Of a DNA stretch of 64,000 nucleotides, positions 1 to 64,000 are shown piece after piece; position 1 is the first letter of the stretch; every line of letters begins with the position of its first letter. The notes beneath the pieces are model-generated. The model saw only the letters and a program-made list of their open reading frames with translations. It was not told the origin of the DNA and did no database searches. Position numbers and translations under genes: made by a program. Source of the stretch: Candidatus Latescibacterota bacterium (GTDB lineage: Bacteria; Latescibacterota; UBA2968); the NCBI GenBank assembly GCA_965198115.1, contig OZ240241.1, positions 1,536,001 to 1,600,000 on the forward strand, written 5' to 3'.

Positions 1-973
1 CGTCACACGCGACAGCCTTTCGGGGACGATTCCCGAAACCGTGTTCATCACGTTTCAGATGACCTTCGCGATCATCACCCCGGCTCTCATCGCCGGCGCG
101 TTCGCGGAGCGAATGAAGTTTTCCGCGATGCTGCTCTTTATGGCCCTGTGGTCGATCGTCGTCTACGCACCCATCTGCCACATGGCTTGGTCAGGCGACG
201 GATCCTACTTCGGTGACCATCTGGCGGTACTCGATTTTGCCGGCGGCACGGTCGTCCACATCAACGCCGGCATCGCTGCCCTCGTCGCCGCCATCCTGAT
301 CGGCAAGCGGCAAGGTTTCCCACAGACCCCCATGCCTCCCCACAGCCTCACGCTGACCGTCGTGGGCGCCTCTATGCTCTGGGTCGGCTGGTTCGGCTTC
401 AATGCAGGTAGCGCCGTCGCCGCCGACGGCAACGCCGGTATGGCCATGCTGGTGACGCAGATCTCCACCGCCGCGGCCACCCTCGCCTGGATGCTGGTCG
501 AATGGGGCAAACACGGCAAGCCAAGCATACTGGGTGCGGCGACGGGTGCGGTCGCGGGCCTCGTGGCCATCACACCGGCATCAGGATCAGCCGGACCCAT
601 AGGCGCTTTGATCATCGGCATCGCCTCCGGCGTGATCTGCTTCTGGGGGGCGACGTCGCTCAAGCAGAAACTCGGCTACGATGACTCTCTCGATGCCTTC
701 GGTGTTCACGGAATCGGCGGGATCGTCGGAGCCTTCCTGACCGGCATCTGCGCCTCCGAAAGCCTGGGAGGGGCTGGCTTTGCGGCCGCCTCGATGGGCG
801 CGCAGCTGAAGGGTCAGGTCATCAGTATTGTCTTCACCGTCGTCTACAGCGGTATTCTCTCACTCATCCTGCTCAAGATCGTGGACGCCATCGTCGGCTT
901 GCGCGTTTCACAGGATGAAGAGGTCGGCGGCCTCGACATTGCCCTGCACGACGAACGCGGCTACAACATGTAA
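1..973 (+). CDS. amtB: Ammonium transporter (5' end lies before the window)
   Basis: Amt motifs FQMTFAIITPALIAGAFAER, DFAGGTVVH, GWFGFNAGS, YDDSLDAFGVHG; frame is open to the window edge. Confidence 0.97.
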   Translation, partial: VTRDSLSGTIPETVFITFQMTFAIITPALIAGAFAERMKFSAMLLFMALWSIVVYAPICHMAWSGDGSYFGDHLAVLDFAGGTVVHINAGIAALVAAILIGKRQGFPQTPMPPHSLTLTVVGASMLWVGWFGFNAGSAVAADGNAGMAMLVTQISTAAATLAWMLVEWGKHGKPSILGAATGAVAGLVAITPASGSAGPIGALIIGIASGVICFWGATSLKQKLGYDDSLDAFGVHGIGGIVGAFLTGICASESLGGAGFAAASMGAQLKGQVISIVFTVVYSGILSLILLKIVDAIVGLRVSQDEEVGGLDIALHDERGYNM

Positions 974-1002
974 GATCAGACGATATCCCAGCCCCAGAAG
1001 AC

Positions 1003-1042
1003 GAGACGGGAGATCGAACAACGGTTCGGTCTCCCGTTTCTT
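1003..1042 (+). terminator. Putative intrinsic terminator after amtB
   Basis: Hairpin GAGACGGGAGATCGAAC...GTTCGGTCTCCCGTTTC followed by TTT. Confidence 0.55.
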
Positions 1043-1476
1043 TCATGCCCACTTCTCGCTTGCTCGGACCATCATGGTCGATTACCTAACAGCCGCGCGA
1101 ATCAGACTTCCTCTGCAGGCTAATTCGAAGGGCGAGAGGTGGCCAATACAACCAATCGGGACGCTTCGACTTCCGGCCTCTCGTCTTTAACCTGGCGCGG
1201 GGTCGATGTTTTCATTCTCGTCGCCTACCTGTTCATGACCCTCCTCTTCAGCCAACTCGGGTATCTGGATCGTCCTGGCGACCGTATCCGTGGTGGTGAC
1301 AGCGATCATTACTTCGTCTACCTCCCCGCCCTTCTCCTGAATGGCGATCTTGACTTTTCACACCTCATCAGGGATCTCGGCGGCGACAACGCGTACCTCT
1401 TTCCCTCGGACACCGACAGAGCTGGCAACCCTTACTCAATAGGCCCTGCCGTACTGTGGGCTCCGTTTTTCCTGAT

Positions 1477-2850
1477 GAGCTATAATCAAAAGGTGTGGAA
1501 AAAGAGAAAGGGCGACCCTACCCTTCCCGTGAGATAGTTGATTCACACAAAACCGGGTGAGAGGCCCGGTTGGGAAGGAGGATCGCCGTGAAGGAACATA
1601 CGCATAGAGCCCCATTGAAGTCCATGCCGACGTGGGAGACGGTTGACGATTGGATCCGTGAAGAGATCCAGGGCCGGTTCCAGTCCATTCTGGAGGAGGA
1701 GGCGACCGCGTTCTTGGGCCGGTCGTGGTATGAGCGCCGAGCCGAGGTCGATAGCTCCAGGGGCTACAGGAACGGCTACGGCAAGCCCCGGCGTCTCTCG
1801 ACGAGCTGCGGAACGATCAAGGTCCGGCGTCCCCGGGTTCGTGGTCTGGAAGAGCGGTTTGAAAGCCGCATCCTCCCCCTGTTCGCCCGGAGAACCAGGG
1901 CCATTGGAGATCTGCTTCCCGACCTTTATCTCCACGGTCTCTCCCAGGGCGACTTCGAGTTGTCTTTGCGTGCGCTGCTCGGTGATGGCGCGCCGCTTTC
2001 GCCGACCTCGATCGCTCGTCTTCGAGGGAAGTGGGAGGTCGACTTCCAGGACTGGAAAGAAAGGCGTCTGGATAATCGCGAACTGGTCTACGCCTGGGCT
2101 GATGGCATCTACGTCAAAGCCGGGCTCGAGCGCGAGAAGGCGTGTCTGCTGGTCGTGATCGGCGCGATGAGCGACGGCAGCAAGGAGATCCTGGCGATAG
2201 AACCCGGTTATCGAGAGTCTACAGAATCCTGGCTCACGGTGCTCCGGGATCTCCGGGATCGCGGGCTCGAACATCCTGTCCTGATCGCCGCGGACGGGAA
2301 TATGGGCATCTGGGCGGCCGTTGATCAGGTCTGGCCAGAGAGCCGGCAACAACGGTGCTGGAACCACAAGATCCTCAACGTGCTCGACAAGGTCGCCAAG
2401 CGTGCACAGGCTGAAGCCCGCGCACTGCTCGTCCAGATCCCCTATGCCGGCACGAAAAAGGAGGCCGAGAAGCTCCGGAAACGCTTTGCCGCACGGTATC
2501 GCTCACAGTTCCCTGCCGCCGTGGAGACGCTCGAAAGAGACTGGGATCGGATGGTCACGTTCTACGACTTCCCGAAGGAACACTGGAAACACCTGAGAAC
2601 CACGAACGTCGTCGAGAGCCCCTTTGCTTCCGTTCGGCTTCGCACAAACGCCGCCAGGCGATTCAAGAAAGTCAGGAACGCCACGACTCTCATCTGGCGT
2701 ACGCTCAAGGTCGCAGAGAGCCGATTCAGGAAACTCACCGCGCCACACTTGCTACAACAAGTCTACGATCAGAAACACTCAACCGGACCGCAGGTCGAAG
2801 CCGGGAAGATGGCCGCCTGATTTCTTTTACACACCTATTGACCTGAGCTC
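1477..2850 (+). mobile_element. IS256-family insertion sequence, copy 1 (1374 bp)
   Basis: Imperfect terminal IRs GAGCTATAATCAAAAGGTGTGG / rc GAGCTCAGGTCAATAGGTGTGT; 9-bp target duplication TTTCCTGAT at 1468-1476 and 2851-2859. Confidence 0.96.
1570..2820 (+). CDS. IS256-family (Mutator) DDE transposase
   Basis: Motifs GYRNGY, VRRPRVR, YLHGLSQGDF, WADGIY, ADG, QRCWNHK, LRTTNVVES. Confidence 0.96.
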   Translation: MGRRIAVKEHTHRAPLKSMPTWETVDDWIREEIQGRFQSILEEEATAFLGRSWYERRAEVDSSRGYRNGYGKPRRLSTSCGTIKVRRPRVRGLEERFESRILPLFARRTRAIGDLLPDLYLHGLSQGDFELSLRALLGDGAPLSPTSIARLRGKWEVDFQDWKERRLDNRELVYAWADGIYVKAGLEREKACLLVVIGAMSDGSKEILAIEPGYRESTESWLTVLRDLRDRGLEHPVLIAADGNMGIWAAVDQVWPESRQQRCWNHKILNVLDKVAKRAQAEARALLVQIPYAGTKKEAEKLRKRFAARYRSQFPAAVETLERDWDRMVTFYDFPKEHWKHLRTTNVVESPFASVRLRTNAARRFKKVRNATTLIWRTLKVAESRFRKLTAPHLLQQVYDQKHSTGPQVEAGKMAA

Positions 2851-3533
2851 TTTCCTGATCGGCCATCTTGTCTGTCTCCTCACGGATTGATACACGACGG
2901 ATGGTCTTTCATCACCCTACCGGATGGCGGTCTACATCGGGAACAGTCTGACCACCGCATTCGGCCTGTTCCTGACCACTCGATTTCTACGAAATACGGG
3001 GTGTTCGAAAGTTGGATCGCTCGTCGCCATCTTGTCCATCATCTTCGCCACTCAGTTGACCTACTACCTCTGGCCAAAATCGGCAACATCTCACGGAACA
3101 TCCTTCGCTACTGTCGCCCTCTTTGCCTGGTCAGCTACGCGGTATGGCATCTCGTGGCAGTCAGGACTCACCGGAGGACTTGCAGCCCTGATGCGGTGGC
3201 AGAATGCGCTGATCGTCTGCCCGATCTCGATTGCACTACACGTAAAGCAGCGCGGAAGGATCTTCGACGCGTCTGATGCTCGAAAATGGGCAGCCTTCCT
3301 TGCAACCGCCCTGCTTGCCCTATCACCTCAAATACTGGTCTGGTGGTCCCTCTATGGTTCTCCCTTCGTAGTACCGCAGGGCGGGAGCTATGTGGATTTC
3401 TCCGATCTTCCGCTAGTGAGGATCCTGTTCAGCCCTCGTCACGGACTCCTCCTGTGGCATCCCATCCTCATCGCAGGACTCGGTGGCTTGGCGCTGGGCT
3501 ACCAAGGGGATAGGCATTGGATCACGGCAATCG

Positions 3534-4354
3534 TGTTACGGCTTACGATAAATTCCCGCCCAGACAACGCTATTCGCATTCTCACGCACCAAGAACTGAC
3601 GACCGGAGATAAGGGAGGATGAACTCTCTGGGCGTCCCGATGTAGACCGCGCCCTTTTCATTTTCCCACACGCGCGAGAAGTAGGCTCTCGAACCGCGAA
3701 AATAGCGCGTTTCGACCGGTTAGGCTCAAGACGTGGCCAGGCCAGGTCCCAGCGGGCATAGGGGGTGCGCGGTGTTGGCCCTGGGCGCGTCGCTGGCCCG
3801 AGGCCCGCACCAGGGGGGTAGGGGGGGTGGAAACGGTCAGCTCTCTTTTTTGGACACCGGTAGTGGACCGTTTCTTCTACTAAAACGTCCTAATTTTCGT
3901 TCCGGGGGGCGCATCGCGGCCGTTGTCGACGAAAGAGGGGTTTTCAGGTGTCGGAAACACTTAAACCAGTGCAAAAACAAGAGCTTGCGTCTGTCGACAA
4001 GGCGGCTTTGAAGGTGCTTCCCGAAAATGGCGAAGCGGGGTAGAAAATCGGCCGTCTCCCTGGCGGTGCTGCCGATGGCGGACCCGTCGGAGGTCGAGAG
4101 CGTTTCGCGTCCCGATCCCCCGGAATGTGCCAAACGCGTTCGCGTAAAGAAAGGGACATCAGGCGTAGGTCCGACAACCGCTTTTGGCCGTTGCGCCTTG
4201 TAAGTACTCCTATGGCACTATGTCGCATGGCCGCCAGATCTTAGGTGACCCTCAACTCATTAGGGAACGGTCTCCACTGTTAACCGTATTGAAACGATTC
4301 TGCCTATTCTGCGAATAGCTTAAGCCGGGCGGAGAATTATCGCAAGGCGTCACA
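3534..4354. mobile_element. Non-autonomous TGT...ACA element (MITE-like, IS21-type ends), 821 bp, no transposase
   Basis: 45-bp imperfect IRs at 3534-3578 and 4310-4354 (34/45 ungapped matches by eye); 7-bp target duplication GCAATCG at 3527-3533 and 4355-4361; interrupts the GT-C frame exactly. Confidence 0.9.
4027..4203 (+). pseudogene. 5' fragment resembling a phage terminase small subunit (58 aa, inside the MITE)
   Basis: Translates MAKRGRKSAVSLAVLPMADPSEVESVSRPDPPEC...; the basic RGRK start and RPDPP segment resemble TerS N-termini of cos phages; lies just downstream of a cos-like motif. Confidence 0.55.
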
Positions 4355-5161
4355 GCAATCGGCATCGCTATCGTGCTTCAATGGGTCATGAACGCCGCCA
4401 TAATGGACTGGTGGGGAACGTGGTCTTTCGGCCATCGGCGGTTCGTCAACCTGTTGCCATTCTTGGCCTGGGGTATTGCGCTCCTCTACGATCGGCTGGC
4501 GGCTCGCCGACGTCTTTTCCTCGTGACCATCGGTTTGCTAGCGGTCTGGAACCAGCTGTTCCTCTATCAATATCAGAACGGGCTGATTCCCCGAAGCAAA
4601 AGCCCCACATTCACGGAGTTTGTGACCGATAAGTTTGGCCTGTCCCGCGTGTGGGAGGCCCAACTCCACGTCAACACGGCGATCACTGCCTTCAGACGAA
4701 ACGACTTCCCTAATTTCCTCAATCAGGCAAACACAGCCTATCGTACGTATCCTGAATACCGCAACAGCCGACTCGTGTATTCCGTGGCCGGTACGGCATT
4801 GCAGGACGGGGAGACGGCTGAATCACTCTTCGCCGCGTGGCATCAAGAAGAGCCGACCAACCTCGTGGCAACGTGGGGTCTGGCAGACGCGTGGATCAGA
4901 GCGAACAGACGCGATGAGGCGGCACGACTTTTTGAACCGAACCTTTGGGGGAAAACCGGCAGGGAAGTAGTCGACTTGATTCGTACGGGTAACGAACCCC
5001 TGATGGATCAGACGTTTTTCAATTTTTACAGGGCAGAGCTCGACTCCGTCTATATTCACTAAGCAGCATCCGTCTCACGCGTCACACTTGACCAGAGATT
5101 GGAAAAGGGGCTTATTCAGACCTCCATCGAGCAATCGTAATCACGAACAACGAGGCGAGCT

Positions 5162-5773
5162 GTGACACAAGTAAAAGCAACGAATGTCGTCTGGCACGAA
5201 GGGCACGTGGGAAGGAACCAGAGGGCGCAGCTTCTCAAACAAAAGGGCGTACTGATCTGGCTGACTGGGCTACCCAGCTCGGGAAAGAGCACCATCGCCT
5301 TCACGACCGAACACATTCTGGTCGAGAAACACAACCGGCTGGCCTACGTGCTGGACGGAGACAACATCCGCCACGGTCTGAACAAGAATCTCGGATTCAG
5401 TGCGGAAGACCGGGCAGAGAACATCCGCCGGATTGGCGAGGTGGGAAAACTGTTCGCCGACGCTGGCTTAGTCACCCTCAGCAGTTTCGTTTCACCCTAT
5501 CGCCAGGACCGCGATGCCGTCCGAGAGCTCTTGGATGATGGAGATTTCATCGAAGTCTTCATCGACACACCGCTCGAGCTCTGTGAAGAACGCGACCCGA
5601 AGGGGCTCTATGCGAAGGCCCGATCCGGTGAGATCCCTAATTTCACTGGCATATCGGATCCGTACGAGGCCCCCGAGAATGCGGAGATAGTCATCGAAAC
5701 GGCAAACACTTCGCCCGAAAATGCCGCCAATCAGATCATCGACGAATTGGAGAAGCGTGGAAAGCTGAGCTGA
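5162..5773 (+). CDS. cysC: Adenylyl-sulfate (APS) kinase
   Basis: WLTGLPSSGKST P-loop, LDGDNIRHGLNKNLGFS, RDPKGLY, FTGISDPYEAP. Confidence 0.97.
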   Translation: MTQVKATNVVWHEGHVGRNQRAQLLKQKGVLIWLTGLPSSGKSTIAFTTEHILVEKHNRLAYVLDGDNIRHGLNKNLGFSAEDRAENIRRIGEVGKLFADAGLVTLSSFVSPYRQDRDAVRELLDDGDFIEVFIDTPLELCEERDPKGLYAKARSGEIPNFTGISDPYEAPENAEIVIETANTSPENAANQIIDELEKRGKLS

Positions 5774-5809
5774 GACAGCGGCTTGTCGGGGAATAAAGTG
5801 TTCGGTGGT

Positions 5810-6493
5810 TCAGTGTTCAGGGGCACCGAGCCTTCGCCCCGCTGGATATCCTGAAGTGGTTCCACAGGAAAAGACGTACGGCAGTTGTCGTACGTCTTTT
5901 GGTTGTACACACTGAATGCGATTCTGCTTCTTCCCGAGAACCCAATCCACCGCCTCTTGCAGATCTTTAGCCACGTGATCCACTCGACGCCGTTGACCGT
6001 CATCCAGTTTCTCAAACTCGTGCGTGCCGTGTCCAGTCAGCAACATGACGCTGCGGCATCCCGCCGCGATTCCAGCCACGACGTCCGAATAGTGATCGCC
6101 AACCATGAAGGAGGATGACAGGTCGAGGTCATGCTCTTCTGCTGCGCTCACCAACTGACCCGGTTCCGGCTTACGACATTCGCATTCCTGTTTGTAGAAA
6201 CCGATTCCCTCATCGGGATGGTGAGGACAATACCGAATCGCATCCAGCCGAACTCCTTCGTCTTCCAGCAGATCTTCGAAAGCCTGCAGCACCCGACGTA
6301 GCTGCGGCTCCGTCATCAAGCCCCTCGCCACACCGGCCTGGTTAGTAACCAGTACAAGAAAATAGCCGGCCTCCTTCAGCTGGCGAATGGCGTTCACTGC
6401 ACCCGGAATCAGCTCGAACTGCGCCGGATCCGTGATGTGACCGACGTCCTCATTGATAGTGCCGTCGCGGTCGAGGAATACTGCTTTCTTCAC
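5810..6493 (-). CDS. gmhB: D-glycero-D-manno-heptose 1,7-bisphosphate phosphatase (HAD family), C-terminus apparently extended
   Basis: FLDRDGTIN, VTNQAG, CPHHP, CECRKP, MVGD motifs. Confidence 0.9.
   Translation of the reverse strand: MKKAVFLDRDGTINEDVGHITDPAQFELIPGAVNAIRQLKEAGYFLVLVTNQAGVARGLMTEPQLRRVLQAFEDLLEDEGVRLDAIRYCPHHPDEGIGFYKQECECRKPEPGQLVSAAEEHDLDLSSSFMVGDHYSDVVAGIAAGCRSVMLLTGHGTHEFEKLDDGQRRRVDHVAKDLQEAVDWVLGKKQNRIQCVQPKDVRQLPYVFSCGTTSGYPAGRRLGAPEH
5869..5900. terminator. Bidirectional terminator-like hairpin between convergent cysC and gmhB
   Basis: AAAAGACGTACGGCA-GT-TGTCGTACGTCTTTT with A and T tails. Confidence 0.6.
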
Positions 6494-6527
6494 GACCTCC
6501 CTCCACGAAGGCTACTCATGGAGTATC

Positions 6528-7613
6528 CTATTCCTTCTTCCACATTTCCGAAGGTGTGTAATCAGGAATCATCTCCTTCAGCTTAGCGACGATCCCCGCC
6601 CGATCTGGGACCTTCGCCAGAACTGCGAGCTCATCGATCACCTGATTGAGGGCGTCACAATCCACCTTGTCCGGCTGTGCGATGAAGATCTTACGATGCT
6701 TCGTCGATCGTACACCCTCGTTATGGGTCAATAGCTCCTCGTGGAGCTTGTCACCGGGTCGAAGCCCAATCGGCTTCAGCTCGATGTCGATACCCGGTTC
6801 TTTGCCTGCGAGGCGGATCATTTCCGTGGCCAGATCGAGAATGCGAACCGGCTCTCCCATATCCAGAATGAAGATTTCGCCGTCTTTTCCCATTGATCCG
6901 CTCTGGATCACAAGACGAGCCGCCTCTGGAATCGTCATGAAATAGCGTGTCGCTTCTGGATGAACCGTTACCGGCCCTCCCTCGGCAATCTGCTGCTGCA
7001 GTAACGGGATGACTGATCCACGCGACCCCAGAACGTTTCCGAAACGAACAGTCACAAAGACGATCTTGGGCTGCCGCGCAAGGCTCTCGATCTGGAATTC
7101 GGAAACGCGCTTCCCCGCCCCATACACGCACGCTGGACGAACTGCTTTGTCCGTCGAGATCATCACGAAGTGGTGTGATTCGAATTCGTGCGCCAACTCG
7201 CTGACAATCCGGGTCCCGACGATGTTGTTCTTCACGACCTCTTCGGGAAACGTCTCGATCAGATCGACGTGCTTGTGGGCGGCCGTATGGAAAACAACGC
7301 GTGGACGATGCTCAGCGAAAACCGCTTTCATCCTGTCCGGATCGCGAATGTCAGCAATGACCGGCGTCGCCTTGAGATCTGGGAACCGCTTTCTCATCTC
7401 GACATCGACCTCCCAGATGCTCTGCTCACCACGACCGAGCAGCAGGAGGTCGGACGGCTGGAACCGGCCGATTTGTCGGCAGAGCTCTGAACCGATGGAT
7501 CCACCCGCTCCTGTCACAAGGACAGTCTGTCCCTTCAGATAGGCAGCGATTTCTTCGAGGTCCCATTCGATCTCGTCGCGGCCGAGGAGTTTATGAAGTT
7601 GTGAGTCGATCAT
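6528..7613 (-). CDS. CapD/PglF-like nucleotide-sugar 4,6-dehydratase (catalytic domain only)
   Basis: VTGAGGSIGSELCRQ, HTAAHKHV, ISTDKAV, VRFGNVLGSRGSVIP, TRYFMTIPEA. Confidence 0.92.
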   Translation of the reverse strand: MIDSQLHKLLGRDEIEWDLEEIAAYLKGQTVLVTGAGGSIGSELCRQIGRFQPSDLLLLGRGEQSIWEVDVEMRKRFPDLKATPVIADIRDPDRMKAVFAEHRPRVVFHTAAHKHVDLIETFPEEVVKNNIVGTRIVSELAHEFESHHFVMISTDKAVRPACVYGAGKRVSEFQIESLARQPKIVFVTVRFGNVLGSRGSVIPLLQQQIAEGGPVTVHPEATRYFMTIPEAARLVIQSGSMGKDGEIFILDMGEPVRILDLATEMIRLAGKEPGIDIELKPIGLRPGDKLHEELLTHNEGVRSTKHRKIFIAQPDKVDCDALNQVIDELAVLAKVPDRAGIVAKLKEMIPDYTPSEMWKKE

Positions 7614-7740
7614 ACAATAACGATAGGGTTGAGCGCTGTTCGAGACAATGGGACTAACTATGTCAGCCTTGCAGCCCCTTACAGGGCGAGGCAGAAGAGC
7701 AGGCGTGGCAATTTGTTGTGCTTTGGGTCCTCTTTGAACG

Positions 7741-9213
7741 TCACTCTTGTCCTGCTCCCGTTCTCTCTTCCCCCGTTCTCCCGCTCAGCCGTTCCACGGC
7801 CAACTTCCCCTCCAGGTGGTTCGGTAGTAGAGCAATCGTCTCCTTGTATTTCGCAAGTGCACCAGTTGTATCCCCCCCTGCCTGCAGGCAAAGCCCGATC
7901 CGATAGTGGGCGTCGGCAAAGTCCGGTTCCAACTCGGTCGCACGCCGATACTGTATCGCTGCCTGAAGGACCTGTCCCTGCTCAAACAGGGCGCGACCGA
8001 CCTTGTATTCGGCATAGGCATCATCAGGTTGCAGATCGGCTGCTTTTCGATAGTGTTCGAGTGCGCTGCCGAATTGGTCTCGATAGAACTGGATGTTACC
8101 CAGAAAAATCCATTCATCGAAAGTTTTCGCCTCGATGTTCGGTAGATAGGCAAACCGGTTAGCGAGTTCCAGGAAGTTCCGCGAATCGCCTAATCGCCAG
8201 TACGCAACCCCCAGTGCGTCCTGGACATTTCGGTTGCGCCCCTTTTCGAGCACGCGCTCGTAGGACCGCGCGGCGTTCGCCCACCTCTCAGCCGCCAGGT
8301 ACACATCGCCCGACTTTCGTTCCGCGTCCGTGCGGTCGAGTGTCGCACGCGTAAGGCGGCCCAGGAGACTTTGGGCCTCCTTGTCGTGTCCGAGCCGAAA
8401 CTGGAGAACGGCCAGGTCGCTCAGGTAGCGGTCTCGCGCGTAACCAAGGTCGACGGTTTCGTTCAGGCGGTCGGCCGCCTCATAATGTCTTCTTGCCTCG
8501 TCCCAGGCATCCCTTTCGTAGGCCGCCTGCCCATCTGCGAGATGAGTCATCACGCCGACAGTGCGGTAGCCTCCGTAGACGATCGTAGGAAGCCAGAGAA
8601 CAGCCAGAGCAAGGGCGGGACCCACCCAACGACCGAGCCACACGGGCAACGATGGACGCCAAGCATCGTCTCCGTAAACACGAGTGATCGCCACCCACCA
8701 GCCGGCGTAGGAAAGCACTTTGACAACTGCAAGATATGTATCCCATCCCGTTGGGACGCCTACCGCGGCCCTCGACAACAATGCGAGGATCGCTGCCCCG
8801 ATAACGGTAACGAGGACTATCCGATCGAGCGTCGTCAACCGCGCCCAGATCAGGCTCTCCCGGTAGGCCACGGCAGCAATCAGGCCACTCAGGAGACCCG
8901 CCAACGTCGACACCTCATACAGGGGATTAAGACGAGACTGCGGTACCCGGTAATGGATTCCCGCCGTTGACGCGTCAAACTGTGTGACGATGAAGGCAAC
9001 TGTGATCGCCAGGATCACACTCGCACTCGGCGTCAGCGTCCCGTTGGTCACGACCCCTGCCCAGTGCCGTTTAACGAGAACCCCGAGTGCCACCGACACG
9101 AGAAGAAGCCTGAGGCATTCCGTCCAGGACAGGAGGTCAATAGACACCAAACTGATCAGGATTGTCACGAGGACGGATAGGTGCGTAAACCACTGGGTCG
9201 TAGGCTTAGACAC
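7741..9213 (-). CDS. Membrane protein with C-terminal TPR repeats
   Basis: Several hydrophobic segments then TPR patterns (A..HYRKA..L.P, PDFADAHYRIG). Start placed at the GTG overlapping the upstream stop. Confidence 0.75.
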   Translation of the reverse strand: MSKPTTQWFTHLSVLVTILISLVSIDLLSWTECLRLLLVSVALGVLVKRHWAGVVTNGTLTPSASVILAITVAFIVTQFDASTAGIHYRVPQSRLNPLYEVSTLAGLLSGLIAAVAYRESLIWARLTTLDRIVLVTVIGAAILALLSRAAVGVPTGWDTYLAVVKVLSYAGWWVAITRVYGDDAWRPSLPVWLGRWVGPALALAVLWLPTIVYGGYRTVGVMTHLADGQAAYERDAWDEARRHYEAADRLNETVDLGYARDRYLSDLAVLQFRLGHDKEAQSLLGRLTRATLDRTDAERKSGDVYLAAERWANAARSYERVLEKGRNRNVQDALGVAYWRLGDSRNFLELANRFAYLPNIEAKTFDEWIFLGNIQFYRDQFGSALEHYRKAADLQPDDAYAEYKVGRALFEQGQVLQAAIQYRRATELEPDFADAHYRIGLCLQAGGDTTGALAKYKETIALLPNHLEGKLAVERLSGRTGEERTGAGQE

Positions 9214-10507
9214 GTAGTACCTCTGGGGCCGTTTGGTCTTCTCCCTCTCTCGAAGCCAGTTGCCACAGAGACAGGCCACAGCCGACGATGATCCAGAACG
9301 TGATTCGGGTGAGCGGGAAATAGAGTGCGTCACAGGTCAGCATATCGACGAGGAAACCGACAACAGAAGCCGTAATCGCACGCGCCAGATCTCGATCTCG
9401 CGGATCCGGCAATCGGCGTTCAGCCTGTCGCAAGTGCACCAGCACGGAAACCATCAGAAGCACGAAAGCCGCATAGCCGGCAAGTCCCGTCTCGGCAAGC
9501 AGACGGAGGTGCATGTTATCGGGTGTGTCGTTGTAATCACGGTGGCGATCGGCTAAATAGCGGTAATGTCCTGTGCCTATCCCCAGAAGCGGCGCTTCGA
9601 GCAAGAGTCCGCTCGATTGCCAGTAAGCGACACCCCGCTGATCTGTCCTAAAACGCTGTAACTGGGCAATCGTGTCTCGGCCGGCCAGCGTCTCCCAAAC
9701 ACGATTCGAACTCAGCGCAATGACCGCAATTGCACCGGTCACCGCCGCAACCTTCAATCCCCGTCGTACCCCACGTCTCGCCAAATAATAGATCGCTGCA
9801 GTGAAAGCAGCCGCATAGGCGCCTCGCGTAAACGTAAGCAACAAACCGCCAAGCAGGAGACCACTGCCGATCGCAGCCGCCAAACGTCGCTGACCGTCGG
9901 AAGTCAGTGTGAAGTGTAGCGCGATCGGGAACAGCGTGGCGAAATAGGTACCCAGATAAACCGGATGACCGACGGTAGCCAGGATCCGCCGGCCGAAAGC
10001 GTCTGTGGCAAACCGTGCATAGCGTGGATTTAATAAACTGAACGCGTCTTCATACCACGGATTGGTGCCTGATACAAATTCGTAGATACCGTAGACTCCG
10101 ACACCCGCAGAAGCAGCTACACCCGTCACCAGAATCCAACGATATACACTATCGTGCGACCTAAGCGACACCAAGGCCCACGAGAGTAGCAAGCCGGTTG
10201 CCGCGTAGTATCCTGTCGCCAGCAGTCCGAGCCTTGGTACCTCGCTGCCAAGTGAACCGAGCATCATCGCGACCAGCCACGCGGTGGCAGGCCAAAAGGT
10301 GGGGATAACCCTGAACCGGGCTCCACTGGTCCTGACGAGTGCGACAAGCACCAACGAAAGGCCGGCGGGAAACCACGCTAAAGCCTGTTCGAGCCCTGCA
10401 GCATCCGCACCAAGTTTCAGGTAACGATGAGGCAGGACCGCAACAAACAAAAAAAGGAGGGCAAACCCTCCAGTGGTCGCTCTCGTCGCCCACAACAGTA
10501 TCATCAT
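9206..10507 (-). CDS. O-antigen ligase/polymerase (WaaL/Wzy_C) family
   Basis: Multi-TM; R..ATVGHP..LG.Y, LTFTRGA, PLLGIGTG, DNMHLRLLAETGLAG. Confidence 0.85.
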   Translation of the reverse strand: MMILLWATRATTGGFALLFLFVAVLPHRYLKLGADAAGLEQALAWFPAGLSLVLVALVRTSGARFRVIPTFWPATAWLVAMMLGSLGSEVPRLGLLATGYYAATGLLLSWALVSLRSHDSVYRWILVTGVAASAGVGVYGIYEFVSGTNPWYEDAFSLLNPRYARFATDAFGRRILATVGHPVYLGTYFATLFPIALHFTLTSDGQRRLAAAIGSGLLLGGLLLTFTRGAYAAAFTAAIYYLARRGVRRGLKVAAVTGAIAVIALSSNRVWETLAGRDTIAQLQRFRTDQRGVAYWQSSGLLLEAPLLGIGTGHYRYLADRHRDYNDTPDNMHLRLLAETGLAGYAAFVLLMVSVLVHLRQAERRLPDPRDRDLARAITASVVGFLVDMLTCDALYFPLTRITFWIIVGCGLSLWQLASREGEDQTAPEVLRV

Positions 10508-11166
10508 TCAGGCTCTGATGGATACCGATATGGCTCCCAGACGTAGGGCCGTTCGAAAAATCCTGGGGGACAAGTCAAATCGTCGATACTGCCGATTTCG
10601 CGGCTTGGATTTCCCACGACCACCGACCGCTCACGAACTTCGCGAACGACCACGGTACCAGCCCCAACCATGGCGTGTGCCCCGATCTTCACAGCTGGAA
10701 GGATTGTGCTGTTGGCACCGATTTTGGCGTAATCACCGACCGTCGAGCCTCCGGCACACTCTAGATAATGAGGACATTTCATCGGGTGGGGATCATCCGT
10801 AAAGGTCACGTTCGGTCCCACGAAGACGTGCACCCCAAGCTTCACATCCTCCAGAAAGCATCCCGTGTGGATTCGCGATCCACTGCCTACCCGGTTCCCG
10901 AATTCAAGGACTGCGTGCGTCCCCACACTTACATCATCTCCAATCTCGTTGTCCTCACGGATCGACGCTCCCTGCCCAGTCTCGAAATTTCGACCGATCC
11001 GCACGCCGGAGTAGATCGTCGTGAACGGCCGGATTACGGCTCCGTCGCCAATGACTGTCGCCAGTTCTCCATCCCCCTTATCTCGTGGAGGAAAACCAAT
11101 GATGCACGGGGGATGAATAACGACGTTTTCCCCCAAAGTGACGTTCTCGAATATCTGGTTGTCCAT
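10504..11166 (-). CDS. Hexapeptide-repeat sugar acetyltransferase
   Basis: Left-handed beta-helix repeats; IGANSTILPAVKIG..AMVGAGTVV; VVVGNP. Confidence 0.9.
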   Translation of the reverse strand: MDNQIFENVTLGENVVIHPPCIIGFPPRDKGDGELATVIGDGAVIRPFTTIYSGVRIGRNFETGQGASIREDNEIGDDVSVGTHAVLEFGNRVGSGSRIHTGCFLEDVKLGVHVFVGPNVTFTDDPHPMKCPHYLECAGGSTVGDYAKIGANSTILPAVKIGAHAMVGAGTVVVREVRERSVVVGNPSREIGSIDDLTCPPGFFERPYVWEPYRYPSEPE

Positions 11167-11245
11167 CAGGGACCTTCAGGCAGAATCTGGTTTACCAAGA
11201 ACAAAACGCCGATCTTCGTCCATCGTCCACTGTTCACCGTCTACA

Positions 11246-12263
11246 TCACTTTATCTTTTCCCTACCCCCACCGTTCCTGAGCGACCGATTCGCGGCCTCC
11301 AGGATCTGGACAACCTCTAGACCCTCCTGGCCCCCACTGAGTGGGTCACTCTTGCCAGAAATGCAGTCAAGAAAATGTCGGCATTCGACCTGTAAGGGTT
11401 CGGTACTCGCGAGAAACGGCGTGTAGATGTCCCCGTAACGATAAGAGAACTGGAAATCTCCGAACGTGTCGTAGTGGGCGGGACCGTCGACCCCCTTGTC
11501 GTAAATCTTGATCTTTTTCCAGTGGCTCGACGTCATCATAGATGAGCATCTTCTTGCTGCCTACAAACGTCGACTTCCGGACCTTGCTTGGATCTAGCCA
11601 ACTCACGTGCACGTAGGCGATCACGTTGTCGGGGAAATAGAGTGAAAGCATCGCGACGTCTTCGACGCCGGACAGGATATTCGAATTGCCCTGGGCTGAA
11701 ACAGCTTCAGGTTGGGAACCTAGCACGTAGGTCAGGATCGACACATCGTGCGGCGCCAGATCCCAGATCACGTTGATGTCCTTCTGGAACAGGCCAAGGT
11801 TCAGGCGACTCATACTGACATAGTAGATGTCGCCCAGATCGCCACTCGCCACGATGTCGCGCACGTGATTCACCGCAGGCGAATAGACAAACGTATGGTC
11901 TGCGAGCAGCACCAGGCCCCTACCTTCTGCAAGCGTGACGAGATCACGGGCCTCACTGACATCGGCTGTCAGTGGTTTTTCCACCAATACGTGTTTCCCG
12001 TTTTCCAGAGCCCCTCTCGACATTTCGTAGTGGCAGGGGACAGGAGTTGCCACGCAGACCGCATCGACGTCGCTAGCCACCGCAACTCGCCAGTCCCTCG
12101 TCGTTTCCACAGCAGGAAACAGGGTGACGACGTGATCCAGCCGCCTCGGGTCGACGTCACACACAAGGGTCACTTCGGCGTCGGGCAGGTGGCTGAAGTT
12201 CCGGATGAGGTTGGGACCCCAGTAACCCGCACCTATGACTGCAATTTTCGTTTCTCGAGCCAT
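11246..12263 (-). pseudogene. Gfo/Idh/MocA nucleotide-sugar oxidoreductase with a frameshift near 11515
   Basis: VIGAGYWGPNLIRNF, HVLVEKP, WDLAPHD; the C-terminus (IKIYDKGV...EPLQVECRHF) continues in another frame at an A5 run. Confidence 0.85.
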
Positions 12264-12268
12264 TGCGT

Positions 12269-13774
12269 CTATCTACCCCCACCAGACAACACAACGGGGA
12301 TGGTCTTGAGCAGAATCTTGAAGTCCAGCCACAAAGACCAGTTCTTGAGATAGTAGATGTCGAGCTTCACCATCTCTTCGAACGAGAGATCTGGCCCACC
12401 ACTGACCTGCCAAAGGCCGGTGATACCCGGTGTTCCCTTGAGTCGCTCGAGATGCCACGAACTGTAGTTTTCGGTCTCATAGGGGATCGGTGGTCGCGGC
12501 CCCACAAGACTCATCTCTCCTCGCAACACATTGAGGATCTGCGGCAGTTCGTCGAGACGATATTTCCGCAGTACTGACCCGATCCAGGTCACGCGGTTCT
12601 GGTTGACGATCTTTCCCGTCGGCTCCTGCCCTTCGATCAACTCCGCGTACGCAGCCTGCCGTTCCTTCTTCTGTTGTTCTTCACTCACGACCTGCATCGT
12701 TCTGAACTTCCAGAAATTGAAGGCTTTGCCGTGTTCTCCAACACGCGGTTGGGTAAACAACACCGGGCCCCTAGATCCCGCCTTGATGAGCGAAGAAATG
12801 AGGGTCCACAAGGGCAGAAGAACGATTCCTCCCACAAGGACGGCCGATACATCGAGCCCTCTCTTGAGCAGCCGGTCCCAGCTTCCCAGGTAGTGATCGT
12901 CCAGATCCAAAACAGGCACGCCATCGATCGCGCCGACCTTGACGTCCCCGCTGATCACTTCGAAAAGATCAGGCAGAATGTGGAACTTCAGGTTCTCGCT
13001 CTGGCATCGTCCCACGATATCCCGGATCGACTTGTGCGACGAGTTGGGCAACGCTACGATTACCTCGTTTGTCCCCTGAGATTGCGCGACGTCTGGGAGC
13101 ACATCGGTTCCTCCCATCACGCTAAGGCCCTGGACCGTCGCCCCGTGCGTAGCCGGATTGTCGTCGACAAAAGCGACCGGCTCGTACGCCAACCAGTAGT
13201 GTTTCCGCAGACGTTCAACAATACGCTGTCCAACAGGACCCGCCCCGACGACGACAACCTTCCGAATCCCGTAGCCACGCTTCAGAAACGACGAGTGAAT
13301 CGCGTCCACAATGACACGATTTCCGGTGAGAAGGACCGTCGCGAACGTTGCTCCTAAGATCACAACAAGCCTTGAAAACTCGAATCCCCAATACGTGGCT
13401 TCCTGATAACCGCGATACAGAAACAAGATCACAATGACCCCGACCGTGGCCAGCCCAACGGCCTTCAGAGCCAGGAAGAAATCGTCCACCAACTCGAGGG
13501 ACCGCGTGATACGGTAGGCGCCTGCAACGATCAGCCCGACCAAAGCGGCTGCGTTCCAGAAGTACAGCAAATACCAGTATGGCCTTGTGGGAACGTAAAT
13601 CTCGGGAGCGGACAAAAGAGCGGTGAATAGCTCGTTCGCCCCGCCGCTCTGCACTTCGAAGACGGCCGTCCGGCAGCGAAGCCAGAAAGCGGCAACGCCG
13701 GACAGGTTGACCATGATCAGGTCGAGTGCCAGCAGGAGAAAGAGCAGAGTAATGTGCAGCGTGCGGTAAGTCAA
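12269..13774 (-). CDS. Polyprenyl-phosphate sugar phosphotransferase (priming glycosyltransferase)
   Basis: N-terminal TMs, CoA-binding-like domain, KFRTM, LDELPQILNVLRGEMSLVGPRP, PGITGLWQVSG, DIYYLKNWS. Confidence 0.95.
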   Translation of the reverse strand: MTYRTLHITLLFLLLALDLIMVNLSGVAAFWLRCRTAVFEVQSGGANELFTALLSAPEIYVPTRPYWYLLYFWNAAALVGLIVAGAYRITRSLELVDDFFLALKAVGLATVGVIVILFLYRGYQEATYWGFEFSRLVVILGATFATVLLTGNRVIVDAIHSSFLKRGYGIRKVVVVGAGPVGQRIVERLRKHYWLAYEPVAFVDDNPATHGATVQGLSVMGGTDVLPDVAQSQGTNEVIVALPNSSHKSIRDIVGRCQSENLKFHILPDLFEVISGDVKVGAIDGVPVLDLDDHYLGSWDRLLKRGLDVSAVLVGGIVLLPLWTLISSLIKAGSRGPVLFTQPRVGEHGKAFNFWKFRTMQVVSEEQQKKERQAAYAELIEGQEPTGKIVNQNRVTWIGSVLRKYRLDELPQILNVLRGEMSLVGPRPPIPYETENYSSWHLERLKGTPGITGLWQVSGGPDLSFEEMVKLDIYYLKNWSLWLDFKILLKTIPVVLSGGGR

Positions 13775-13852
13775 AGGAAGGAAGGCCCGACTTGTGATGT
13801 AAGAAACGGTGTGAAGCCCTGGACCTCCGGCGTTCAGCTCGCCAAGACGGCC

Positions 13853-14385
13853 TCAGGCGAATTCAAGTATGGAATCGATGATCGTCGTGATCAGCGTCTG
13901 GCTTCGATTTCTGAGCTGATCGAGTTGCCCCACAATATCGGCGCGTTCCCTGCGGCCGAACTTGATCGCCGTCACATCTTCGGCCTGACGGACAAGGACG
14001 AGCTCCCCCTCCTCGGCGAGTCGCTGATCGATCGAGCCGACGGGCCCCGAAAAGATGCTGTAGACGGGCACGCCGAGGAGTGCGGCTTCCCGGTTCATCG
14101 TTCCGCCGCCGACCACGAGGTCGGCGCGAAGGATCAGATCCAGGCCGTTGACCGGTTGCTCTAAGCTATGAAAATTCAACGAGTTCTCCAAAATTTTGCC
14201 GATTTCTGCCCGCTGGGCCTGCGTCCACGGGGCAATCAGCCCAAACAGATCGTCCGCCTCGGGACTCCGGCTCAGAACTGCCTGAAACAGGGCCTCGTTG
14301 CGCGTGTCGTGGTAGTGGGCCGTCGTGGCCGGGGGCATGATCAGGGCGACGATACGGTCTGGGGATGGGTAAGCCCGCCAAGCTG
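13853..14385 (-). pseudogene. C-terminal fragment of a DUF354-like glycosyltransferase
   Basis: PPATTAHYH, ADLVVGGGTMNREAALLGVPVYSIF; N-terminal half absent. Confidence 0.7.
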
Positions 14386-14460
14386 ACCGGATCCGGCTCG
14401 GAATTCCCGAGCTACACCTCCTCTTTGTGGCCCGAACGCGATCGCCAGAAAGAACGGACT

Positions 14461-14727
14461 CTAAGCGCATCCGGCAGAAGAAACAAATGGGGGACGCTCG
14501 TAGTCGTAGAGAATCTGCCCACCGGAAAGAAGACCGCCAAGCGCCAGAACACACGGATACACTGGCGTCCAAATGCCAATATCCTCTGCCCGAACATCCC
14601 CCCTCAACACGCCTTCGGCAAAAGAGGTATAGGAATGCGTATCGCTAGCGCTTGCCGGAGGCACGAACCCAAGCCAGAGTAACTTCCACAGCGCTGCAAA
14701 AACGAGGAGCCACTTGAGTTCACCCAC
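14461..14727 (-). pseudogene. N-terminal fragment of a membrane glycosyltransferase
   Basis: TM segment followed by SD..SY..FA and TPVYP, like GT-C N-termini; truncated. Confidence 0.45.
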
Positions 14728-14879
14728 TTCCCGAAGTTTAGCAAGTATCCTTACGATGGCAGAATCACCTCAGGTAGAGACAGTGCCCTCATACATCCCA
14801 GGGGGCTCAGCTCGTCCAGCCTGTCCATCACCTTGCGGCCCGTCGGGCCGACGCCCTGTTCACGAGCAGTCTGAACCAC

Positions 14880-15079
14880 TTGACGCACCCCAGATCGGGC
14901 CTGGCTCTCGCCTCACCTACAATACGCTTGTCCGCCGTTTCCACCGTTGCCCTTTCGGTGCCGGGACTGATGACGGAGAACCGCGACTTCACGAGCAGGC
15001 ATCCCGAGGTCAGCGCAGCTGCGGGCACCGCCAGGACCGAGAGTTCACCCGTGCCCGTGTGCTGGAAAACCTGCTTCAT
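14880..15079 (-). pseudogene. N-terminal fragment of a bi-domain (Zn-ADH/Gfo) oxidoreductase
   Basis: MKQVFQ..TGEL.V..VP...LLVKSRFSVISPGTER...ARARPDL, the typical start of these polysaccharide-locus proteins; truncated. Confidence 0.7.
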
Positions 15080-16691
15080 TCGGGTGCCTCCCAGCGGAGC
15101 ATCGCGAGACCCGCCAGCGTGGTCCCTTCCCTGCCCGCCTTCGTGGCCAGGGCCCTGAAACGCACTTCTATCGTATCCGCTCTGCTCTTCAGCGCCATGC
15201 GGAAGGGAAACCACATACCCATCTTGATTGCTTCTTGCTCCCAAACAACCCTGTTGTTCAGCAGGATCTGGTATGTGACCTCCCCCCCAGAGGCGCCCGG
15301 CCTGAAAAGGTTCAACACACGTCCTGCCAGAACACGATGACGGTCGGGCAGGTCTGTTCGAAAGCGGATACTACCGAAGTTGTCCACGTCGTAACTTCGC
15401 CGACCAAGGGAGAACATGCAGGCTCCACCCATATGGGTGTAGCCCGCCACGCCACGATCACCATTCGTCGTGAAATCGACAGTCACCTTGGAAAGCAGCC
15501 CCTCGTACCGGCCAGGTTGGCGTTTCAACTCCCCGCTGACTACAGACGCTCCCACCCAGTCGGCAATGGCCTCCGCAATAGGCGATGGCCACTGGACCGC
15601 CAATGGCCGTTGTGCTCCCATTTGTGGGGGCTCCCGCCGGCCTCGTGATCTCTTTTGAAAGCAGGTGTCGAGTCGATATAGCGCCAATCCTGAAACACGG
15701 CCTTTCTGACCGCGGCTCGGTCCAGACCAAAAGGTGTGAGGGCCGATGTATACAGCGTCTTCCGGTATTCGAAAGGGAGAGGGAAATACGCTGGGATGAA
15801 CGCTGCACCATCATCTTCGACCATAGGCCGAAGCGCGTCGAGCTGAGCCCTCGTTACGCTGATCGATCGGACGACGAGCGAGTCCGCGGGCAGGTCAGTG
15901 CAAAACGCACGATGAACTGGGGAGAGATAATCCGACGGTTTCCCACCGAAAGCGTGAAAATAGAAGAATCTGACGTCGGCGATTCTGGCCGCAAGCAATC
16001 TGTTGAGACGGGATCCCTCAACAAGGACAAGGCGATCTTCGAGGGACTTCCTTTTGCGTACCTCGTATGCTCGGAAGGCGTTCTGCGATGTGCCGAGTGG
16101 CTGATAATTTCTACCCAAGTAGTAGGGAAAGAAGGTCGAGATGACAAGGTCCGGACTAAAGAATCGACCGTACGTCCGATACGCGTGGATTTGGAAGGGA
16201 AGCCCCTAGCCCGAGAGACCAAAAGCGATTACCTCGAAACGCGGGTCTCCTCCGTATCTCTCGTTCAGGAGTGATTCCAGGACTCGATGGTATGCCGCGC
16301 CGAGCGGTACCTGCCAGGCCTCCGTGTAGGAATCGCCTAGCACCAGCACTCTTATGACGTCTCGGGGTTTCGAGATCGTATGGTTCTCGTCATTAAAACC
16401 CAGATAATTCAGCTGATGCGTAACATCGAACTCCTTGATGACTCCCGTACTCCCCTGATAACGAAACTTCCCTCCGGGGACATTGATGACTCCACTCCCC
16501 TGATAACGAAACGTCCCCCCGGGGACATTGAACGAGTGGTATCGGACTCGTACAGTTTCCTGGGGATATATGAGCGCATAGCACTTTAGAGCGACCTCGA
16601 GCACAATCGTCGCCACGAGGATGCCAGCCAAGGGCAGAAGCAAGCGTGTCTCGGTTCCAGCAAGTTGGCGACGTGAGATCATCATCGGCAA
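15076..16691 (-). pseudogene. SGNH/GDSL-like membrane-anchored protein, disrupted
   Basis: N..GFND, RVLVLGDSYTEA; in-frame TAG at 16206-16208 reads on into the 15540..16118 ORF (F.PDLVI); a later frameshift leads into the 15076..15687 frame. Confidence 0.7.
16449..16531. repeat. Tandem duplication with ~45-bp unit inside the SGNH pseudogene
   Basis: ACTCCCCTGATAACGAAAC.TCCC.CCGGGGACATTGA occurs twice, giving NVPGG.FRYQGS twice. Confidence 0.85.
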
Positions 16692-17040
16692 ACCGGCGGT
16701 CGGCGTCCACGACCTTCTACGCCGTTGTAGCCGCGCACCACTTCGATGTCCTCCAGACCGGTCTCCTCATACCAGGAGCGAAAAGTTCTCACCGTCTGCG
16801 GAAGGTCGTAGGCCGGGGACAGCATATCGAACGTATCGAGATAGGCCCACTCCCTCAGAACATCATCGGATGCCTCTGGGAGCGGCCTCGAGTAGTCTGC
16901 CACCATCAAGCGCCAGTTGATGGCCAATCCCACGAAGGGAATCTGTCGTATATACCGTGCAAGCGGCCACACCGCGTCGATATATCGCTTGATCCGCCCA
17001 TACAGTCGTCGAGGGTAAAGGCGAGAGTGTCGTCGTCGAT
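16682..17040 (-). pseudogene. C-terminal fragment of a SAM-dependent methyltransferase
   Basis: EWAYLDTFDMLSPAYD.PQT...W....GL..IEV; no N-terminal SAM-binding motif present. Confidence 0.6.
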
Positions 17041-17180
17041 CGCCTGGAGCTTGCCCGTGGCCAGCGGAGGCCGGATCACGTATGGCACAACCGTTCCAGC
17101 CGGTCGCGCTCGCCGGCCTCGATGCGCGTGGCGGCTGAATCCTCGCGCGGAGAAGCACAGCGGCCCGCTCCGAATGCCTT

Positions 17181-17210
17181 GGACCGGTTCGAGTCCCGTC
17201 CGCTCCGCCA
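17181..17210 (+). other. Isolated tRNA 3'-end-like fragment (T-arm plus acceptor 3' strand ending CCA)
   Basis: GGACCGGTTCGAGTCCCGTCCGCTCCGCCA; no complementary 5' acceptor strand at the expected distance upstream. Confidence 0.45.
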
Positions 17211-17640
17211 AACACAAAGGGTCCGTACCGGGGACATGGTTTACACTTTTTCCGATATAAAAAGGATTGGGGCGCAAGTGTGGAGAGCTGCTTAAAAGCT
17301 CCGATAGGGCTGAAGGGAAGAGAACAGACCTCAGAGAGAACAGGGTCGATTCTGACGACCAAGGTAAAACCATTTGCTGTCGCCCATGAATCTTGAAGAG
17401 TCCTTCCGCTGGCAACTTAAGCCTGACGCAGCACTCGTTCATGTGATACGCGACCAGTTGATTCGGCGTGACTTGGTTGTTCGAGTTCGTCGGTCAGCCG
17501 TATCTTTCAGGCTGTTTTGAATAGTCTCACCAATTCAGTTGGTGTAGTCGGGGGTAAGCCTGAGAATCTCATCGCTATCATGCGCGGTGCCGGGTCCACA
17601 GACGCAGGCTGCGAACAATGGTGTGCCAGGCGCCCTACGA

Positions 17641-18149
17641 TCAAGACGGTCGCGGATAGCGCAGATCGTAGATCCCACCATCGATAATTGGATAGATCTG
17701 ACCACAAGAAGTGCAATCTAGTGATCTCGGCGACTCGACGAACTCACCACGGCAACGTGGACATTGAACAAGTGCAGATAGGTCTCGCTCATTGTATTGG
17801 CAAAGCGGTTTGCCCGGGGGGGTAACCCGAACAAAAGTATTGGGAGCAAGTCCCATTCCACCGAGCGGGCGTTGGAGCAACCGGTCAACTGCCGCGAGTC
17901 CGCCGAGAATCTTGACAATATGACGATTCCGAAATAGACCAGTGCCAAGGACCTTCTCAATCGTGAAGCCAGCGTCAGTAAGAGTCTGTGCCACGTACGC
18001 GGGATGAAGGTGTGACAGATAATCACCTTCTTCAATTTCATAGGGATGTATGTCGAAGGGCCTAAAGTGCCTTCGGCCAAGAGCCATCTTTACAATCTGT
18101 GGGGCGGAACGCTTGTTTGAGTAATTCAAGACTAGCTTTGATTCACCGG
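17641..18149 (-). pseudogene. Methyltransferase-like C-terminal fragment with a Trm112-like Zn finger, 5'-truncated by IS256
   Basis: CPRC...C.SC...YPIIDGGIYDL; abuts the end of IS256 copy 2. Confidence 0.65.
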
Positions 18150-19523
18150 GAGCTCAGGTCAATAGGTGTGTAAAAGAAATCAGGCGGCCATCTTCCCGGC
18201 TTCGACCTGCGGTCCGGTTGAGTGTTTCTGATCGTAGACTTGTTGTAGCAAGTGTGGCGCGGTGAGTTTCCTGAATCGGCTCTCTGCGACCTTGAGCGTA
18301 CGCCAGATGAGAGTCGTGGCGTTCCTGACTTTCTTGAATCGCCTGGCGGCGTTTGTGCGAAGCCGAACGGAAGCAAAGGGGCTCTCGACGACGTTCGTGG
18401 TTCTCAGGTGTTTCCAGTGTTCCTTCGGGAAGTCGTAGAACGTGACCATCCGATCCCAGTCTCTTTCGAGCGTCTCCACGGCGGCAGGGAACTGTGAGCG
18501 ATACCGTGCGGCAAAGCGTTTCCGGAGCTTCTCGGCCTCCTTTTTCGTGCCGGCATAGGGGATCTGGACGAGCAGTGCGCGGGCTTCAGCCTGTGCACGC
18601 TTGGCGACCTTGTCGAGCACGTTGAGGATCTTGTGGTTCCAGCACCGTTGTTGCCGGCTCTCTGGCCAGACCTGATCAACGGCCGCCCAGATGCCCATAT
18701 TCCCGTCCGCGGCGATCAGGACAGGATGTTCGAGCCCGCGATCCCGGAGATCCCGGAGCACCGTGAGCCAGGATTCTGTAGACTCTCGATAACCGGGTTC
18801 TATCGCCAGGATCTCCTTGCTGCCGTCGCTCATCGCGCCGATCACGACCAGCAGACACGCCTTCTCGCGCTCGAGCCCGGCTTTGACGTAGATGCCATCA
18901 GCCCAGGCGTAGACCAGTTCGCGATTATCCAGACGCCTTTCTTTCCAGTCCTGGAAGTCGACCTCCCACTTCCCTCGAAGACGAGCGATCGAGGTCGGCG
19001 AAAGCGGCGCGCCATCACCGAGCAGCGCACGCAAAGACAACTCGAAGTCGCCCTGGGAGAGACCGTGGAGATAAAGGTCGGGAAGCAGATCTCCAATGGC
19101 CCTGGTTCTCCAGGCGAACAGGGGGAGGATGCGGCTTTCAAACCGCTCTTCCAGACCACGAACCCGGGGACGCCGGACCTTGATCGTTCCGCAGCTCGTC
19201 GAGAGACGCCGGGGCTTGCCGTAGCCGTTCCTGTAGCCCGTGGAGCTATCAACCTCGGCTCGGCGCTCATACCACGACCGGCCCAAGAACGCGGTCGCCT
19301 CCTCCTCCAGAATGGACTGGAACCGGCCCTGGATCTCTTCACGGATCCAATCGTCAACCGTCTCCCACGTCGGCATGGACTTCAATGGGGTTCTATGCGT
19401 ATGTTCCTTCACGGCGATCCTCCTTCCCAACCGGGCCTCTCACCCGGTTTTGTGTGAATCAACTATCTCACGGGAAGGGTAGGGTCGCCCTTTCTCTTTT
19501 TCCACACCTTTTGATTATAGCTC
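18150..19523 (-). mobile_element. IS256-family insertion sequence, copy 2 (1374 bp, inverted relative to copy 1)
   Basis: Same IRs and length as copy 1; flanks ATTCACCGG and TTGGTCGGT do not form a duplication. Confidence 0.96.
18180..19430 (-). CDS. IS256-family transposase
   Basis: 416 aa; visible differences from copy 1 are A/T (HRAP/HRTP), R/T (DSSR/DSST) and R/W (FARR/FAWR). Confidence 0.96.
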   Translation of the reverse strand: MGRRIAVKEHTHRTPLKSMPTWETVDDWIREEIQGRFQSILEEEATAFLGRSWYERRAEVDSSTGYRNGYGKPRRLSTSCGTIKVRRPRVRGLEERFESRILPLFAWRTRAIGDLLPDLYLHGLSQGDFELSLRALLGDGAPLSPTSIARLRGKWEVDFQDWKERRLDNRELVYAWADGIYVKAGLEREKACLLVVIGAMSDGSKEILAIEPGYRESTESWLTVLRDLRDRGLEHPVLIAADGNMGIWAAVDQVWPESRQQRCWNHKILNVLDKVAKRAQAEARALLVQIPYAGTKKEAEKLRKRFAARYRSQFPAAVETLERDWDRMVTFYDFPKEHWKHLRTTNVVESPFASVRLRTNAARRFKKVRNATTLIWRTLKVAESRFRKLTAPHLLQQVYDQKHSTGPQVEAGKMAA

Positions 19524-19541
19524 TTGGTCGGTGAAGCGCAG

Positions 19542-19625
19542 GTCACTTCGAGCGGAGTCGAGAAGTCCCTGTTCGCTATTCTCGATGGGCGTGTTCTCCA
19601 CTACGCTCCACCGTGGGATGACAGC
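19542..19625. repeat. REP-like palindromic element
   Basis: GTCACTTCGAGCGGAGTCGAGAAGTC...TTCTCCACTACGCTC...GATGACAG; a related GAGCGGAGTCGAAGGG occurs near 37198. Confidence 0.5.
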
Positions 19626-19649
19626 AGGCTGCGCCCGCGAACAGGTCAT

Positions 19650-20141
19650 TTAATCCCGCATGTTGACGAATTGGAGAGGAATCTCGTAATCATTGGATTT
19701 CAGCAGCCGAATGACGGCCTGCAGGTCGTAGCGCTTTTTTCCAGAAACGCGAAGTTCATCGCCCTGGATCTGAATCTGCACCTTGATCTTGGTGTCCTTC
19801 ACATCCTTCACGATCCTCTTTCCGATGTCCTGATCGATGCCTTGTTTGATCATAACTTCTCGCCGCAGGGTTTTTCCACCCGCAGCCTCGACATCCTTGA
19901 AATCGAGACATCCCGCATCGACCTTCCTCCGCACGGCGTGTGTGATCAGGATGTCCCGAACCGCATCCATCTTCATCTCGTCCTCTGTTCGAACGACGAT
20001 GAGGCCGACCTTGTTGTCCCATTCGATCTGTGTATTCGATCCGCGGAAGTCGTAACGCTGCACGATCTCCTTGCTCGCGTTGTTCACCGTGTTCGAGACC
20101 TCCTGCAGGTCGACCTTGTTGACCACATCGAATGATGGCAT
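19650..20141 (-). CDS. yajQ: YajQ family cyclic di-GMP/nucleotide-binding protein
   Basis: MPSFDVV..VDLQEV.N, RYDFRG, KVQ.QIQGDELRVSGKKR.DLQ, PLQFVN.RD. Confidence 0.95.
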   Translation of the reverse strand: MPSFDVVNKVDLQEVSNTVNNASKEIVQRYDFRGSNTQIEWDNKVGLIVVRTEDEMKMDAVRDILITHAVRRKVDAGCLDFKDVEAAGGKTLRREVMIKQGIDQDIGKRIVKDVKDTKIKVQIQIQGDELRVSGKKRYDLQAVIRLLKSNDYEIPLQFVNMRD

Positions 20142-20165
20142 CGTTTCTCCTGTCTATTACGTTGT

Positions 20166-21116
20166 CTAGCTCGCTGAAGCCTTGTCATCGCCCCCGAGAA
20201 TCTGATCGATCTCTTCCATATCCTCATCCGAAAGCTGCCACTCGACAGTCTTGGCATTCGCTGAGACCTGCTCGGACTTCGTAGCGCCGGCAATAACAGA
20301 TGTCACGGCCGGATTCGCCAACAGCCAAGCGAATGCGAGATCGAGCACGGTACGGTCCCTTTTCGTTGCGAACCTTTCCAAAGACTCGAGAGTATCGAAA
20401 TTGCTATCCGTAAACAGCCCGCGATCCCCACCGGCCAGCCGTGTGCCTTCGGGGGCGGGCTCCCCTCGACGGTACTTCCCTGTCAGGAAGCCATTCGCGA
20501 GGGGAAAATAGGGCAGGATGCCGATCCCGTAGGTTTTGCAGAATGGGACGAGTTCTGATTCGACCTTCCGATCCAACATGCTGTAGCGTGGCTGAACGGT
20601 CGAGAACGAAACGAGGTTGTTCATCCGCGAAGCCCACACGGCCTCACATACCTCCCACGACGCATAATTCGAGCATCCGACGTAGCGCACCTTGCCCTGC
20701 GTGACCAACTGGTCCAGCGCGTGGAGCGTCTCCTCGATTGGCGTATTCGGGTCCGCGCGATGGATCTGGTAGAGATCCACGTAGTCCGTTCGCAGACGCT
20801 TCAGGCTTTTCTCGATCTCCGCGAACAGATGGTGGCGTGAGGCGCCGACCTCGTTGGGGCCGTCGCCGACCTTCATCGCTGCCTTCGTCGCGAGGATAAA
20901 CTGATCACGCTTCCCAAGGATTGCTTTACCGATAAACGTCTCGGATTGCCCGCCACTGTAGATGTTCGCCGTATCGATGAACGTCACGTCTTCGTCCAGC
21001 GCCCGATCGAGTACACGGACGGTTCCGGCCGCGTCTACTCGGCGACCAAAATTGTTCGTCCCCAGACCAATGGCCGAAACCTCGAGACCGGAAGGGCCCA
21101 GTTTGCGGTATTCCAA
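20166..21116 (-). CDS. Aldo/keto reductase
   Basis: SGLEVS.IGLG, DTANIY, SLKRLRTDYVDLYQIH, GKVRYVGCSN, PLANGFLTGKY. Confidence 0.93.
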   Translation of the reverse strand: MEYRKLGPSGLEVSAIGLGTNNFGRRVDAAGTVRVLDRALDEDVTFIDTANIYSGGQSETFIGKAILGKRDQFILATKAAMKVGDGPNEVGASRHHLFAEIEKSLKRLRTDYVDLYQIHRADPNTPIEETLHALDQLVTQGKVRYVGCSNYASWEVCEAVWASRMNNLVSFSTVQPRYSMLDRKVESELVPFCKTYGIGILPYFPLANGFLTGKYRRGEPAPEGTRLAGGDRGLFTDSNFDTLESLERFATKRDRTVLDLAFAWLLANPAVTSVIAGATKSEQVSANAKTVEWQLSDEDMEEIDQILGGDDKASAS

Positions 21117-21164
21117 GATTGCTCCTGCGACGGTTGACAGTGTGCGTGGCTAAACCTCTGAAGA

Positions 21165-21285
21165 GACGAACTCAGATCGCAGAACGTCGAACGCCGAATG
21201 TCGAAAGGGCGATTCTAAATCCATCGAGCTTGTCGGGTTACCCTTCGACATTCGAAATTGGGAGTTCGACATTCGGCGTTCAGTT
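21165..21285. repeat. Heptamer-repeat inverted hairpin
   Basis: GAACGCCGAATGTCGAA...TTCGACATTCGGCGTTC arms. Confidence 0.7.
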
Positions 21286-21287
21286 TC

Positions 21288-22298
21288 CTACCACTCGAAA
21301 ACGACCTTGCCGGTATCTCCCGCGTCAAATGTGTTAAATGCCTCCACGGCGTCCTCGACTCTGAACCGATGTGTGACGATGTCGTCGAGCGGCACGTCGT
21401 GGGTCTGCAGAAAGTCAATGGCAGCGTAGTAATCTGAGTAGGAATAAACCGAGTTTCCCTTCACCGTAAGATCCTTGCCCAGCAGACTCCCGAAGTTCAG
21501 ACTGAACTCCGGCTGGCCGATCCCCACGTAGACCAGGGTCGCTCCACGTCCAGCCACGACACCTGCCTGGGACCGAGCCGCGTCGCTTCCCGAACACTCC
21601 ACGACGCCACGCACACCCTTGCCGTTCGTCAGATCACTCACGACAGCCGTCGGGTCGTCGGTTGATGCATCGACGACGGTTCCTTTCCCGATCCGTCTGG
21701 CCAGGTCGATCCGGTAAGGATGGATGTCCACGCCAATCGCGTCGTAGCCCATCCCGATCGCGTAGAGATACGCCGTCAGACCGACCGGTCCGAGCCCGAA
21801 AACGACGACGGGTTCGCCCGCGTGTGCGGTGACCTTGCTAACGGCCGAGAAGGACGTACCCGCGGTGCACGCCAGCTGCGTACCGACTTCAAAGGAAATC
21901 GAATCTGAAAGGGGAAGACAGTAGCGGGCTTCGGTCAGCATGTAGTCCGCGTGGGAGCCGTCCTGGGTCCGACCAAAGGCGCCTCCCGCAATCTGGCAGG
22001 ATGCGGGCATACCGGACGTGCAGTCGACGCAGTAGCCACACCCTGTTCGGTGGTAAACGGTCACCCGGTCTCCCACCCTGACGTTCGTCACGCCGGGGCC
22101 GAGCTCCGCGACGAGGCCTGTCGGTTCGTGCCCGGACCGCTCCTTCGCCCAGGCACGATTGCTGTGATACTTGTGCAGGTCACTACCGCAGAGACCGCCG
22201 ATCTTGCTTTCGATCACCACCTGACCGGCTCCGGGCTGAGGCTGATCGAATTCCCTGACCTCCACTTCACTTTCTCCGAGATAAACGACGCCCTTCAT
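21288..22298 (-). CDS. Zn-dependent (MDR) alcohol/sugar dehydrogenase
   Basis: CGSDLH, GHE, CG.C..C......C, GLGPVG. Confidence 0.9.
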   Translation of the reverse strand: MKGVVYLGESEVEVREFDQPQPGAGQVVIESKIGGLCGSDLHKYHSNRAWAKERSGHEPTGLVAELGPGVTNVRVGDRVTVYHRTGCGYCVDCTSGMPASCQIAGGAFGRTQDGSHADYMLTEARYCLPLSDSISFEVGTQLACTAGTSFSAVSKVTAHAGEPVVVFGLGPVGLTAYLYAIGMGYDAIGVDIHPYRIDLARRIGKGTVVDASTDDPTAVVSDLTNGKGVRGVVECSGSDAARSQAGVVAGRGATLVYVGIGQPEFSLNFGSLLGKDLTVKGNSVYSYSDYYAAIDFLQTHDVPLDDIVTHRFRVEDAVEAFNTFDAGDTGKVVFEW

Positions 22299-22319
22299 AT
22301 CGCTCTCCCCTCTTCGGGT

Positions 22320-23282
22320 CTATCGAGATCGGGACAGGTGCACCGCCACGACGGATCGATCACCCAGGTCGAATGTTTCCTCTGTTCCTCCCACAATACC
22401 GAATCCCACCGCTTCGAACCGTGCCCGCTTTCGTTCATCCTCGATCGACACAGCCGCGTTCACGGCTCCGGCTCCGTGCGATTGCCCCCAGTCTATCGCC
22501 GCCTCTATCAAAGCTTCCCAAGAACCATCGAATCGGTGGTGTGTAAAACCATCAACCCGACACGCGCCCTTATCATTCAACCTCGCAGACGAAAGTCCCA
22601 CGACCCTGCCATCGCCCGTCCTGGCCGCGAACCACGCGCCGCATCCTTCCAGCGACCGCGTGAACCTCGGGTAGAGCCCCATGCACGAATGTTGGATGAC
22701 ATAGCGGCGACCAAAGAGACCCACGTTCGCGTCCAGCACCTGACTGTCGTGAGGCGTCCAGATGAGCGGGATCATCGGAATCCGCACATCTGGCGCCGCT
22801 GGACCGACGGTGACATCACCCTGGTGACGGAAGAAATCGACCAGGAACTCCTCCGGTGAATCCTCCCCCGTGATGTTGGTCATCACGTTCGCCCCGGCCA
22901 TCCTTCGCCACCCCAATCTGTCATAGATTCGCGCTGCCCCGGGATTCCCGGTCCCGAGGAAAAAGGCCTCTCCCCCTGCAGCCTGGAAGTCCTCGACCGC
23001 ACATCGACAAAGCTCTGACGCCAGCCCTCTTCCACGATACGCTGGATCGGTCGCCACCTCTGCGAACCCCGCCACAGCCGGTAGACCTTTGGAACGAACC
23101 GTCAGACACGTCGCGACGGGACGTCCCCCGTCCTCTTCAATATAAAGGATGGTATCGTGCCAATCCGTCTCTTCACCCAGGAAGAGCGTTCGGTCGAGAT
23201 CGCCGCCTTCCCCAAAAATCGACGCCCAGAATGGCATTAGCCGATCGACGAGATCTTCGGCAATGGGAATGTCGTATTTCAT
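22320..23282 (-). CDS. GNAT acetyltransferase (likely tandem domains)
   Basis: VATDPAYRGRGLAS, A.RIYDRLGW. Confidence 0.8.
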   Translation of the reverse strand: MKYDIPIAEDLVDRLMPFWASIFGEGGDLDRTLFLGEETDWHDTILYIEEDGGRPVATCLTVRSKGLPAVAGFAEVATDPAYRGRGLASELCRCAVEDFQAAGGEAFFLGTGNPGAARIYDRLGWRRMAGANVMTNITGEDSPEEFLVDFFRHQGDVTVGPAAPDVRIPMIPLIWTPHDSQVLDANVGLFGRRYVIQHSCMGLYPRFTRSLEGCGAWFAARTGDGRVVGLSSARLNDKGACRVDGFTHHRFDGSWEALIEAAIDWGQSHGAGAVNAAVSIEDERKRARFEAVGFGIVGGTEETFDLGDRSVVAVHLSRSR

Positions 23283-23307
23283 CGATTCATTGTGCTACCG
23301 TCCACCG

Positions 23308-24537
23308 TCAAGAATTGCCAGGTAGAATCGGTTGAGTCCACGCCCTCTGGACATCGTCTGGGACCGTGGGGTTAGGGTGAGGAACGTCTGAAACAACCAC
23401 AGCTCTCACGTAGAGTTCGTCCCCACGGAACGTGTAGCCTACTTCGGTTCCAGACGCGACGTGCACGATTTTACCTATCTCCTCGGAATAGGTCCGGGTT
23501 GTCCGGATCTCCTGACCTGTCTGATCGAGAACAGGCTCGCCCGTCATTTCCACACCGCGTGGTGATCCGATGAATTTAGTCGTGTAGTGAACGCCTTCCA
23601 CCCCCACGATATTCAAACTCATCCCGTCTTCCCGAACATCAATCTCATCCAGTTCCACGCCAGAGCTACAATAGAACGCGCCACGGTTGACGGCCCCGAG
23701 TATGTGATCGGGTGTCAGCCACTCTGCATCGACGCATATCCACGCCCGTCCCGGCATAGCCGTATTCCCGAGCCGCCAGTGGTTTGTGTAGGCGTGGCAA
23801 TCGTCTGTCGCCAGACCGTAAATCAGCGGGCCCCCCGCACTCAGTCGTAGCGTCAGGGCGATGTCCCACATCCGCTCGACCGGGCAGTGCACGTCGTCGC
23901 CAAAAGTGTTGCAGCTGTTGAGCGCGGTGTAGATCTCCATGTGCCGCAGGTCCGGCACATTCGCGATGTCCTCCGCCGTCGCATTCCAACAGAAGTTAGG
24001 GTGGTTCAGATACACGAGCACTTCCGCTCCGGACGTTCGACTCACTTCACGCGCAACGCCCAACGTCGCCGACATCGCACCACGACTGGTATCGGGATCG
24101 TGCTGTGGACCCAGGGCTTCCGGCGTATTGAACACATTGATCCAGTGCTTCCGGTCTCTGTCTGGTATGTCGCCCCACGTCGTGCTCACTTCCTCACCCA
24201 TCATCATCAGAAAGCTGCCGAACTCTTCTACCAGATGCCGGTACTCCGACAGTGGCTTGACACGAACCTGTGGCTCTCCCTCATCCCGCGTTTCGACCCA
24301 CGGTCGTCCGTACCGATCGATGTACTTCTGCAACAGATCACCGTCGGACATCGTCCGGCCGGTGCTGGAAGATGACTCACAGCTCACCCATTTGATACCC
24401 GTCTGATGCTGGTCGTGCTCTGTGAAAGCGATGAAGTCGTATCCCGCACACTTGAACCAGTCCGCCACCATCTCGGGAAAGTCGTGGCCATCCGACCAAT
24501 AGGAGTGCATGTGCAGGTTACCGCGGTACCACGCCAT
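23308..24537 (-). CDS. PHP-like (CehA/McbA-type) metallohydrolase
   Basis: WYRGNLHMHSYWSDG, FTEHD, GEE, NHP, ATDDCH. Confidence 0.8.
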   Translation of the reverse strand: MAWYRGNLHMHSYWSDGHDFPEMVADWFKCAGYDFIAFTEHDQHQTGIKWVSCESSSSTGRTMSDGDLLQKYIDRYGRPWVETRDEGEPQVRVKPLSEYRHLVEEFGSFLMMMGEEVSTTWGDIPDRDRKHWINVFNTPEALGPQHDPDTSRGAMSATLGVAREVSRTSGAEVLVYLNHPNFCWNATAEDIANVPDLRHMEIYTALNSCNTFGDDVHCPVERMWDIALTLRLSAGGPLIYGLATDDCHAYTNHWRLGNTAMPGRAWICVDAEWLTPDHILGAVNRGAFYCSSGVELDEIDVREDGMSLNIVGVEGVHYTTKFIGSPRGVEMTGEPVLDQTGQEIRTTRTYSEEIGKIVHVASGTEVGYTFRGDELYVRAVVVSDVPHPNPTVPDDVQRAWTQPILPGNS

Positions 24538-24554
24538 TTCTCGGTTCTCGATCG

Positions 24555-25271
24555 TCAGAATGCGAAGCCCACGGCTTTCGTCAGGAACTTCATAAACGGT
24601 GTCGCCGAACGACAGGTCCTGGCGAAGGATTGCATGAAGTCCGTCGCGCAAAGTTCCCTGCGCGTCACGTCCGCCACACCGATGAAGTCTTTGCGTTTCA
24701 GATCATCGATCAAAGGGTGATCCGCATCGACACCGGCCGGGGGACGCTTCAGCGAGTCGCCTTGCAGTTCCCACGCCCTCCGAAAACGTGCTCCGGTCGC
24801 CCGATTCCACGCTTCAGGCTCGTCCAGAATAGCCTGACGGATCCGTTTCGCCGTCGCAGTGTCCGGATGCCAGATCCCCACACCGATGAACGACTCCTTA
24901 GGATCCAGATGAAGGTAGTAGCCGGGCGTGTGGGCATCCTTTGCCCGTTCGTGGCGAAAGTGAACGCCTGCATTGGTTTTGTAGGGAGATTTATCCTTCG
25001 AGAAACGCACATCCCTGAAGATTCTGAAGAGAGATCCGCCGACCTTTCGGGGATTCGCCTCGAAGTGCGGACTCAGCTTCTCGAGATGTTCCGAAAAGTC
25101 CTCGATAAACCCGAGCAATGGTTCCCGCAGGTCGTTCTCGAACCGGTCTTTGTTCTGCTCGAACCAATCTCGGTCGTTATTCTTGGCGAGGTCAGTCAGA
25201 AACCGGAAAAGCTTCGGTGTGATGTAGGGATTCGGCACGAATGAAGTCTCCTTGGTGAACAGTTGGTTCAA
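24555..25271 (-). CDS. DUF2461 family protein
   Basis: FL..L..NN.R.WF..NK, FRIFRDVRFSKDKSPYKT. Confidence 0.9.
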   Translation of the reverse strand: MNQLFTKETSFVPNPYITPKLFRFLTDLAKNNDRDWFEQNKDRFENDLREPLLGFIEDFSEHLEKLSPHFEANPRKVGGSLFRIFRDVRFSKDKSPYKTNAGVHFRHERAKDAHTPGYYLHLDPKESFIGVGIWHPDTATAKRIRQAILDEPEAWNRATGARFRRAWELQGDSLKRPPAGVDADHPLIDDLKRKDFIGVADVTRRELCATDFMQSFARTCRSATPFMKFLTKAVGFAF

Positions 25272-26350
25272 TCACGCCGTGCGTATAGCTTCGCGACCCG
25301 CTGGACGTCTTCGATCGGAATCGCCGTCAGCTCCGAACCATCGGGCCGTTGGGTCGTCTCGGCCTTGAGAAGCGCATTGATGATGGCCTCTTCCGTCGCC
25401 TCGATCGTCATCTTGAAGAGTGTCGACAGGTCACCGTCTGCGAAGAGACGATCGAACCCGCGACCCGGCGTCCCGTTGGCGTCGAAACGCGTCCCGTTCG
25501 AGAACGCAATGACGAAATCACCACTCCCGTGTTCCGCCTTTGCGCCCGTGCGCGCCAGACCGAACGTCGCCCGCCTGGCGATCCGCGTCAGCTGCCGGGC
25601 CGTGACGGGCGCATCCGTTCCGATCACCATCATGATCGACCCCGCACCGTCGTCCCCAGCCGCCTTCCGGACGTAGTCGGGCACGACTTCCTTTCCGAAC
25701 GGCACCTCATCGATCCGCAGCTCGGACGATTGTCCCGTATTCGTCAACACCATCGCGCCCACTGTGACTTCACCCTTTTCCGAGTCAGTCACACGCGAGG
25801 CCGTGCCGATTCCGCCTTTCCACCCGAATCCGTGCATCCCGGACCCGGCACCCACGCACCCTTCGTCGATGTTTTCGGTCGTGGCGCCATCGAGTGCTGC
25901 CCGCACGTGCTCCCGCTTCACGTGGCGACCGACGATGTCGTTCGTGTGGCCGTCATTGCACTCTCCCACAACGGGGTTGAACGTGCGCGCATCCGGGTTG
26001 CGGTCGACCATGTAGTCGATCACCGCGTCGGCCACAGACCAGACATTCAAGGTATTGGTCAACACGATCGGCGTCTCGATCGTACCCAGTTCCTCGATCT
26101 GGGGAAAGCCCGTCGACTTGCCGTGCCCGTTGATCACGTGGACGGCGCCGCAGACTTTATCCGTGTAGAGGTTGCCCCCGTGGGGTAGAATCGCCGTCAC
26201 ACCCGTGTGTATGGCGTTGTCTTCCGAATTCAGCGTTGTGTGACCCACGCGGACCTCGGGCACGTCCGTAATCGCATTCCGTCTGCCCGGGCGGAAGGAC
26301 CCGATCTCGATACCAATCTCTCTGGCCCTGCGTCGCTGAGTCTCAGGCAT
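25268..26350 (-). CDS. dmpA: DmpA/S58 family (D-)aminopeptidase
   Basis: NAITDV..V.VGH.T, TGVTAILP, NG.GKSTG, PVVGECND, KGGIGTASR, GSI, GSGD. Confidence 0.88.
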   Translation of the reverse strand: MPETQRRRAREIGIEIGSFRPGRRNAITDVPEVRVGHTTLNSEDNAIHTGVTAILPHGGNLYTDKVCGAVHVINGHGKSTGFPQIEELGTIETPIVLTNTLNVWSVADAVIDYMVDRNPDARTFNPVVGECNDGHTNDIVGRHVKREHVRAALDGATTENIDEGCVGAGSGMHGFGWKGGIGTASRVTDSEKGEVTVGAMVLTNTGQSSELRIDEVPFGKEVVPDYVRKAAGDDGAGSIMMVIGTDAPVTARQLTRIARRATFGLARTGAKAEHGSGDFVIAFSNGTRFDANGTPGRGFDRLFADGDLSTLFKMTIEATEEAIINALLKAETTQRPDGSELTAIPIEDVQRVAKLYARRD

Positions 26351-27506
26351 CGATAAAGCCCTCGTTCTGTTCGTAGGCGATCGCCCCCCGACAGATCGTG
26401 GCCAGGACCTCCAGCGAGTCGTCCAACACCACGAAGTCGGCGTCAAGACCCTCGCGAATCTCGCCCTTCTGTTTCGACGCGCAGACGGTCCGCGCTGGCA
26501 CCGATGAGGCCATCTTCAACGCATCCTCGGCTGACACACCCGCAGCCACGACATTGCGAACTCCGCGATCCATCGTTAAGACGCTGCCGGCGTGTCTCTT
26601 CCGGTCCTCGCGATAGGCCACTTCCTCCGTCACCCACGCCTTCTGGCCCATCACGACGTATTCACCGGGCCCTTTTCCCGTCGCCTGCATCGCGTCGGTC
26701 GTGATACAGATCAGATGGTGTGGCTTTACCTTCACGATCAGCTCCAGCATGCGCGGCGTCAGATGGTGCCCGTCTGGAATGATCTCGGTCGTCAGCGTGT
26801 CACGCAGCAGCCCCATCTCCGCCACACCCAGATGTTTCCCTTCGGCTGTCCGCGTGTAGATCGACGACGCGTTGTAGAGATGGCTGACGAGAGTCGCACC
26901 CGCCTCGATCGCGGCGTCCACTTCCTCATCCGTCGCCATGGTATGCGCGATTGCTGAAACGACATTGCTTTCGGCAAAATACCGCGTCATCTCAAGTGCA
27001 CCGGACAACTCGGGCGCGCTCGCCACGACTTTCACCAACGAGCCGAATTTTTCTACCCAGCGTGAATACTCTTTGCGGTCGGGTTCCCGAATCCATTCCT
27101 CTCGATGTGCCACACGTTGTTCCGCATTGTAGTAGGGGCCTTCGAGGTAGGCCCCCAAAAACGCTGGACAGGCCGACGGCTGTTCGAACGCGGTCATTCG
27201 CTCCAGGGTTTCGACCCGCGCTGCAGCCGGCGCTGAATTGATCGCCCCGACCACGGCCGTCGTTCCGAAACGCGCGAACGTGTTCAGAATCGTCTCGATA
27301 CCCCCCTGCCCCGCCTCTTCGAACGTCTCTCCCCCACCACCATTGCAGTGAATGTCGATGAATCCAGACGCCAAAAGGGCATTACCCAGATCCCTCGCCT
27401 CCTCGGTAGAGCCCTCCCTCACACCAACGATCTTCTCCCCCGCCACCTCGACCACCGCCGGCCGGATCCCCTCGGGCAATGCCACCCGTCTGGACTTCAG
27501 TTTCAT
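26343..27506 (-). CDS. nagA: N-acetylglucosamine-6-phosphate deacetylase family
   Basis: GFIDIH.NG, LEGPY, APE, AHT.A, SHLYNA, DGHH, TDAM, AGS.LTMD. Confidence 0.85.
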   Translation of the reverse strand: MKLKSRRVALPEGIRPAVVEVAGEKIVGVREGSTEEARDLGNALLASGFIDIHCNGGGGETFEEAGQGGIETILNTFARFGTTAVVGAINSAPAAARVETLERMTAFEQPSACPAFLGAYLEGPYYNAEQRVAHREEWIREPDRKEYSRWVEKFGSLVKVVASAPELSGALEMTRYFAESNVVSAIAHTMATDEEVDAAIEAGATLVSHLYNASSIYTRTAEGKHLGVAEMGLLRDTLTTEIIPDGHHLTPRMLELIVKVKPHHLICITTDAMQATGKGPGEYVVMGQKAWVTEEVAYREDRKRHAGSVLTMDRGVRNVVAAGVSAEDALKMASSVPARTVCASKQKGEIREGLDADFVVLDDSLEVLATICRGAIAYEQNEGFIDA

Positions 27507-27514
27507 AGGTCGTA

Positions 27515-27655
27515 TCTGTTCGTGTTTCGTGTGTGTGCCTGCCTCGCACGAACGTGAGAAGTTCGTTTTTGGCCTTCCGTTCGTGTCTTTCGTGTATTTC
27601 GTGGTTCGCTTTTGGTTTTCAGTCTGTGTTTTCCGTGACTTCCGTGGTTATCTTG
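27515..27655. repeat. 9-bp-period TTCGTG repeat patch
   Basis: TTCGTGTCTTTCGTGTATTTCGTGGTT and TTCCGTGACTTCCGTGGTT; similar patches near 42455 and 52685. Confidence 0.65.
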
Positions 27656-27662
27656 TCTTTCA

Positions 27663-28658
27663 ATGCCAGAGACGAGAACCATCACCAAGGACGACCTAGA
27701 AGCTCTCTGCGTCTCAATCCTCACGAGACGCGGCGTGACGGAAGGGGACGCTCAGACGACCGCACGCACGCAGGTCCACGCAGATCTGCGCGGTGTCCAC
27801 TCGCACGGGGCTCGTGGCATCGTTGGCTATGTCCAGCAACTCGAATCCGGGACGATTAACCCCACACCCGACATTCAGGTCATTGCCGAGGGAGCCGCCT
27901 TCGTGCACCTCGACGGCGACTGTGGACTCGGACAGGTCACATCCAATAACGCAATGACGTGGGCAATCGAGAAGGCTAAACAGAGCGGCATCGGCTTCGC
28001 CCTCGTCCGGAACAGCAACCACTATGGGGCCGCCGCCTACTACGCGATCAGGGCGGCGGAGGCCGACACGGTCGGGTTCAACTGTACGGGCGGACGAAGA
28101 CTGAGCGGGAATATGGCAGCGTTTGGCAGCATCGAGCCCGTCATCGGGAACTATCCCCTCGCCTACGGCATCCCGGCGGGCAATGAACGCCCCGTTGTGC
28201 TCGACATGGCGACCGGCGTCGTCGCCGCGGGCAAGGTCGGAATGGCGCTCGCGCGCGGGGAATCCATCCCTGAAGGATGGGCGCTCACCAGCGAGGGTCT
28301 GCCCACCACAGATCCTGCGGAAGCCAGCATCATCGTCCCGCTGGGCCCGAAGGGGTCGGGTCTCTCCATCGTGATGAACATGATCGGCGGGATTCTCGGA
28401 GGCGCGGGATTCCCCGACCGGGACCGCTTCGGCCACTTCTTCATCGCGATCGACGTCGCCGCATTCGGCGACTCCGAAGCTTTCAAGGCCGAGATCGATG
28501 AACGGATTGCATCGATCCGCGGGGCAAAGCCCGCTCCCGGGGTCGACCGAGTCTACTACCCTGGCGAGCCCGAGTGGCTCACCTACGAGTCCTACCTGAC
28601 CGACGGCATTCCGATGCTCGCTACCCACCTTGCCGACCTCGAAGCGCTCGTCGTGTGA
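27663..28658 (+). CDS. Ldh_2 family (malate/L-lactate/ureidoglycolate-type) oxidoreductase
   Basis: ADLRGVHSHG, NSNHYGAAAYY, GN.PLA, LDMAT, KGSGL, YYPGE. Confidence 0.9.
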   Translation: MPETRTITKDDLEALCVSILTRRGVTEGDAQTTARTQVHADLRGVHSHGARGIVGYVQQLESGTINPTPDIQVIAEGAAFVHLDGDCGLGQVTSNNAMTWAIEKAKQSGIGFALVRNSNHYGAAAYYAIRAAEADTVGFNCTGGRRLSGNMAAFGSIEPVIGNYPLAYGIPAGNERPVVLDMATGVVAAGKVGMALARGESIPEGWALTSEGLPTTDPAEASIIVPLGPKGSGLSIVMNMIGGILGGAGFPDRDRFGHFFIAIDVAAFGDSEAFKAEIDERIASIRGAKPAPGVDRVYYPGEPEWLTYESYLTDGIPMLATHLADLEALVV

Positions 28659-29383
28659 AAAGGATTCTGATCCTCACAGCGACCGGGGGCGAGCAGGGCA
28701 CTTTGCGTGATGCCCTCGGGGGACTCGAGCACACCGTTCGGACCCATCGCAACCACTACCACGGCAAGACGTTCGGCCACGATGTCACACTCGTCGAGAC
28801 CAGTATCGGCGCAGTCAACACCGCCCAAGCCCTGTCGGCCGTGCTCGAGTCGCAAACCACCGACTACGTCATCCAGTGCGGCATCGCCGGAGCCTACCCA
28901 AGCACCGGATTGACCGTCGGGGACATCGCCGTCGCAGACGAGGAGATTTATGGCGACCTCGGCATCGCGCTGCCCGACCGCTACGCGCTTGCGGACGAAA
29001 TCGGTATCCCCGTCGTCGACGGCGATCCGCCTCGCTACAATCGAATGCCCCTCGACAAGGATCTGACCGAACGAGCTTTTGCCGCCGCCGGAACCTGTGC
29101 GGACGCCCTCGGATGCGCCGCCCATCGTGGTCTCTTCGTCACCGTACAGCAGTGCACCGGCTGCTCGGCCCTGGCCGGGGAGATGGAATCGCGCTTCGGA
29201 GGATTGTGTGAAAACATGGAAGGGGCCGCTGCCGCTCACGTCTGCGATCTCTACGGCCTGCCGTTCGTCGAGATTCGTGGCATCAGCAACATCGTCGAGG
29301 ATCGTGACCTGTCGAAGTGGGACATCCCCCTCGCTTCATCGCGCGCCCAATCCGTCGTCCTCGCCCTGATCGAAAATCTGTAA
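28655..29383 (+). CDS. mqnB: Futalosine hydrolase
   Basis: PNP/MTAN fold (G.VNTA, GIAGAY, YGDLG, ENMEGAAAA, EIRGISN.V.DRD..KWDI); directly upstream of mqnD. Confidence 0.88.
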   Translation: MKRILILTATGGEQGTLRDALGGLEHTVRTHRNHYHGKTFGHDVTLVETSIGAVNTAQALSAVLESQTTDYVIQCGIAGAYPSTGLTVGDIAVADEEIYGDLGIALPDRYALADEIGIPVVDGDPPRYNRMPLDKDLTERAFAAAGTCADALGCAAHRGLFVTVQQCTGCSALAGEMESRFGGLCENMEGAAAAHVCDLYGLPFVEIRGISNIVEDRDLSKWDIPLASSRAQSVVLALIENL

Positions 29384-29389
29384 CACCCA

Positions 29390-29441
29390 CACGATTTCCC
29401 AATTCCCTAACTCCCCAATTTCCCAATTTCCCAATTTCCCA
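29390..29441. repeat. 8-bp tandem repeat (ATTTCCCA)n
   Basis: GATTTCCCAATTCCCTAACTCCCCAATTTCCCAATTTCCCAATTTCCCAAT between mqnB and mqnD. Confidence 0.8.
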
Positions 29442-30266
29442 ATGTTAACCCTCGGCTACAGCCCCTGTCCCAACGACACCTTCATCTTCTACGGTCTCGT
29501 CCACGCCCGCATCGAAGGCGCTCCCGAATTCAAGGAGGTGCTCGAGGACATCGAAACCCTCAATCGTCTCGCCATGGATGCGAAGCTGGATATGACGAAG
29601 ATCTCGTTTCACGCATTCGCCCATATGCGAGAGACCTATTGCATGCTTCGATCTGGCGGCGCCTTGGGTCGTGGATGCGGTCCACTCGTTATCGCGCGTG
29701 AGGCCTTCGCCGCCGACGATCTGGCCGGCAAGCGAGTCGCAATCCCGGGCGAACTGACGACCGCCGCCCTGTTGCTTCGCCTCCATTCTCCCGGTTTGAC
29801 CGACCTCGCCGTCCTCCCTTTCCACGAAATCATGTCCGCAACACAAAGCGGCGACGTCGACGCCGGCGTCATCATCCACGAAAGTCGGTTCACCTATCCC
29901 GACTACGGCCTGCAAAAGATCGTCGATCTCGGCGAGTGGTGGGAATCCGCTACGGGTCATCCTATCCCGCTCGGCGGCATCCTGGTTCGGCGCGCGCTGG
30001 GCGAAGAGACCATCCGTCTGGTCGACGACGCACTCAAGGCCAGTGTCGAATACGCCTACGCGCATCCCGACGAAGTCAAACCCTACATCCGCGCGCACGC
30101 CCAGGAAATGGACGAGGCCGTGATGCAGCAGCACATCGACCTCTACGTCAACGAATACAGCGTAGATTACGGAGCTGACGGGGAAGCAGCGATCACGGAT
30201 CTGTTGGGAAGAGCTGAAGCGGAAGGGATTGTGCCCGGGTCGGAAGCGCCGGTTTTTCTGTCGTAA
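29442..30266 (+). CDS. mqnD: 1,4-dihydroxy-6-naphthoate synthase
   Basis: LGYSPCPNDTFIF, DIETLN, GGALGRGCGP, IIHE.RFTY, DLGEWWE, PLGG, HIDLYVN. Confidence 0.96.
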   Translation: MLTLGYSPCPNDTFIFYGLVHARIEGAPEFKEVLEDIETLNRLAMDAKLDMTKISFHAFAHMRETYCMLRSGGALGRGCGPLVIAREAFAADDLAGKRVAIPGELTTAALLLRLHSPGLTDLAVLPFHEIMSATQSGDVDAGVIIHESRFTYPDYGLQKIVDLGEWWESATGHPIPLGGILVRRALGEETIRLVDDALKASVEYAYAHPDEVKPYIRAHAQEMDEAVMQQHIDLYVNEYSVDYGADGEAAITDLLGRAEAEGIVPGSEAPVFLS

Positions 30267-30294
30267 CCCAGCTTCAGTGACCGTTGACCATTGC

Positions 30295-30762
30295 CTACGG
30301 GCGACTCTTCTTCGCATACGACTCGATCTGATCGTTCGCCCCTTCGATCCGATCGCACAGAATACCCACCATATTCTCCAGGATCTTGATCCGCAGCGAC
30401 TCGCTGGACTTCATCAGGCGGTCGAGATCGTCTCGCTGGATTTTGAACCCTGCCGACTTTTCCAGAGCGACCACCGTAGCCGCGCGATGGCGCCCGGTCA
30501 GGGCACCCATCTCCCCCGTCGTCCCACCCGGATGGATATCTCCGAGCACGTCACCCGACTCGTTGATCGCCCGCAGTTTTCCCTGGAGCAGGATAAACAT
30601 TCCGTCGCTCGTGTCGCCTTTCTTGTAGACCATCTCGTTGGGTCGATAGCCTGCGGGCTGACATAGCTTCAGAATCTGTCCCGCCTCACCGATCGTCAGA
30701 TACCGGAATGCGCCGACCTGATCGATGATCGACTTGATGCGCTCAGCCTGATCTCTCTCCAC
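30295..30762 (-). CDS. Stand-alone cyclic nucleotide-binding domain protein
   Basis: GD.SD.MFI...G, GEMGAL...R.ATV.A. Confidence 0.85.
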   Translation of the reverse strand: MERDQAERIKSIIDQVGAFRYLTIGEAGQILKLCQPAGYRPNEMVYKKGDTSDGMFILLQGKLRAINESGDVLGDIHPGGTTGEMGALTGRHRAATVVALEKSAGFKIQRDDLDRLMKSSESLRIKILENMVGILCDRIEGANDQIESYAKKSRP

Positions 30763-30842
30763 ATGGCCCCCTGGAGACCCAAACTGTAGGACACCCCAAT
30801 ACAGCAATAGGGCACGCTCGCGATTGGGTCACGAAACGTCCG

Positions 30843-31208
30843 TCAATGGTGAGGATGCCTGTGCCCTTCGTGATCGTGGTCGTGCTCCCTCGCCACGACA
30901 TCCAGCTTGCTTTCCAACTCGGATTCAGACAGCAGCCCCTTCTCCATCGCAACAGCTTCAAGCGCCCTCAGCCACTGCTCGTAGTACTCCGCCGGATCGT
31001 CCGATCTCTCGCCCTCTGCGATGACTTCAGACAGTCGCGCGCTGAAATCCACCCACGGATACGCACCGCCCTCGTTCAGCGCAACTGCCAACCCGAACGC
31101 GCGGGCCTGCCAGGGTGCATCGAACTGTAACTCCCCGTTCTTTCGTGGGGCTGCGATCGCGTCGTCAATGTTCGAAACGTTGCGATCGATGACCTTGCGC
31201 TTACTCAT
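30843..31208 (-). CDS. Nitrile hydratase accessory protein (P14K-like)
   Basis: F.APWQARAFGLAVAL, W..F, YYEQWL.ALE; His-rich tail; follows nthA. Confidence 0.9.
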   Translation of the reverse strand: MSKRKVIDRNVSNIDDAIAAPRKNGELQFDAPWQARAFGLAVALNEGGAYPWVDFSARLSEVIAEGERSDDPAEYYEQWLRALEAVAMEKGLLSESELESKLDVVAREHDHDHEGHRHPHH

Positions 31209-31223
31209 CTCACGACCTGATGA

Positions 31224-31811
31224 TCAAAACCTGGTCACGCCAATCATCGAATCCCGCGTGATGAGGTCCACCAACGCCGATTCATCGAGCCCATCCGTTC
31301 CCTCGGGTCGCTCGGGAAGAACCATATACCGAATGTCCGAGTTGCTGTCCCAGACGCGAACCTCCACAGCCTCGGGCAATTCGAGACCGAACTCCCTGAG
31401 AACGGCACGCGGCTCCCTCACAGCGCGTGACCGATATGAATAGGACTTGTACCACGTCGGCGGAAGCCCGAGGACCGCCCACGGATAGCACGAACACAGC
31501 GTACAGACCACGACGTTGTGGACCTCCGATGTATTCTCGACGACGACCAGCTCGGCGCCCTGGCGTTCGATGAAACCCATCTCTGCGATCGCTGATCGCC
31601 CATCTTCAAGCAGCCGTTGCTTGAAATCCGGATCGGTCCAGGCCTTGGCGACCACCTGTGCGCCACGCAGCGGGCCAATGTCTTCTTCGTAGTCCTTCAC
31701 GACCTTGTCGATCGCTTCGGACGACACCAGTCCTTTCTCGACCAGGAGTGCCTCCAACGCCTTCGTCCTCAGGGCAGCGTCTGCGTTCACGTTTGCTTCA
31801 CTCATTGCCAT
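31224..31811 (-). CDS. nthA: Nitrile hydratase alpha subunit, Co-type
   Basis: [11 protein letters not shown] metal motif (Thr and Tyr indicate Co-type), [19 protein letters not shown]. Confidence 0.97.
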
Positions 31812-31819
31812 TCCCCCGC

Positions 31820-31915
31820 GTATCGAGAATCGAATATTGAAGACGGTGCGTCGCTTCTCAATACTCGATCCTCCATTCTCGATCCTCGATCAATATTCAA
31901 TGTTCCATTCCAAAT
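31820..31915. repeat. Heptamer-repeat hairpin downstream of the metalloprotease gene
   Basis: TATCGAGAATCGAATATTGAAGA...TCTCAATACTCGATCCTCCATTCTCGATCCTCGAT. Confidence 0.75.
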
Positions 31916-31917
31916 GT

Positions 31918-34410
31918 TCAATCATCATGCAGAATCCCATCGATTTCCGCCCGCAGATCATCGATGTGATACCTCACCACGACATCCGTCGTGCGCTCGG
32001 ATGTTGCCTGGAGCTGCTCCGCCAACGCATTCAGTTCACCACGGGCGATCGCACGCGTATCGGTGAGATTCGGATTCTCCAGCTTTGCGGCCATCTCGTC
32101 GACATACACCCGGTGCAGCGCCCTTCGATAGGCGTCGACGACGATCGTGTCTGCCCGAAGCTCCTCGAATAATCCCGCTCGAAGATCCCTCACCATCGCG
32201 TGAAGCGGATACACATCGCCGCCCATCGCTTCGTGATCCACCAACCGTTTGGCCCGAGCGTCGCTCAACAGATTCTTCAGCATTCGACGCTGGGCCTTCA
32301 TCACTCGATCCACGTTCCCAAAAGGTTCGATCAGCATCAGAATCTCAGGCTTGAGCAGCTGCAAAGGCGTCTTGAATGCGTTGTCGAGCAGAAACGCCAT
32401 CGCTTCTTCTCCTCGGGCGCGTGACAGCGGGTGATAGACGGCGCCCGGCTGGCCAGCGTGCTTGGACGTTTGCTCGACACCTCCGATCACGTTGACCACG
32501 TGCATCAACTCCCGATCGCGCTGCCCGATCAGCCTGTCATAGAGCTCGTCCAGGTGACGATAATCTTCGCCTTCCCACGTCGTCGCCGGAATCAGCATGT
32601 CGACGATCCGATCGATGTTCATCAGACCGTAACGCGTCGCGGCGACCGGATCGTTGCCCAGATCCTCCGTCTGAGCCGTCGGGTCGAATCGCGATCGCCA
32701 TCCAAACCGCAGCGTCAAATCAGAGGTCTGACGACGGGCGATCACGTCCAGCTCGCGACGCTCCTCGTCCGGCGTTGTCGCGCCCGGGATCGGCTTGTAG
32801 CCCCACTCGATGGCGAATCGATCGTAGGGCCCGATCTTCGGAATCAGCCGCGCCCTATCCCCCGGTTGGGAAACGTAGTTGAAGCGGCCGTAGTCCATGA
32901 TGCTCGCCTCGGTCCCGTTGCGGGCTGTGAACCGGGCATTCCGCAGCTGCTCGACCGTGTAGGAGGAACTCGCCTTCATGTTGTGTGGCAAACCGAGCGC
33001 GTGTCCCACCTCGTGGGCGCTCACGTAGCGCAGCAGCTCACCCATCAGATCGTCCGGAAGTGGAAGCTTCTTCGCGCGATCGTCCATGGGCGCCACCTGC
33101 ACGAAATACCAATCGCGCAAAAGGTTCATGACGTTGTGGAAGAACTTGATGTCGGAGTCGAGAATCTCGCCCGTTCGGGGATCGTGAACGTGTGGACCGA
33201 AGGCATTCTCGATCCGGCTGGGCAGCCACGCGATCGAGGCAACCCGTGCGTCTTCGATGCTCCAGTCAGGATCCTCTTCGACCGTCGGTGCCATCTTCGC
33301 CTGAATGGCTCGACGGAATCCGGCCTGTTCGAACGCTCCTTGCCAGTCCTCCACACCTTTGGCGATGTAGGAGCGCCATTTCTCCGGTACAGATCGATCG
33401 ATGTAGAACACGATCGGCTTGATCGGATCCGACACCTTCCTCTTCGGCTTCTTCTTCTCCAGCCGCCAGCGAGTGATGTAGGACCGGCGCTCGGCTCGAT
33501 GAACATCGAGACCGTAGTCTACCTGTTCTACCGAAAAGTAGCCCACGCGGGAGTCTTCGAGACGGGGTACCATCGGCTTCTCAGGCAAATGAACCATACT
33601 GTGGTGCGTCACGACGGAGACCGTCGACAGGCTTCGGTCGCCCGCCTTTTCCGCCTCGAACGTCAGGATCGCCTGCGTCTCGATGTTTTCGGGAAAGGAT
33701 CGAACACGCTCGATGAACGAACGTTTTTCGTCGAGCTTCTTCGCGTCGACGGCCTTTTTGGGAGAAAACTCAGGAATGTCGGACGTGAAGAACTTTGTCA
33801 CGTCGATGACGAGCGAACTGTCCTCACCGAACGTTTCGATTTCGAATGCTGCAAGGATCGGCGGGTACGTTGCCGCCGACACCGCCTCGTAGACTGCGAG
33901 CGATTCCGCCGCCACGCTTTCATACTGAATTCGGCGTAGAAGAACGCGATCATACCTTTTCTCCCATCGCACAACCTGACTGTTCACCATCTGACCGCCG
34001 AAGCCTTTGCCCGTCTGGTTCTCGGCGATCTGCGTGACCCAAAGGAACAGCCGTCCCAGTTCGGAGCGTGGAATCTCGTAGTAGAGGCTCTCTTCGACCC
34101 GATGCGTGTCGAAAACACCCTCATCTGTGATGGCCTCTTCCGTGACGATCTCATCGTAGGATTTGAACTTCGGCTCCTCTTTCGTCGAGTCGACCGAAGC
34201 CGAGTCCACCGCCACGGAATCCACGGTTGCCTGGGCGGAGTCAGCACCCACGGTCAACGCAAACGAGGGCCCAGCACCAAAGAGCCACAGGAGCGCGATG
34301 AGGGATCGAGAATCGAATATCGAGAATCGAATAGTGGGAAGACCCAGCAACCATCTTTCAATCCTCGATGCTCGATGCTCGATACTCGATGCTCTGTCTT
34401 CAATCTTCAA
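31918..34410 (-). CDS. Secreted Zn-dependent metalloprotease (EcxA/DUF4953 met-zincin with DUF5117/DUF5118-like N-terminus)
   Basis: HEVGHALGLPHN zincin motif, ASIMDY Met-turn, DSRVGYF, RWRL, DPRTGEI; signal-peptide-like N-terminus. Confidence 0.92.
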   Translation of the reverse strand: MKIEDRASSIEHRASRIERWLLGLPTIRFSIFDSRSLIALLWLFGAGPSFALTVGADSAQATVDSVAVDSASVDSTKEEPKFKSYDEIVTEEAITDEGVFDTHRVEESLYYEIPRSELGRLFLWVTQIAENQTGKGFGGQMVNSQVVRWEKRYDRVLLRRIQYESVAAESLAVYEAVSAATYPPILAAFEIETFGEDSSLVIDVTKFFTSDIPEFSPKKAVDAKKLDEKRSFIERVRSFPENIETQAILTFEAEKAGDRSLSTVSVVTHHSMVHLPEKPMVPRLEDSRVGYFSVEQVDYGLDVHRAERRSYITRWRLEKKKPKRKVSDPIKPIVFYIDRSVPEKWRSYIAKGVEDWQGAFEQAGFRRAIQAKMAPTVEEDPDWSIEDARVASIAWLPSRIENAFGPHVHDPRTGEILDSDIKFFHNVMNLLRDWYFVQVAPMDDRAKKLPLPDDLMGELLRYVSAHEVGHALGLPHNMKASSSYTVEQLRNARFTARNGTEASIMDYGRFNYVSQPGDRARLIPKIGPYDRFAIEWGYKPIPGATTPDEERRELDVIARRQTSDLTLRFGWRSRFDPTAQTEDLGNDPVAATRYGLMNIDRIVDMLIPATTWEGEDYRHLDELYDRLIGQRDRELMHVVNVIGGVEQTSKHAGQPGAVYHPLSRARGEEAMAFLLDNAFKTPLQLLKPEILMLIEPFGNVDRVMKAQRRMLKNLLSDARAKRLVDHEAMGGDVYPLHAMVRDLRAGLFEELRADTIVVDAYRRALHRVYVDEMAAKLENPNLTDTRAIARGELNALAEQLQATSERTTDVVVRYHIDDLRAEIDGILHDD

Positions 34411-34418
34411 TCTTCAAT
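34302..34418. repeat. Heptamer-repeat hairpin at the nthB/metalloprotease junction
   Basis: GATCGAGAATCGAATATCGAGAATCGAATA...TCCTCGATGCTCGATGCTCGATACTCGATG plus (TCTTCAA)3. Confidence 0.8.
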
Positions 34419-35068
34419 GGCTCCAAATAGGCTTCCCACATATCCAACAGAACACAACTGTTCGGTTCCGCCGATGCACCCCACACTTCCCGGCCGTCGA
34501 ACCTCACAGCATACACCGGCTGGGGGCCCTCGTGTTCGCTTATCGCTTCGTGGTCCTGGAATCCTTGGGACCGGTAGATTCGAACGATTTGACCGACTTT
34601 CCCCCGGAGATACCGTGGAAGTCGCGTATGTCCCTCCGGATGAACCTGCTTGGCGCGCACACGTTCGCCCATCCGGAACCGGGGCTCTGGCTCCGAAGAT
34701 GCAGATCCAGATGACTGTCGCTCAACCGACTGGGCGGTGGCCGCTGCCCCCGTCTTGGGAAGGTCCGCGTCGGGATCGGCCCGATACTGCGCGAGTCTCT
34801 CCTCGAACTCTTCCTCGGTGATCACGCCCGACTGTAGTAAACCGTTGATCCGGGCGTGAAGCCACTTTTCGTAGTAGCTGGAAGCCAGATAGAAGGCCGG
34901 ATCGAGCGCCTCGATCTGGAACCGTGATCCCCCGGGTACGGGCGACCTGAGCGTCCTCGCAATGCCCATGACCCGCCCTTCCCACGGTTCGTGAAAAGCG
35001 GGCTCGTTTTCCTCGATTTCGATCCGCCCGAAGCCGTGCATGCCGCCCATGTCGTGTATGCCGTCCAT
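34400..35068 (-). CDS. nthB: Nitrile hydratase beta subunit
   Basis: MDGIHDMGGMHGFG, FHEPWE.R, YL.SSYYEKW, GHTRLPRY.RGK.G, Y.VRF...E.WG, D.WE.YL. Confidence 0.96.
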   Translation of the reverse strand: MDGIHDMGGMHGFGRIEIEENEPAFHEPWEGRVMGIARTLRSPVPGGSRFQIEALDPAFYLASSYYEKWLHARINGLLQSGVITEEEFEERLAQYRADPDADLPKTGAAATAQSVERQSSGSASSEPEPRFRMGERVRAKQVHPEGHTRLPRYLRGKVGQIVRIYRSQGFQDHEAISEHEGPQPVYAVRFDGREVWGASAEPNSCVLLDMWEAYLEPLKIED

Positions 35069-35252
35069 CCGTCCTCCTTCCCAAGTGTCGTTCGACGGTG
35101 CAAGGTAATGTGTCCCCGGCCGTGCCCGCAACCGGCTCCTCCACGTGGCCCATCCCCCTGTCCCGCGACGACTTACACTTGTGGCTCTTCCCCGATTCGC
35201 ATAAATTGCGCGCCGTTCCTCCAAAAGCGTCATCCCTAACCAAGGAGCACCA

Positions 35253-36149
35253 ATGGCCAAGCCAAAGATCGGATTCATCGGCCTCGGAATCATGGGCCGA
35301 CCGATGAGCAAACATCTTCTCAACGCCGGCTACGAGGTGGTCGTACACGACATCAATCGCGATGCTGTCAAAGAGCTCGTCGAGGCCGGCGCCGAGGAAG
35401 CCAACGCCTGCGCCGAAGTCGCCGAACGAAGCGACCTCATCATCACGATGGTGCCGGACTCTCCCGACGTCCAGGCCGCCGCGCTCGGCGAGGGTGGCAT
35501 CATCGAGGGCGTCCGCGAAGGGGCCACCTACGTGGACATGAGCACGATCGCACCCAGCGTCTCGGTCGAGGTGGGCGAAGAGATGGCCAAAAAGGGCGTG
35601 AAGTGTCTGGATGGTCCCGTCAGCGGCGGCGACGTCGGCGCGCAGAATGCTACGCTCTCGATCATGGTCGGTGGCGACGATGAAACCTACGAATTCGTCA
35701 AACCCATCTTCGAGATCATGGGCAACCCCGTCCTCTGCGGTCCCCTTGGCGCGGGTCAGATCGTCAAAGCCTGCAATCAGATTCTGGTCGCCGTCACGAT
35801 CGCTGGCGTGAGCGAAGCCATCACCCTCGGCGCAAAGGCCGGAGTCGATCCGCTCAACATCGTCAAGGTCCTTGGTGGCGGTCTCGCCCGCTGCGGAGTT
35901 CTCGAAAATCGTGGCGAACGGATGGTCAACGGCGACTTCGACCCGGGATTCCGCATCCGCCTGCACTACAAAGACCTCAACATCATCATGAAGACCGGCA
36001 ACGACTACCAGGTTCCGCTGCCAGTCACGAGCGTCGTTCACGAGCTCTTCAACACGGCGATGGTCAAAGACCGAAGCGAGCTCGATCACTCGGGGTTGTT
36101 GACGGTCATCGAAGATATGGCGGGCATCCAAGCGAGAACGAAAAGCTGA
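35253..36149 (+). CDS. garR: 2-hydroxy-3-oxopropionate (tartronate semialdehyde) reductase family
   Basis: IGFIGLGIMGRPM, ITMVPDSPDV, DMSTI, PVSGG, LSIMVGG, KACNQ, GGLA, PGFRI.LH.KDL. Confidence 0.8.
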   Translation: MAKPKIGFIGLGIMGRPMSKHLLNAGYEVVVHDINRDAVKELVEAGAEEANACAEVAERSDLIITMVPDSPDVQAAALGEGGIIEGVREGATYVDMSTIAPSVSVEVGEEMAKKGVKCLDGPVSGGDVGAQNATLSIMVGGDDETYEFVKPIFEIMGNPVLCGPLGAGQIVKACNQILVAVTIAGVSEAITLGAKAGVDPLNIVKVLGGGLARCGVLENRGERMVNGDFDPGFRIRLHYKDLNIIMKTGNDYQVPLPVTSVVHELFNTAMVKDRSELDHSGLLTVIEDMAGIQARTKS

Positions 36150-36235
36150 GCGGGGAGAAAACCGAGCGGGAGAACGGGTGAGGAGGGAACGGGAGACAAA
36201 ACCGCACCCGCTCCCCCGCTCTCTCCTCTCCCGAT
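36150..36235. repeat. 8-bp-period purine/pyrimidine inverted repeat patch
   Basis: GGGGAGAAAACCGAGCGGGAGAACGGGTGAGGAGGGAACGGGAG...CCCGCTCCCCGCTCTCTCCTCTCCC; similar to 7750-7790. Confidence 0.6.
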
Positions 36236-36266
36236 CACAGTTCGCGAATCACTCCAGGGGAAGCCC

Positions 36267-37097
36267 ATGGACGGTGCCGTCCTTGAAAACCTTCCAAGCG
36301 AAGAACAGCTCCAGCACTTTGACGAGCAGGGGTTCCTCATCGTGCCCAATGCGCTGTCACAGGACGAGTGCGATCGGCTGGAGACTCTGGTCGACGCGAT
36401 CTGGGAGGAGCAGAAGGCGTGCGGGCAGGAAGGGAATCTGTTCTATCCCAACTTCGTCGGGCGCGATCAGGCCTTCATCAATCTGCTCGACAACCCTGTC
36501 GTCTTCCCGATCGTCTGGTCGATTCTGGGCTGGAACATCTACCTATATCACTCCCATCTCGGCGTCTCGCCCCAGGAGGCGCCCGAAACCGAACCCGCGA
36601 AAGAACCGCTCGGTTTCCATCAGGACAGCGGACGCGTGAATCGAGATCTCGAGACCTCACCACGACCTCGCGTTTCGCTCAAAGTGGGCTACTGGTTGAG
36701 CGACGTGAGCGAGCCGGGCCGTGGTAACTTTCACATCATTCCGAGGAGCCATCTCACCGACACCGTCGAGAAACCGGAGGACCGCAATCCGGACGGTACG
36801 ATTCCCGTCTGCGCCAGTCGGGGAGACGCTGTCTTTTTCGACCGCAGGCTGTGGCACGCGCGGTCGCCGAACCACTCAGCGATCGTGCGCAAGGTCCTGT
36901 TCTATGGTTACGGCTACAGATGGATTCGAACGAAAGACGACACCACGATCCGCCCCGACCTTTTCAAGAACTGTGACCCCATCCGACGACAGCTCCTCGG
37001 AGACGGCACGAACTGCAACGGCTATTTCTCCCCCGGCGACGATGACGTGCCCCTCAAAGTCTGGCTCGAAGAACACACCGAAGGCGTCCCCGCCTGA
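36267..37097 (+). CDS. Phytanoyl-CoA dioxygenase (PhyH) family Fe/2OG oxygenase
   Basis: F.EQGFL, FHQD, IPRSH, GDAVFFD..LWH. Confidence 0.9.
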   Translation: MDGAVLENLPSEEQLQHFDEQGFLIVPNALSQDECDRLETLVDAIWEEQKACGQEGNLFYPNFVGRDQAFINLLDNPVVFPIVWSILGWNIYLYHSHLGVSPQEAPETEPAKEPLGFHQDSGRVNRDLETSPRPRVSLKVGYWLSDVSEPGRGNFHIIPRSHLTDTVEKPEDRNPDGTIPVCASRGDAVFFDRRLWHARSPNHSAIVRKVLFYGYGYRWIRTKDDTTIRPDLFKNCDPIRRQLLGDGTNCNGYFSPGDDDVPLKVWLEEHTEGVPA

Positions 37098-37119
37098 CAG
37101 AGCACCATCGTCGACATAG

Positions 37120-37158
37120 AAAACCGGCCCCCTCGATTCACTCGAGAGGGCCGGTTTC
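37120..37158. terminator. Intrinsic terminator-like hairpin between convergent genes
   Basis: AAACCGGCCCCCTCGA-TTCAC-TCGAGAGGGCCGGTTT. Confidence 0.7.
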
Positions 37159-37319
37159 AATATCTCTTGCACACTTCGCAGCCGGGAGGTACATCCTGAG
37201 CGGAGTCGAAGGGCTGCTCCCACCGGCGATGGTGAACAACGTCTCTACCAGTCCACAGCTCGCCACCGACCGTCCATTCGATATCGTCTAGCGATTCCTG
37301 TCGACCTCTCCATCAATCG

Positions 37320-37895
37320 CTAAGGGGTATACCTGAAGACCTCGTCAAAGGGCTTCCTTTTTGCGTTCAGGACTTCCTCGGGAAACCCGGTGTAGAAGAA
37401 CCCGATGATATACTCCCTGTCCTTGTCGACGCCAAGAAGATCGTAGGTGTCATCCTCGAGCGTGATGGGCCCGGTGCTCCACTGCATGCCGATTCCCTCG
37501 GACCAGGCAGCCAGGGCGACGTTCTGCATCGCACAACACGCGGCCGCATAGTCTTCACGATTCTGCACCTCGTCTCCATCCTGATTACAGGAGACGGCAA
37601 CGATCGTCGGCTTCGAATGGAACTTCTTGTAGCCCGCGTCAGCAAGAGCCTGGCGGGCCTCATCATCAGCTGAATCGGCTGCCTTGGCTCGCTGAATCTC
37701 GCTGTAGCGCTGAGCCAGCTTTTCCTTCGTCTCGGTCCCCAGGACAATGAACCGCCACGGCTCGGTCAGATGATGATTCGGCGCCCAGATGCCGTAGCTA
37801 AAAACCCGTTGAATTGTTTCGATCGGCACGGGGTCGGGCTTGAATTTGAACACGGACCGCCGCGATGTAATGGCCTCGAGAACCTCCATACGCAC
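37320..37895 (-). CDS. Nitroreductase family (YdjA-like)
   Basis: I.SRRSV..F, WAPNHHLTEPWRF, QN..LAAW.EGIG..WSTG. Confidence 0.9.
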   Translation of the reverse strand: MRMEVLEAITSRRSVFKFKPDPVPIETIQRVFSYGIWAPNHHLTEPWRFIVLGTETKEKLAQRYSEIQRAKAADSADDEARQALADAGYKKFHSKPTIVAVSCNQDGDEVQNREDYAAACCAMQNVALAAWSEGIGMQWSTGPITLEDDTYDLLGVDKDREYIIGFFYTGFPEEVLNAKRKPFDEVFRYTP

Positions 37896-37965
37896 TCCTG
37901 ATTTCGATCTGGAACCTGTGATCTTCGGTCATCGATAATATAGAAGGGGGTCTCGGAGTGTCAAG

Positions 37966-38977
37966 CTACGCGACCCCTTCGGCAGCGGGTTCGATCCCCA
38001 GCGTTCCATCGGAGGTGCCCTTCCCGGCCACCCACCGCCGATCGATCCCCACTTCCCCCATCAGAAATCGAACGGGATGGGCCGTCAACAGCGATGTCGA
38101 GACCACACAATAGACGCCGCAGCTCGTTTGACACGTTTTCTTCCGATCGTAGGAAGCCAACATCTCCAGCGTGACATCGTCGATGTTCACGTCGGTCCTC
38201 AGCATGCTACACGGCCAGAACTTGCCCTGGGACGAAATGAAGAAATACTTGTAGCCAGCTCGGCACGTCCAATCCACGGGACGTCCCTCGAGCATCGCTT
38301 TCTGGTAATTCAAAATCGCCCAGGTCGTGTGAATGCGCTCACCCTGAGCCTTCCGGCCCATCATTTCATACAGAAACGCAGACAGTCTCCGACGCTCCCC
38401 GACAGAGACACGGAACGACTGACGTGGGTCGGGATGAACCAGCCGGAAATGCGCGCTGAAACCCATCCCGGTGGCGACATCCAGAACCTCCTGGCACTCC
38501 GACAGCGTCTCGTCGAACAGCACACCGGAGACTTGCGTCCTGATCCTCGAACCCTTCAGATGAGCCAGCTTTGAACCGATCGTTTTCATCGCCTTTCGCG
38601 TCGATTGGGTCGGCGTCATCCGGTCGACAGAGACTTGCAAGGCATCCAGACCGGCGTCCTCGAGTTCCTCCACGACGGTTCGACTGAGCAGATACCCGTT
38701 CGTGGACGCGCTGACATTCAAACCCAGACCCTTCGCGAAGCGAATCACCGCTGACAAGTGCGGATAGAGCAAGGGTTCCCCTCCCTGCAGCCCCAGGTGG
38801 AGACAGCCCAGCTCACGTGCTTTCCTCACCCATCGCTTCAAGTCTTCGAGATCGGGATGATCCACCTGGTTGTCGTATTCGGCGCAATACTGGCAATCCA
38901 GATTGCACTGGTCGGTAACGTAGAGATGACAGGCCAGGGGTCTTCGGTCGAACAGTCGTCATTCGCAGGTATGACAC
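37966..38977 (-). pseudogene. Radical SAM protein with an apparent frameshift just after the start
   Basis: CNLDCQYC lies in frame upstream of the called ORF start; GGEP, STNG and a C-terminal Cys cluster follow. GGAGG+GTG at 38977 is out of frame by 1 nt. Confidence 0.75.
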
Positions 38978-39000
38978 GCGTCCTCCCACAAGTATTCGAT

Positions 39001-40017
39001 TCAGCCCGACAAGACGACCGAGTCGGGTCTTTCATCTGGCTTCGGCGCGTAGAGAGCAACCGCTCCGATCGCCATCCACGCGAGTTTGCGGACACGCTTC
39101 ACAATGCCCACTGACAGCCCCACACCCGGGTTGAGCCCGAGCAGCAGAAACAGGTAGGCATTACCCGCTTCCATCATCCCCAAGCTTCCCGGCACAAAGA
39201 AGAACACCGCGTCGATCACCATCCCCAGAGAGAATAGCAGGAACCCGACCAGGACCGCGTCTGCAACGCCTATGAGACGCAGAATGGCGAACGTCTCCGC
39301 ATAACCCATCGCAAGGCTGATGAATCGAAGACCCAGACACGTCCAGAAACGCTTCCCACGCAGTGAGATGAACGTCGAGAGTCCCTCGTCCACGCGCTCA
39401 GCGGCACCCCTCAAATGCGATCGTCCCCCTAGGGTGAGACCCAGGTGGTTCAACACATTGAGAAGTTTTGTGACGGGTCTGTGCCGCTGGGCGAGAATGA
39501 CGCCTATCGTGCCCAGGAGCCAGATCGTGATCACCACCATCAAGCCCATTCGAAGTGATGCTTCGAACGGCAGAACGTCGATCGCAACGAACGCCCCCAC
39601 GCTCACGAACACAACGCCAGACAGGATCTCGACCGTCTTGTTGGCCATCACGCCGGCGGCGCTCGCCGCCATCGACATCCGCCCACGCAGGAAATAGGGC
39701 TTTGCGAACTCTCCGCCGATGTTCGCACTCGGCAATAGATTGTTTAAAACATCACCCGCGAGATTGGCTCGAAACAGCGTCCAAAACCCGGGATGCCGAG
39801 TCTCTTCGGGCAGGGCGACGATCCACGAAAGCGTGTTCCAGCACTTCCATCCGAGCGAAATCGTAAACAGCGGCAAGAGCCAGAAGCCGCCGTCACGAAG
39901 TGCACCCAGAATCTGTTTGGGACCGACCTGCCACACGGTCACACCGAAAAGGATGGCACCCGCCACAAAGGCGAATGTAGACCCCAGGGACACGATCCCG
40001 GGCCGAGGGGTTTTCAC
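39001..40017 (-). CDS. Lysylphosphatidylglycerol-synthase TM / flippase-like membrane protein
   Basis: Multi-TM; N.LLPSA.IGGE..K, FFVPGSLG..EAG. Confidence 0.85.
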   Translation of the reverse strand: MKTPRPGIVSLGSTFAFVAGAILFGVTVWQVGPKQILGALRDGGFWLLPLFTISLGWKCWNTLSWIVALPEETRHPGFWTLFRANLAGDVLNNLLPSANIGGEFAKPYFLRGRMSMAASAAGVMANKTVEILSGVVFVSVGAFVAIDVLPFEASLRMGLMVVITIWLLGTIGVILAQRHRPVTKLLNVLNHLGLTLGGRSHLRGAAERVDEGLSTFISLRGKRFWTCLGLRFISLAMGYAETFAILRLIGVADAVLVGFLLFSLGMVIDAVFFFVPGSLGMMEAGNAYLFLLLGLNPGVGLSVGIVKRVRKLAWMAIGAVALYAPKPDERPDSVVLSG

Positions 40018-40468
40018 GAAATCCTCCCGTTGACCGCACGAACGAGCTCACGTAGGTTTATCGGGCACGATCGGCAACAGTCGATCGCGCGCGGATCGAC
40101 CGTCAGCCTTGCCCTGTCCAGGTTCGGGGCTGACGGTCGTCTTCGTTTGTAACAAAAAAGGTGCCAGCTCCATTTTCGGATCCGGTACCTTTGTCATCTG
40201 CAGTGATGTCAGTCAGTTAGTCGAACTGTGGTCGTCCGATACACCGTGACGCGTTACCACACGCGTCGACAAACGACTACACAACACGACCCCGGGCGGT
40301 GGCAACTCGTCACCCAGGTTTCTGGAACTAAACTCCGAAAAGCCTCTCTCCCTGGTTTTCGGTCCGTAACAGGGGCTTCGGCCATCAATGCGGTTTAGGC
40401 CAACACCCTCGATCCCTTCGCATCCCACGCGCGCTCTGCGTTGAAAGGCTTTTCTGGCGTTATCGGAT

Positions 40469-41522
40469 TCATACTTTGAAAAGAAAGCGATGAATCTCTC
40501 CGTCCTCTACGATATGATCCTTCCCCTTCTGCATCAGCCTCCCCGCTTCCTTCACCTTCGCCTCGGTTCCGAGCCCGATCAGATCATCGTAGATCATGAC
40601 TTCGGACCGGATGAATCCTCGTTCGATGTCCTTATGGATCGCTCGTCCGGCTTGTGGGGCGCTGGCTCCGCGTCGAATCGTCCACGCCCGAACCTCATCT
40701 TCGCCAACCGTAAAGAAGGAAATCAGACCCAGCGATGCGTAGCAGAGCAACGTCAGCCGATCGATGGCGGGGCTCTCGATTCCCAAATCGTCTAAAAACG
40801 AATTGCGTTCGGCAGGCTCGAGCTGCGTGATTTCCTGCTCCGCGCGTGCCGATACCGATATCCATCGATAGGATCGCCCCTCGTGGTTGCTGCGAAGCTC
40901 TTCGATGAATGCCTCATCCACGATCCGCTCTTCTCCCACGTTGACCGGTTTTGTACTTAAAAATGGGTAGCTGTCCCACAATACGCGATTCTTCTTTGGT
41001 CAGATCGAACGTGACCAGGGTCCGATCCTCCTCAAGATGCCCCTTCATCCGTTCGAGGAGCGCTCGCTCCTTCGCAGCTTGCGTAGCATCGATCCGTCTT
41101 CCAGTCTCCTTCTCGATACGCTCGAGACGCTTTTCGATGAAAATCAGATCGCACAGCTGCAGTTCTTCTGCAAACACACGGATGTCCCGCGCGGTGTCTA
41201 CGCACCCCTCGAGGTGAAAGACGGTGTCGTCCTCGAACCCTCGCGCAACATAGCAGATCACGTCGACACGCTCCAAATGCTGAAACAGCACCCGATTTCG
41301 ATCGGGCTGTGTATCCAGATCGGGTAATAGCACAAACTCGATTTGCGCGGGTGTGCGCTTTTCGGGCACGTACATCGCGACGAGACGCTCGAGCCGCTCG
41401 TCGCGCACGTATGCAAAACCCGGCTGCGGTTCAGATCGATCGAGACCGGGCGCCTGGTCCGTCAGCAACTCGAACAACGTCCTCTTGCCTACCTGAGGCA
41501 AACCCACCAGCCCCAGCTTCAT
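40469..41522 (-). pseudogene. ychF: YchF-family ATPase split by a frameshift near 40975
   Basis: GLVGLPQVGK, V.DERL; C-terminal LISFFTVGEDEVRAWT, IH.DIERGFIR.EV, GK...V.DG in a second frame. Confidence 0.85.
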
Positions 41523-41617
41523 TCTGCGGCCTCCTGTCCTACGCTTGAATCCACGGTTTAAGGGCGTTAATATACATAAGACACCGGTTTTCGTGGGGAT
41601 GCTCAAAGGAGGAACCC

Positions 41618-42382
41618 GTGGACACAGGAACCCTCGGAAAGACAGGCATCGAAGTCTCGCGTCTCTGTTTCGGTACGGGCACCAACGGCTGGGCAGGCAG
41701 CTCCGATCAGATTGATCTCGGTCTCGACGAACTCGCCGACCTCCTGGCCTACGCACACGGTCGGGGCGTCACCTTCTGGGATGCGGCCGATCAGTATGGG
41801 AGCCACGCCCACGTCGGCCGTGGGCTTCGGATGATCGACCGGGAAACCGCGGTCGTCACGAGCAAAACCACTTCACGCGATTACGACGGCGTATCTGCCG
41901 ACATCGATCGGTTCCTGCTGGAAATCGGAACCGACTACGTCGACATCGTACTCCTCCATTGCCTCACGAGCTCGGACTGGCCCATCAAATGCCGCGGCGC
42001 AATGGACGCCCTCGAAGAGGCGAAGGAAGCTGGTAAGATTCGGGCACACGGCGTCTCCTGTCACGACTTCGGCGCTTTTCAGGAAGCAGCACGACAACCC
42101 TGGGTCGACGTCGTTCTTGCCCGCATCAACTACGGTGGACACAGCATGGACAGTACGCCCGAGGATATCATCGAGATCCTCGACGAAATGGATCGCGCAG
42201 ACATCGGCATCTACGGGATGAAAGTCGTCGGCGCCGGCAAGCTCGTCCACGACACACGCAACGCCATTCACTTCGTCCTCGACCTCCCGTCGATCGACTC
42301 GATCACGATCGGCATGGCGGGCAAACAAGAAGTCGACGAAAACATCGGCTGGGTCGAGGAACACACGGGCGTCCCTGTCTGA
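41618..42382 (+). CDS. Aldo/keto reductase (short form)
   Basis: LGKTGIEVSRLCFGT, DAADQYG, TDYVDIVLLH, GKIRAHGVSCH. Confidence 0.88.
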   Translation: MDTGTLGKTGIEVSRLCFGTGTNGWAGSSDQIDLGLDELADLLAYAHGRGVTFWDAADQYGSHAHVGRGLRMIDRETAVVTSKTTSRDYDGVSADIDRFLLEIGTDYVDIVLLHCLTSSDWPIKCRGAMDALEEAKEAGKIRAHGVSCHDFGAFQEAARQPWVDVVLARINYGGHSMDSTPEDIIEILDEMDRADIGIYGMKVVGAGKLVHDTRNAIHFVLDLPSIDSITIGMAGKQEVDENIGWVEEHTGVPV

Positions 42383-42510
42383 ATCGAGGCCTCAAGGGGA
42401 CAGAGTGTTCGGTGGTCGGTGTGAATCGAAACAATCGGTGGTCCTTCTCGTCCGTGTTCGTGTTTTTCGTGTATTTCGTGGTAAGGTTTTCCCGTTCGTG
42501 TGTACATAGA

Positions 42511-42543
42511 AAAGAGGCGAAGGAGATTCCCTTCGCCTCTTCG
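42511..42543 (-). terminator. Intrinsic terminator after the bifunctional nuclease gene
   Basis: AAGAGGCGAAGG-AGATTC-CCTTCGCCTCTT; the adjacent A-run reads as a U-tail on the minus strand. Confidence 0.65.
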
Positions 42544-42563
42544 TTTGCCCCGACCCGACGATC

Positions 42564-43241
42564 CTAATCGCTTTCGAGCCGAGTGATCTCCTGTTTCAAC
42601 TCACCGGCGTCTTCGTAGCGCTCTTCCCTGATGGCACGTTGCATCTGCTCGCGCAAGTTGGCGATGCGTTCGGCGGTCGAGCCATCGACGTCTGTGTTAT
42701 CCTCTTCGTCCGTCTGTGCGGCCGTGATGAGATCGCGAACGGCATCCTCGACCCCCGAGTCATCGATCGTTGCACCGCCCATTTCGAACTCGGCATCCTC
42801 GGTCTCTTCTCCGAGCTTCTCGAAGTAGGCCACACCCGACTTGGCCGTTCGGACTTTTCCGCCCGCCATGTTCAACACTTCTTCGGAAATGTAAACCGGC
42901 GCGTCGTACTTGAGTGCCAGGGCAATGCTGTCGCTAGGGCGAGCGTCCAGTCTGAGCTCTTCCCCGTTCAAGGTGATAACCAGCTCTGCATAGAAGATCT
43001 CTTCCTTCAGATCGACGATGTCGACACGCTCGACTTGAGCATCGAACTGTTCCAGAATCGACTTCAGCAGATCGTGCGTCAACGGCCGTGACATCTGCTT
43101 GCCCGCCAACTCGAAAGAAATCGCAATCGCCTCAGCGTCGCCGATGATGATAGGCAGCATCATCTCATCGTCCTGGCTCTGCAACCAGACCATGCGTTGC
43201 CGGTTCTGAGCCGTTAGATTGACCACTTTCATCTTGACCAT
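42564..43241 (-). CDS. Bifunctional nuclease (DUF151) with C-terminal UVR domain
   Basis: LPI.IG..EA.AI, RPLTHDL, DARPSD.IALA, A...E.YE.A..L..EI. Confidence 0.92.
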   Translation of the reverse strand: MVKMKVVNLTAQNRQRMVWLQSQDDEMMLPIIIGDAEAIAISFELAGKQMSRPLTHDLLKSILEQFDAQVERVDIVDLKEEIFYAELVITLNGEELRLDARPSDSIALALKYDAPVYISEEVLNMAGGKVRTAKSGVAYFEKLGEETEDAEFEMGGATIDDSGVEDAVRDLITAAQTDEEDNTDVDGSTAERIANLREQMQRAIREERYEDAGELKQEITRLESD

Positions 43242-43568
43242 CGAACTCTCCAGTCCCTTTCGAAGCCCGCAACGGGGGGGAGTGGGCCTGCCCCTCTCAC
43301 TCGTCGGGGCGAGCGTGAGGGGTCGAGGGCGACCGGCCGGCAGAATGCCACGGCATACTATACCAACCATCGGTCGACCGCGGTTCACTCTTTAAACTGT
43401 TCTGTGGGGCAGTAGTTCCGCGGTCAAGGGTGACCCAATATTAGGCACAACAACGTCATAAATCCAGTGTAAACGAGAACTTGGGCGTATTTCTGGTCGT
43501 TGACATGCACCTATACCACAACATAGATTGGCACCCACGAATCAAACCCCAACAGATAGGATAACGCC

Positions 43569-44393
43569 TTGCGCCTGTCCCTTTCCGTTCGTGTTGCCGA
43601 AAGTTTCAGTAACAAGCGCGTGGTCGCCATTCCACTCGATCTTCTGGCCCCTCTCGCGCGCGAAGCAGGCTACGAGGCTCTCTGCATGCGCGCCTCGGTC
43701 TGCGGTATTCATCACGACGCTGCACACGTCGGCAGGGTCAACCAATGTGTCGCCGACCAAGGTTTGGAGGTATCCATGATCACCGCCGATTTCGACGTAC
43801 CCGAAAATAGCGATATCGGCCCTCAGAGTCTTCGCAACATCGGATCCAGCCTCGACCTGGCTCAATCACTCGGCGCGGACCTGATTCGGGTCTGCATCAA
43901 GAACGACGACGATGTACACGCCGCCGCAAGAGCTGCCGACGAAGCGAAGGAAAGGGGCATTCGCCTCGCGCATCAATCTCACACACGGAGTCTGTTCGAG
44001 ACCGTCGATGGGTCGGTCGAAACGCTGAAACACATCGGGCGAAGCAATTTCGGCATCATCTACGAGCCGGCCAACCTTGCGATCTGCGGTCAGGATTATG
44101 GGGAGACAACACTCCGTGCTTTCGAACCTTATCTGTTCAACGTGTATCTCCAGAACCACGTGCCCGAAGACGACGGCGATCTGGCCATGGACACTTGGAC
44201 GTTGGGCGAGGTCAACACCCGGCTCTACCCGCTCGACTCGGGAAAGGGGATTGATTTCTGCGCGGTGTTCGACGGTCTTCACGCCATCGAGTACGACGGC
44301 TGGGTCACACTCCACCACGCCTTCGCCGGTCAACTACCGCCCGAGCAGGCAGCAAAAGAGTCTGCCGACTTCCTGAAGCAATTCATCGCCTGA
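43569..44393 (+). CDS. Sugar phosphate isomerase/epimerase (xylose-isomerase-like TIM barrel)
   Basis: A..LGA.LIR, NFGIIYEPANL, G.GIDF..VF..L..I.YDGW. Confidence 0.8.
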   Translation: MRLSLSVRVAESFSNKRVVAIPLDLLAPLAREAGYEALCMRASVCGIHHDAAHVGRVNQCVADQGLEVSMITADFDVPENSDIGPQSLRNIGSSLDLAQSLGADLIRVCIKNDDDVHAAARAADEAKERGIRLAHQSHTRSLFETVDGSVETLKHIGRSNFGIIYEPANLAICGQDYGETTLRAFEPYLFNVYLQNHVPEDDGDLAMDTWTLGEVNTRLYPLDSGKGIDFCAVFDGLHAIEYDGWVTLHHAFAGQLPPEQAAKESADFLKQFIA

Positions 44394-44405
44394 TCAGGGG
44401 CATAC

Positions 44406-45755
44406 GTGAACGCCGACACGCTTCTCGCCAAACTCGACGAGCATCAGATCACAAAGATCCGACTCGGCACGTTCGATCTCGACGGGATTCTCAGAGGCAA
44501 GTACGTCTCTCGCGACAAATTTGCCTCGGCTGTCGAAAACGGAATGAGTTTCTGCGACGTGCTCTTCGGTTGGGACATGAACGACGATCTCTACGACCGC
44601 GAGAGTTTGACCGGCTGGCAGACAGGCTATCCCGACGCGCTCGCGAAGATCGACGTCGATTCGTTCCGACTCGTCCCGTGGGAAAGGGACACAGCCCTGT
44701 TTCTGATGGATCTGTACGACGCGAACGGGGATCCCTACCCTCTATCGGCGCGCCATCTCCTCTCACGCCTCGTCCAGCGCGCAGAGGAGAACGGCCACAC
44801 ACTCCGAGCTGCCTTCGAGTACGAGTATTTCTTTTTCCGGGAGACGGCCCAAAGCCTGCACGACAAGGGTTTCCGGGACCTCGTCCCCCTTTCTCCGGGG
44901 ATGTTCGGCTACAGCGCCGCGCGTGCCTCGACTTACAGCGACCTCGTGCACGACATCATCGAAGCCATGCAGGTCTTCGACGTCGAAATCGAAGGCATCC
45001 ATACCGAGACGGGCCCCGGCGTCTACGAAACGGCCATTCGGTACGCCGACGGGATCTCAGCCGCCGACAAGGGCGCGCTGTTCAAAGCCGGGATGAAAGA
45101 ACTCGCGCCCCGCCACGATCTCATCGCCACCTTCATGGCCAAGTGGAACCCTGAACTGCCCGGCTGTAGCGGCCACGTCCACCAGAGCCTCATCGACGCA
45201 GAGGGAAACAATACGTTTGCCGACGGGACGGGCGGCCTCTCCGACACGGCGAAGCACTATCTGGCGGGACTCCTGGCTATGATGCCAGCGACAACCGTCT
45301 TCTACTGTCCAACCGTCAATTCCTACAAGCGCGCCGTGCCCGGTGTCTGGTCGCCCATCAACATCGGGTGGGGTATTGAAAACAGGACCACCGCCGTTCG
45401 CGCGATACCGGGCAACACCCCAAAGTCGACCCGCCTCGAATGTCGCGTGCCAGGTGCCGACGCAAACCCCCATCTCGCCCTCGCCGTCAGTCTTGCCTCC
45501 GGCCTTCACGGAATCAGCGAAAAGCTCGACCCGCCCGAGCAGGTGACCAGCAACGCGTACGAAGATGAATCGCTCGGAATGCTCCCCTCCAACCTGGAAC
45601 ACGCCACCTCCCAACTCGCCCGCAGTGACGTACTCCGCGATCTACTCAGCAACACGTTCGTCGACCACTACGTCATGACCCGCGAATATGAGGTACGCCG
45701 CTACGAAAAGGCCGTCACCGATTGGGAACTACGCCGCTACTTCGAAATCATCTGA
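44406..45755 (+). CDS. Glutamine synthetase-like gamma-glutamylamine ligase
   Basis: D..GILRGK, EYE, HTETGPGVYE, ATFMAK, GCSGHVHQSL, P.VNSYKR, NRT, E.RVPGADANP. Confidence 0.9.
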   Translation: MNADTLLAKLDEHQITKIRLGTFDLDGILRGKYVSRDKFASAVENGMSFCDVLFGWDMNDDLYDRESLTGWQTGYPDALAKIDVDSFRLVPWERDTALFLMDLYDANGDPYPLSARHLLSRLVQRAEENGHTLRAAFEYEYFFFRETAQSLHDKGFRDLVPLSPGMFGYSAARASTYSDLVHDIIEAMQVFDVEIEGIHTETGPGVYETAIRYADGISAADKGALFKAGMKELAPRHDLIATFMAKWNPELPGCSGHVHQSLIDAEGNNTFADGTGGLSDTAKHYLAGLLAMMPATTVFYCPTVNSYKRAVPGVWSPINIGWGIENRTTAVRAIPGNTPKSTRLECRVPGADANPHLALAVSLASGLHGISEKLDPPEQVTSNAYEDESLGMLPSNLEHATSQLARSDVLRDLLSNTFVDHYVMTREYEVRRYEKAVTDWELRRYFEII

Positions 45756-45822
45756 TCTTCACGTCCCACATCATCACGTTCTGCGCAGCGATGCGCTGGT
45801 TCCCTAATTCCCTAATGTAATC

Positions 45823-46973
45823 ATGATCCACACCTTCTCTTTCCCCACTCGGATCCTCTTCGGCGCAGGCGCGCTCGACAAACTTCCGGACCTCGTCCGC
45901 GAGCAAAACGCCACGACCGTCTGCATCGTCACTGACCGCGGCCTCGTCGACGCCGGCATTGCCCCTCGAGCAATGGACCTTCTCGGCTCAGTCGTGACAG
46001 TCACACTCTTCGCCGACGTGTCGCCCAACCCCGACGCTGACTGTGTCGAAGCCGCAACACGATCTCTGCGAGAGAGTGGAGCCGACCTCGTCGTCGGTCT
46101 GGGGGGCGGAAGCGCGATGGACACGGCCAAGGCGGCCGCCCTGCGCCTGAACCACCACGACGACTGGACGCGATACGAGATTCAGATCGGCGGGGACCGT
46201 AACATGACCGAAACGGTCCCACCCATCATCGCCATTCCCACGACGGCTGGAACGGGCAGCGAAGTCGGTCGAAGCGCGGTCGTCACGCTTCAACCCGACA
46301 ACCGAAAGGCCGTTATCTGCGGACCGAAACTGCTCCCGAAAACTGCGCTGTGCGATCCCGAGCTCACACGTAACCTGCCATCCCACATCACGGCCGCCAC
46401 GGGGATGGACGCGCTGACACACAACATCGAAGCCTACCTCTCTACGGCCTATCACCCCATCTGTGACGCCATCGCGCTGGGCGGCGTTCGTCGAGTCGCG
46501 CAGAACCTTCACGAGGCTTTCGTGACGGCCAGAATCTGAAGGCGCGTTTGGAGATGATGCTCGCATCCAGCATGGGAGCGATCGCGTTCCAGAAAGACCT
46601 CGGGGCAGCCCACGCGCTCGCGCATCCGCTCTCCACTGTCGCAAATGTGCCGCACGGTCTCGCCAATGCCATTCTCCTGCCTCACGTCATGTCCTTCAAC
46701 AAACCGGATGCCACGCTACGTCTCGCGGACATTGCCGAGGCGATGGGCTGTTCCGTGGCGGGCTCGCCGGAGGAGGCCGCCGATCAGGCCATCGACGCGG
46801 TACGACGTCTCGCCGCCGACATCGATGTCCCGGCAACGTTGTCGGCCGTCGGGGTAAGCGCTGACCAGATCCCGAGCATGGTTGCCCAGGCCATCGATGA
46901 CCCCAACCTGCCGACCAACCCACGCCCGTGTTCCAGAGCCGACCTCCACGATCTCTACAGTGCAGCCATGTGA
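45823..46973 (+). pseudogene. Iron-containing alcohol dehydrogenase, frameshifted near 46525
   Basis: GLGGGSAMD, IPTTAGTGSEV, TGMDALTH; second frame carries LGAAHALAHPL..PHGLAN. Confidence 0.85.
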
Positions 46974-47173
46974 AAAGCCCCGCCACCATCGTGACAGGGC
47001 TCCACGTCAAGACCACTTAATGCGCCCTCGTGCAGAGCACGAGGGCGAGCGTGGCGCATTTATGTGATGAAAAACGTTGCGTTGAGCTCGTCCCTGTGCC
47101 TGTCTTGGACTTGTCGAAGGGCTGTGCACAGGGACGCTTAGCTGCATCTGCTTGGCCCAAAACACCAACAACT

Positions 47174-48301
47174 TCACTCCGGCACGATCCGAATCAACGT
47201 CGCGCGCCCCGCCGGAATCGGAAACGTCAACTCCAGAGGATCGACTGCTCGGAGTGACTTTCTCTCCGCCGTTCGCACGACGGCGCCGGCCTGGATCATC
47301 TGCCGCTCGTATCCATAGGCGCGACCCCATCGCATGCCCGAAAGCGAGAGATCCGCCTCGATCGGCCCGCTATCGTGTCGGCGCCACAACAGGAGCACGA
47401 CAGCATCCCCTTCCATCGACGCCACCCCTCCGACCCCGTCATCCGACAACGTCATCGGAATCTGGACACCGCCCAGTTCCCCAAAGGCCCGGAAGGCGGT
47501 GCCGCCCACGGCGAGATCGATGGATCGACGCACGCTGCGGCCAGTTCGGTACCCAGCAGATGCCGGAGCGCACCACACGTCAGGTAAACCGGATCCGCAG
47601 CTCCTTCGACCAATCCCCAGCGCGAAACGATCGCCTCGGGCCGCTCGGACGGCGCCACCGCATCGATCGCGGCCTCGACCCGATGATACGAGTCGAGAGG
47701 ATCCGCCACGTTCCTGACCGCCACGTGCCAGCTCACGAAATGGAGCGGGAGCGATCGCTCGACACACAGCCGGATAAAGGGCCGAATCAGCTCTCGGGTC
47801 CAATCGGCGCCAGGCCCACCGATCATGGCTTTGTGGTGACCGTTATAAGCCGCCCACGCGCCCGATTCGTAGTACCTCAGGAATCGCCCGAGGTCCTCGA
47901 GGCCATCCGCCGAAATCTCGTACCGATCCACCCTCTCAAACGTGCGCCGAACCGTGTCCGTCACACGCTTGCGCCACGTCTCTTCATCATCCGGCGCGCC
48001 CGCCACGGGCAACGTGAGGATGACCCGTCGTCCTGCGTGCTTGGCCGATTCGATCGCTGCGTTGAGCGCGTGCCAACCCGGGCCCCCTCCTCCGATGCGC
48101 TCCTGCCACGACGCACGGATCAGCGCCGGATCGATCCGCTCCCACGTCACGCGCTCCCTCGCGATGTCGTCCAGACCGGAGGGTGCCACGCCAGAAGGCC
48201 GGAATCAGCCCCACGCCCTTCCGGCTGTCCACTTCGATCGCAACCGTCCGCGCCTCAATCGTAGCAATCGAGAACAATGCCGCAACGTGAACGAAGATCA
48301 C
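47174..48301 (-). pseudogene. Secreted GH39-like glycoside hydrolase-related protein in three frames
   Basis: Signal-like start; G...P.FW, YY...A, IGGPG, LP.HF.SWH, .SRWG; C-terminal beta-domain in another frame. Confidence 0.5.
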
Positions 48302-48432
48302 GACCTCGAGACGGCCGATGCCTTACTGTAGGTAGAGTCGCTCATCATGGTTGAATGGGGCGAAGCCTGGCACCTGGTTTTGTCACTGGTCATTGGTCAC
48401 TGGTCAATCTCCCCCCCTCGCTCCCAATCCGG

Positions 48433-49494
48433 CTATACCAGCGTAAGGTCTGCCCGATGCCCGTCTTCGATAAACGCACTCATCAGCCGGATCGCTGCCT
48501 GGACGTCACCCTTTGCCACGAGCTCCACCGAGGTGTGGATATAACGCGTCGGCAAAGACAGCGTCACCACCGGCACCCCGTCGCGCACGCGCTGCATACC
48601 ACCCGCATCCGTTCCACCGCGGGGCAGAATTTCCAGCTGATGCTTGATCTTCCGACTCGTCGCCAGACGTCGCATGTGGGCAACGAGCCCCGGATGCGAG
48701 ATCGACCCGGAATCGTGCAGCTTGATGCCGGCTCCGTCACCCAGAACAGTCACCCGCTCGTGTTCCGGGACGCCCGGTATATCCGCCGCGATTGTCGTGT
48801 CGATCGCCACACCCACATCTGGCTCGATACCGAACGTGCTGACCCCGGCACCTCTCAAACCGATCTCTTCCTGAACCGTCGCGACGGCGTAGACATCGAA
48901 ACCAAACGACTTCGCTCGCCGGACGGCTTCGATCATCACGAAAATCGCGACCCGGTTGTCGATCGACTTGCACGAGAACCCGTTGCCCACAGCTGAGAAC
49001 TCTCGCTGGATCGTCACCATTGTCCCGATCTCGACGTCTCGTTTGACGCGCGAGGGAGGGAGACAGAGGTCGACGAAAAAGTCGGGGATCGTCAGACTCT
49101 TTCCCCGATCCGCCTCCGTCTGGAGGTGCGGCGGCTTCACACCTGGATAAAGAACCCCGGTCAGGTCCCCTCGCTTGGCCGCAACCGTCACACGTTGGGC
49201 GACCATGTTTCTGGGATCGTGACCACCCAGTGGAACAAGTCGCAACAAACCACGCTCGTCGACGTGCGAAACGACGAAACCGATCTCGTCCATGTGAGCG
49301 GCCAGCATCAGCTTCATCGGGCTGCGTCCCTTCGTCGCACTCTTCCGTCCTACCACGTTCCCCAGCTTGTCGACTTCGATCGCATCCACAAGAGGTTCGA
49401 GCTCCCGTGTCACGATCTCGCGAAGCCGTCCCTCACGACCCGGGATACCCGAGCACTCGCAGAGCTCACCTAGGAGCGTAAAGTCATCTGCCAT
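48433..49494 (-). CDS. M42 family metallo-aminopeptidase
   Basis: AAHMDEIG, K.IDNR, TVQEEIGLRGA, GGTDAG, PTRYIH. Confidence 0.93.
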   Translation of the reverse strand: MADDFTLLGELCECSGIPGREGRLREIVTRELEPLVDAIEVDKLGNVVGRKSATKGRSPMKLMLAAHMDEIGFVVSHVDERGLLRLVPLGGHDPRNMVAQRVTVAAKRGDLTGVLYPGVKPPHLQTEADRGKSLTIPDFFVDLCLPPSRVKRDVEIGTMVTIQREFSAVGNGFSCKSIDNRVAIFVMIEAVRRAKSFGFDVYAVATVQEEIGLRGAGVSTFGIEPDVGVAIDTTIAADIPGVPEHERVTVLGDGAGIKLHDSGSISHPGLVAHMRRLATSRKIKHQLEILPRGGTDAGGMQRVRDGVPVVTLSLPTRYIHTSVELVAKGDVQAAIRLMSAFIEDGHRADLTLV

Positions 49495-49573
49495 TTCCGA
49501 TCCTTTGCGTTTCAATCATCGCGTTATCGAATGGTTTTGGCGCGAGGAAGAAGACGACGGCCATTACCATCTG

Positions 49574-49939
49574 TCATCTGTCGTCCGGGTATTTGGCCAC
49601 GAGCTCGTGAGAGATGCCGCCCCTCGCATTGAACTTGCCGACAATCGTCATCTCTCGGGGATCACAGGCAGCAACCAGGTCATCGAGGACCTTGTTGGTT
49701 ACACCTTCGAAAAAGATGCCCATACTGCGATACGCCTGGAAATAAAGCTTCAGCGAACGCAGTTCCACACATCGCGGACCCGGAATGTATCGAACGACAA
49801 TCGTCGCGAAATCCGGGTGCCCCGTCTTCGGGCACAGCGATGTGAATTCGGGACACGTAAACTCGATCGAGTAGGCGCGATCCGACCTCGGATTGTCGAA
49901 CGTTTCCAGCAGCCCGGCGGGATCCTGATCGTCACTCAC
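49574..49939 (-). CDS. queF: NADPH-dependent preQ0 reductase (unimodular)
   Basis: PEFTSLCPKTGHPDFA, VELRSLKLY, FNARGGI. Confidence 0.93.
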   Translation of the reverse strand: MSDDQDPAGLLETFDNPRSDRAYSIEFTCPEFTSLCPKTGHPDFATIVVRYIPGPRCVELRSLKLYFQAYRSMGIFFEGVTNKVLDDLVAACDPREMTIVGKFNARGGISHELVAKYPDDR

Positions 49940-50282
49940 CGTGCACCTCTGCTGTCACCTTGGTTTCGATGCCGCCTCGAACGTTGAATCGAATCGTGAC
50001 GCGAATCTCACGAGGAGCACACGCAGCGTGCAGACCGTCCAGCACGCGGTTGGCCACCGCTTCGAAGTGGTGCGATTCGTCACGATAGGAGTTCAGATAC
50101 GTCTTGAGGGCCACCGTCTCCAAACACGACCGGTCCGGCGTGTACTCGATCTCGACGACGCCGAAGCTCGGCTGCTCCGTCAACGGATACAGAAACGTGA
50201 ACTCCTCCGTGACGTGCTCGACGCGTGTTTCCCTTTCGGGATCCGGATTGACAAAGGTCTTGAGGGCCGTCGAGTCGGGCAC
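49932..50282 (-). CDS. QueF paralog lacking the catalytic Cys/Asp
   Basis: EFTFLYPLTEQPSFG replaces EFTSLCP.TG.PDF; retains LE...LK.Y..SYR and FNVRGGI. Confidence 0.8.
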   Translation of the reverse strand: MPDSTALKTFVNPDPERETRVEHVTEEFTFLYPLTEQPSFGVVEIEYTPDRSCLETVALKTYLNSYRDESHHFEAVANRVLDGLHAACAPREIRVTIRFNVRGGIETKVTAEVHGE

Positions 50283-50284
50283 GA

Positions 50285-51448
50285 TCAGCCCTCTCCCAAA
50301 CTCGCGCCGGCCGGCATCTCGAGGGTTGGGCGGATGGGCGTCGTCTTATACGATCGATAGGCTATGTCGAGATGAGGAGTTTCTAGCAGCTTGGCATCCT
50401 GATGTTTGGAATCCAGGAGCGCTTCGAGCGCGCCCGAAATCAGCAGCGTCCGTTCGACCGGATACTGCGGCTTTCGAGACAGAAACATCGAGTGAATGTT
50501 CAGCCCGAGATAACTGAAGTGTGCGTGGGGTTTATCGGGCAACGTGACCTGCATCGCATCCACCTCGCCTCCTCGCCGTGCCGCGAATCCCCAGCCTCGG
50601 GTGTACCCGTTGAGCAGCATGCTCGCCGTCTTCAGCCCATCGCAATACGTCATTAAAAACAGGATGGGATTCTCGCAATGGTCCTCGATACGACCCTCCG
50701 GCTTATCCGAAACCTGGCCGGCTGCCTGTTCCACCAGCTCTCGATCGAACAGCCCATCATCCGACGCCTTCCAGACATCCGCTCCTTCGAAACATTGAAC
50801 CGAGGCAATCCCTGTCTCGCCTCCACTTCGACGTTCGACCATGCACTGCAACAGTTCGAGCGTGTGAAACCCGTAGGAGTCGGTGGGTCCGTGGGCGACG
50901 GACACCGCCCCATCGATTTCGACGTCCATCTCATACTCGAGAAAGGGAGACCGCCACGCCAGCGGAACCGAAGATCCCGCCATGAACGGAATCTCCAGAG
51001 CCTTGGCGCGATCGTACATCCAGAGCGCGTCCGCCCAGTTGTAGGCCAGATGCTTGTCGCTGAAAACAGGAATCGGTTTCCCACGGGTCTCGATGATGCC
51101 GCAGATCTGTTCGAAGAAGTACTTCCGAGGATAAAGATGCTGCTCCTTCTCGTTCCACGCATAGTCCCCGTGTTCGCCGATCAGAAGCACTCCGTCCACC
51201 ACCAGATCGTTTCCGCCCAGCGTCAGCGCCTTTGGAATGCTCGGATAGATGGGAACGCCGTGCGCATTCGCCAGCGTACGGCCGATGTCACGATCCGCGA
51301 TCTGGTCCATATACATGGAGACGATATCGACCTCCGGCGCCACCACCCCCTCGTCCGTCGGGAAACCCTCGAGGAACTTCGTCACGATCACATCCGCGTG
51401 CGATCGGGGCCGATACTCCGTCACGATAGCTGCAATCTTAGGTCTCAT
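50285..51448 (-). CDS. Conserved hypothetical protein, Gfo/Idh/MocA-like
   Basis: SHADVI, LLIGEHGDY, P.F.DKHL, MAGSS, YGFH.LE, PVERTLL. Confidence 0.65.
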   Translation of the reverse strand: MRPKIAAIVTEYRPRSHADVIVTKFLEGFPTDEGVVAPEVDIVSMYMDQIADRDIGRTLANAHGVPIYPSIPKALTLGGNDLVVDGVLLIGEHGDYAWNEKEQHLYPRKYFFEQICGIIETRGKPIPVFSDKHLAYNWADALWMYDRAKALEIPFMAGSSVPLAWRSPFLEYEMDVEIDGAVSVAHGPTDSYGFHTLELLQCMVERRSGGETGIASVQCFEGADVWKASDDGLFDRELVEQAAGQVSDKPEGRIEDHCENPILFLMTYCDGLKTASMLLNGYTRGWGFAARRGGEVDAMQVTLPDKPHAHFSYLGLNIHSMFLSRKPQYPVERTLLISGALEALLDSKHQDAKLLETPHLDIAYRSYKTTPIRPTLEMPAGASLGEG

Positions 51449-51525
51449 CGTCAGTTCCCACTACGTGTGCTGATCTTGAGGTGATTCTCCACTCGGATCT
51501 CACTACTCGGACTCGGATATTGTTT

Positions 51526-52575
51526 TCACGTCCTCCGTACGCCTATCATCAGCGCTTTCGCCGGATTCTTCACCATAACCAGCTCGATTTCTTCCTCAGT
51601 GAACCCCGCCTCCCTCATCTGATCCAGGAAGGATTCGAAGATCAACCCGTAGGGAGTAAACTTCCCACCTCCCGGTTCGCCGGGCCGGTACCAGCCCGCG
51701 TCGTGCGACAGGTGAACGTGATCGAGCAGACCGCGCTCCTGCATCGCGAGTAGATGAGCCAGATGTCTTGCTCGCGACTTCTCGCGACACCCATCGAAGG
51801 CAATCCATCCCCCGGCTCGTGCGATCTCTTCGTGCGCGTCGTTGTCCGTCTCGTGCTGCGCGTGCGTCCAGACCCAAGCGCTCGGATGAACGCCCTCCTC
51901 ACGAAGAATCGCGATCTCCTCTCTGGCGGGAACGGCGTAGCCCGTATGGGCGTAGATCGTAAGACCGGTCTGCAAATGGGTTAGCGCTGCCGCACGCACG
52001 AGCTTCGCATCGATCTCGGACAGCGAACCTTTGTCCACGCCGATCTTGATGAACCCCGGCCGGACACCCGTCTCATCGATCCCGTATTCCCATTCCCGCG
52101 TCCACCGATCGGCCAGCGTTTCCGCCGACTCCTCGAAGGCATGAGCCGGTACGTGCTGATCGTTGCGCGCACCGTAATAGCCCGTATTCGTCAGAATGTG
52201 GACATCCGATGCTTCGGACAAACGCTTGAGCAGCAGGGGATCCCGACCGAGGTAGGCGGGCGTGCATTCAATCAGCGTCTGACACCCAAGCCCTCTCGCT
52301 TCGCGGAGATACGGGAGGACGACATCGAACGCATCGTTCGGGTCATACCGGTCGCGTGACGCCTTGCCCGCATCGACGAAGTCAACGAGGATGTGTTCGT
52401 GAGGGAGCGTTACACCCAACGCTTCGGGCGCAACGAGCCCACGCACGGTCATCACACGCCCTGCGGCATCGGGTTCTCGAGAGCCGCACCGTAGGCCCCA
52501 AACGGCGGATCCTACGGCCATGGTACTCGTCTTCAAGAAGGCTCTTCGCCCGATATGTTGACCTGTCTCTACCAT
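51526..52575 (-). CDS. Phosphotriesterase-family protein with Tat signal
   Basis: RRAFLK Tat motif; TLPHEH, GRD, TG.Y, IKIG, HTG, H, LSHDAG, NPA. Confidence 0.9.
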
Positions 52576-52731
52576 ATCTGTGCGTCCGAATATCTAAACC
52601 CCCCACTCATCACGCAACGGGAAACCCGCGAACGACCAATCCAGCTTGCGCGACCACGACGCCTCAGGTACTATGGCCCTACTCTTCGTGTTTTTCGAGT
52701 GTTTCGTGACCGGTTTCACCGGGGTAGCAGC

Positions 52732-53919
52732 GTGAGTTACGAACGATTCAAAGCGTGGGCAGCGACGGAGCTCGCCAGCATTCAGGAGGCCGGGCTCTAC
52801 AAACGCGAGAAGGTCATCACGTCACCGCAGGGACCGAGCATTCAAACGGAAGAAGGCGACAACGTCAACTTCTGTGCGAACAACTACCTGGGACTCGCAA
52901 ACCATCCAGACATTATCCAGGCCGCCCGCGATGCCCTCGACACGCACGGATACGGCCTGTCATCCGTCCGATTCATCTGTGGAACACAGAACCTGCACCT
53001 ATCGCTCGAGCGTCGTCTGTCCTCCTTTTTCCGAGCGGATGACACGATCCTCTACTCATCCTGCTTCGACGCCAATGGGGGTCTCTTCGAGACCCTTCTG
53101 GACCCCGAGGATGCAATCCTCAGCGACGCGCTCAACCACGCGAGCATTATCGACGGTGTTCGCCTCTGCAAGGCGAATCGGTTCGTCTTCGCCCACGCCG
53201 ACCTCGTCGATCTGGAGACAAAGCTCAAAGAATCCGCTAACGCACGCTTCCGTCTGATCGCGACCGACGGCGTATTCAGCATGCACGGTGACCTCGCCCC
53301 GTTGGACAAGATCTGTGACCTCGCCGAGCGGTATGATGCCCTCGTGATGGTCGACGACTCTCACGCCACCGGGGTGCTCGGATCGAGCGGACGGGGCACG
53401 GCAGAGCACTTCGGCGTAGGGGACCGGATCGACGTCACGACCAGCACACTCGGCAAGGCGCTCGGGGGCGCATCGGGGGGATTCACGACCGGACGAAAGG
53501 ACCTCATCGCGCTCCTGAGGCAACGGTCACGACCCTACCTGTTCTCGAACACGATCGCACCACCCGTTGCCGCCGGCGCCCTCAAGGCCATCGACATCAT
53601 CGAGTCCGACAGCAGCTTGCTCCAGGCATTGACCGAAAACACCAGCTTCTTCCGGCAAACGATGACCGACCGGGGCTTCGCCATCAAGCCAGGCGTGCAC
53701 CCTATCGTTCCAATCATGATCGGAGACGAGCAAAGGACCGTCGACATGGCCCGGCGTGTAAACGACGAGGGCATCTTCGTCGTCGGCTTCAGCTATCCCG
53801 TCGTACCTCGCGGGGAGGCGCGAATTCGCGTCCAACTCTCCGCCGCCCACACCCGTGGTCAGATCGACCGCGCCATCGATGTCTTCGAGGCCGCTGGCAA
53901 AGCCTCGAGTGTCCTCTGA
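52732..53919 (+). CDS. kbl: Glycine C-acetyltransferase (2-amino-3-ketobutyrate CoA ligase)
   Basis: [71 protein letters not shown]. Confidence 0.95.
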
Positions 53920-54647
53920 TGGCACGAGTCGCGCTCGTCACCGGCGCAGGTCAGGGCATGGGCCGCGCCGTTGCTGAAAAGCTCGCAGCGCAGGGCGCAC
54001 ACGTCGCAGTCAATGACCTCAACTCTGAGACGGCGGACCGAACCGCCCGGTCGCTGACATCCGCCGTCGCAGTTCCAGGCGACGTCACCGACAAGGCCAC
54101 CGTCGAAGAGATCGTTGCGCAGACCACCGATGCTTTCGGCGCGATCGACATTCTCGTCAACAACGCCGGCATCCTCTACCCCACGAAAGTCGAAGCCATC
54201 AGCGAAGACGAATGGGATCGCGTCATCGCGGTCAACCTACGCGCCACGTTCCTGTGTTCACAGGCCGTGCTCCCGGGTATGCGGGCATCCGGTTGGGGCC
54301 GGATCGTCAATTTCTCTTCGACGGCAGGCAAGAGCGTCAGCACCATCGGCGGTGCGCACTACACGGCCGCCAAGACCGGCATCCTGGGATTCACACGTCA
54401 CCTCTCACGCGAGGTCGCGGCCGACGGCATCACCGTCAACGCCGTGTGTCCCGGCCTCATCGATACCGAAATGGTCCAATCCACGATCCCAGCCGAGAAG
54501 GTCCGCGCCTATGCCGACAGCTTTCCCATCCCACGTCTCGGGCGGCCCGGCGAGGTCGCCGATCTCGTCGCTTTCCTCGCATCCGACGAAGCAGCTTACA
54601 TCACAGGGGCCTCGCTGGACATCAACGGCGGCGATTTGACGATCTGA
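53919..54647 (+). CDS. Short-chain dehydrogenase/reductase
   Basis: TGAGQGMG, NNAG, Y.AAK, VNAVCPG.I.T. Confidence 0.93.
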   Translation: MARVALVTGAGQGMGRAVAEKLAAQGAHVAVNDLNSETADRTARSLTSAVAVPGDVTDKATVEEIVAQTTDAFGAIDILVNNAGILYPTKVEAISEDEWDRVIAVNLRATFLCSQAVLPGMRASGWGRIVNFSSTAGKSVSTIGGAHYTAAKTGILGFTRHLSREVAADGITVNAVCPGLIDTEMVQSTIPAEKVRAYADSFPIPRLGRPGEVADLVAFLASDEAAYITGASLDINGGDLTI

Positions 54648-54690
54648 TCCGGACTCACCGTATCACCACGTTCTGAACAAAGGAGCCACC

Positions 54691-55530
54691 TTGTCCACCG
54701 AGTTGAAGGATCGATGGCGAACGGAATTCGAGGAGGCGGATGTCGGAACCATCCGGGATTGGCTGGCCCAGGATCCGGGACTCGTGTCCGAGCGCGTCGA
54801 CAGCACGCTGAAAAGCGGATCCACCCGCACCTGGGGACCTCTCTTTGCAGCCAGTGTCCAACTCAAGTCCCTGGAAAAGGTCAGAGCGCTGGTCGAAGCC
54901 GGAGCAGACCTTCAGAACAGCGATCTGGGAACGCACTGGCCCACGGACATCTATGCGATCAACGAATATTTCGTCGAGCAGGGCGTCAATGTGAACCAGC
55001 CCAGCTATTTGGGCTTTCACGCGATCGGCGTCTGTGGTCTGGACACCTTCTACCTGATGGTCGAAAATGGTCTGGATCCGAACTACGCCTGGCCCTACAA
55101 CGGCGAGACTCCGCTGCACGTCCAGGCAAGGGAAGACAATGACACCCATCTCGCCCGAGCCTACGGCCTCATCAAGGCGGGTGCCAACGTCAACGCGCCA
55201 ACGCTGTCTGGCCTGGACGACGAGCCCATCATGGACAACGAACACTTCGTGAGATACGGCAAGGAGACACCCCTCCACTTCGCCGCTCGGCTGGGAAATC
55301 CTCAACACACTCGGCTACTACTCACCCACGGAGCGGACCCCACGCTCAAGACCGTCAGCAGAGTCGTCGATCCGCAGGCATTCGAACCGTGGAAGGGTGA
55401 GGTCACCTCGCTAACGTGGCCAAAAAAGGATTTCAGGCGAACGTTGTTCGAGCCCTATGAAGGTGAAACCGCACTCGACATGGCCGTTCGAGAAGGTCAC
55501 CAGAAGATCGAGCAGATCCTCAGGTCCTAA
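54691..55530 (+). CDS. Ankyrin-repeat protein
   Basis: GETPLH, ETPLHFAA, LL.HGADP, GETALDMA. Confidence 0.85.
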   Translation: MSTELKDRWRTEFEEADVGTIRDWLAQDPGLVSERVDSTLKSGSTRTWGPLFAASVQLKSLEKVRALVEAGADLQNSDLGTHWPTDIYAINEYFVEQGVNVNQPSYLGFHAIGVCGLDTFYLMVENGLDPNYAWPYNGETPLHVQAREDNDTHLARAYGLIKAGANVNAPTLSGLDDEPIMDNEHFVRYGKETPLHFAARLGNPQHTRLLLTHGADPTLKTVSRVVDPQAFEPWKGEVTSLTWPKKDFRRTLFEPYEGETALDMAVREGHQKIEQILRS

Positions 55531-55599
55531 AGTCCATAATCACCATCGCTCCGGGCCAGCGGCGCAAAGCTCTGGCGGCTGACGTGGACGGCAGGATCT

Positions 55600-55643
55600 A
55601 CTTGCCTTCTCACTTCTCCCTTCTTACTTCTCCCTCTCTTACG
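55600..55643. repeat. Heptamer repeat (CTTCTC/TN)n
   Basis: CTTCTCA CTTCTCC CTTCTTA CTTCTCC CTCTCTTA. Confidence 0.7.
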
Positions 55644-55652
55644 GGGTAAACC

Positions 55653-56798
55653 ATGAAGATCACCGACGTCAAAACCTTCATCGTTCATCCGAAGACCGGC
55701 AAGAACCTCTGCTTCGTTAAGATCGAGACTGACGAGGGTATCCACGGCTGGGGCGAGGCCTACACCCAGGCCGATCGAGTCATAACCATCGAGTCGCACA
55801 TCGACCAGCTCGCCCGCTATTTGAAAGGCCGATCCCCGTTCGAGATCAAACACTTCACCTTCTGGGCCTACACGGACTTCGGCGGGAAGCGTGGTGCGAT
55901 GGATCTCTATTGTGCCATCAGTGGGATCGAACACGCTCTTTGGGACATCGTCGGAAAGGCCTCGGGACAGCCCGTCTACAACCTGTTGGGTGGCCCCTGT
56001 CGGGAGAAAATCCGTGTTTACGCGAACGGATGGGGCGGGGGCGGCGACCTCGACACGCTCGCTCGAGCCGCAGAGAAAACGGTCGCGCGAGGATTCACCG
56101 CGCTCAAGTTCGACCCCTTCCCCAGTCCCTGGCGCGCCTACATCGACCGGACGCAGGAAGACATCGCGGTCGAACGCGTCAAAACGGTGCGAGAAGCCGT
56201 CGGGCCCGACGTCGAGATTCTCGTCGAAGTTCATCGCCGCCTCGCACCCATGCACGCTGTACGTGTCGCCCGGTGCATCGAGAAATACCGTCCATTCTGG
56301 TACGAAGAGCCCGTCTCATCACGCGATCTCGACAGTCTCGCTGAAGCGCGCAGCCAGATCAACATCCCGGTCGTCACGGGCGAAGAGCTTTACCTGAAGC
56401 AGGAGTTCAAGACAGCTTTTGAGAAACGTGCGGCCGACATCATCAACCCGGACATCGGCGCCTGCGGCGGTATCCTCGAAATTCGAGAAATCGCCGCGAT
56501 GGCCGAAACCTATCACGTCGCGGTTTCCCCGCACAACTACAACAGCACGACGCTCGGGCGCGCCGCAACCATCAACGCCGCTGCATCCATGCCCAACTTC
56601 ATCATCACCGAATACTTCGTGAACCTCGAGCCCCTCGGCCAGGACATCGCCACAACTCCTTTCGAGGTCGTCGACAGTCATATCGCCCTACCCGACCGAC
56701 CTGGACTCGGAATCGAGCTGGACGAAGAAGCGCTTGCACGCTACCCCTACGAGCCCTTCCCGGATAGAAACATCCGCCGCTCTGCTGATGAAGCCTGA
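55653..56798 (+). CDS. Mandelate racemase/galactonate dehydratase-like enolase-superfamily enzyme
   Basis: TDEGIHGWGE, AISGIE.ALWDI.GK, KFDP, EVH, EEP, TGE, PD...CGG, PH, P..PGLG. Confidence 0.9.
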   Translation: MKITDVKTFIVHPKTGKNLCFVKIETDEGIHGWGEAYTQADRVITIESHIDQLARYLKGRSPFEIKHFTFWAYTDFGGKRGAMDLYCAISGIEHALWDIVGKASGQPVYNLLGGPCREKIRVYANGWGGGGDLDTLARAAEKTVARGFTALKFDPFPSPWRAYIDRTQEDIAVERVKTVREAVGPDVEILVEVHRRLAPMHAVRVARCIEKYRPFWYEEPVSSRDLDSLAEARSQINIPVVTGEELYLKQEFKTAFEKRAADIINPDIGACGGILEIREIAAMAETYHVAVSPHNYNSTTLGRAATINAAASMPNFIITEYFVNLEPLGQDIATTPFEVVDSHIALPDRPGLGIELDEEALARYPYEPFPDRNIRRSADEA

Positions 56799-56853
56799 AA
56801 CGATACCTGAGACACTCAACACTGGTTGAAGACCCGTTCGGTTCGAGCGGAGA

Positions 56854-57807
56854 ATGAGTAAAACCATCCCACAGAACATCGACTACGACTCGGCGCTTTC
56901 CCATCTGGAGGATCAGGGCTATGTGGTGATCCACAACGTCCTGTCACCCGATCAGCTGGCCGCAGCGCGCTCGGCGGTAGACGCGCTTTTCGCAACCGAG
57001 CGGGAAAGTCCGTTCGATCCGGGCGAGGGAACTCCCACTGCAGAAGACGCGGAGATCGAAGCCTATCTGGCCAGGAGTTATCCCATCACTCGGGCAGAAT
57101 TGCGCCGGCTCATCCGACGAATCCGCCACGACCGGGAACTCAACCACGACACACCCTGGCCAGTTCCGATCGAAGAGGTGGTCAAGCTCTTTCTCCATCT
57201 ACCAACGCTCTTCGACCACGATCGGTCCCAACGCATATGGAACCTCCTGGCCAAAGACAAGGCGGTTGCCGACCTCATCGAGCATCCGACCGTATTACGA
57301 CTGGTACACGCCATCCTCGGGTCCGACTGTGTACTCTCCGACTGCAGCGCTACGAGTGTCGGGCCTCACACAGAAGGCGGCGCCTGGCACGTGGACGTGC
57401 CGCTCGGACAACTGCCGGAGCCCTTACCCGACTTTCCCCTGACGACTCAGAACGTCTTTATGCTGGACGACTTCACGGAGGAAAACGGTGCGACGCGGAT
57501 CGTTCCCGAAAGCCACCTGACCCGCAAAAAGCCCCAATGGAAGAAACACGGTGGGGAACAGCTGGACGAGGTGGCGCTGACAGGGCCCGCCGGGTCGCTG
57601 GCCCTCTGGCTGTCGAACACCTGGCATCGACACGGGCCCAATTCCACCGACCGACCTCGACGGGCCATCCTGGCCTACTATTGCCGCTCCTGGATCAAGC
57701 CGTTCACCGATTACCGGACGGTCGTTCCCCCGGACGAAGTCCCGAAGTATTCACCTCTAGTGCGTTATCTGATGGGATTTTCTTCCAATCCGCCATCTCG
57801 CGGATGA
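56854..57807 (+). CDS. Phytanoyl-CoA dioxygenase (PhyH) family oxygenase
   Basis: GYVVI, WHVD, LDDFT.ENGAT..VP.SH, WH. Confidence 0.9.
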   Translation: MSKTIPQNIDYDSALSHLEDQGYVVIHNVLSPDQLAAARSAVDALFATERESPFDPGEGTPTAEDAEIEAYLARSYPITRAELRRLIRRIRHDRELNHDTPWPVPIEEVVKLFLHLPTLFDHDRSQRIWNLLAKDKAVADLIEHPTVLRLVHAILGSDCVLSDCSATSVGPHTEGGAWHVDVPLGQLPEPLPDFPLTTQNVFMLDDFTEENGATRIVPESHLTRKKPQWKKHGGEQLDEVALTGPAGSLALWLSNTWHRHGPNSTDRPRRAILAYYCRSWIKPFTDYRTVVPPDEVPKYSPLVRYLMGFSSNPPSRG

Positions 57808-57844
57808 GACGGAACTTCGGAGACGAACTCGGAGGAGGTGGCCG

Positions 57845-58837
57845 ATGAAAACCCACGTGTTCAACAGCGGTCAGGATGGCTACAACACGTATCGCATACC
57901 CGCGCTTCTTACTGCGCAGAACGGCGATCTTCTCGCGTTCTGCGAAGGCCGTCGAAACACCCCGCGTGATTACGGCGATATCGATCTCCTCGTCAAACGA
58001 TCGAGTGATGGAGGCCAGTCCTGGTCGCCGCAGCAAGTCGTCCACGCCGAGACGGGGGACGTCACAATCGGCAATCCGTGCCCCGTTCTCGATCGCCACA
58101 CCGGCGTCATCTGGATGCTCTTCTGTCGGGACAATATCGACGTGTTCGTCACCCAGAGCGATGATGACGGCCATACCTGGAGTCGGCCAATCGACATCGG
58201 CGCGATGGTTAAACACGAGGACTGGAGCTGGTATGCCACCGGGCCCGGTGTCGGCATCCAGCTGGAGCGAGGACCCCACAAGGGTCGCCTCGTGGTTCCC
58301 TGCGACCATCGGCGCAACACGACCTACGGCAATGGTTCACACGTTGTTTACAGCGACGACCACGGCCAAACCTGGCGAATGAGTGGAATCATCAAACCGG
58401 GCGCGAACGAGTGCCAGGTCGGGGAACTCGCGGATGGAACGCTCATGATGAACATCCGCTTGCAGACTCACAGCCGTGGGTTTCGTGGCGTGTCCACGAG
58501 CCAGGATGGCGGCCAAACGTGGACGGACCTCATTCACGAGGAGCAGCTGTTGTGCCCCAAGTGCCAGGCCGCGTTCGTCGCCGACGGCCGCTCTCTTCTG
58601 TTTTCCAACCCGGTGCCTTCGACCCTGCCCGATTCCGAGAAGGGCGAGCGCTTCAATCTTGTCGTGCGGCGAAGTGTGGACGGCGGCAAAACGTGGAACG
58701 ACCTCACGGTCCTGCATCCCGGGCCAGCGGCCTATTCCTCTCTCCTCTTCTTGTCTCCGGATGAGGCAGCCTGTCTCTACGAAGCCGGAGAAGAGGACTT
58801 CCGGGAGCACCTGGTCTTCCAGCGGTTCCCTGTATAG
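57845..58837 (+). CDS. Sialidase (GH33)-like BNR-repeat protein
   Basis: YRIP motif; Asp-boxes SSDGGQSW, SDDDGHTW, SDDHGQTW, SQDGGQTW, SVDGGKTW; AYS, YE. Confidence 0.9.
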   Translation: MKTHVFNSGQDGYNTYRIPALLTAQNGDLLAFCEGRRNTPRDYGDIDLLVKRSSDGGQSWSPQQVVHAETGDVTIGNPCPVLDRHTGVIWMLFCRDNIDVFVTQSDDDGHTWSRPIDIGAMVKHEDWSWYATGPGVGIQLERGPHKGRLVVPCDHRRNTTYGNGSHVVYSDDHGQTWRMSGIIKPGANECQVGELADGTLMMNIRLQTHSRGFRGVSTSQDGGQTWTDLIHEEQLLCPKCQAAFVADGRSLLFSNPVPSTLPDSEKGERFNLVVRRSVDGGKTWNDLTVLHPGPAAYSSLLFLSPDEAACLYEAGEEDFREHLVFQRFPV

Positions 58838-59032
58838 TCAGAATCGCGGCTAGGAAGCTGCTCCCACCAAAACCTCGCGATTCAATTGCCACGCCGCGCG
58901 CTCGTACATAACTCTTCCAAATCTTAAACATCAGAAGTCTCAATTTCCCCTCCGCTACCTAATCCGGTAGTCTCCTACTGTAGTCCAGTCGCTTGGAAAC
59001 TCCGACCTTCCCTGCCCATAAAGGAGGTTGTC

Positions 59033-60310
59033 GTGCCGGTCAAAGCAATCGTCGGGGCCAACTGGGGAGACGAGGGCAAGGGCAAGATCACAGACCACTT
59101 CGCAGCGGAAGCCGACATCGTCGTCCGCTTCCAGGGTGGGTCCAACGCCGGCCACACCGTCATCAACGAGTTCGGCAAGTTTGCACTTCACATCATGCCG
59201 TCGGGCGTCTTCTACCCGCACGTCACCAACGTCATCGGGCCCGGCGTTGCCCTCGACCTCTCATCTCTGTTCACCGAGCTGGACGAACTTGCGAAACGCG
59301 GGGTCCCTGCCCCTGCGGTCCGCGTCTCGGATCGCGCGCAAATCCTTCTCCCGATTCATCGCCTCCTCGACGCCTATGAAGAGGAACGACTCGGCGCGCG
59401 CGCCTTCGGTTCCACGAAGAGCGGCATCGCCCCGTTCTACGCCGACAAAGCACTCAAGGTCGGGGTCCAGGTCAACGAGATCTTCGACGAGGGCCATCTC
59501 GCCGATCGCCTGGGTCGCACTCTTGCCGTCAAGAATGCCCTGATCCAAAACATTTACGGCAAGGACCCTGTCGCACCATCCGAACTCGTGAACCATTGCC
59601 TGTCCTACCGTGACTGTCTCGAGCCACTGGTGTGTGACACGACCGAATTGCTCCACCGCGCCCTGGCCGATAATCAGCGCATTCTGCTCGAGGGTCAGCT
59701 CGGCGCCCTCCGTGATCCCGATCACGGTCTACATCCGTTTCCGACCTCATCCTCTCCTATAGGAGGCTATGCTACCGTAGGCGCTGGCGTTCCGCCGTAT
59801 GCCATCACCCAAATTCTGGCAGTCACCAAGGCCTACTCCAGCTGCGTTGGCGCAGGCCCTTTCGTGACCGAACTCGTCGGAGACGATGCGGACGAACTTC
59901 GCAAGCGTGGGGGCGACGCTGGTGAGTACGGCGCAACGACCGGCCGTCCGCGAAGGGTTGGATGGTTCGATGCAGTCGCCACCCGCTACGGATGCCGGAT
60001 TCAGGGCGCCACGGCCGTTGCTCTGACCAATCTCGACGTTCTCGGCTACCTCGATCGCATTCCCGTTTGTACAGCCTACCGCGTCGAGGGCGACCCTATC
60101 GACCGGTTTCCCGTCTCCCGTCTCCTCGACGGCGCAGAACCGGTGTTCGAAAACCTCGAAGGATGGCGATCCGACCTGAGCAGCGCCACCACGTTCGACG
60201 AGCTTCCGGTTGCCGCGCAGGCCTATGTGAACCGGATCGAATCGATGATCGAACTACCCATAAGTTGCGTCTCCGTCGGGCCGCATCGCGACCAGCTGAT
60301 ATCGCGGTAA
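59033..60310 (+). CDS. purA: Adenylosuccinate synthetase
   Basis: GANWGDEGKGK, GG.NAGHT, GSTK.GI.P.Y.DK, EYGATTGRPRRVGWFD, SVGP.R. Confidence 0.98.
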   Translation: MPVKAIVGANWGDEGKGKITDHFAAEADIVVRFQGGSNAGHTVINEFGKFALHIMPSGVFYPHVTNVIGPGVALDLSSLFTELDELAKRGVPAPAVRVSDRAQILLPIHRLLDAYEEERLGARAFGSTKSGIAPFYADKALKVGVQVNEIFDEGHLADRLGRTLAVKNALIQNIYGKDPVAPSELVNHCLSYRDCLEPLVCDTTELLHRALADNQRILLEGQLGALRDPDHGLHPFPTSSSPIGGYATVGAGVPPYAITQILAVTKAYSSCVGAGPFVTELVGDDADELRKRGGDAGEYGATTGRPRRVGWFDAVATRYGCRIQGATAVALTNLDVLGYLDRIPVCTAYRVEGDPIDRFPVSRLLDGAEPVFENLEGWRSDLSSATTFDELPVAAQAYVNRIESMIELPISCVSVGPHRDQLISR

Positions 60311-60389
60311 CGGCCTGATTCCGGTCGGGGCTGAATCAGCTAATGCTTATATTGGGCAAGACCTTTCCGCCGTCGGGACGGGGAAACCC

Positions 60390-61385
60390 ATGCCGCCATT
60401 CGACCTCGACATCGCACGCGAAGGCCTGACCGACGGTTTCGTCGATCGGCTGCAGAACCGAATTCGCGCCTGCCTTCTTCCAGCCGCCGAAGAGTATTTC
60501 GCCGGCGGCGGGACGGCCTATACCCAGAATCCGCTCTCGATGGAGCGGGAGGAAATGGCCGTCCGCTACTTCGACACCCAGCCCTGCGCCATCTCTCTCC
60601 TGGGTCGAATGGGATCCGAAGGGAACGAACAGGCAGACATGCTCGCGCGGCGTCTGTTCGACAACGCCGCCTACTACCTCGATGAGTGGCGCTCTCGCGA
60701 AGGCTACACGGCTCCCCTCCGTCGGTCGTTGCTACACCTCGCCGTTTGCTATGAAGCCATGAAAGACCTCGTCGATCCCGGTATGGCCAACCGTTGGCGC
60801 GCAACGGTCCTCCGTGCCACGGACGACGTCCTTTTTGACTTCGACAATGTCGAACAGGAAGCACCCACGGCAGGAGCTGTAGCGCTCGACGCTCGGATTG
60901 TGCACGGCGCCATCTCGGCTGAAGGGGTCTGGCAGGTTTGTAAGATCTTTGGACGGAGCGAATGGAGGGCTCGCGTCGAAGTCTTTGTCGATACCCTGGT
61001 TCAACGGCTCACGAAAGGTGACTTCGTCGGCAGCGGAGGCGATCCTTCAACGCTTCACAGCGCGACCAAGACGATGGGATGTGCATTCCTCGTCCAAAAG
61101 TGGCGTGGATCCGACGATCTGGAGTCATTTGAGCGGTTTGGAACACGCCACCGTGAATCGCGTTTGGAAAACCTGACCGGGGATACACCGACCTCCGGAG
61201 GGATGGAAGCCTACGGCGTCGCACTCCAGAGTCGGAATCCGCAGGGCCGGGGATTTCTACGGCTGGCATTGGATGCCGACACCGGGATCTTCGACTACGA
61301 GAGCGCCGGACTAGAGCGCTTGTCACGGCTCTCTTTCGAACTCGATTACTGTGAACGCGGGGAGGGCGCCGTCCCGGATTCCTGA
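60390..61385 (+). CDS. Hypothetical protein
   Basis: 331-aa ORF with host-like codon pattern; no motif recognised. Confidence 0.6.
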   Translation: MPPFDLDIAREGLTDGFVDRLQNRIRACLLPAAEEYFAGGGTAYTQNPLSMEREEMAVRYFDTQPCAISLLGRMGSEGNEQADMLARRLFDNAAYYLDEWRSREGYTAPLRRSLLHLAVCYEAMKDLVDPGMANRWRATVLRATDDVLFDFDNVEQEAPTAGAVALDARIVHGAISAEGVWQVCKIFGRSEWRARVEVFVDTLVQRLTKGDFVGSGGDPSTLHSATKTMGCAFLVQKWRGSDDLESFERFGTRHRESRLENLTGDTPTSGGMEAYGVALQSRNPQGRGFLRLALDADTGIFDYESAGLERLSRLSFELDYCERGEGAVPDS

Positions 61386-61465
61386 TCGTTCGACACAAAC
61401 CCCCGTCCCATGTGGAGCGCAGCCTCGTCATCACCATCACCGTTCAACGCTAACATACAAAGACC

Positions 61466-61927
61466 ATGCTCTCCCTCCGGAAAGCCACCCCCGCAGACAA
61501 AGCCTTCGCCTACGAAGTCAGGAAATCTGCCCTCGGTGAGTACATCAGTCGGACGTGGGGTTGGGACGAATCCTTCCAGTTCCACCATCACGAACGGGAC
61601 TATGATCACCACACCACACAGGTCATCACGCTCGACGGCCGGGACATCGGGATCTTGCGTGTGCGTCGCGAAACGGACGCCCATCACCTCGATCAGATCC
61701 TGATCCTCCCGCTCTACCAGGGACGCGGCTACGGTTCCCAGCTCATCCGGTCCCTCCTCGACGAGTGCAGGGCCCTGGTCAAGCCGCTCCGGCTCCAATA
61801 CCTCGACACCAACCCCGCTGGCAGGCTCTACGAACGCCTCGGATTCAGGCAGGTCGGTGAGAATCCGCCTCATCGCCTCGCTGAATGGACCCCTTCTGTG
61901 CCCGAAGACGCTCGGACCACCGAGTGA
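61466..61927 (+). CDS. GNAT acetyltransferase
   Basis: P.YQGRGYGS, NPA.RLYERLGF. Confidence 0.9.
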   Translation: MLSLRKATPADKAFAYEVRKSALGEYISRTWGWDESFQFHHHERDYDHHTTQVITLDGRDIGILRVRRETDAHHLDQILILPLYQGRGYGSQLIRSLLDECRALVKPLRLQYLDTNPAGRLYERLGFRQVGENPPHRLAEWTPSVPEDARTTE

Positions 61928-63195
61928 ACACCACGCCGTCCATTCGTCGTCAAAACCAGGGCCTGCTGGCCCCGTTGTCTGTCCCGGACTACCGTCGGCT
62001 CCTCATCAGCAACGCGTTGTGGTGGCAGGCTTCGTGGATGGAAATGATCGTGATCGGCTGGCTCGTCCTGGAGCTGACCGATTCGCCGTGGCAGGTCGCC
62101 CTCGTCATGTTCTATGGTTCCGTTCCCCGGCTGGTCTGGGGACTCGCCAGCGGTGCCGTTGTCGACCGAGTCGGTCGGCGCCGCATCATTCTTACGTGCC
62201 AGACGGTGAACCTGCTCGGCTACGCCACGATCGCGGCGCTCATCTGGACGGATCAACTCGTCTTCTGGCACCTCTGCGTTGTCTCCTTTATCGTCGGCAC
62301 CGCTTGGGCCTTCGATTGGCTCGCTCGCAGATCCTACTTGCCCGATCTCGTGGGCAAGGCACGAACCGTCGACGCGATGTTGCTCGAGAACTTCGCGCAG
62401 ATTGTCTCCCGCATCCTCGGGCCGTTCACCGGGGGTGTCCTGATCGACGCACTCGGTCCGAAGGGATGCTACGTCGTGCTCGTCGGTCTCTCCCTTCTCG
62501 CCCTGATCATCCTCACCGGGCTGTCCGCCAAGCCCAGACCGTCGACTTCGCGTCCCATACGACACGTCATCCGGGACATCGTAGATGGGTTCCGGTATGT
62601 CCGTCGTACCGAAGCCATTTTCGGCACGTTCATCATCACCGTCATCATGAACAACCTATCGTTTTCCTACATGGCTCTCTTACCCGTGTTTGCGCGGGAT
62701 GTGTTGGGACAGGGTGCAACGGGGCTTGGTATCCTCGGAACGGGAAATGGCATCGGTGCCCTGATTGGTCTCTTCATCATCAAATCCGTTCGACGCAAGA
62801 TCAGCACCGGGCTGATTTTCAGCTTCGGATCCGTGATCCAGCCGATCGCCTTGTTTGCCTTCTCGAACTCAACCGTGTTCGAACTGTCGCTCGGTCTCCT
62901 CATCTGTGCCGGTATCGGGCAAGCGTCGTTCAGCGTGATGCAGAGCTCCATCGTGCTCGTCAACGCGAGTGACGAAATGCGAAGTCGCGCCATGGGCAGC
63001 ATCGTCATCGGCATCGGCGCAGGTCCCCCAGGCAAGCTCCAGGTCGGCGCTCTCGCCGAAGCTTTCGGCGCGCCTTTCGCCCTGGGCGCTCAGACGTCGG
63101 TCTGCACCATCGCCGTGCTCACGATCGCCATGCTCATGCCCGGCCTCAGGCGAGCGAGGGAGCCCGATCCCGTCACAGCGGCCGCAGACGATTGA
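61924..63195 (+). CDS. MFS transporter
   Basis: About 12 hydrophobic segments; G.VVDRVGRRR motif A; EMRSRAM. Confidence 0.9.
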   Translation: MNTTPSIRRQNQGLLAPLSVPDYRRLLISNALWWQASWMEMIVIGWLVLELTDSPWQVALVMFYGSVPRLVWGLASGAVVDRVGRRRIILTCQTVNLLGYATIAALIWTDQLVFWHLCVVSFIVGTAWAFDWLARRSYLPDLVGKARTVDAMLLENFAQIVSRILGPFTGGVLIDALGPKGCYVVLVGLSLLALIILTGLSAKPRPSTSRPIRHVIRDIVDGFRYVRRTEAIFGTFIITVIMNNLSFSYMALLPVFARDVLGQGATGLGILGTGNGIGALIGLFIIKSVRRKISTGLIFSFGSVIQPIALFAFSNSTVFELSLGLLICAGIGQASFSVMQSSIVLVNASDEMRSRAMGSIVIGIGAGPPGKLQVGALAEAFGAPFALGAQTSVCTIAVLTIAMLMPGLRRAREPDPVTAAADD

Positions 63196-63275
63196 TCTGA
63201 CCATTGCACCATTTTGGGGTCACGGCGTGCCGTGACCCTACGCGGGATTGCAGATTACCTCAAACAGGAAACCCT

Positions 63276-64000
63276 ATGCTCCACACCCGCTCGCTCGACG
63301 ACCGAACGACCGAGATCTACCGCAGCCCCGGTCGCTTCACCAAGAATCCCGACCTCATCCGTCTCGACTCGGGTCGCCTCATGCTCGTTTACAGCGACAC
63401 CGATTCACATTGGTCGCAGGTGGACCAGATCCTCACGACCGTCGTCAGCGACGACGATGGCCACACGTGGTCGAAACATCGCGAGGTGGCCACAGCCGAC
63501 ATCGCAGCAGGTGACGAGCGGCTCGTGACGCCTCGACTAAGCAAGCTCGGCGACCGCCGTCTCGTCATCTTGTGCGATCACAACGACGAAGGCCATTTCC
63601 ACGAGGATCAGGCATCGGGAAACTGGGCGTGGTGGAGCGACGACGACGGAGAAACCTGGTCCGACGGCCAGGTAACGGGTATTGGCGGGTTCGAACCCGA
63701 TCGAATGATGGACCTGCCCGACGGCCGTCTGGGCGTCGTCTCCCACATCATGCGTGGCGAGACCCAGGACTCGCGGTCATCCTCACGGTGTCGAGCGATG
63801 GCGGGTCGACGTGGCACGAAGCGGCCACCATCGCTCACGACGGCTACCACCGATTCTGCGAAGGCGCGCTCGTTTATCTACACGACGGCCGCCGTCTCGC
63901 CTGCGTCATGCGTGAAAACCATTCCGCCGGCATCCCTTCTTTCGTCACCTTTTCCGATGACAGCAGCAAGACGTGGGGGCCTCCGCAACCGTTGCCGTTC
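63276..64000 (+). CDS. BNR/Asp-box (sialidase-like) protein, runs off the window, apparent frameshift near 63770
   Basis: ATG 63276: MLHTRSLDDRTTEIYRSPGRFTKNPDL...SDDDGHTW...SDDDGETW; SSDGGSTW follows in another frame. Confidence 0.75.
   Translation, partial: MLHTRSLDDRTTEIYRSPGRFTKNPDLIRLDSGRLMLVYSDTDSHWSQVDQILTTVVSDDDGHTWSKHREVATADIAAGDERLVTPRLSKLGDRRLVILCDHNDEGHFHEDQASGNWAWWSDDDGETWSDGQVTGIGGFEPDRMMDLPDGRLGVVSHIMRGETQDSRSSSRCRAMAGRRGTKRPPSLTTATTDSAKARSFIYTTAAVSPASCVKTIPPASLLSSPFPMTAARRGGLRNRCR

Follow-up and report, generated by a model that had tools for sequence, protein, structure and literature searches.

The window, that is the whole 64,000-nt stretch analysed here, carries at 3534..4354 an 821-bp unit that starts with TGT and ends with ACA and whose terminal arms (3534-3578 and 4310-4354, 45 nt each) are inverted ends with 76% complementarity. 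The features of the locus are given below, one per line; G000 designates the 8.43-Mb genome to which the window belongs, and G105 another genome, which harbours a Mu-like prophage.

2924..3533, + strand: 5' portion of the host membrane-protein gene split by the element (match to a glycosyltransferase family weak and below cut-off)
3527..3533, + strand: left target-site duplication GCAATCG, direct repeat
3534..3578, + strand: left end, Mu-like phage type according to the G105-end matrix, with terminal TG and a pair of CG(A/C)TA boxes spaced by about 22 nt
3589..3680, + strand: cos-like segment A, a degenerate HNH-terS spacer with a G run, GATGTAGACCG, a T tract and CGCGAGAAA
3770..3828, + strand: GC-rich block, present in type I copies and missing from type II copies in the alignment
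3815..3878, + strand: cos-like segment C, the main variable module, with a left arm of two types among copies
3858..3867, + strand: predicted 10-nt cohesive end, CGGTAGTGGA in the window copy, by analogy with the ends of the phiE125 record
3879..4026, + strand: cos right arm plus the spacer that precedes terS, also present in non-element paralogues at 8.397 and 8.403 Mb of G000
4027..4131, + strand: start of a terminase small-subunit gene (PHROG 12559 family), truncated after 35 codons
4132..4298, + strand: conserved cargo segment, recovered as far as 4298 in metagenome run X5, where the right end is missing
4310..4354, - strand: right end, Mu-like phage type, sharing AATTATCGCAAG with the late end of the G105 prophage
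4355..4361, + strand: right target-site duplication GCAATCG, direct repeat
4362..5062, + strand: 3' part of the interrupted host gene, with TPR at the C-terminus

Excision of the 821-bp unit together with one GCAATCG yields a 447-codon stop-free frame spanning the insertion site, indicating that the element has split a host gene. A sequence-only reading of the window had already described the TGT...ACA ends, the 45-bp imperfect inverted repeats, the 7-bp duplication and the interruption of a gene, and all of these were confirmed. The list of open reading frames contains no transposase within 3534..4354; promoter or terminator consensus sequences and the integrase, regulation and replication genes typical of PICIs were also looked for in the element, and none were found. 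Upstream of the element, this host gene has also received an IS256-family transposase (window positions 1570-2820).

A genome-wide search for further copies, as envisaged in the sequence-only reading, recovered 17 full-length copies of 751-823 bp in G000, which cannot be due to chance, together with an eighteenth copy split by an IS, one left half (at 5,976,093) and two right-end fragments. An exact 7-bp duplication flanks 11 of the 17 full-length copies as well as the IS-split copy; among the remaining full-length ones, two share a single outer duplication, one shows 6/7 matching positions and three are devoid of duplication. Several copies disrupt genes. These dispersed, duplication-flanked copies and the missing transposase ORF support the earlier proposal of a transposed element that lacks a transposase of its own. 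In metagenomic data, considered here as assembled contigs only (runs X1, X5 and X6), both junctions of the window copy are bridged with zero mismatches by contigs of run X1, which may be the source sample and in which the element is covered far more deeply than its flanks. One 733-bp contig of run X6, from another study, reaches both termini and has a middle of 104 letters instead of 257. As for habitat, only one run, with a small share, bears the label sponge metagenome, which does not count as evidence. The element was not found by DNA in 40 relatives or by protein in 30 genomes of the family. Neither 50,697 phage records (two short hits only, E 0.2-0.8) nor 72,556 plasmid records (five short hits only, E 0.2-0.8) gave a useful DNA match, and an Rfam search with the element gave none either. 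The genome of the host is overrun by IS: about 1.16 Mb of G000 consists of repeats with at least three copies, and ordinary IS families reach 145, 83 and 62 copies, so that the copy number of the element requires no benefit to the host.

The ends of the element were compared with a matrix made solely from the two ends of the G105 prophage, whose late end was set at the base where two copies cease to match. With this matrix, the best 16 of 16,852,022 positions in G000 are all left ends of the element. Only 12 of the 16,852,022, all of them left ends of the family, score as high as the window left end (3534..3578), and 80 of 16.85 million score as high as the right end. A pattern derived from the four ends of the element and the G105 prophage has 37 matches in G000 and three in G105, the latter all at the prophage ends; the reversed pattern, used as a control, has two matches in 168 genomes. 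Matrices built from the three IS21 end types resident in G000 leave 385,000 to 5.9 million positions that score as well as the element ends. Taken together, the ranking obtained with the G105 ends and the failure of the IS21 controls indicate that the ends are Mu-like and not of IS21 type. The mobilising partner put forward in the sequence-only reading, an IS21 element, is accordingly not supported: its end types score the element ends as background, and a Mu-like transposase was found between two element copies (see below). No multi-copy IS with matching ends is present among the 41 repeat families of G000. The CG(A/C)TA boxes of the left end are putative transposase-binding sites. The end patterns have six matches in IMG/VR, which were screened for terminase context only, and all 27 of the 27 end-pattern matches in metagenomes were dismissed as chance.

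G105 contains two or more copies of its Mu-like prophage (L197, L200 and L202), one terminus of which is TG and the other TA. TA termini, seen in this relative of the element, also occur in Leptospira prophages (PMC8705779). In genome G004, two solo Mu-type ends (C1:364,609 and 2,568,124; L196 and L199) begin with TA, have about 150 bp conserved and closely resemble the left end of the element, with no partner end or duplication within the 900 bases read.

The single rve match of G000 lies between the element copies at 1,426,120 and 1,437,467. These two direct and identical copies bound an 11.3-kb unit (G000 1,426,120-1,437,467; L003:4120-15468) which contains, in order, the duplication, an element copy, a DUF3102 gene, the transposase, IS debris, an ECF sigma gene, an RNA-polymerase-like fusion, an inverted 138-bp right end, the identical second copy and the duplication. 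The outer duplication is exact and common to the two flanking copies, while their inner flanks form no donor duplication. This layout suggests that the unit is a replicative cointegrate. The transposase, which is paired with DUF3102 and carries the rve domain, matches PHROG 310 (E 3.6e-27) and reaches 70 bits against the IS21 model (cut-off 160). This TnpA retains D154, D240 and E276, which are invariant among the aligned homologues, and is about 80 residues shorter at its C-terminus than the 15 homologues aligned with it, in G000, where it is the only TnpA, as well as in X1 contigs. One X1 contig runs from TnpA to the right end of the element. The TnpA family is present in five of 168 genomes of the phylum, and the G105 homologue (39% identity) is encoded within a Mu-like prophage together with TnpB, portal and terL. 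A search of G000 with 60 G105 ORFs revealed neither TnpB nor Mu late genes; an AAA match at 1,738,312, considered as a TnpB candidate, resembles an ExeA-type ATPase instead. The shortened C-terminus of TnpA and the lack of TnpB and late genes suggest that the partner is not intact now. No ends were found around 13 other TnpA loci. The data suggest that the element was moved by a member of the Mu-like TnpA family found in G000. The 7-bp duplication departs from the lengths known for Mu-like elements, which are 5 bp in Mu and 6 bp in B3 (PMC8705779), and counts against a mini-Mu; for the G105 prophage, no duplication could be paired and hence no length read. The ECF sigma gene of the 11.3-kb unit is single-copy, and the fusion is a protein of 1069 aa that joins RNA polymerase beta- and beta-prime-like domains.

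Judged by its alignments, the interior of the element is phage packaging (cos-terS) DNA. The ORF at 4027 shares 66-69% identity with the first 35 residues of proteins P0003 and P0007, which match phrog_12559 (terS) at E 1.5e-15 and 2.5e-17; the 58-aa ORF of the element taken alone has no match to PHROGs or phage records. This terS is truncated in all 16 element copies compared. A profile of the variable middle matches G000 663,702-663,787 (E 9.4e-4), the spacer which, in a resident HK97-like prophage, separates terS-terL from HNH and a hicAB-like pair. Segment A aligns to the spacers of the resident and Bryobacterales prophages (0/300 shuffles), and the 18-mer of the resident prophage, at one mismatch or less, occurs only in 11 copies of the element. 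Full-length relatives of terS were detected at 10 GTDB loci. All six Bryobacterales loci read have the order HNH, optional insert, spacer, terS, terL, and portal and capsid genes are present in all three of those annotated. The Bryobacterales spacer aligns to type II copies with a score of 95 (shuffle maximum 36, 0/300) and more weakly to the window copy (36-39; 0/300, with one comparison at 1/300). The suggestion, made from the window alone, that the interior holds cos-region DNA followed by the start of terS is thus borne out by the shuffle tests and the PHROG 12559 matches of the terS relatives, and this DNA does map between HNH and terS, in the resident prophage and in the six Bryobacterales loci. 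The hicAB-like pair, recognized by eye, occupies G000 663,087-663,657 (L031:3087-3660), between HNH and cos of the resident prophage.

Other searches for the packaging DNA were less productive. Among the cos patterns run against IMG/VR, one had two matches, both adjoining terminase genes, and three others had one match each, none near a terminase; this sparsity suggests that IMG/VR contains no close donor phage. An HMM of 22 unrelated phage spacers was too weak, since its best match was a paralogue (E 0.71), only four of the 18 matches listed came from the element family and the cos of the resident prophage itself was missed. In three Bryobacterales genomes, a search for stand-alone cos copies found no extra ones, all six matches being full length. 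The truncated terS forms P0003, P0004, P0006, P0007 and P0011 share a new C-terminal junction (HSFYSPMRLRQE-like) and possibly represent sister elements in a related host. In one Bryobacterales MAG, four HK97-like head modules (L140, L141, L142 and L145) are nearly identical and diverge at the predicted cohesive end.

The position of the cohesive end was predicted from phiE125, whose record ends with ...GGGAC-CGCCCGCTTC and begins with GTC; assuming that the record is cut at cos, the 10-nt end would fall at the CG of GACCG. HK97 has a 10-nt 3' overhang (PMC11331095). Among 16 distinct copies, the most diverse 10-column window coincides with the predicted overhang (pi 0.385 versus a mean of 0.049), and the most conserved part of the element is 4132-4298 (diversity 0.006). 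Four predicted overhang types exist among the copies, two of which, CATGTC and TGAGAC, are each combined with either left-arm type and are also seen in non-element paralogues. Recombination affects the whole element (71 informative columns, Rm 15, 0/5000 permutations), with incompatibility among copies at 0.067 within 12 nt versus 0.469 beyond 50 nt; recombination centred on cos was therefore ruled out. The diversity peak and the middle variant of X6 could reflect selection on cos rather than drift. The Bryobacterales prophages vary at the same cos positions as the element copies, and recombination is element-wide; the acquisition of cos variants from diverged donors can account for the peak without invoking selection.

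Candidate cos donors are the paralogues at 8.397-8.403 Mb, among which a longer form has retained an 82-codon ORF that separates cos from terS, and a satellite-like island at a tmRNA gene (5.976 Mb). The latter (G000 5,976,093-5,982,539; L005:6094-12540) encodes an integrase, an AlpA-like ORF recognized by eye and a terS of PHROG 1889, and its far end is the left half of an element in opposite orientation. Three more cos-like segments without Mu ends are found in a decayed island (L001:8800-15500); two are preceded by the same 70-nt repeat and one precedes an 82-aa ORF without Pfam family.

We consider it probable, with moderate confidence, that the element is a natural mini-Mu that captured cos modules, was amplified by a Mu-like transposase acting in trans and carries cos mainly as passengers. 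In such a scenario, two ends of a Mu-like phage would likely have trapped a cos-terS junction, and the TnpA/TnpB of a then-resident or infecting Mu-like phage would likely have copied the unit around the chromosome by replicative transposition. The copies have since exchanged modules, and recombination with cos regions of satellites or prophages, for instance those at 8.397-8.403 Mb and 5.976 Mb, presumably brought in the cos variants. The persistence of the copies would be due to relaxed selection in a genome laden with IS, and the cos modules would likely ride mainly as passengers, given that terS is truncated in 16 copies, that recombination is not confined to cos and that repeats make up such a large part of the genome.

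A more active role is conceivable. The sequence-only reading had proposed that the element hijacks a phage terminase to package itself or flanking host DNA, or serves as a terminase decoy; the checks made on this, an overhang match to the resident prophage and cos pairs at headful spacing, spoke against it or were neutral. The element could be a gene-less natural mini-Mu that borrows the transposase of one phage for its multiplication and fusion with adjacent DNA and the terminase of a second one for cutting and packaging, and that swaps its cohesive-end modules to keep pace with circulating cos phages, which we regard as doubtful. It seems rather unlikely that the element is a double hitch-hiker, spreading within the genome by means of the Mu-like transposase and moving from cell to cell with the aid of HK97-like terminases. 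Cointegrates, e.g., the 10.5-kb unit between identical copies, would then resolve to cos circles packaged like cosmids, and the swapping of cohesive-end modules would maintain the match to circulating phages. Such a lifestyle would agree with the presence of two cos-like modules oriented in the same way as terS, with variation peaking at the predicted overhang, with the combination of the CATGTC and TGAGAC overhangs with both left arms and the paralogues, and with the X6 contig of an independent study, a complete element whose middle differs. In addition, cloned cos sites render plasmids transferable, and a PICI has two cos sites (PMC6739421). However, none of the copies has an overhang identical to that of the resident prophage (best 7/10), G000 has no terL of matching type and the element has neither origin nor integrase. 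Cos terminases also need a second cos to finish packaging (PMC6687093), and the only same-orientation cos pairs less than 100 kb apart are spaced by 10.6, 31.2 (different overhangs) and 6.4 kb, with no matching pair a headful apart in G000; and variation in the donors can by itself explain the peak at the overhang.

An anti-phage decoy appears improbable. The approximately 20 chromosomal cos modules would be bound or cut by the terminase of an infecting phage, wasting heads or breaking the chromosome, and would be retained by the host on that account. The many copies and several overhang types fit this proposal, as does the conservation in the copies of the region matching the HK97 terS site, located 15-29 bp downstream of the cut (PMC11331095). 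Nevertheless, twenty sites would be few relative to the pool of replicating phage genomes, several insertions disrupt genes, and the abundance of ordinary IS shows that such copy numbers need no benefit. We give very little credence to a parent that was an autonomous transposable satellite (Mu-like TnpA, cos and terS), of which the element would be an internal-deletion derivative: the contigs that encode the closest TnpA homologues (P0148-P0156) are 2-11.5 kb long and the tmRNA island ends in half an element, but these short contigs may simply be fragments, and the one homologue read in long context, that of G105, belongs to an ordinary Mu-like prophage with terminase and portal. An IS21-derived MITE, moved by IstA/IstB acting on its ends in trans, is equally hard to credit: the element has TG...CA ends with repeated internal boxes, as in the IS21 family, and a 47-bp right-end fragment at G000 25,523 adjoins an IS21 remnant, but the family of this remnant has a different left end and another repeat intervenes, the element ends match none of the three IS21 types of G000, as the end matrices showed, and the partner transposase is of phage type.

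The element shares features with several known systems. Like bacterial MITEs, it has terminal inverted repeats, a target duplication, many copies and no mobility genes; unlike them (about 300 nt, IS-type ends), it is about 0.8 kb long, with transposable-phage ends and an interior of packaging DNA (PMC11389934). With mini-Mu and mini-D3112 (Mu and B3/Tn552-type), it has in common two phage ends, probably moved in trans, TG...CA termini and a cointegrate-like product, but the cited mini-Mu are engineered and have duplications of 5 or 6 bp, whereas the element is natural and amplified and has one of 7 bp (PMC8705779); its cargo, moreover, comes from an unrelated, cos-type phage. Structurally, the element is a MITE; it would work like a mini-Mu, from which it departs only in the known duplication length. 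Two cos sites and, as predicted for the element, dependence on a helper terminase are also found in the Gram-negative PICI EcCICFT073 (PMC6739421), and, as in PICIs, the cos region is homologous to that of helper-type phages; the element is not itself a PICI, being devoid of integrase, AlpA, replication genes and Rpp and scattered by transposition. Finally, HK97-like cos phages (HK97, phiE125, the resident and Bryobacterales prophages) have the same G run - GACCG - T tract spacer before terS and, with a position extrapolated from phiE125, the same predicted 10-nt 3' overhang, but the element has neither HNH nor terL and its terS is cut after 35 codons.

In the literature searched, from which subscription journals were largely missing, we found neither a natural, amplified mini-Mu with a 7-bp duplication nor a combination of Mu-like ends with cos-terS cargo, and the terms terminase, packaging, cos site and Mu-like do not occur in the main text of a survey of MITEs in viruses (bioRxiv 2024.01.18.576219). 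Even if the cos modules are passengers, the element would represent a natural amplified mini-Mu with a 7-bp duplication, and its copies preserve, as a small archive, cos variants of phages that infect an uncultured host. Were the modules to work, they would offer an answer to two questions raised in reviews: how cos phages transduce host DNA despite the need for two cos sites (PMC6687093), and what gives rise to packaging signals in non-transmissible elements (PMC11389934). Should the double hitch-hiking be true, a cos phage, normally a poor transducer, would carry host DNA between mobile cos sites.
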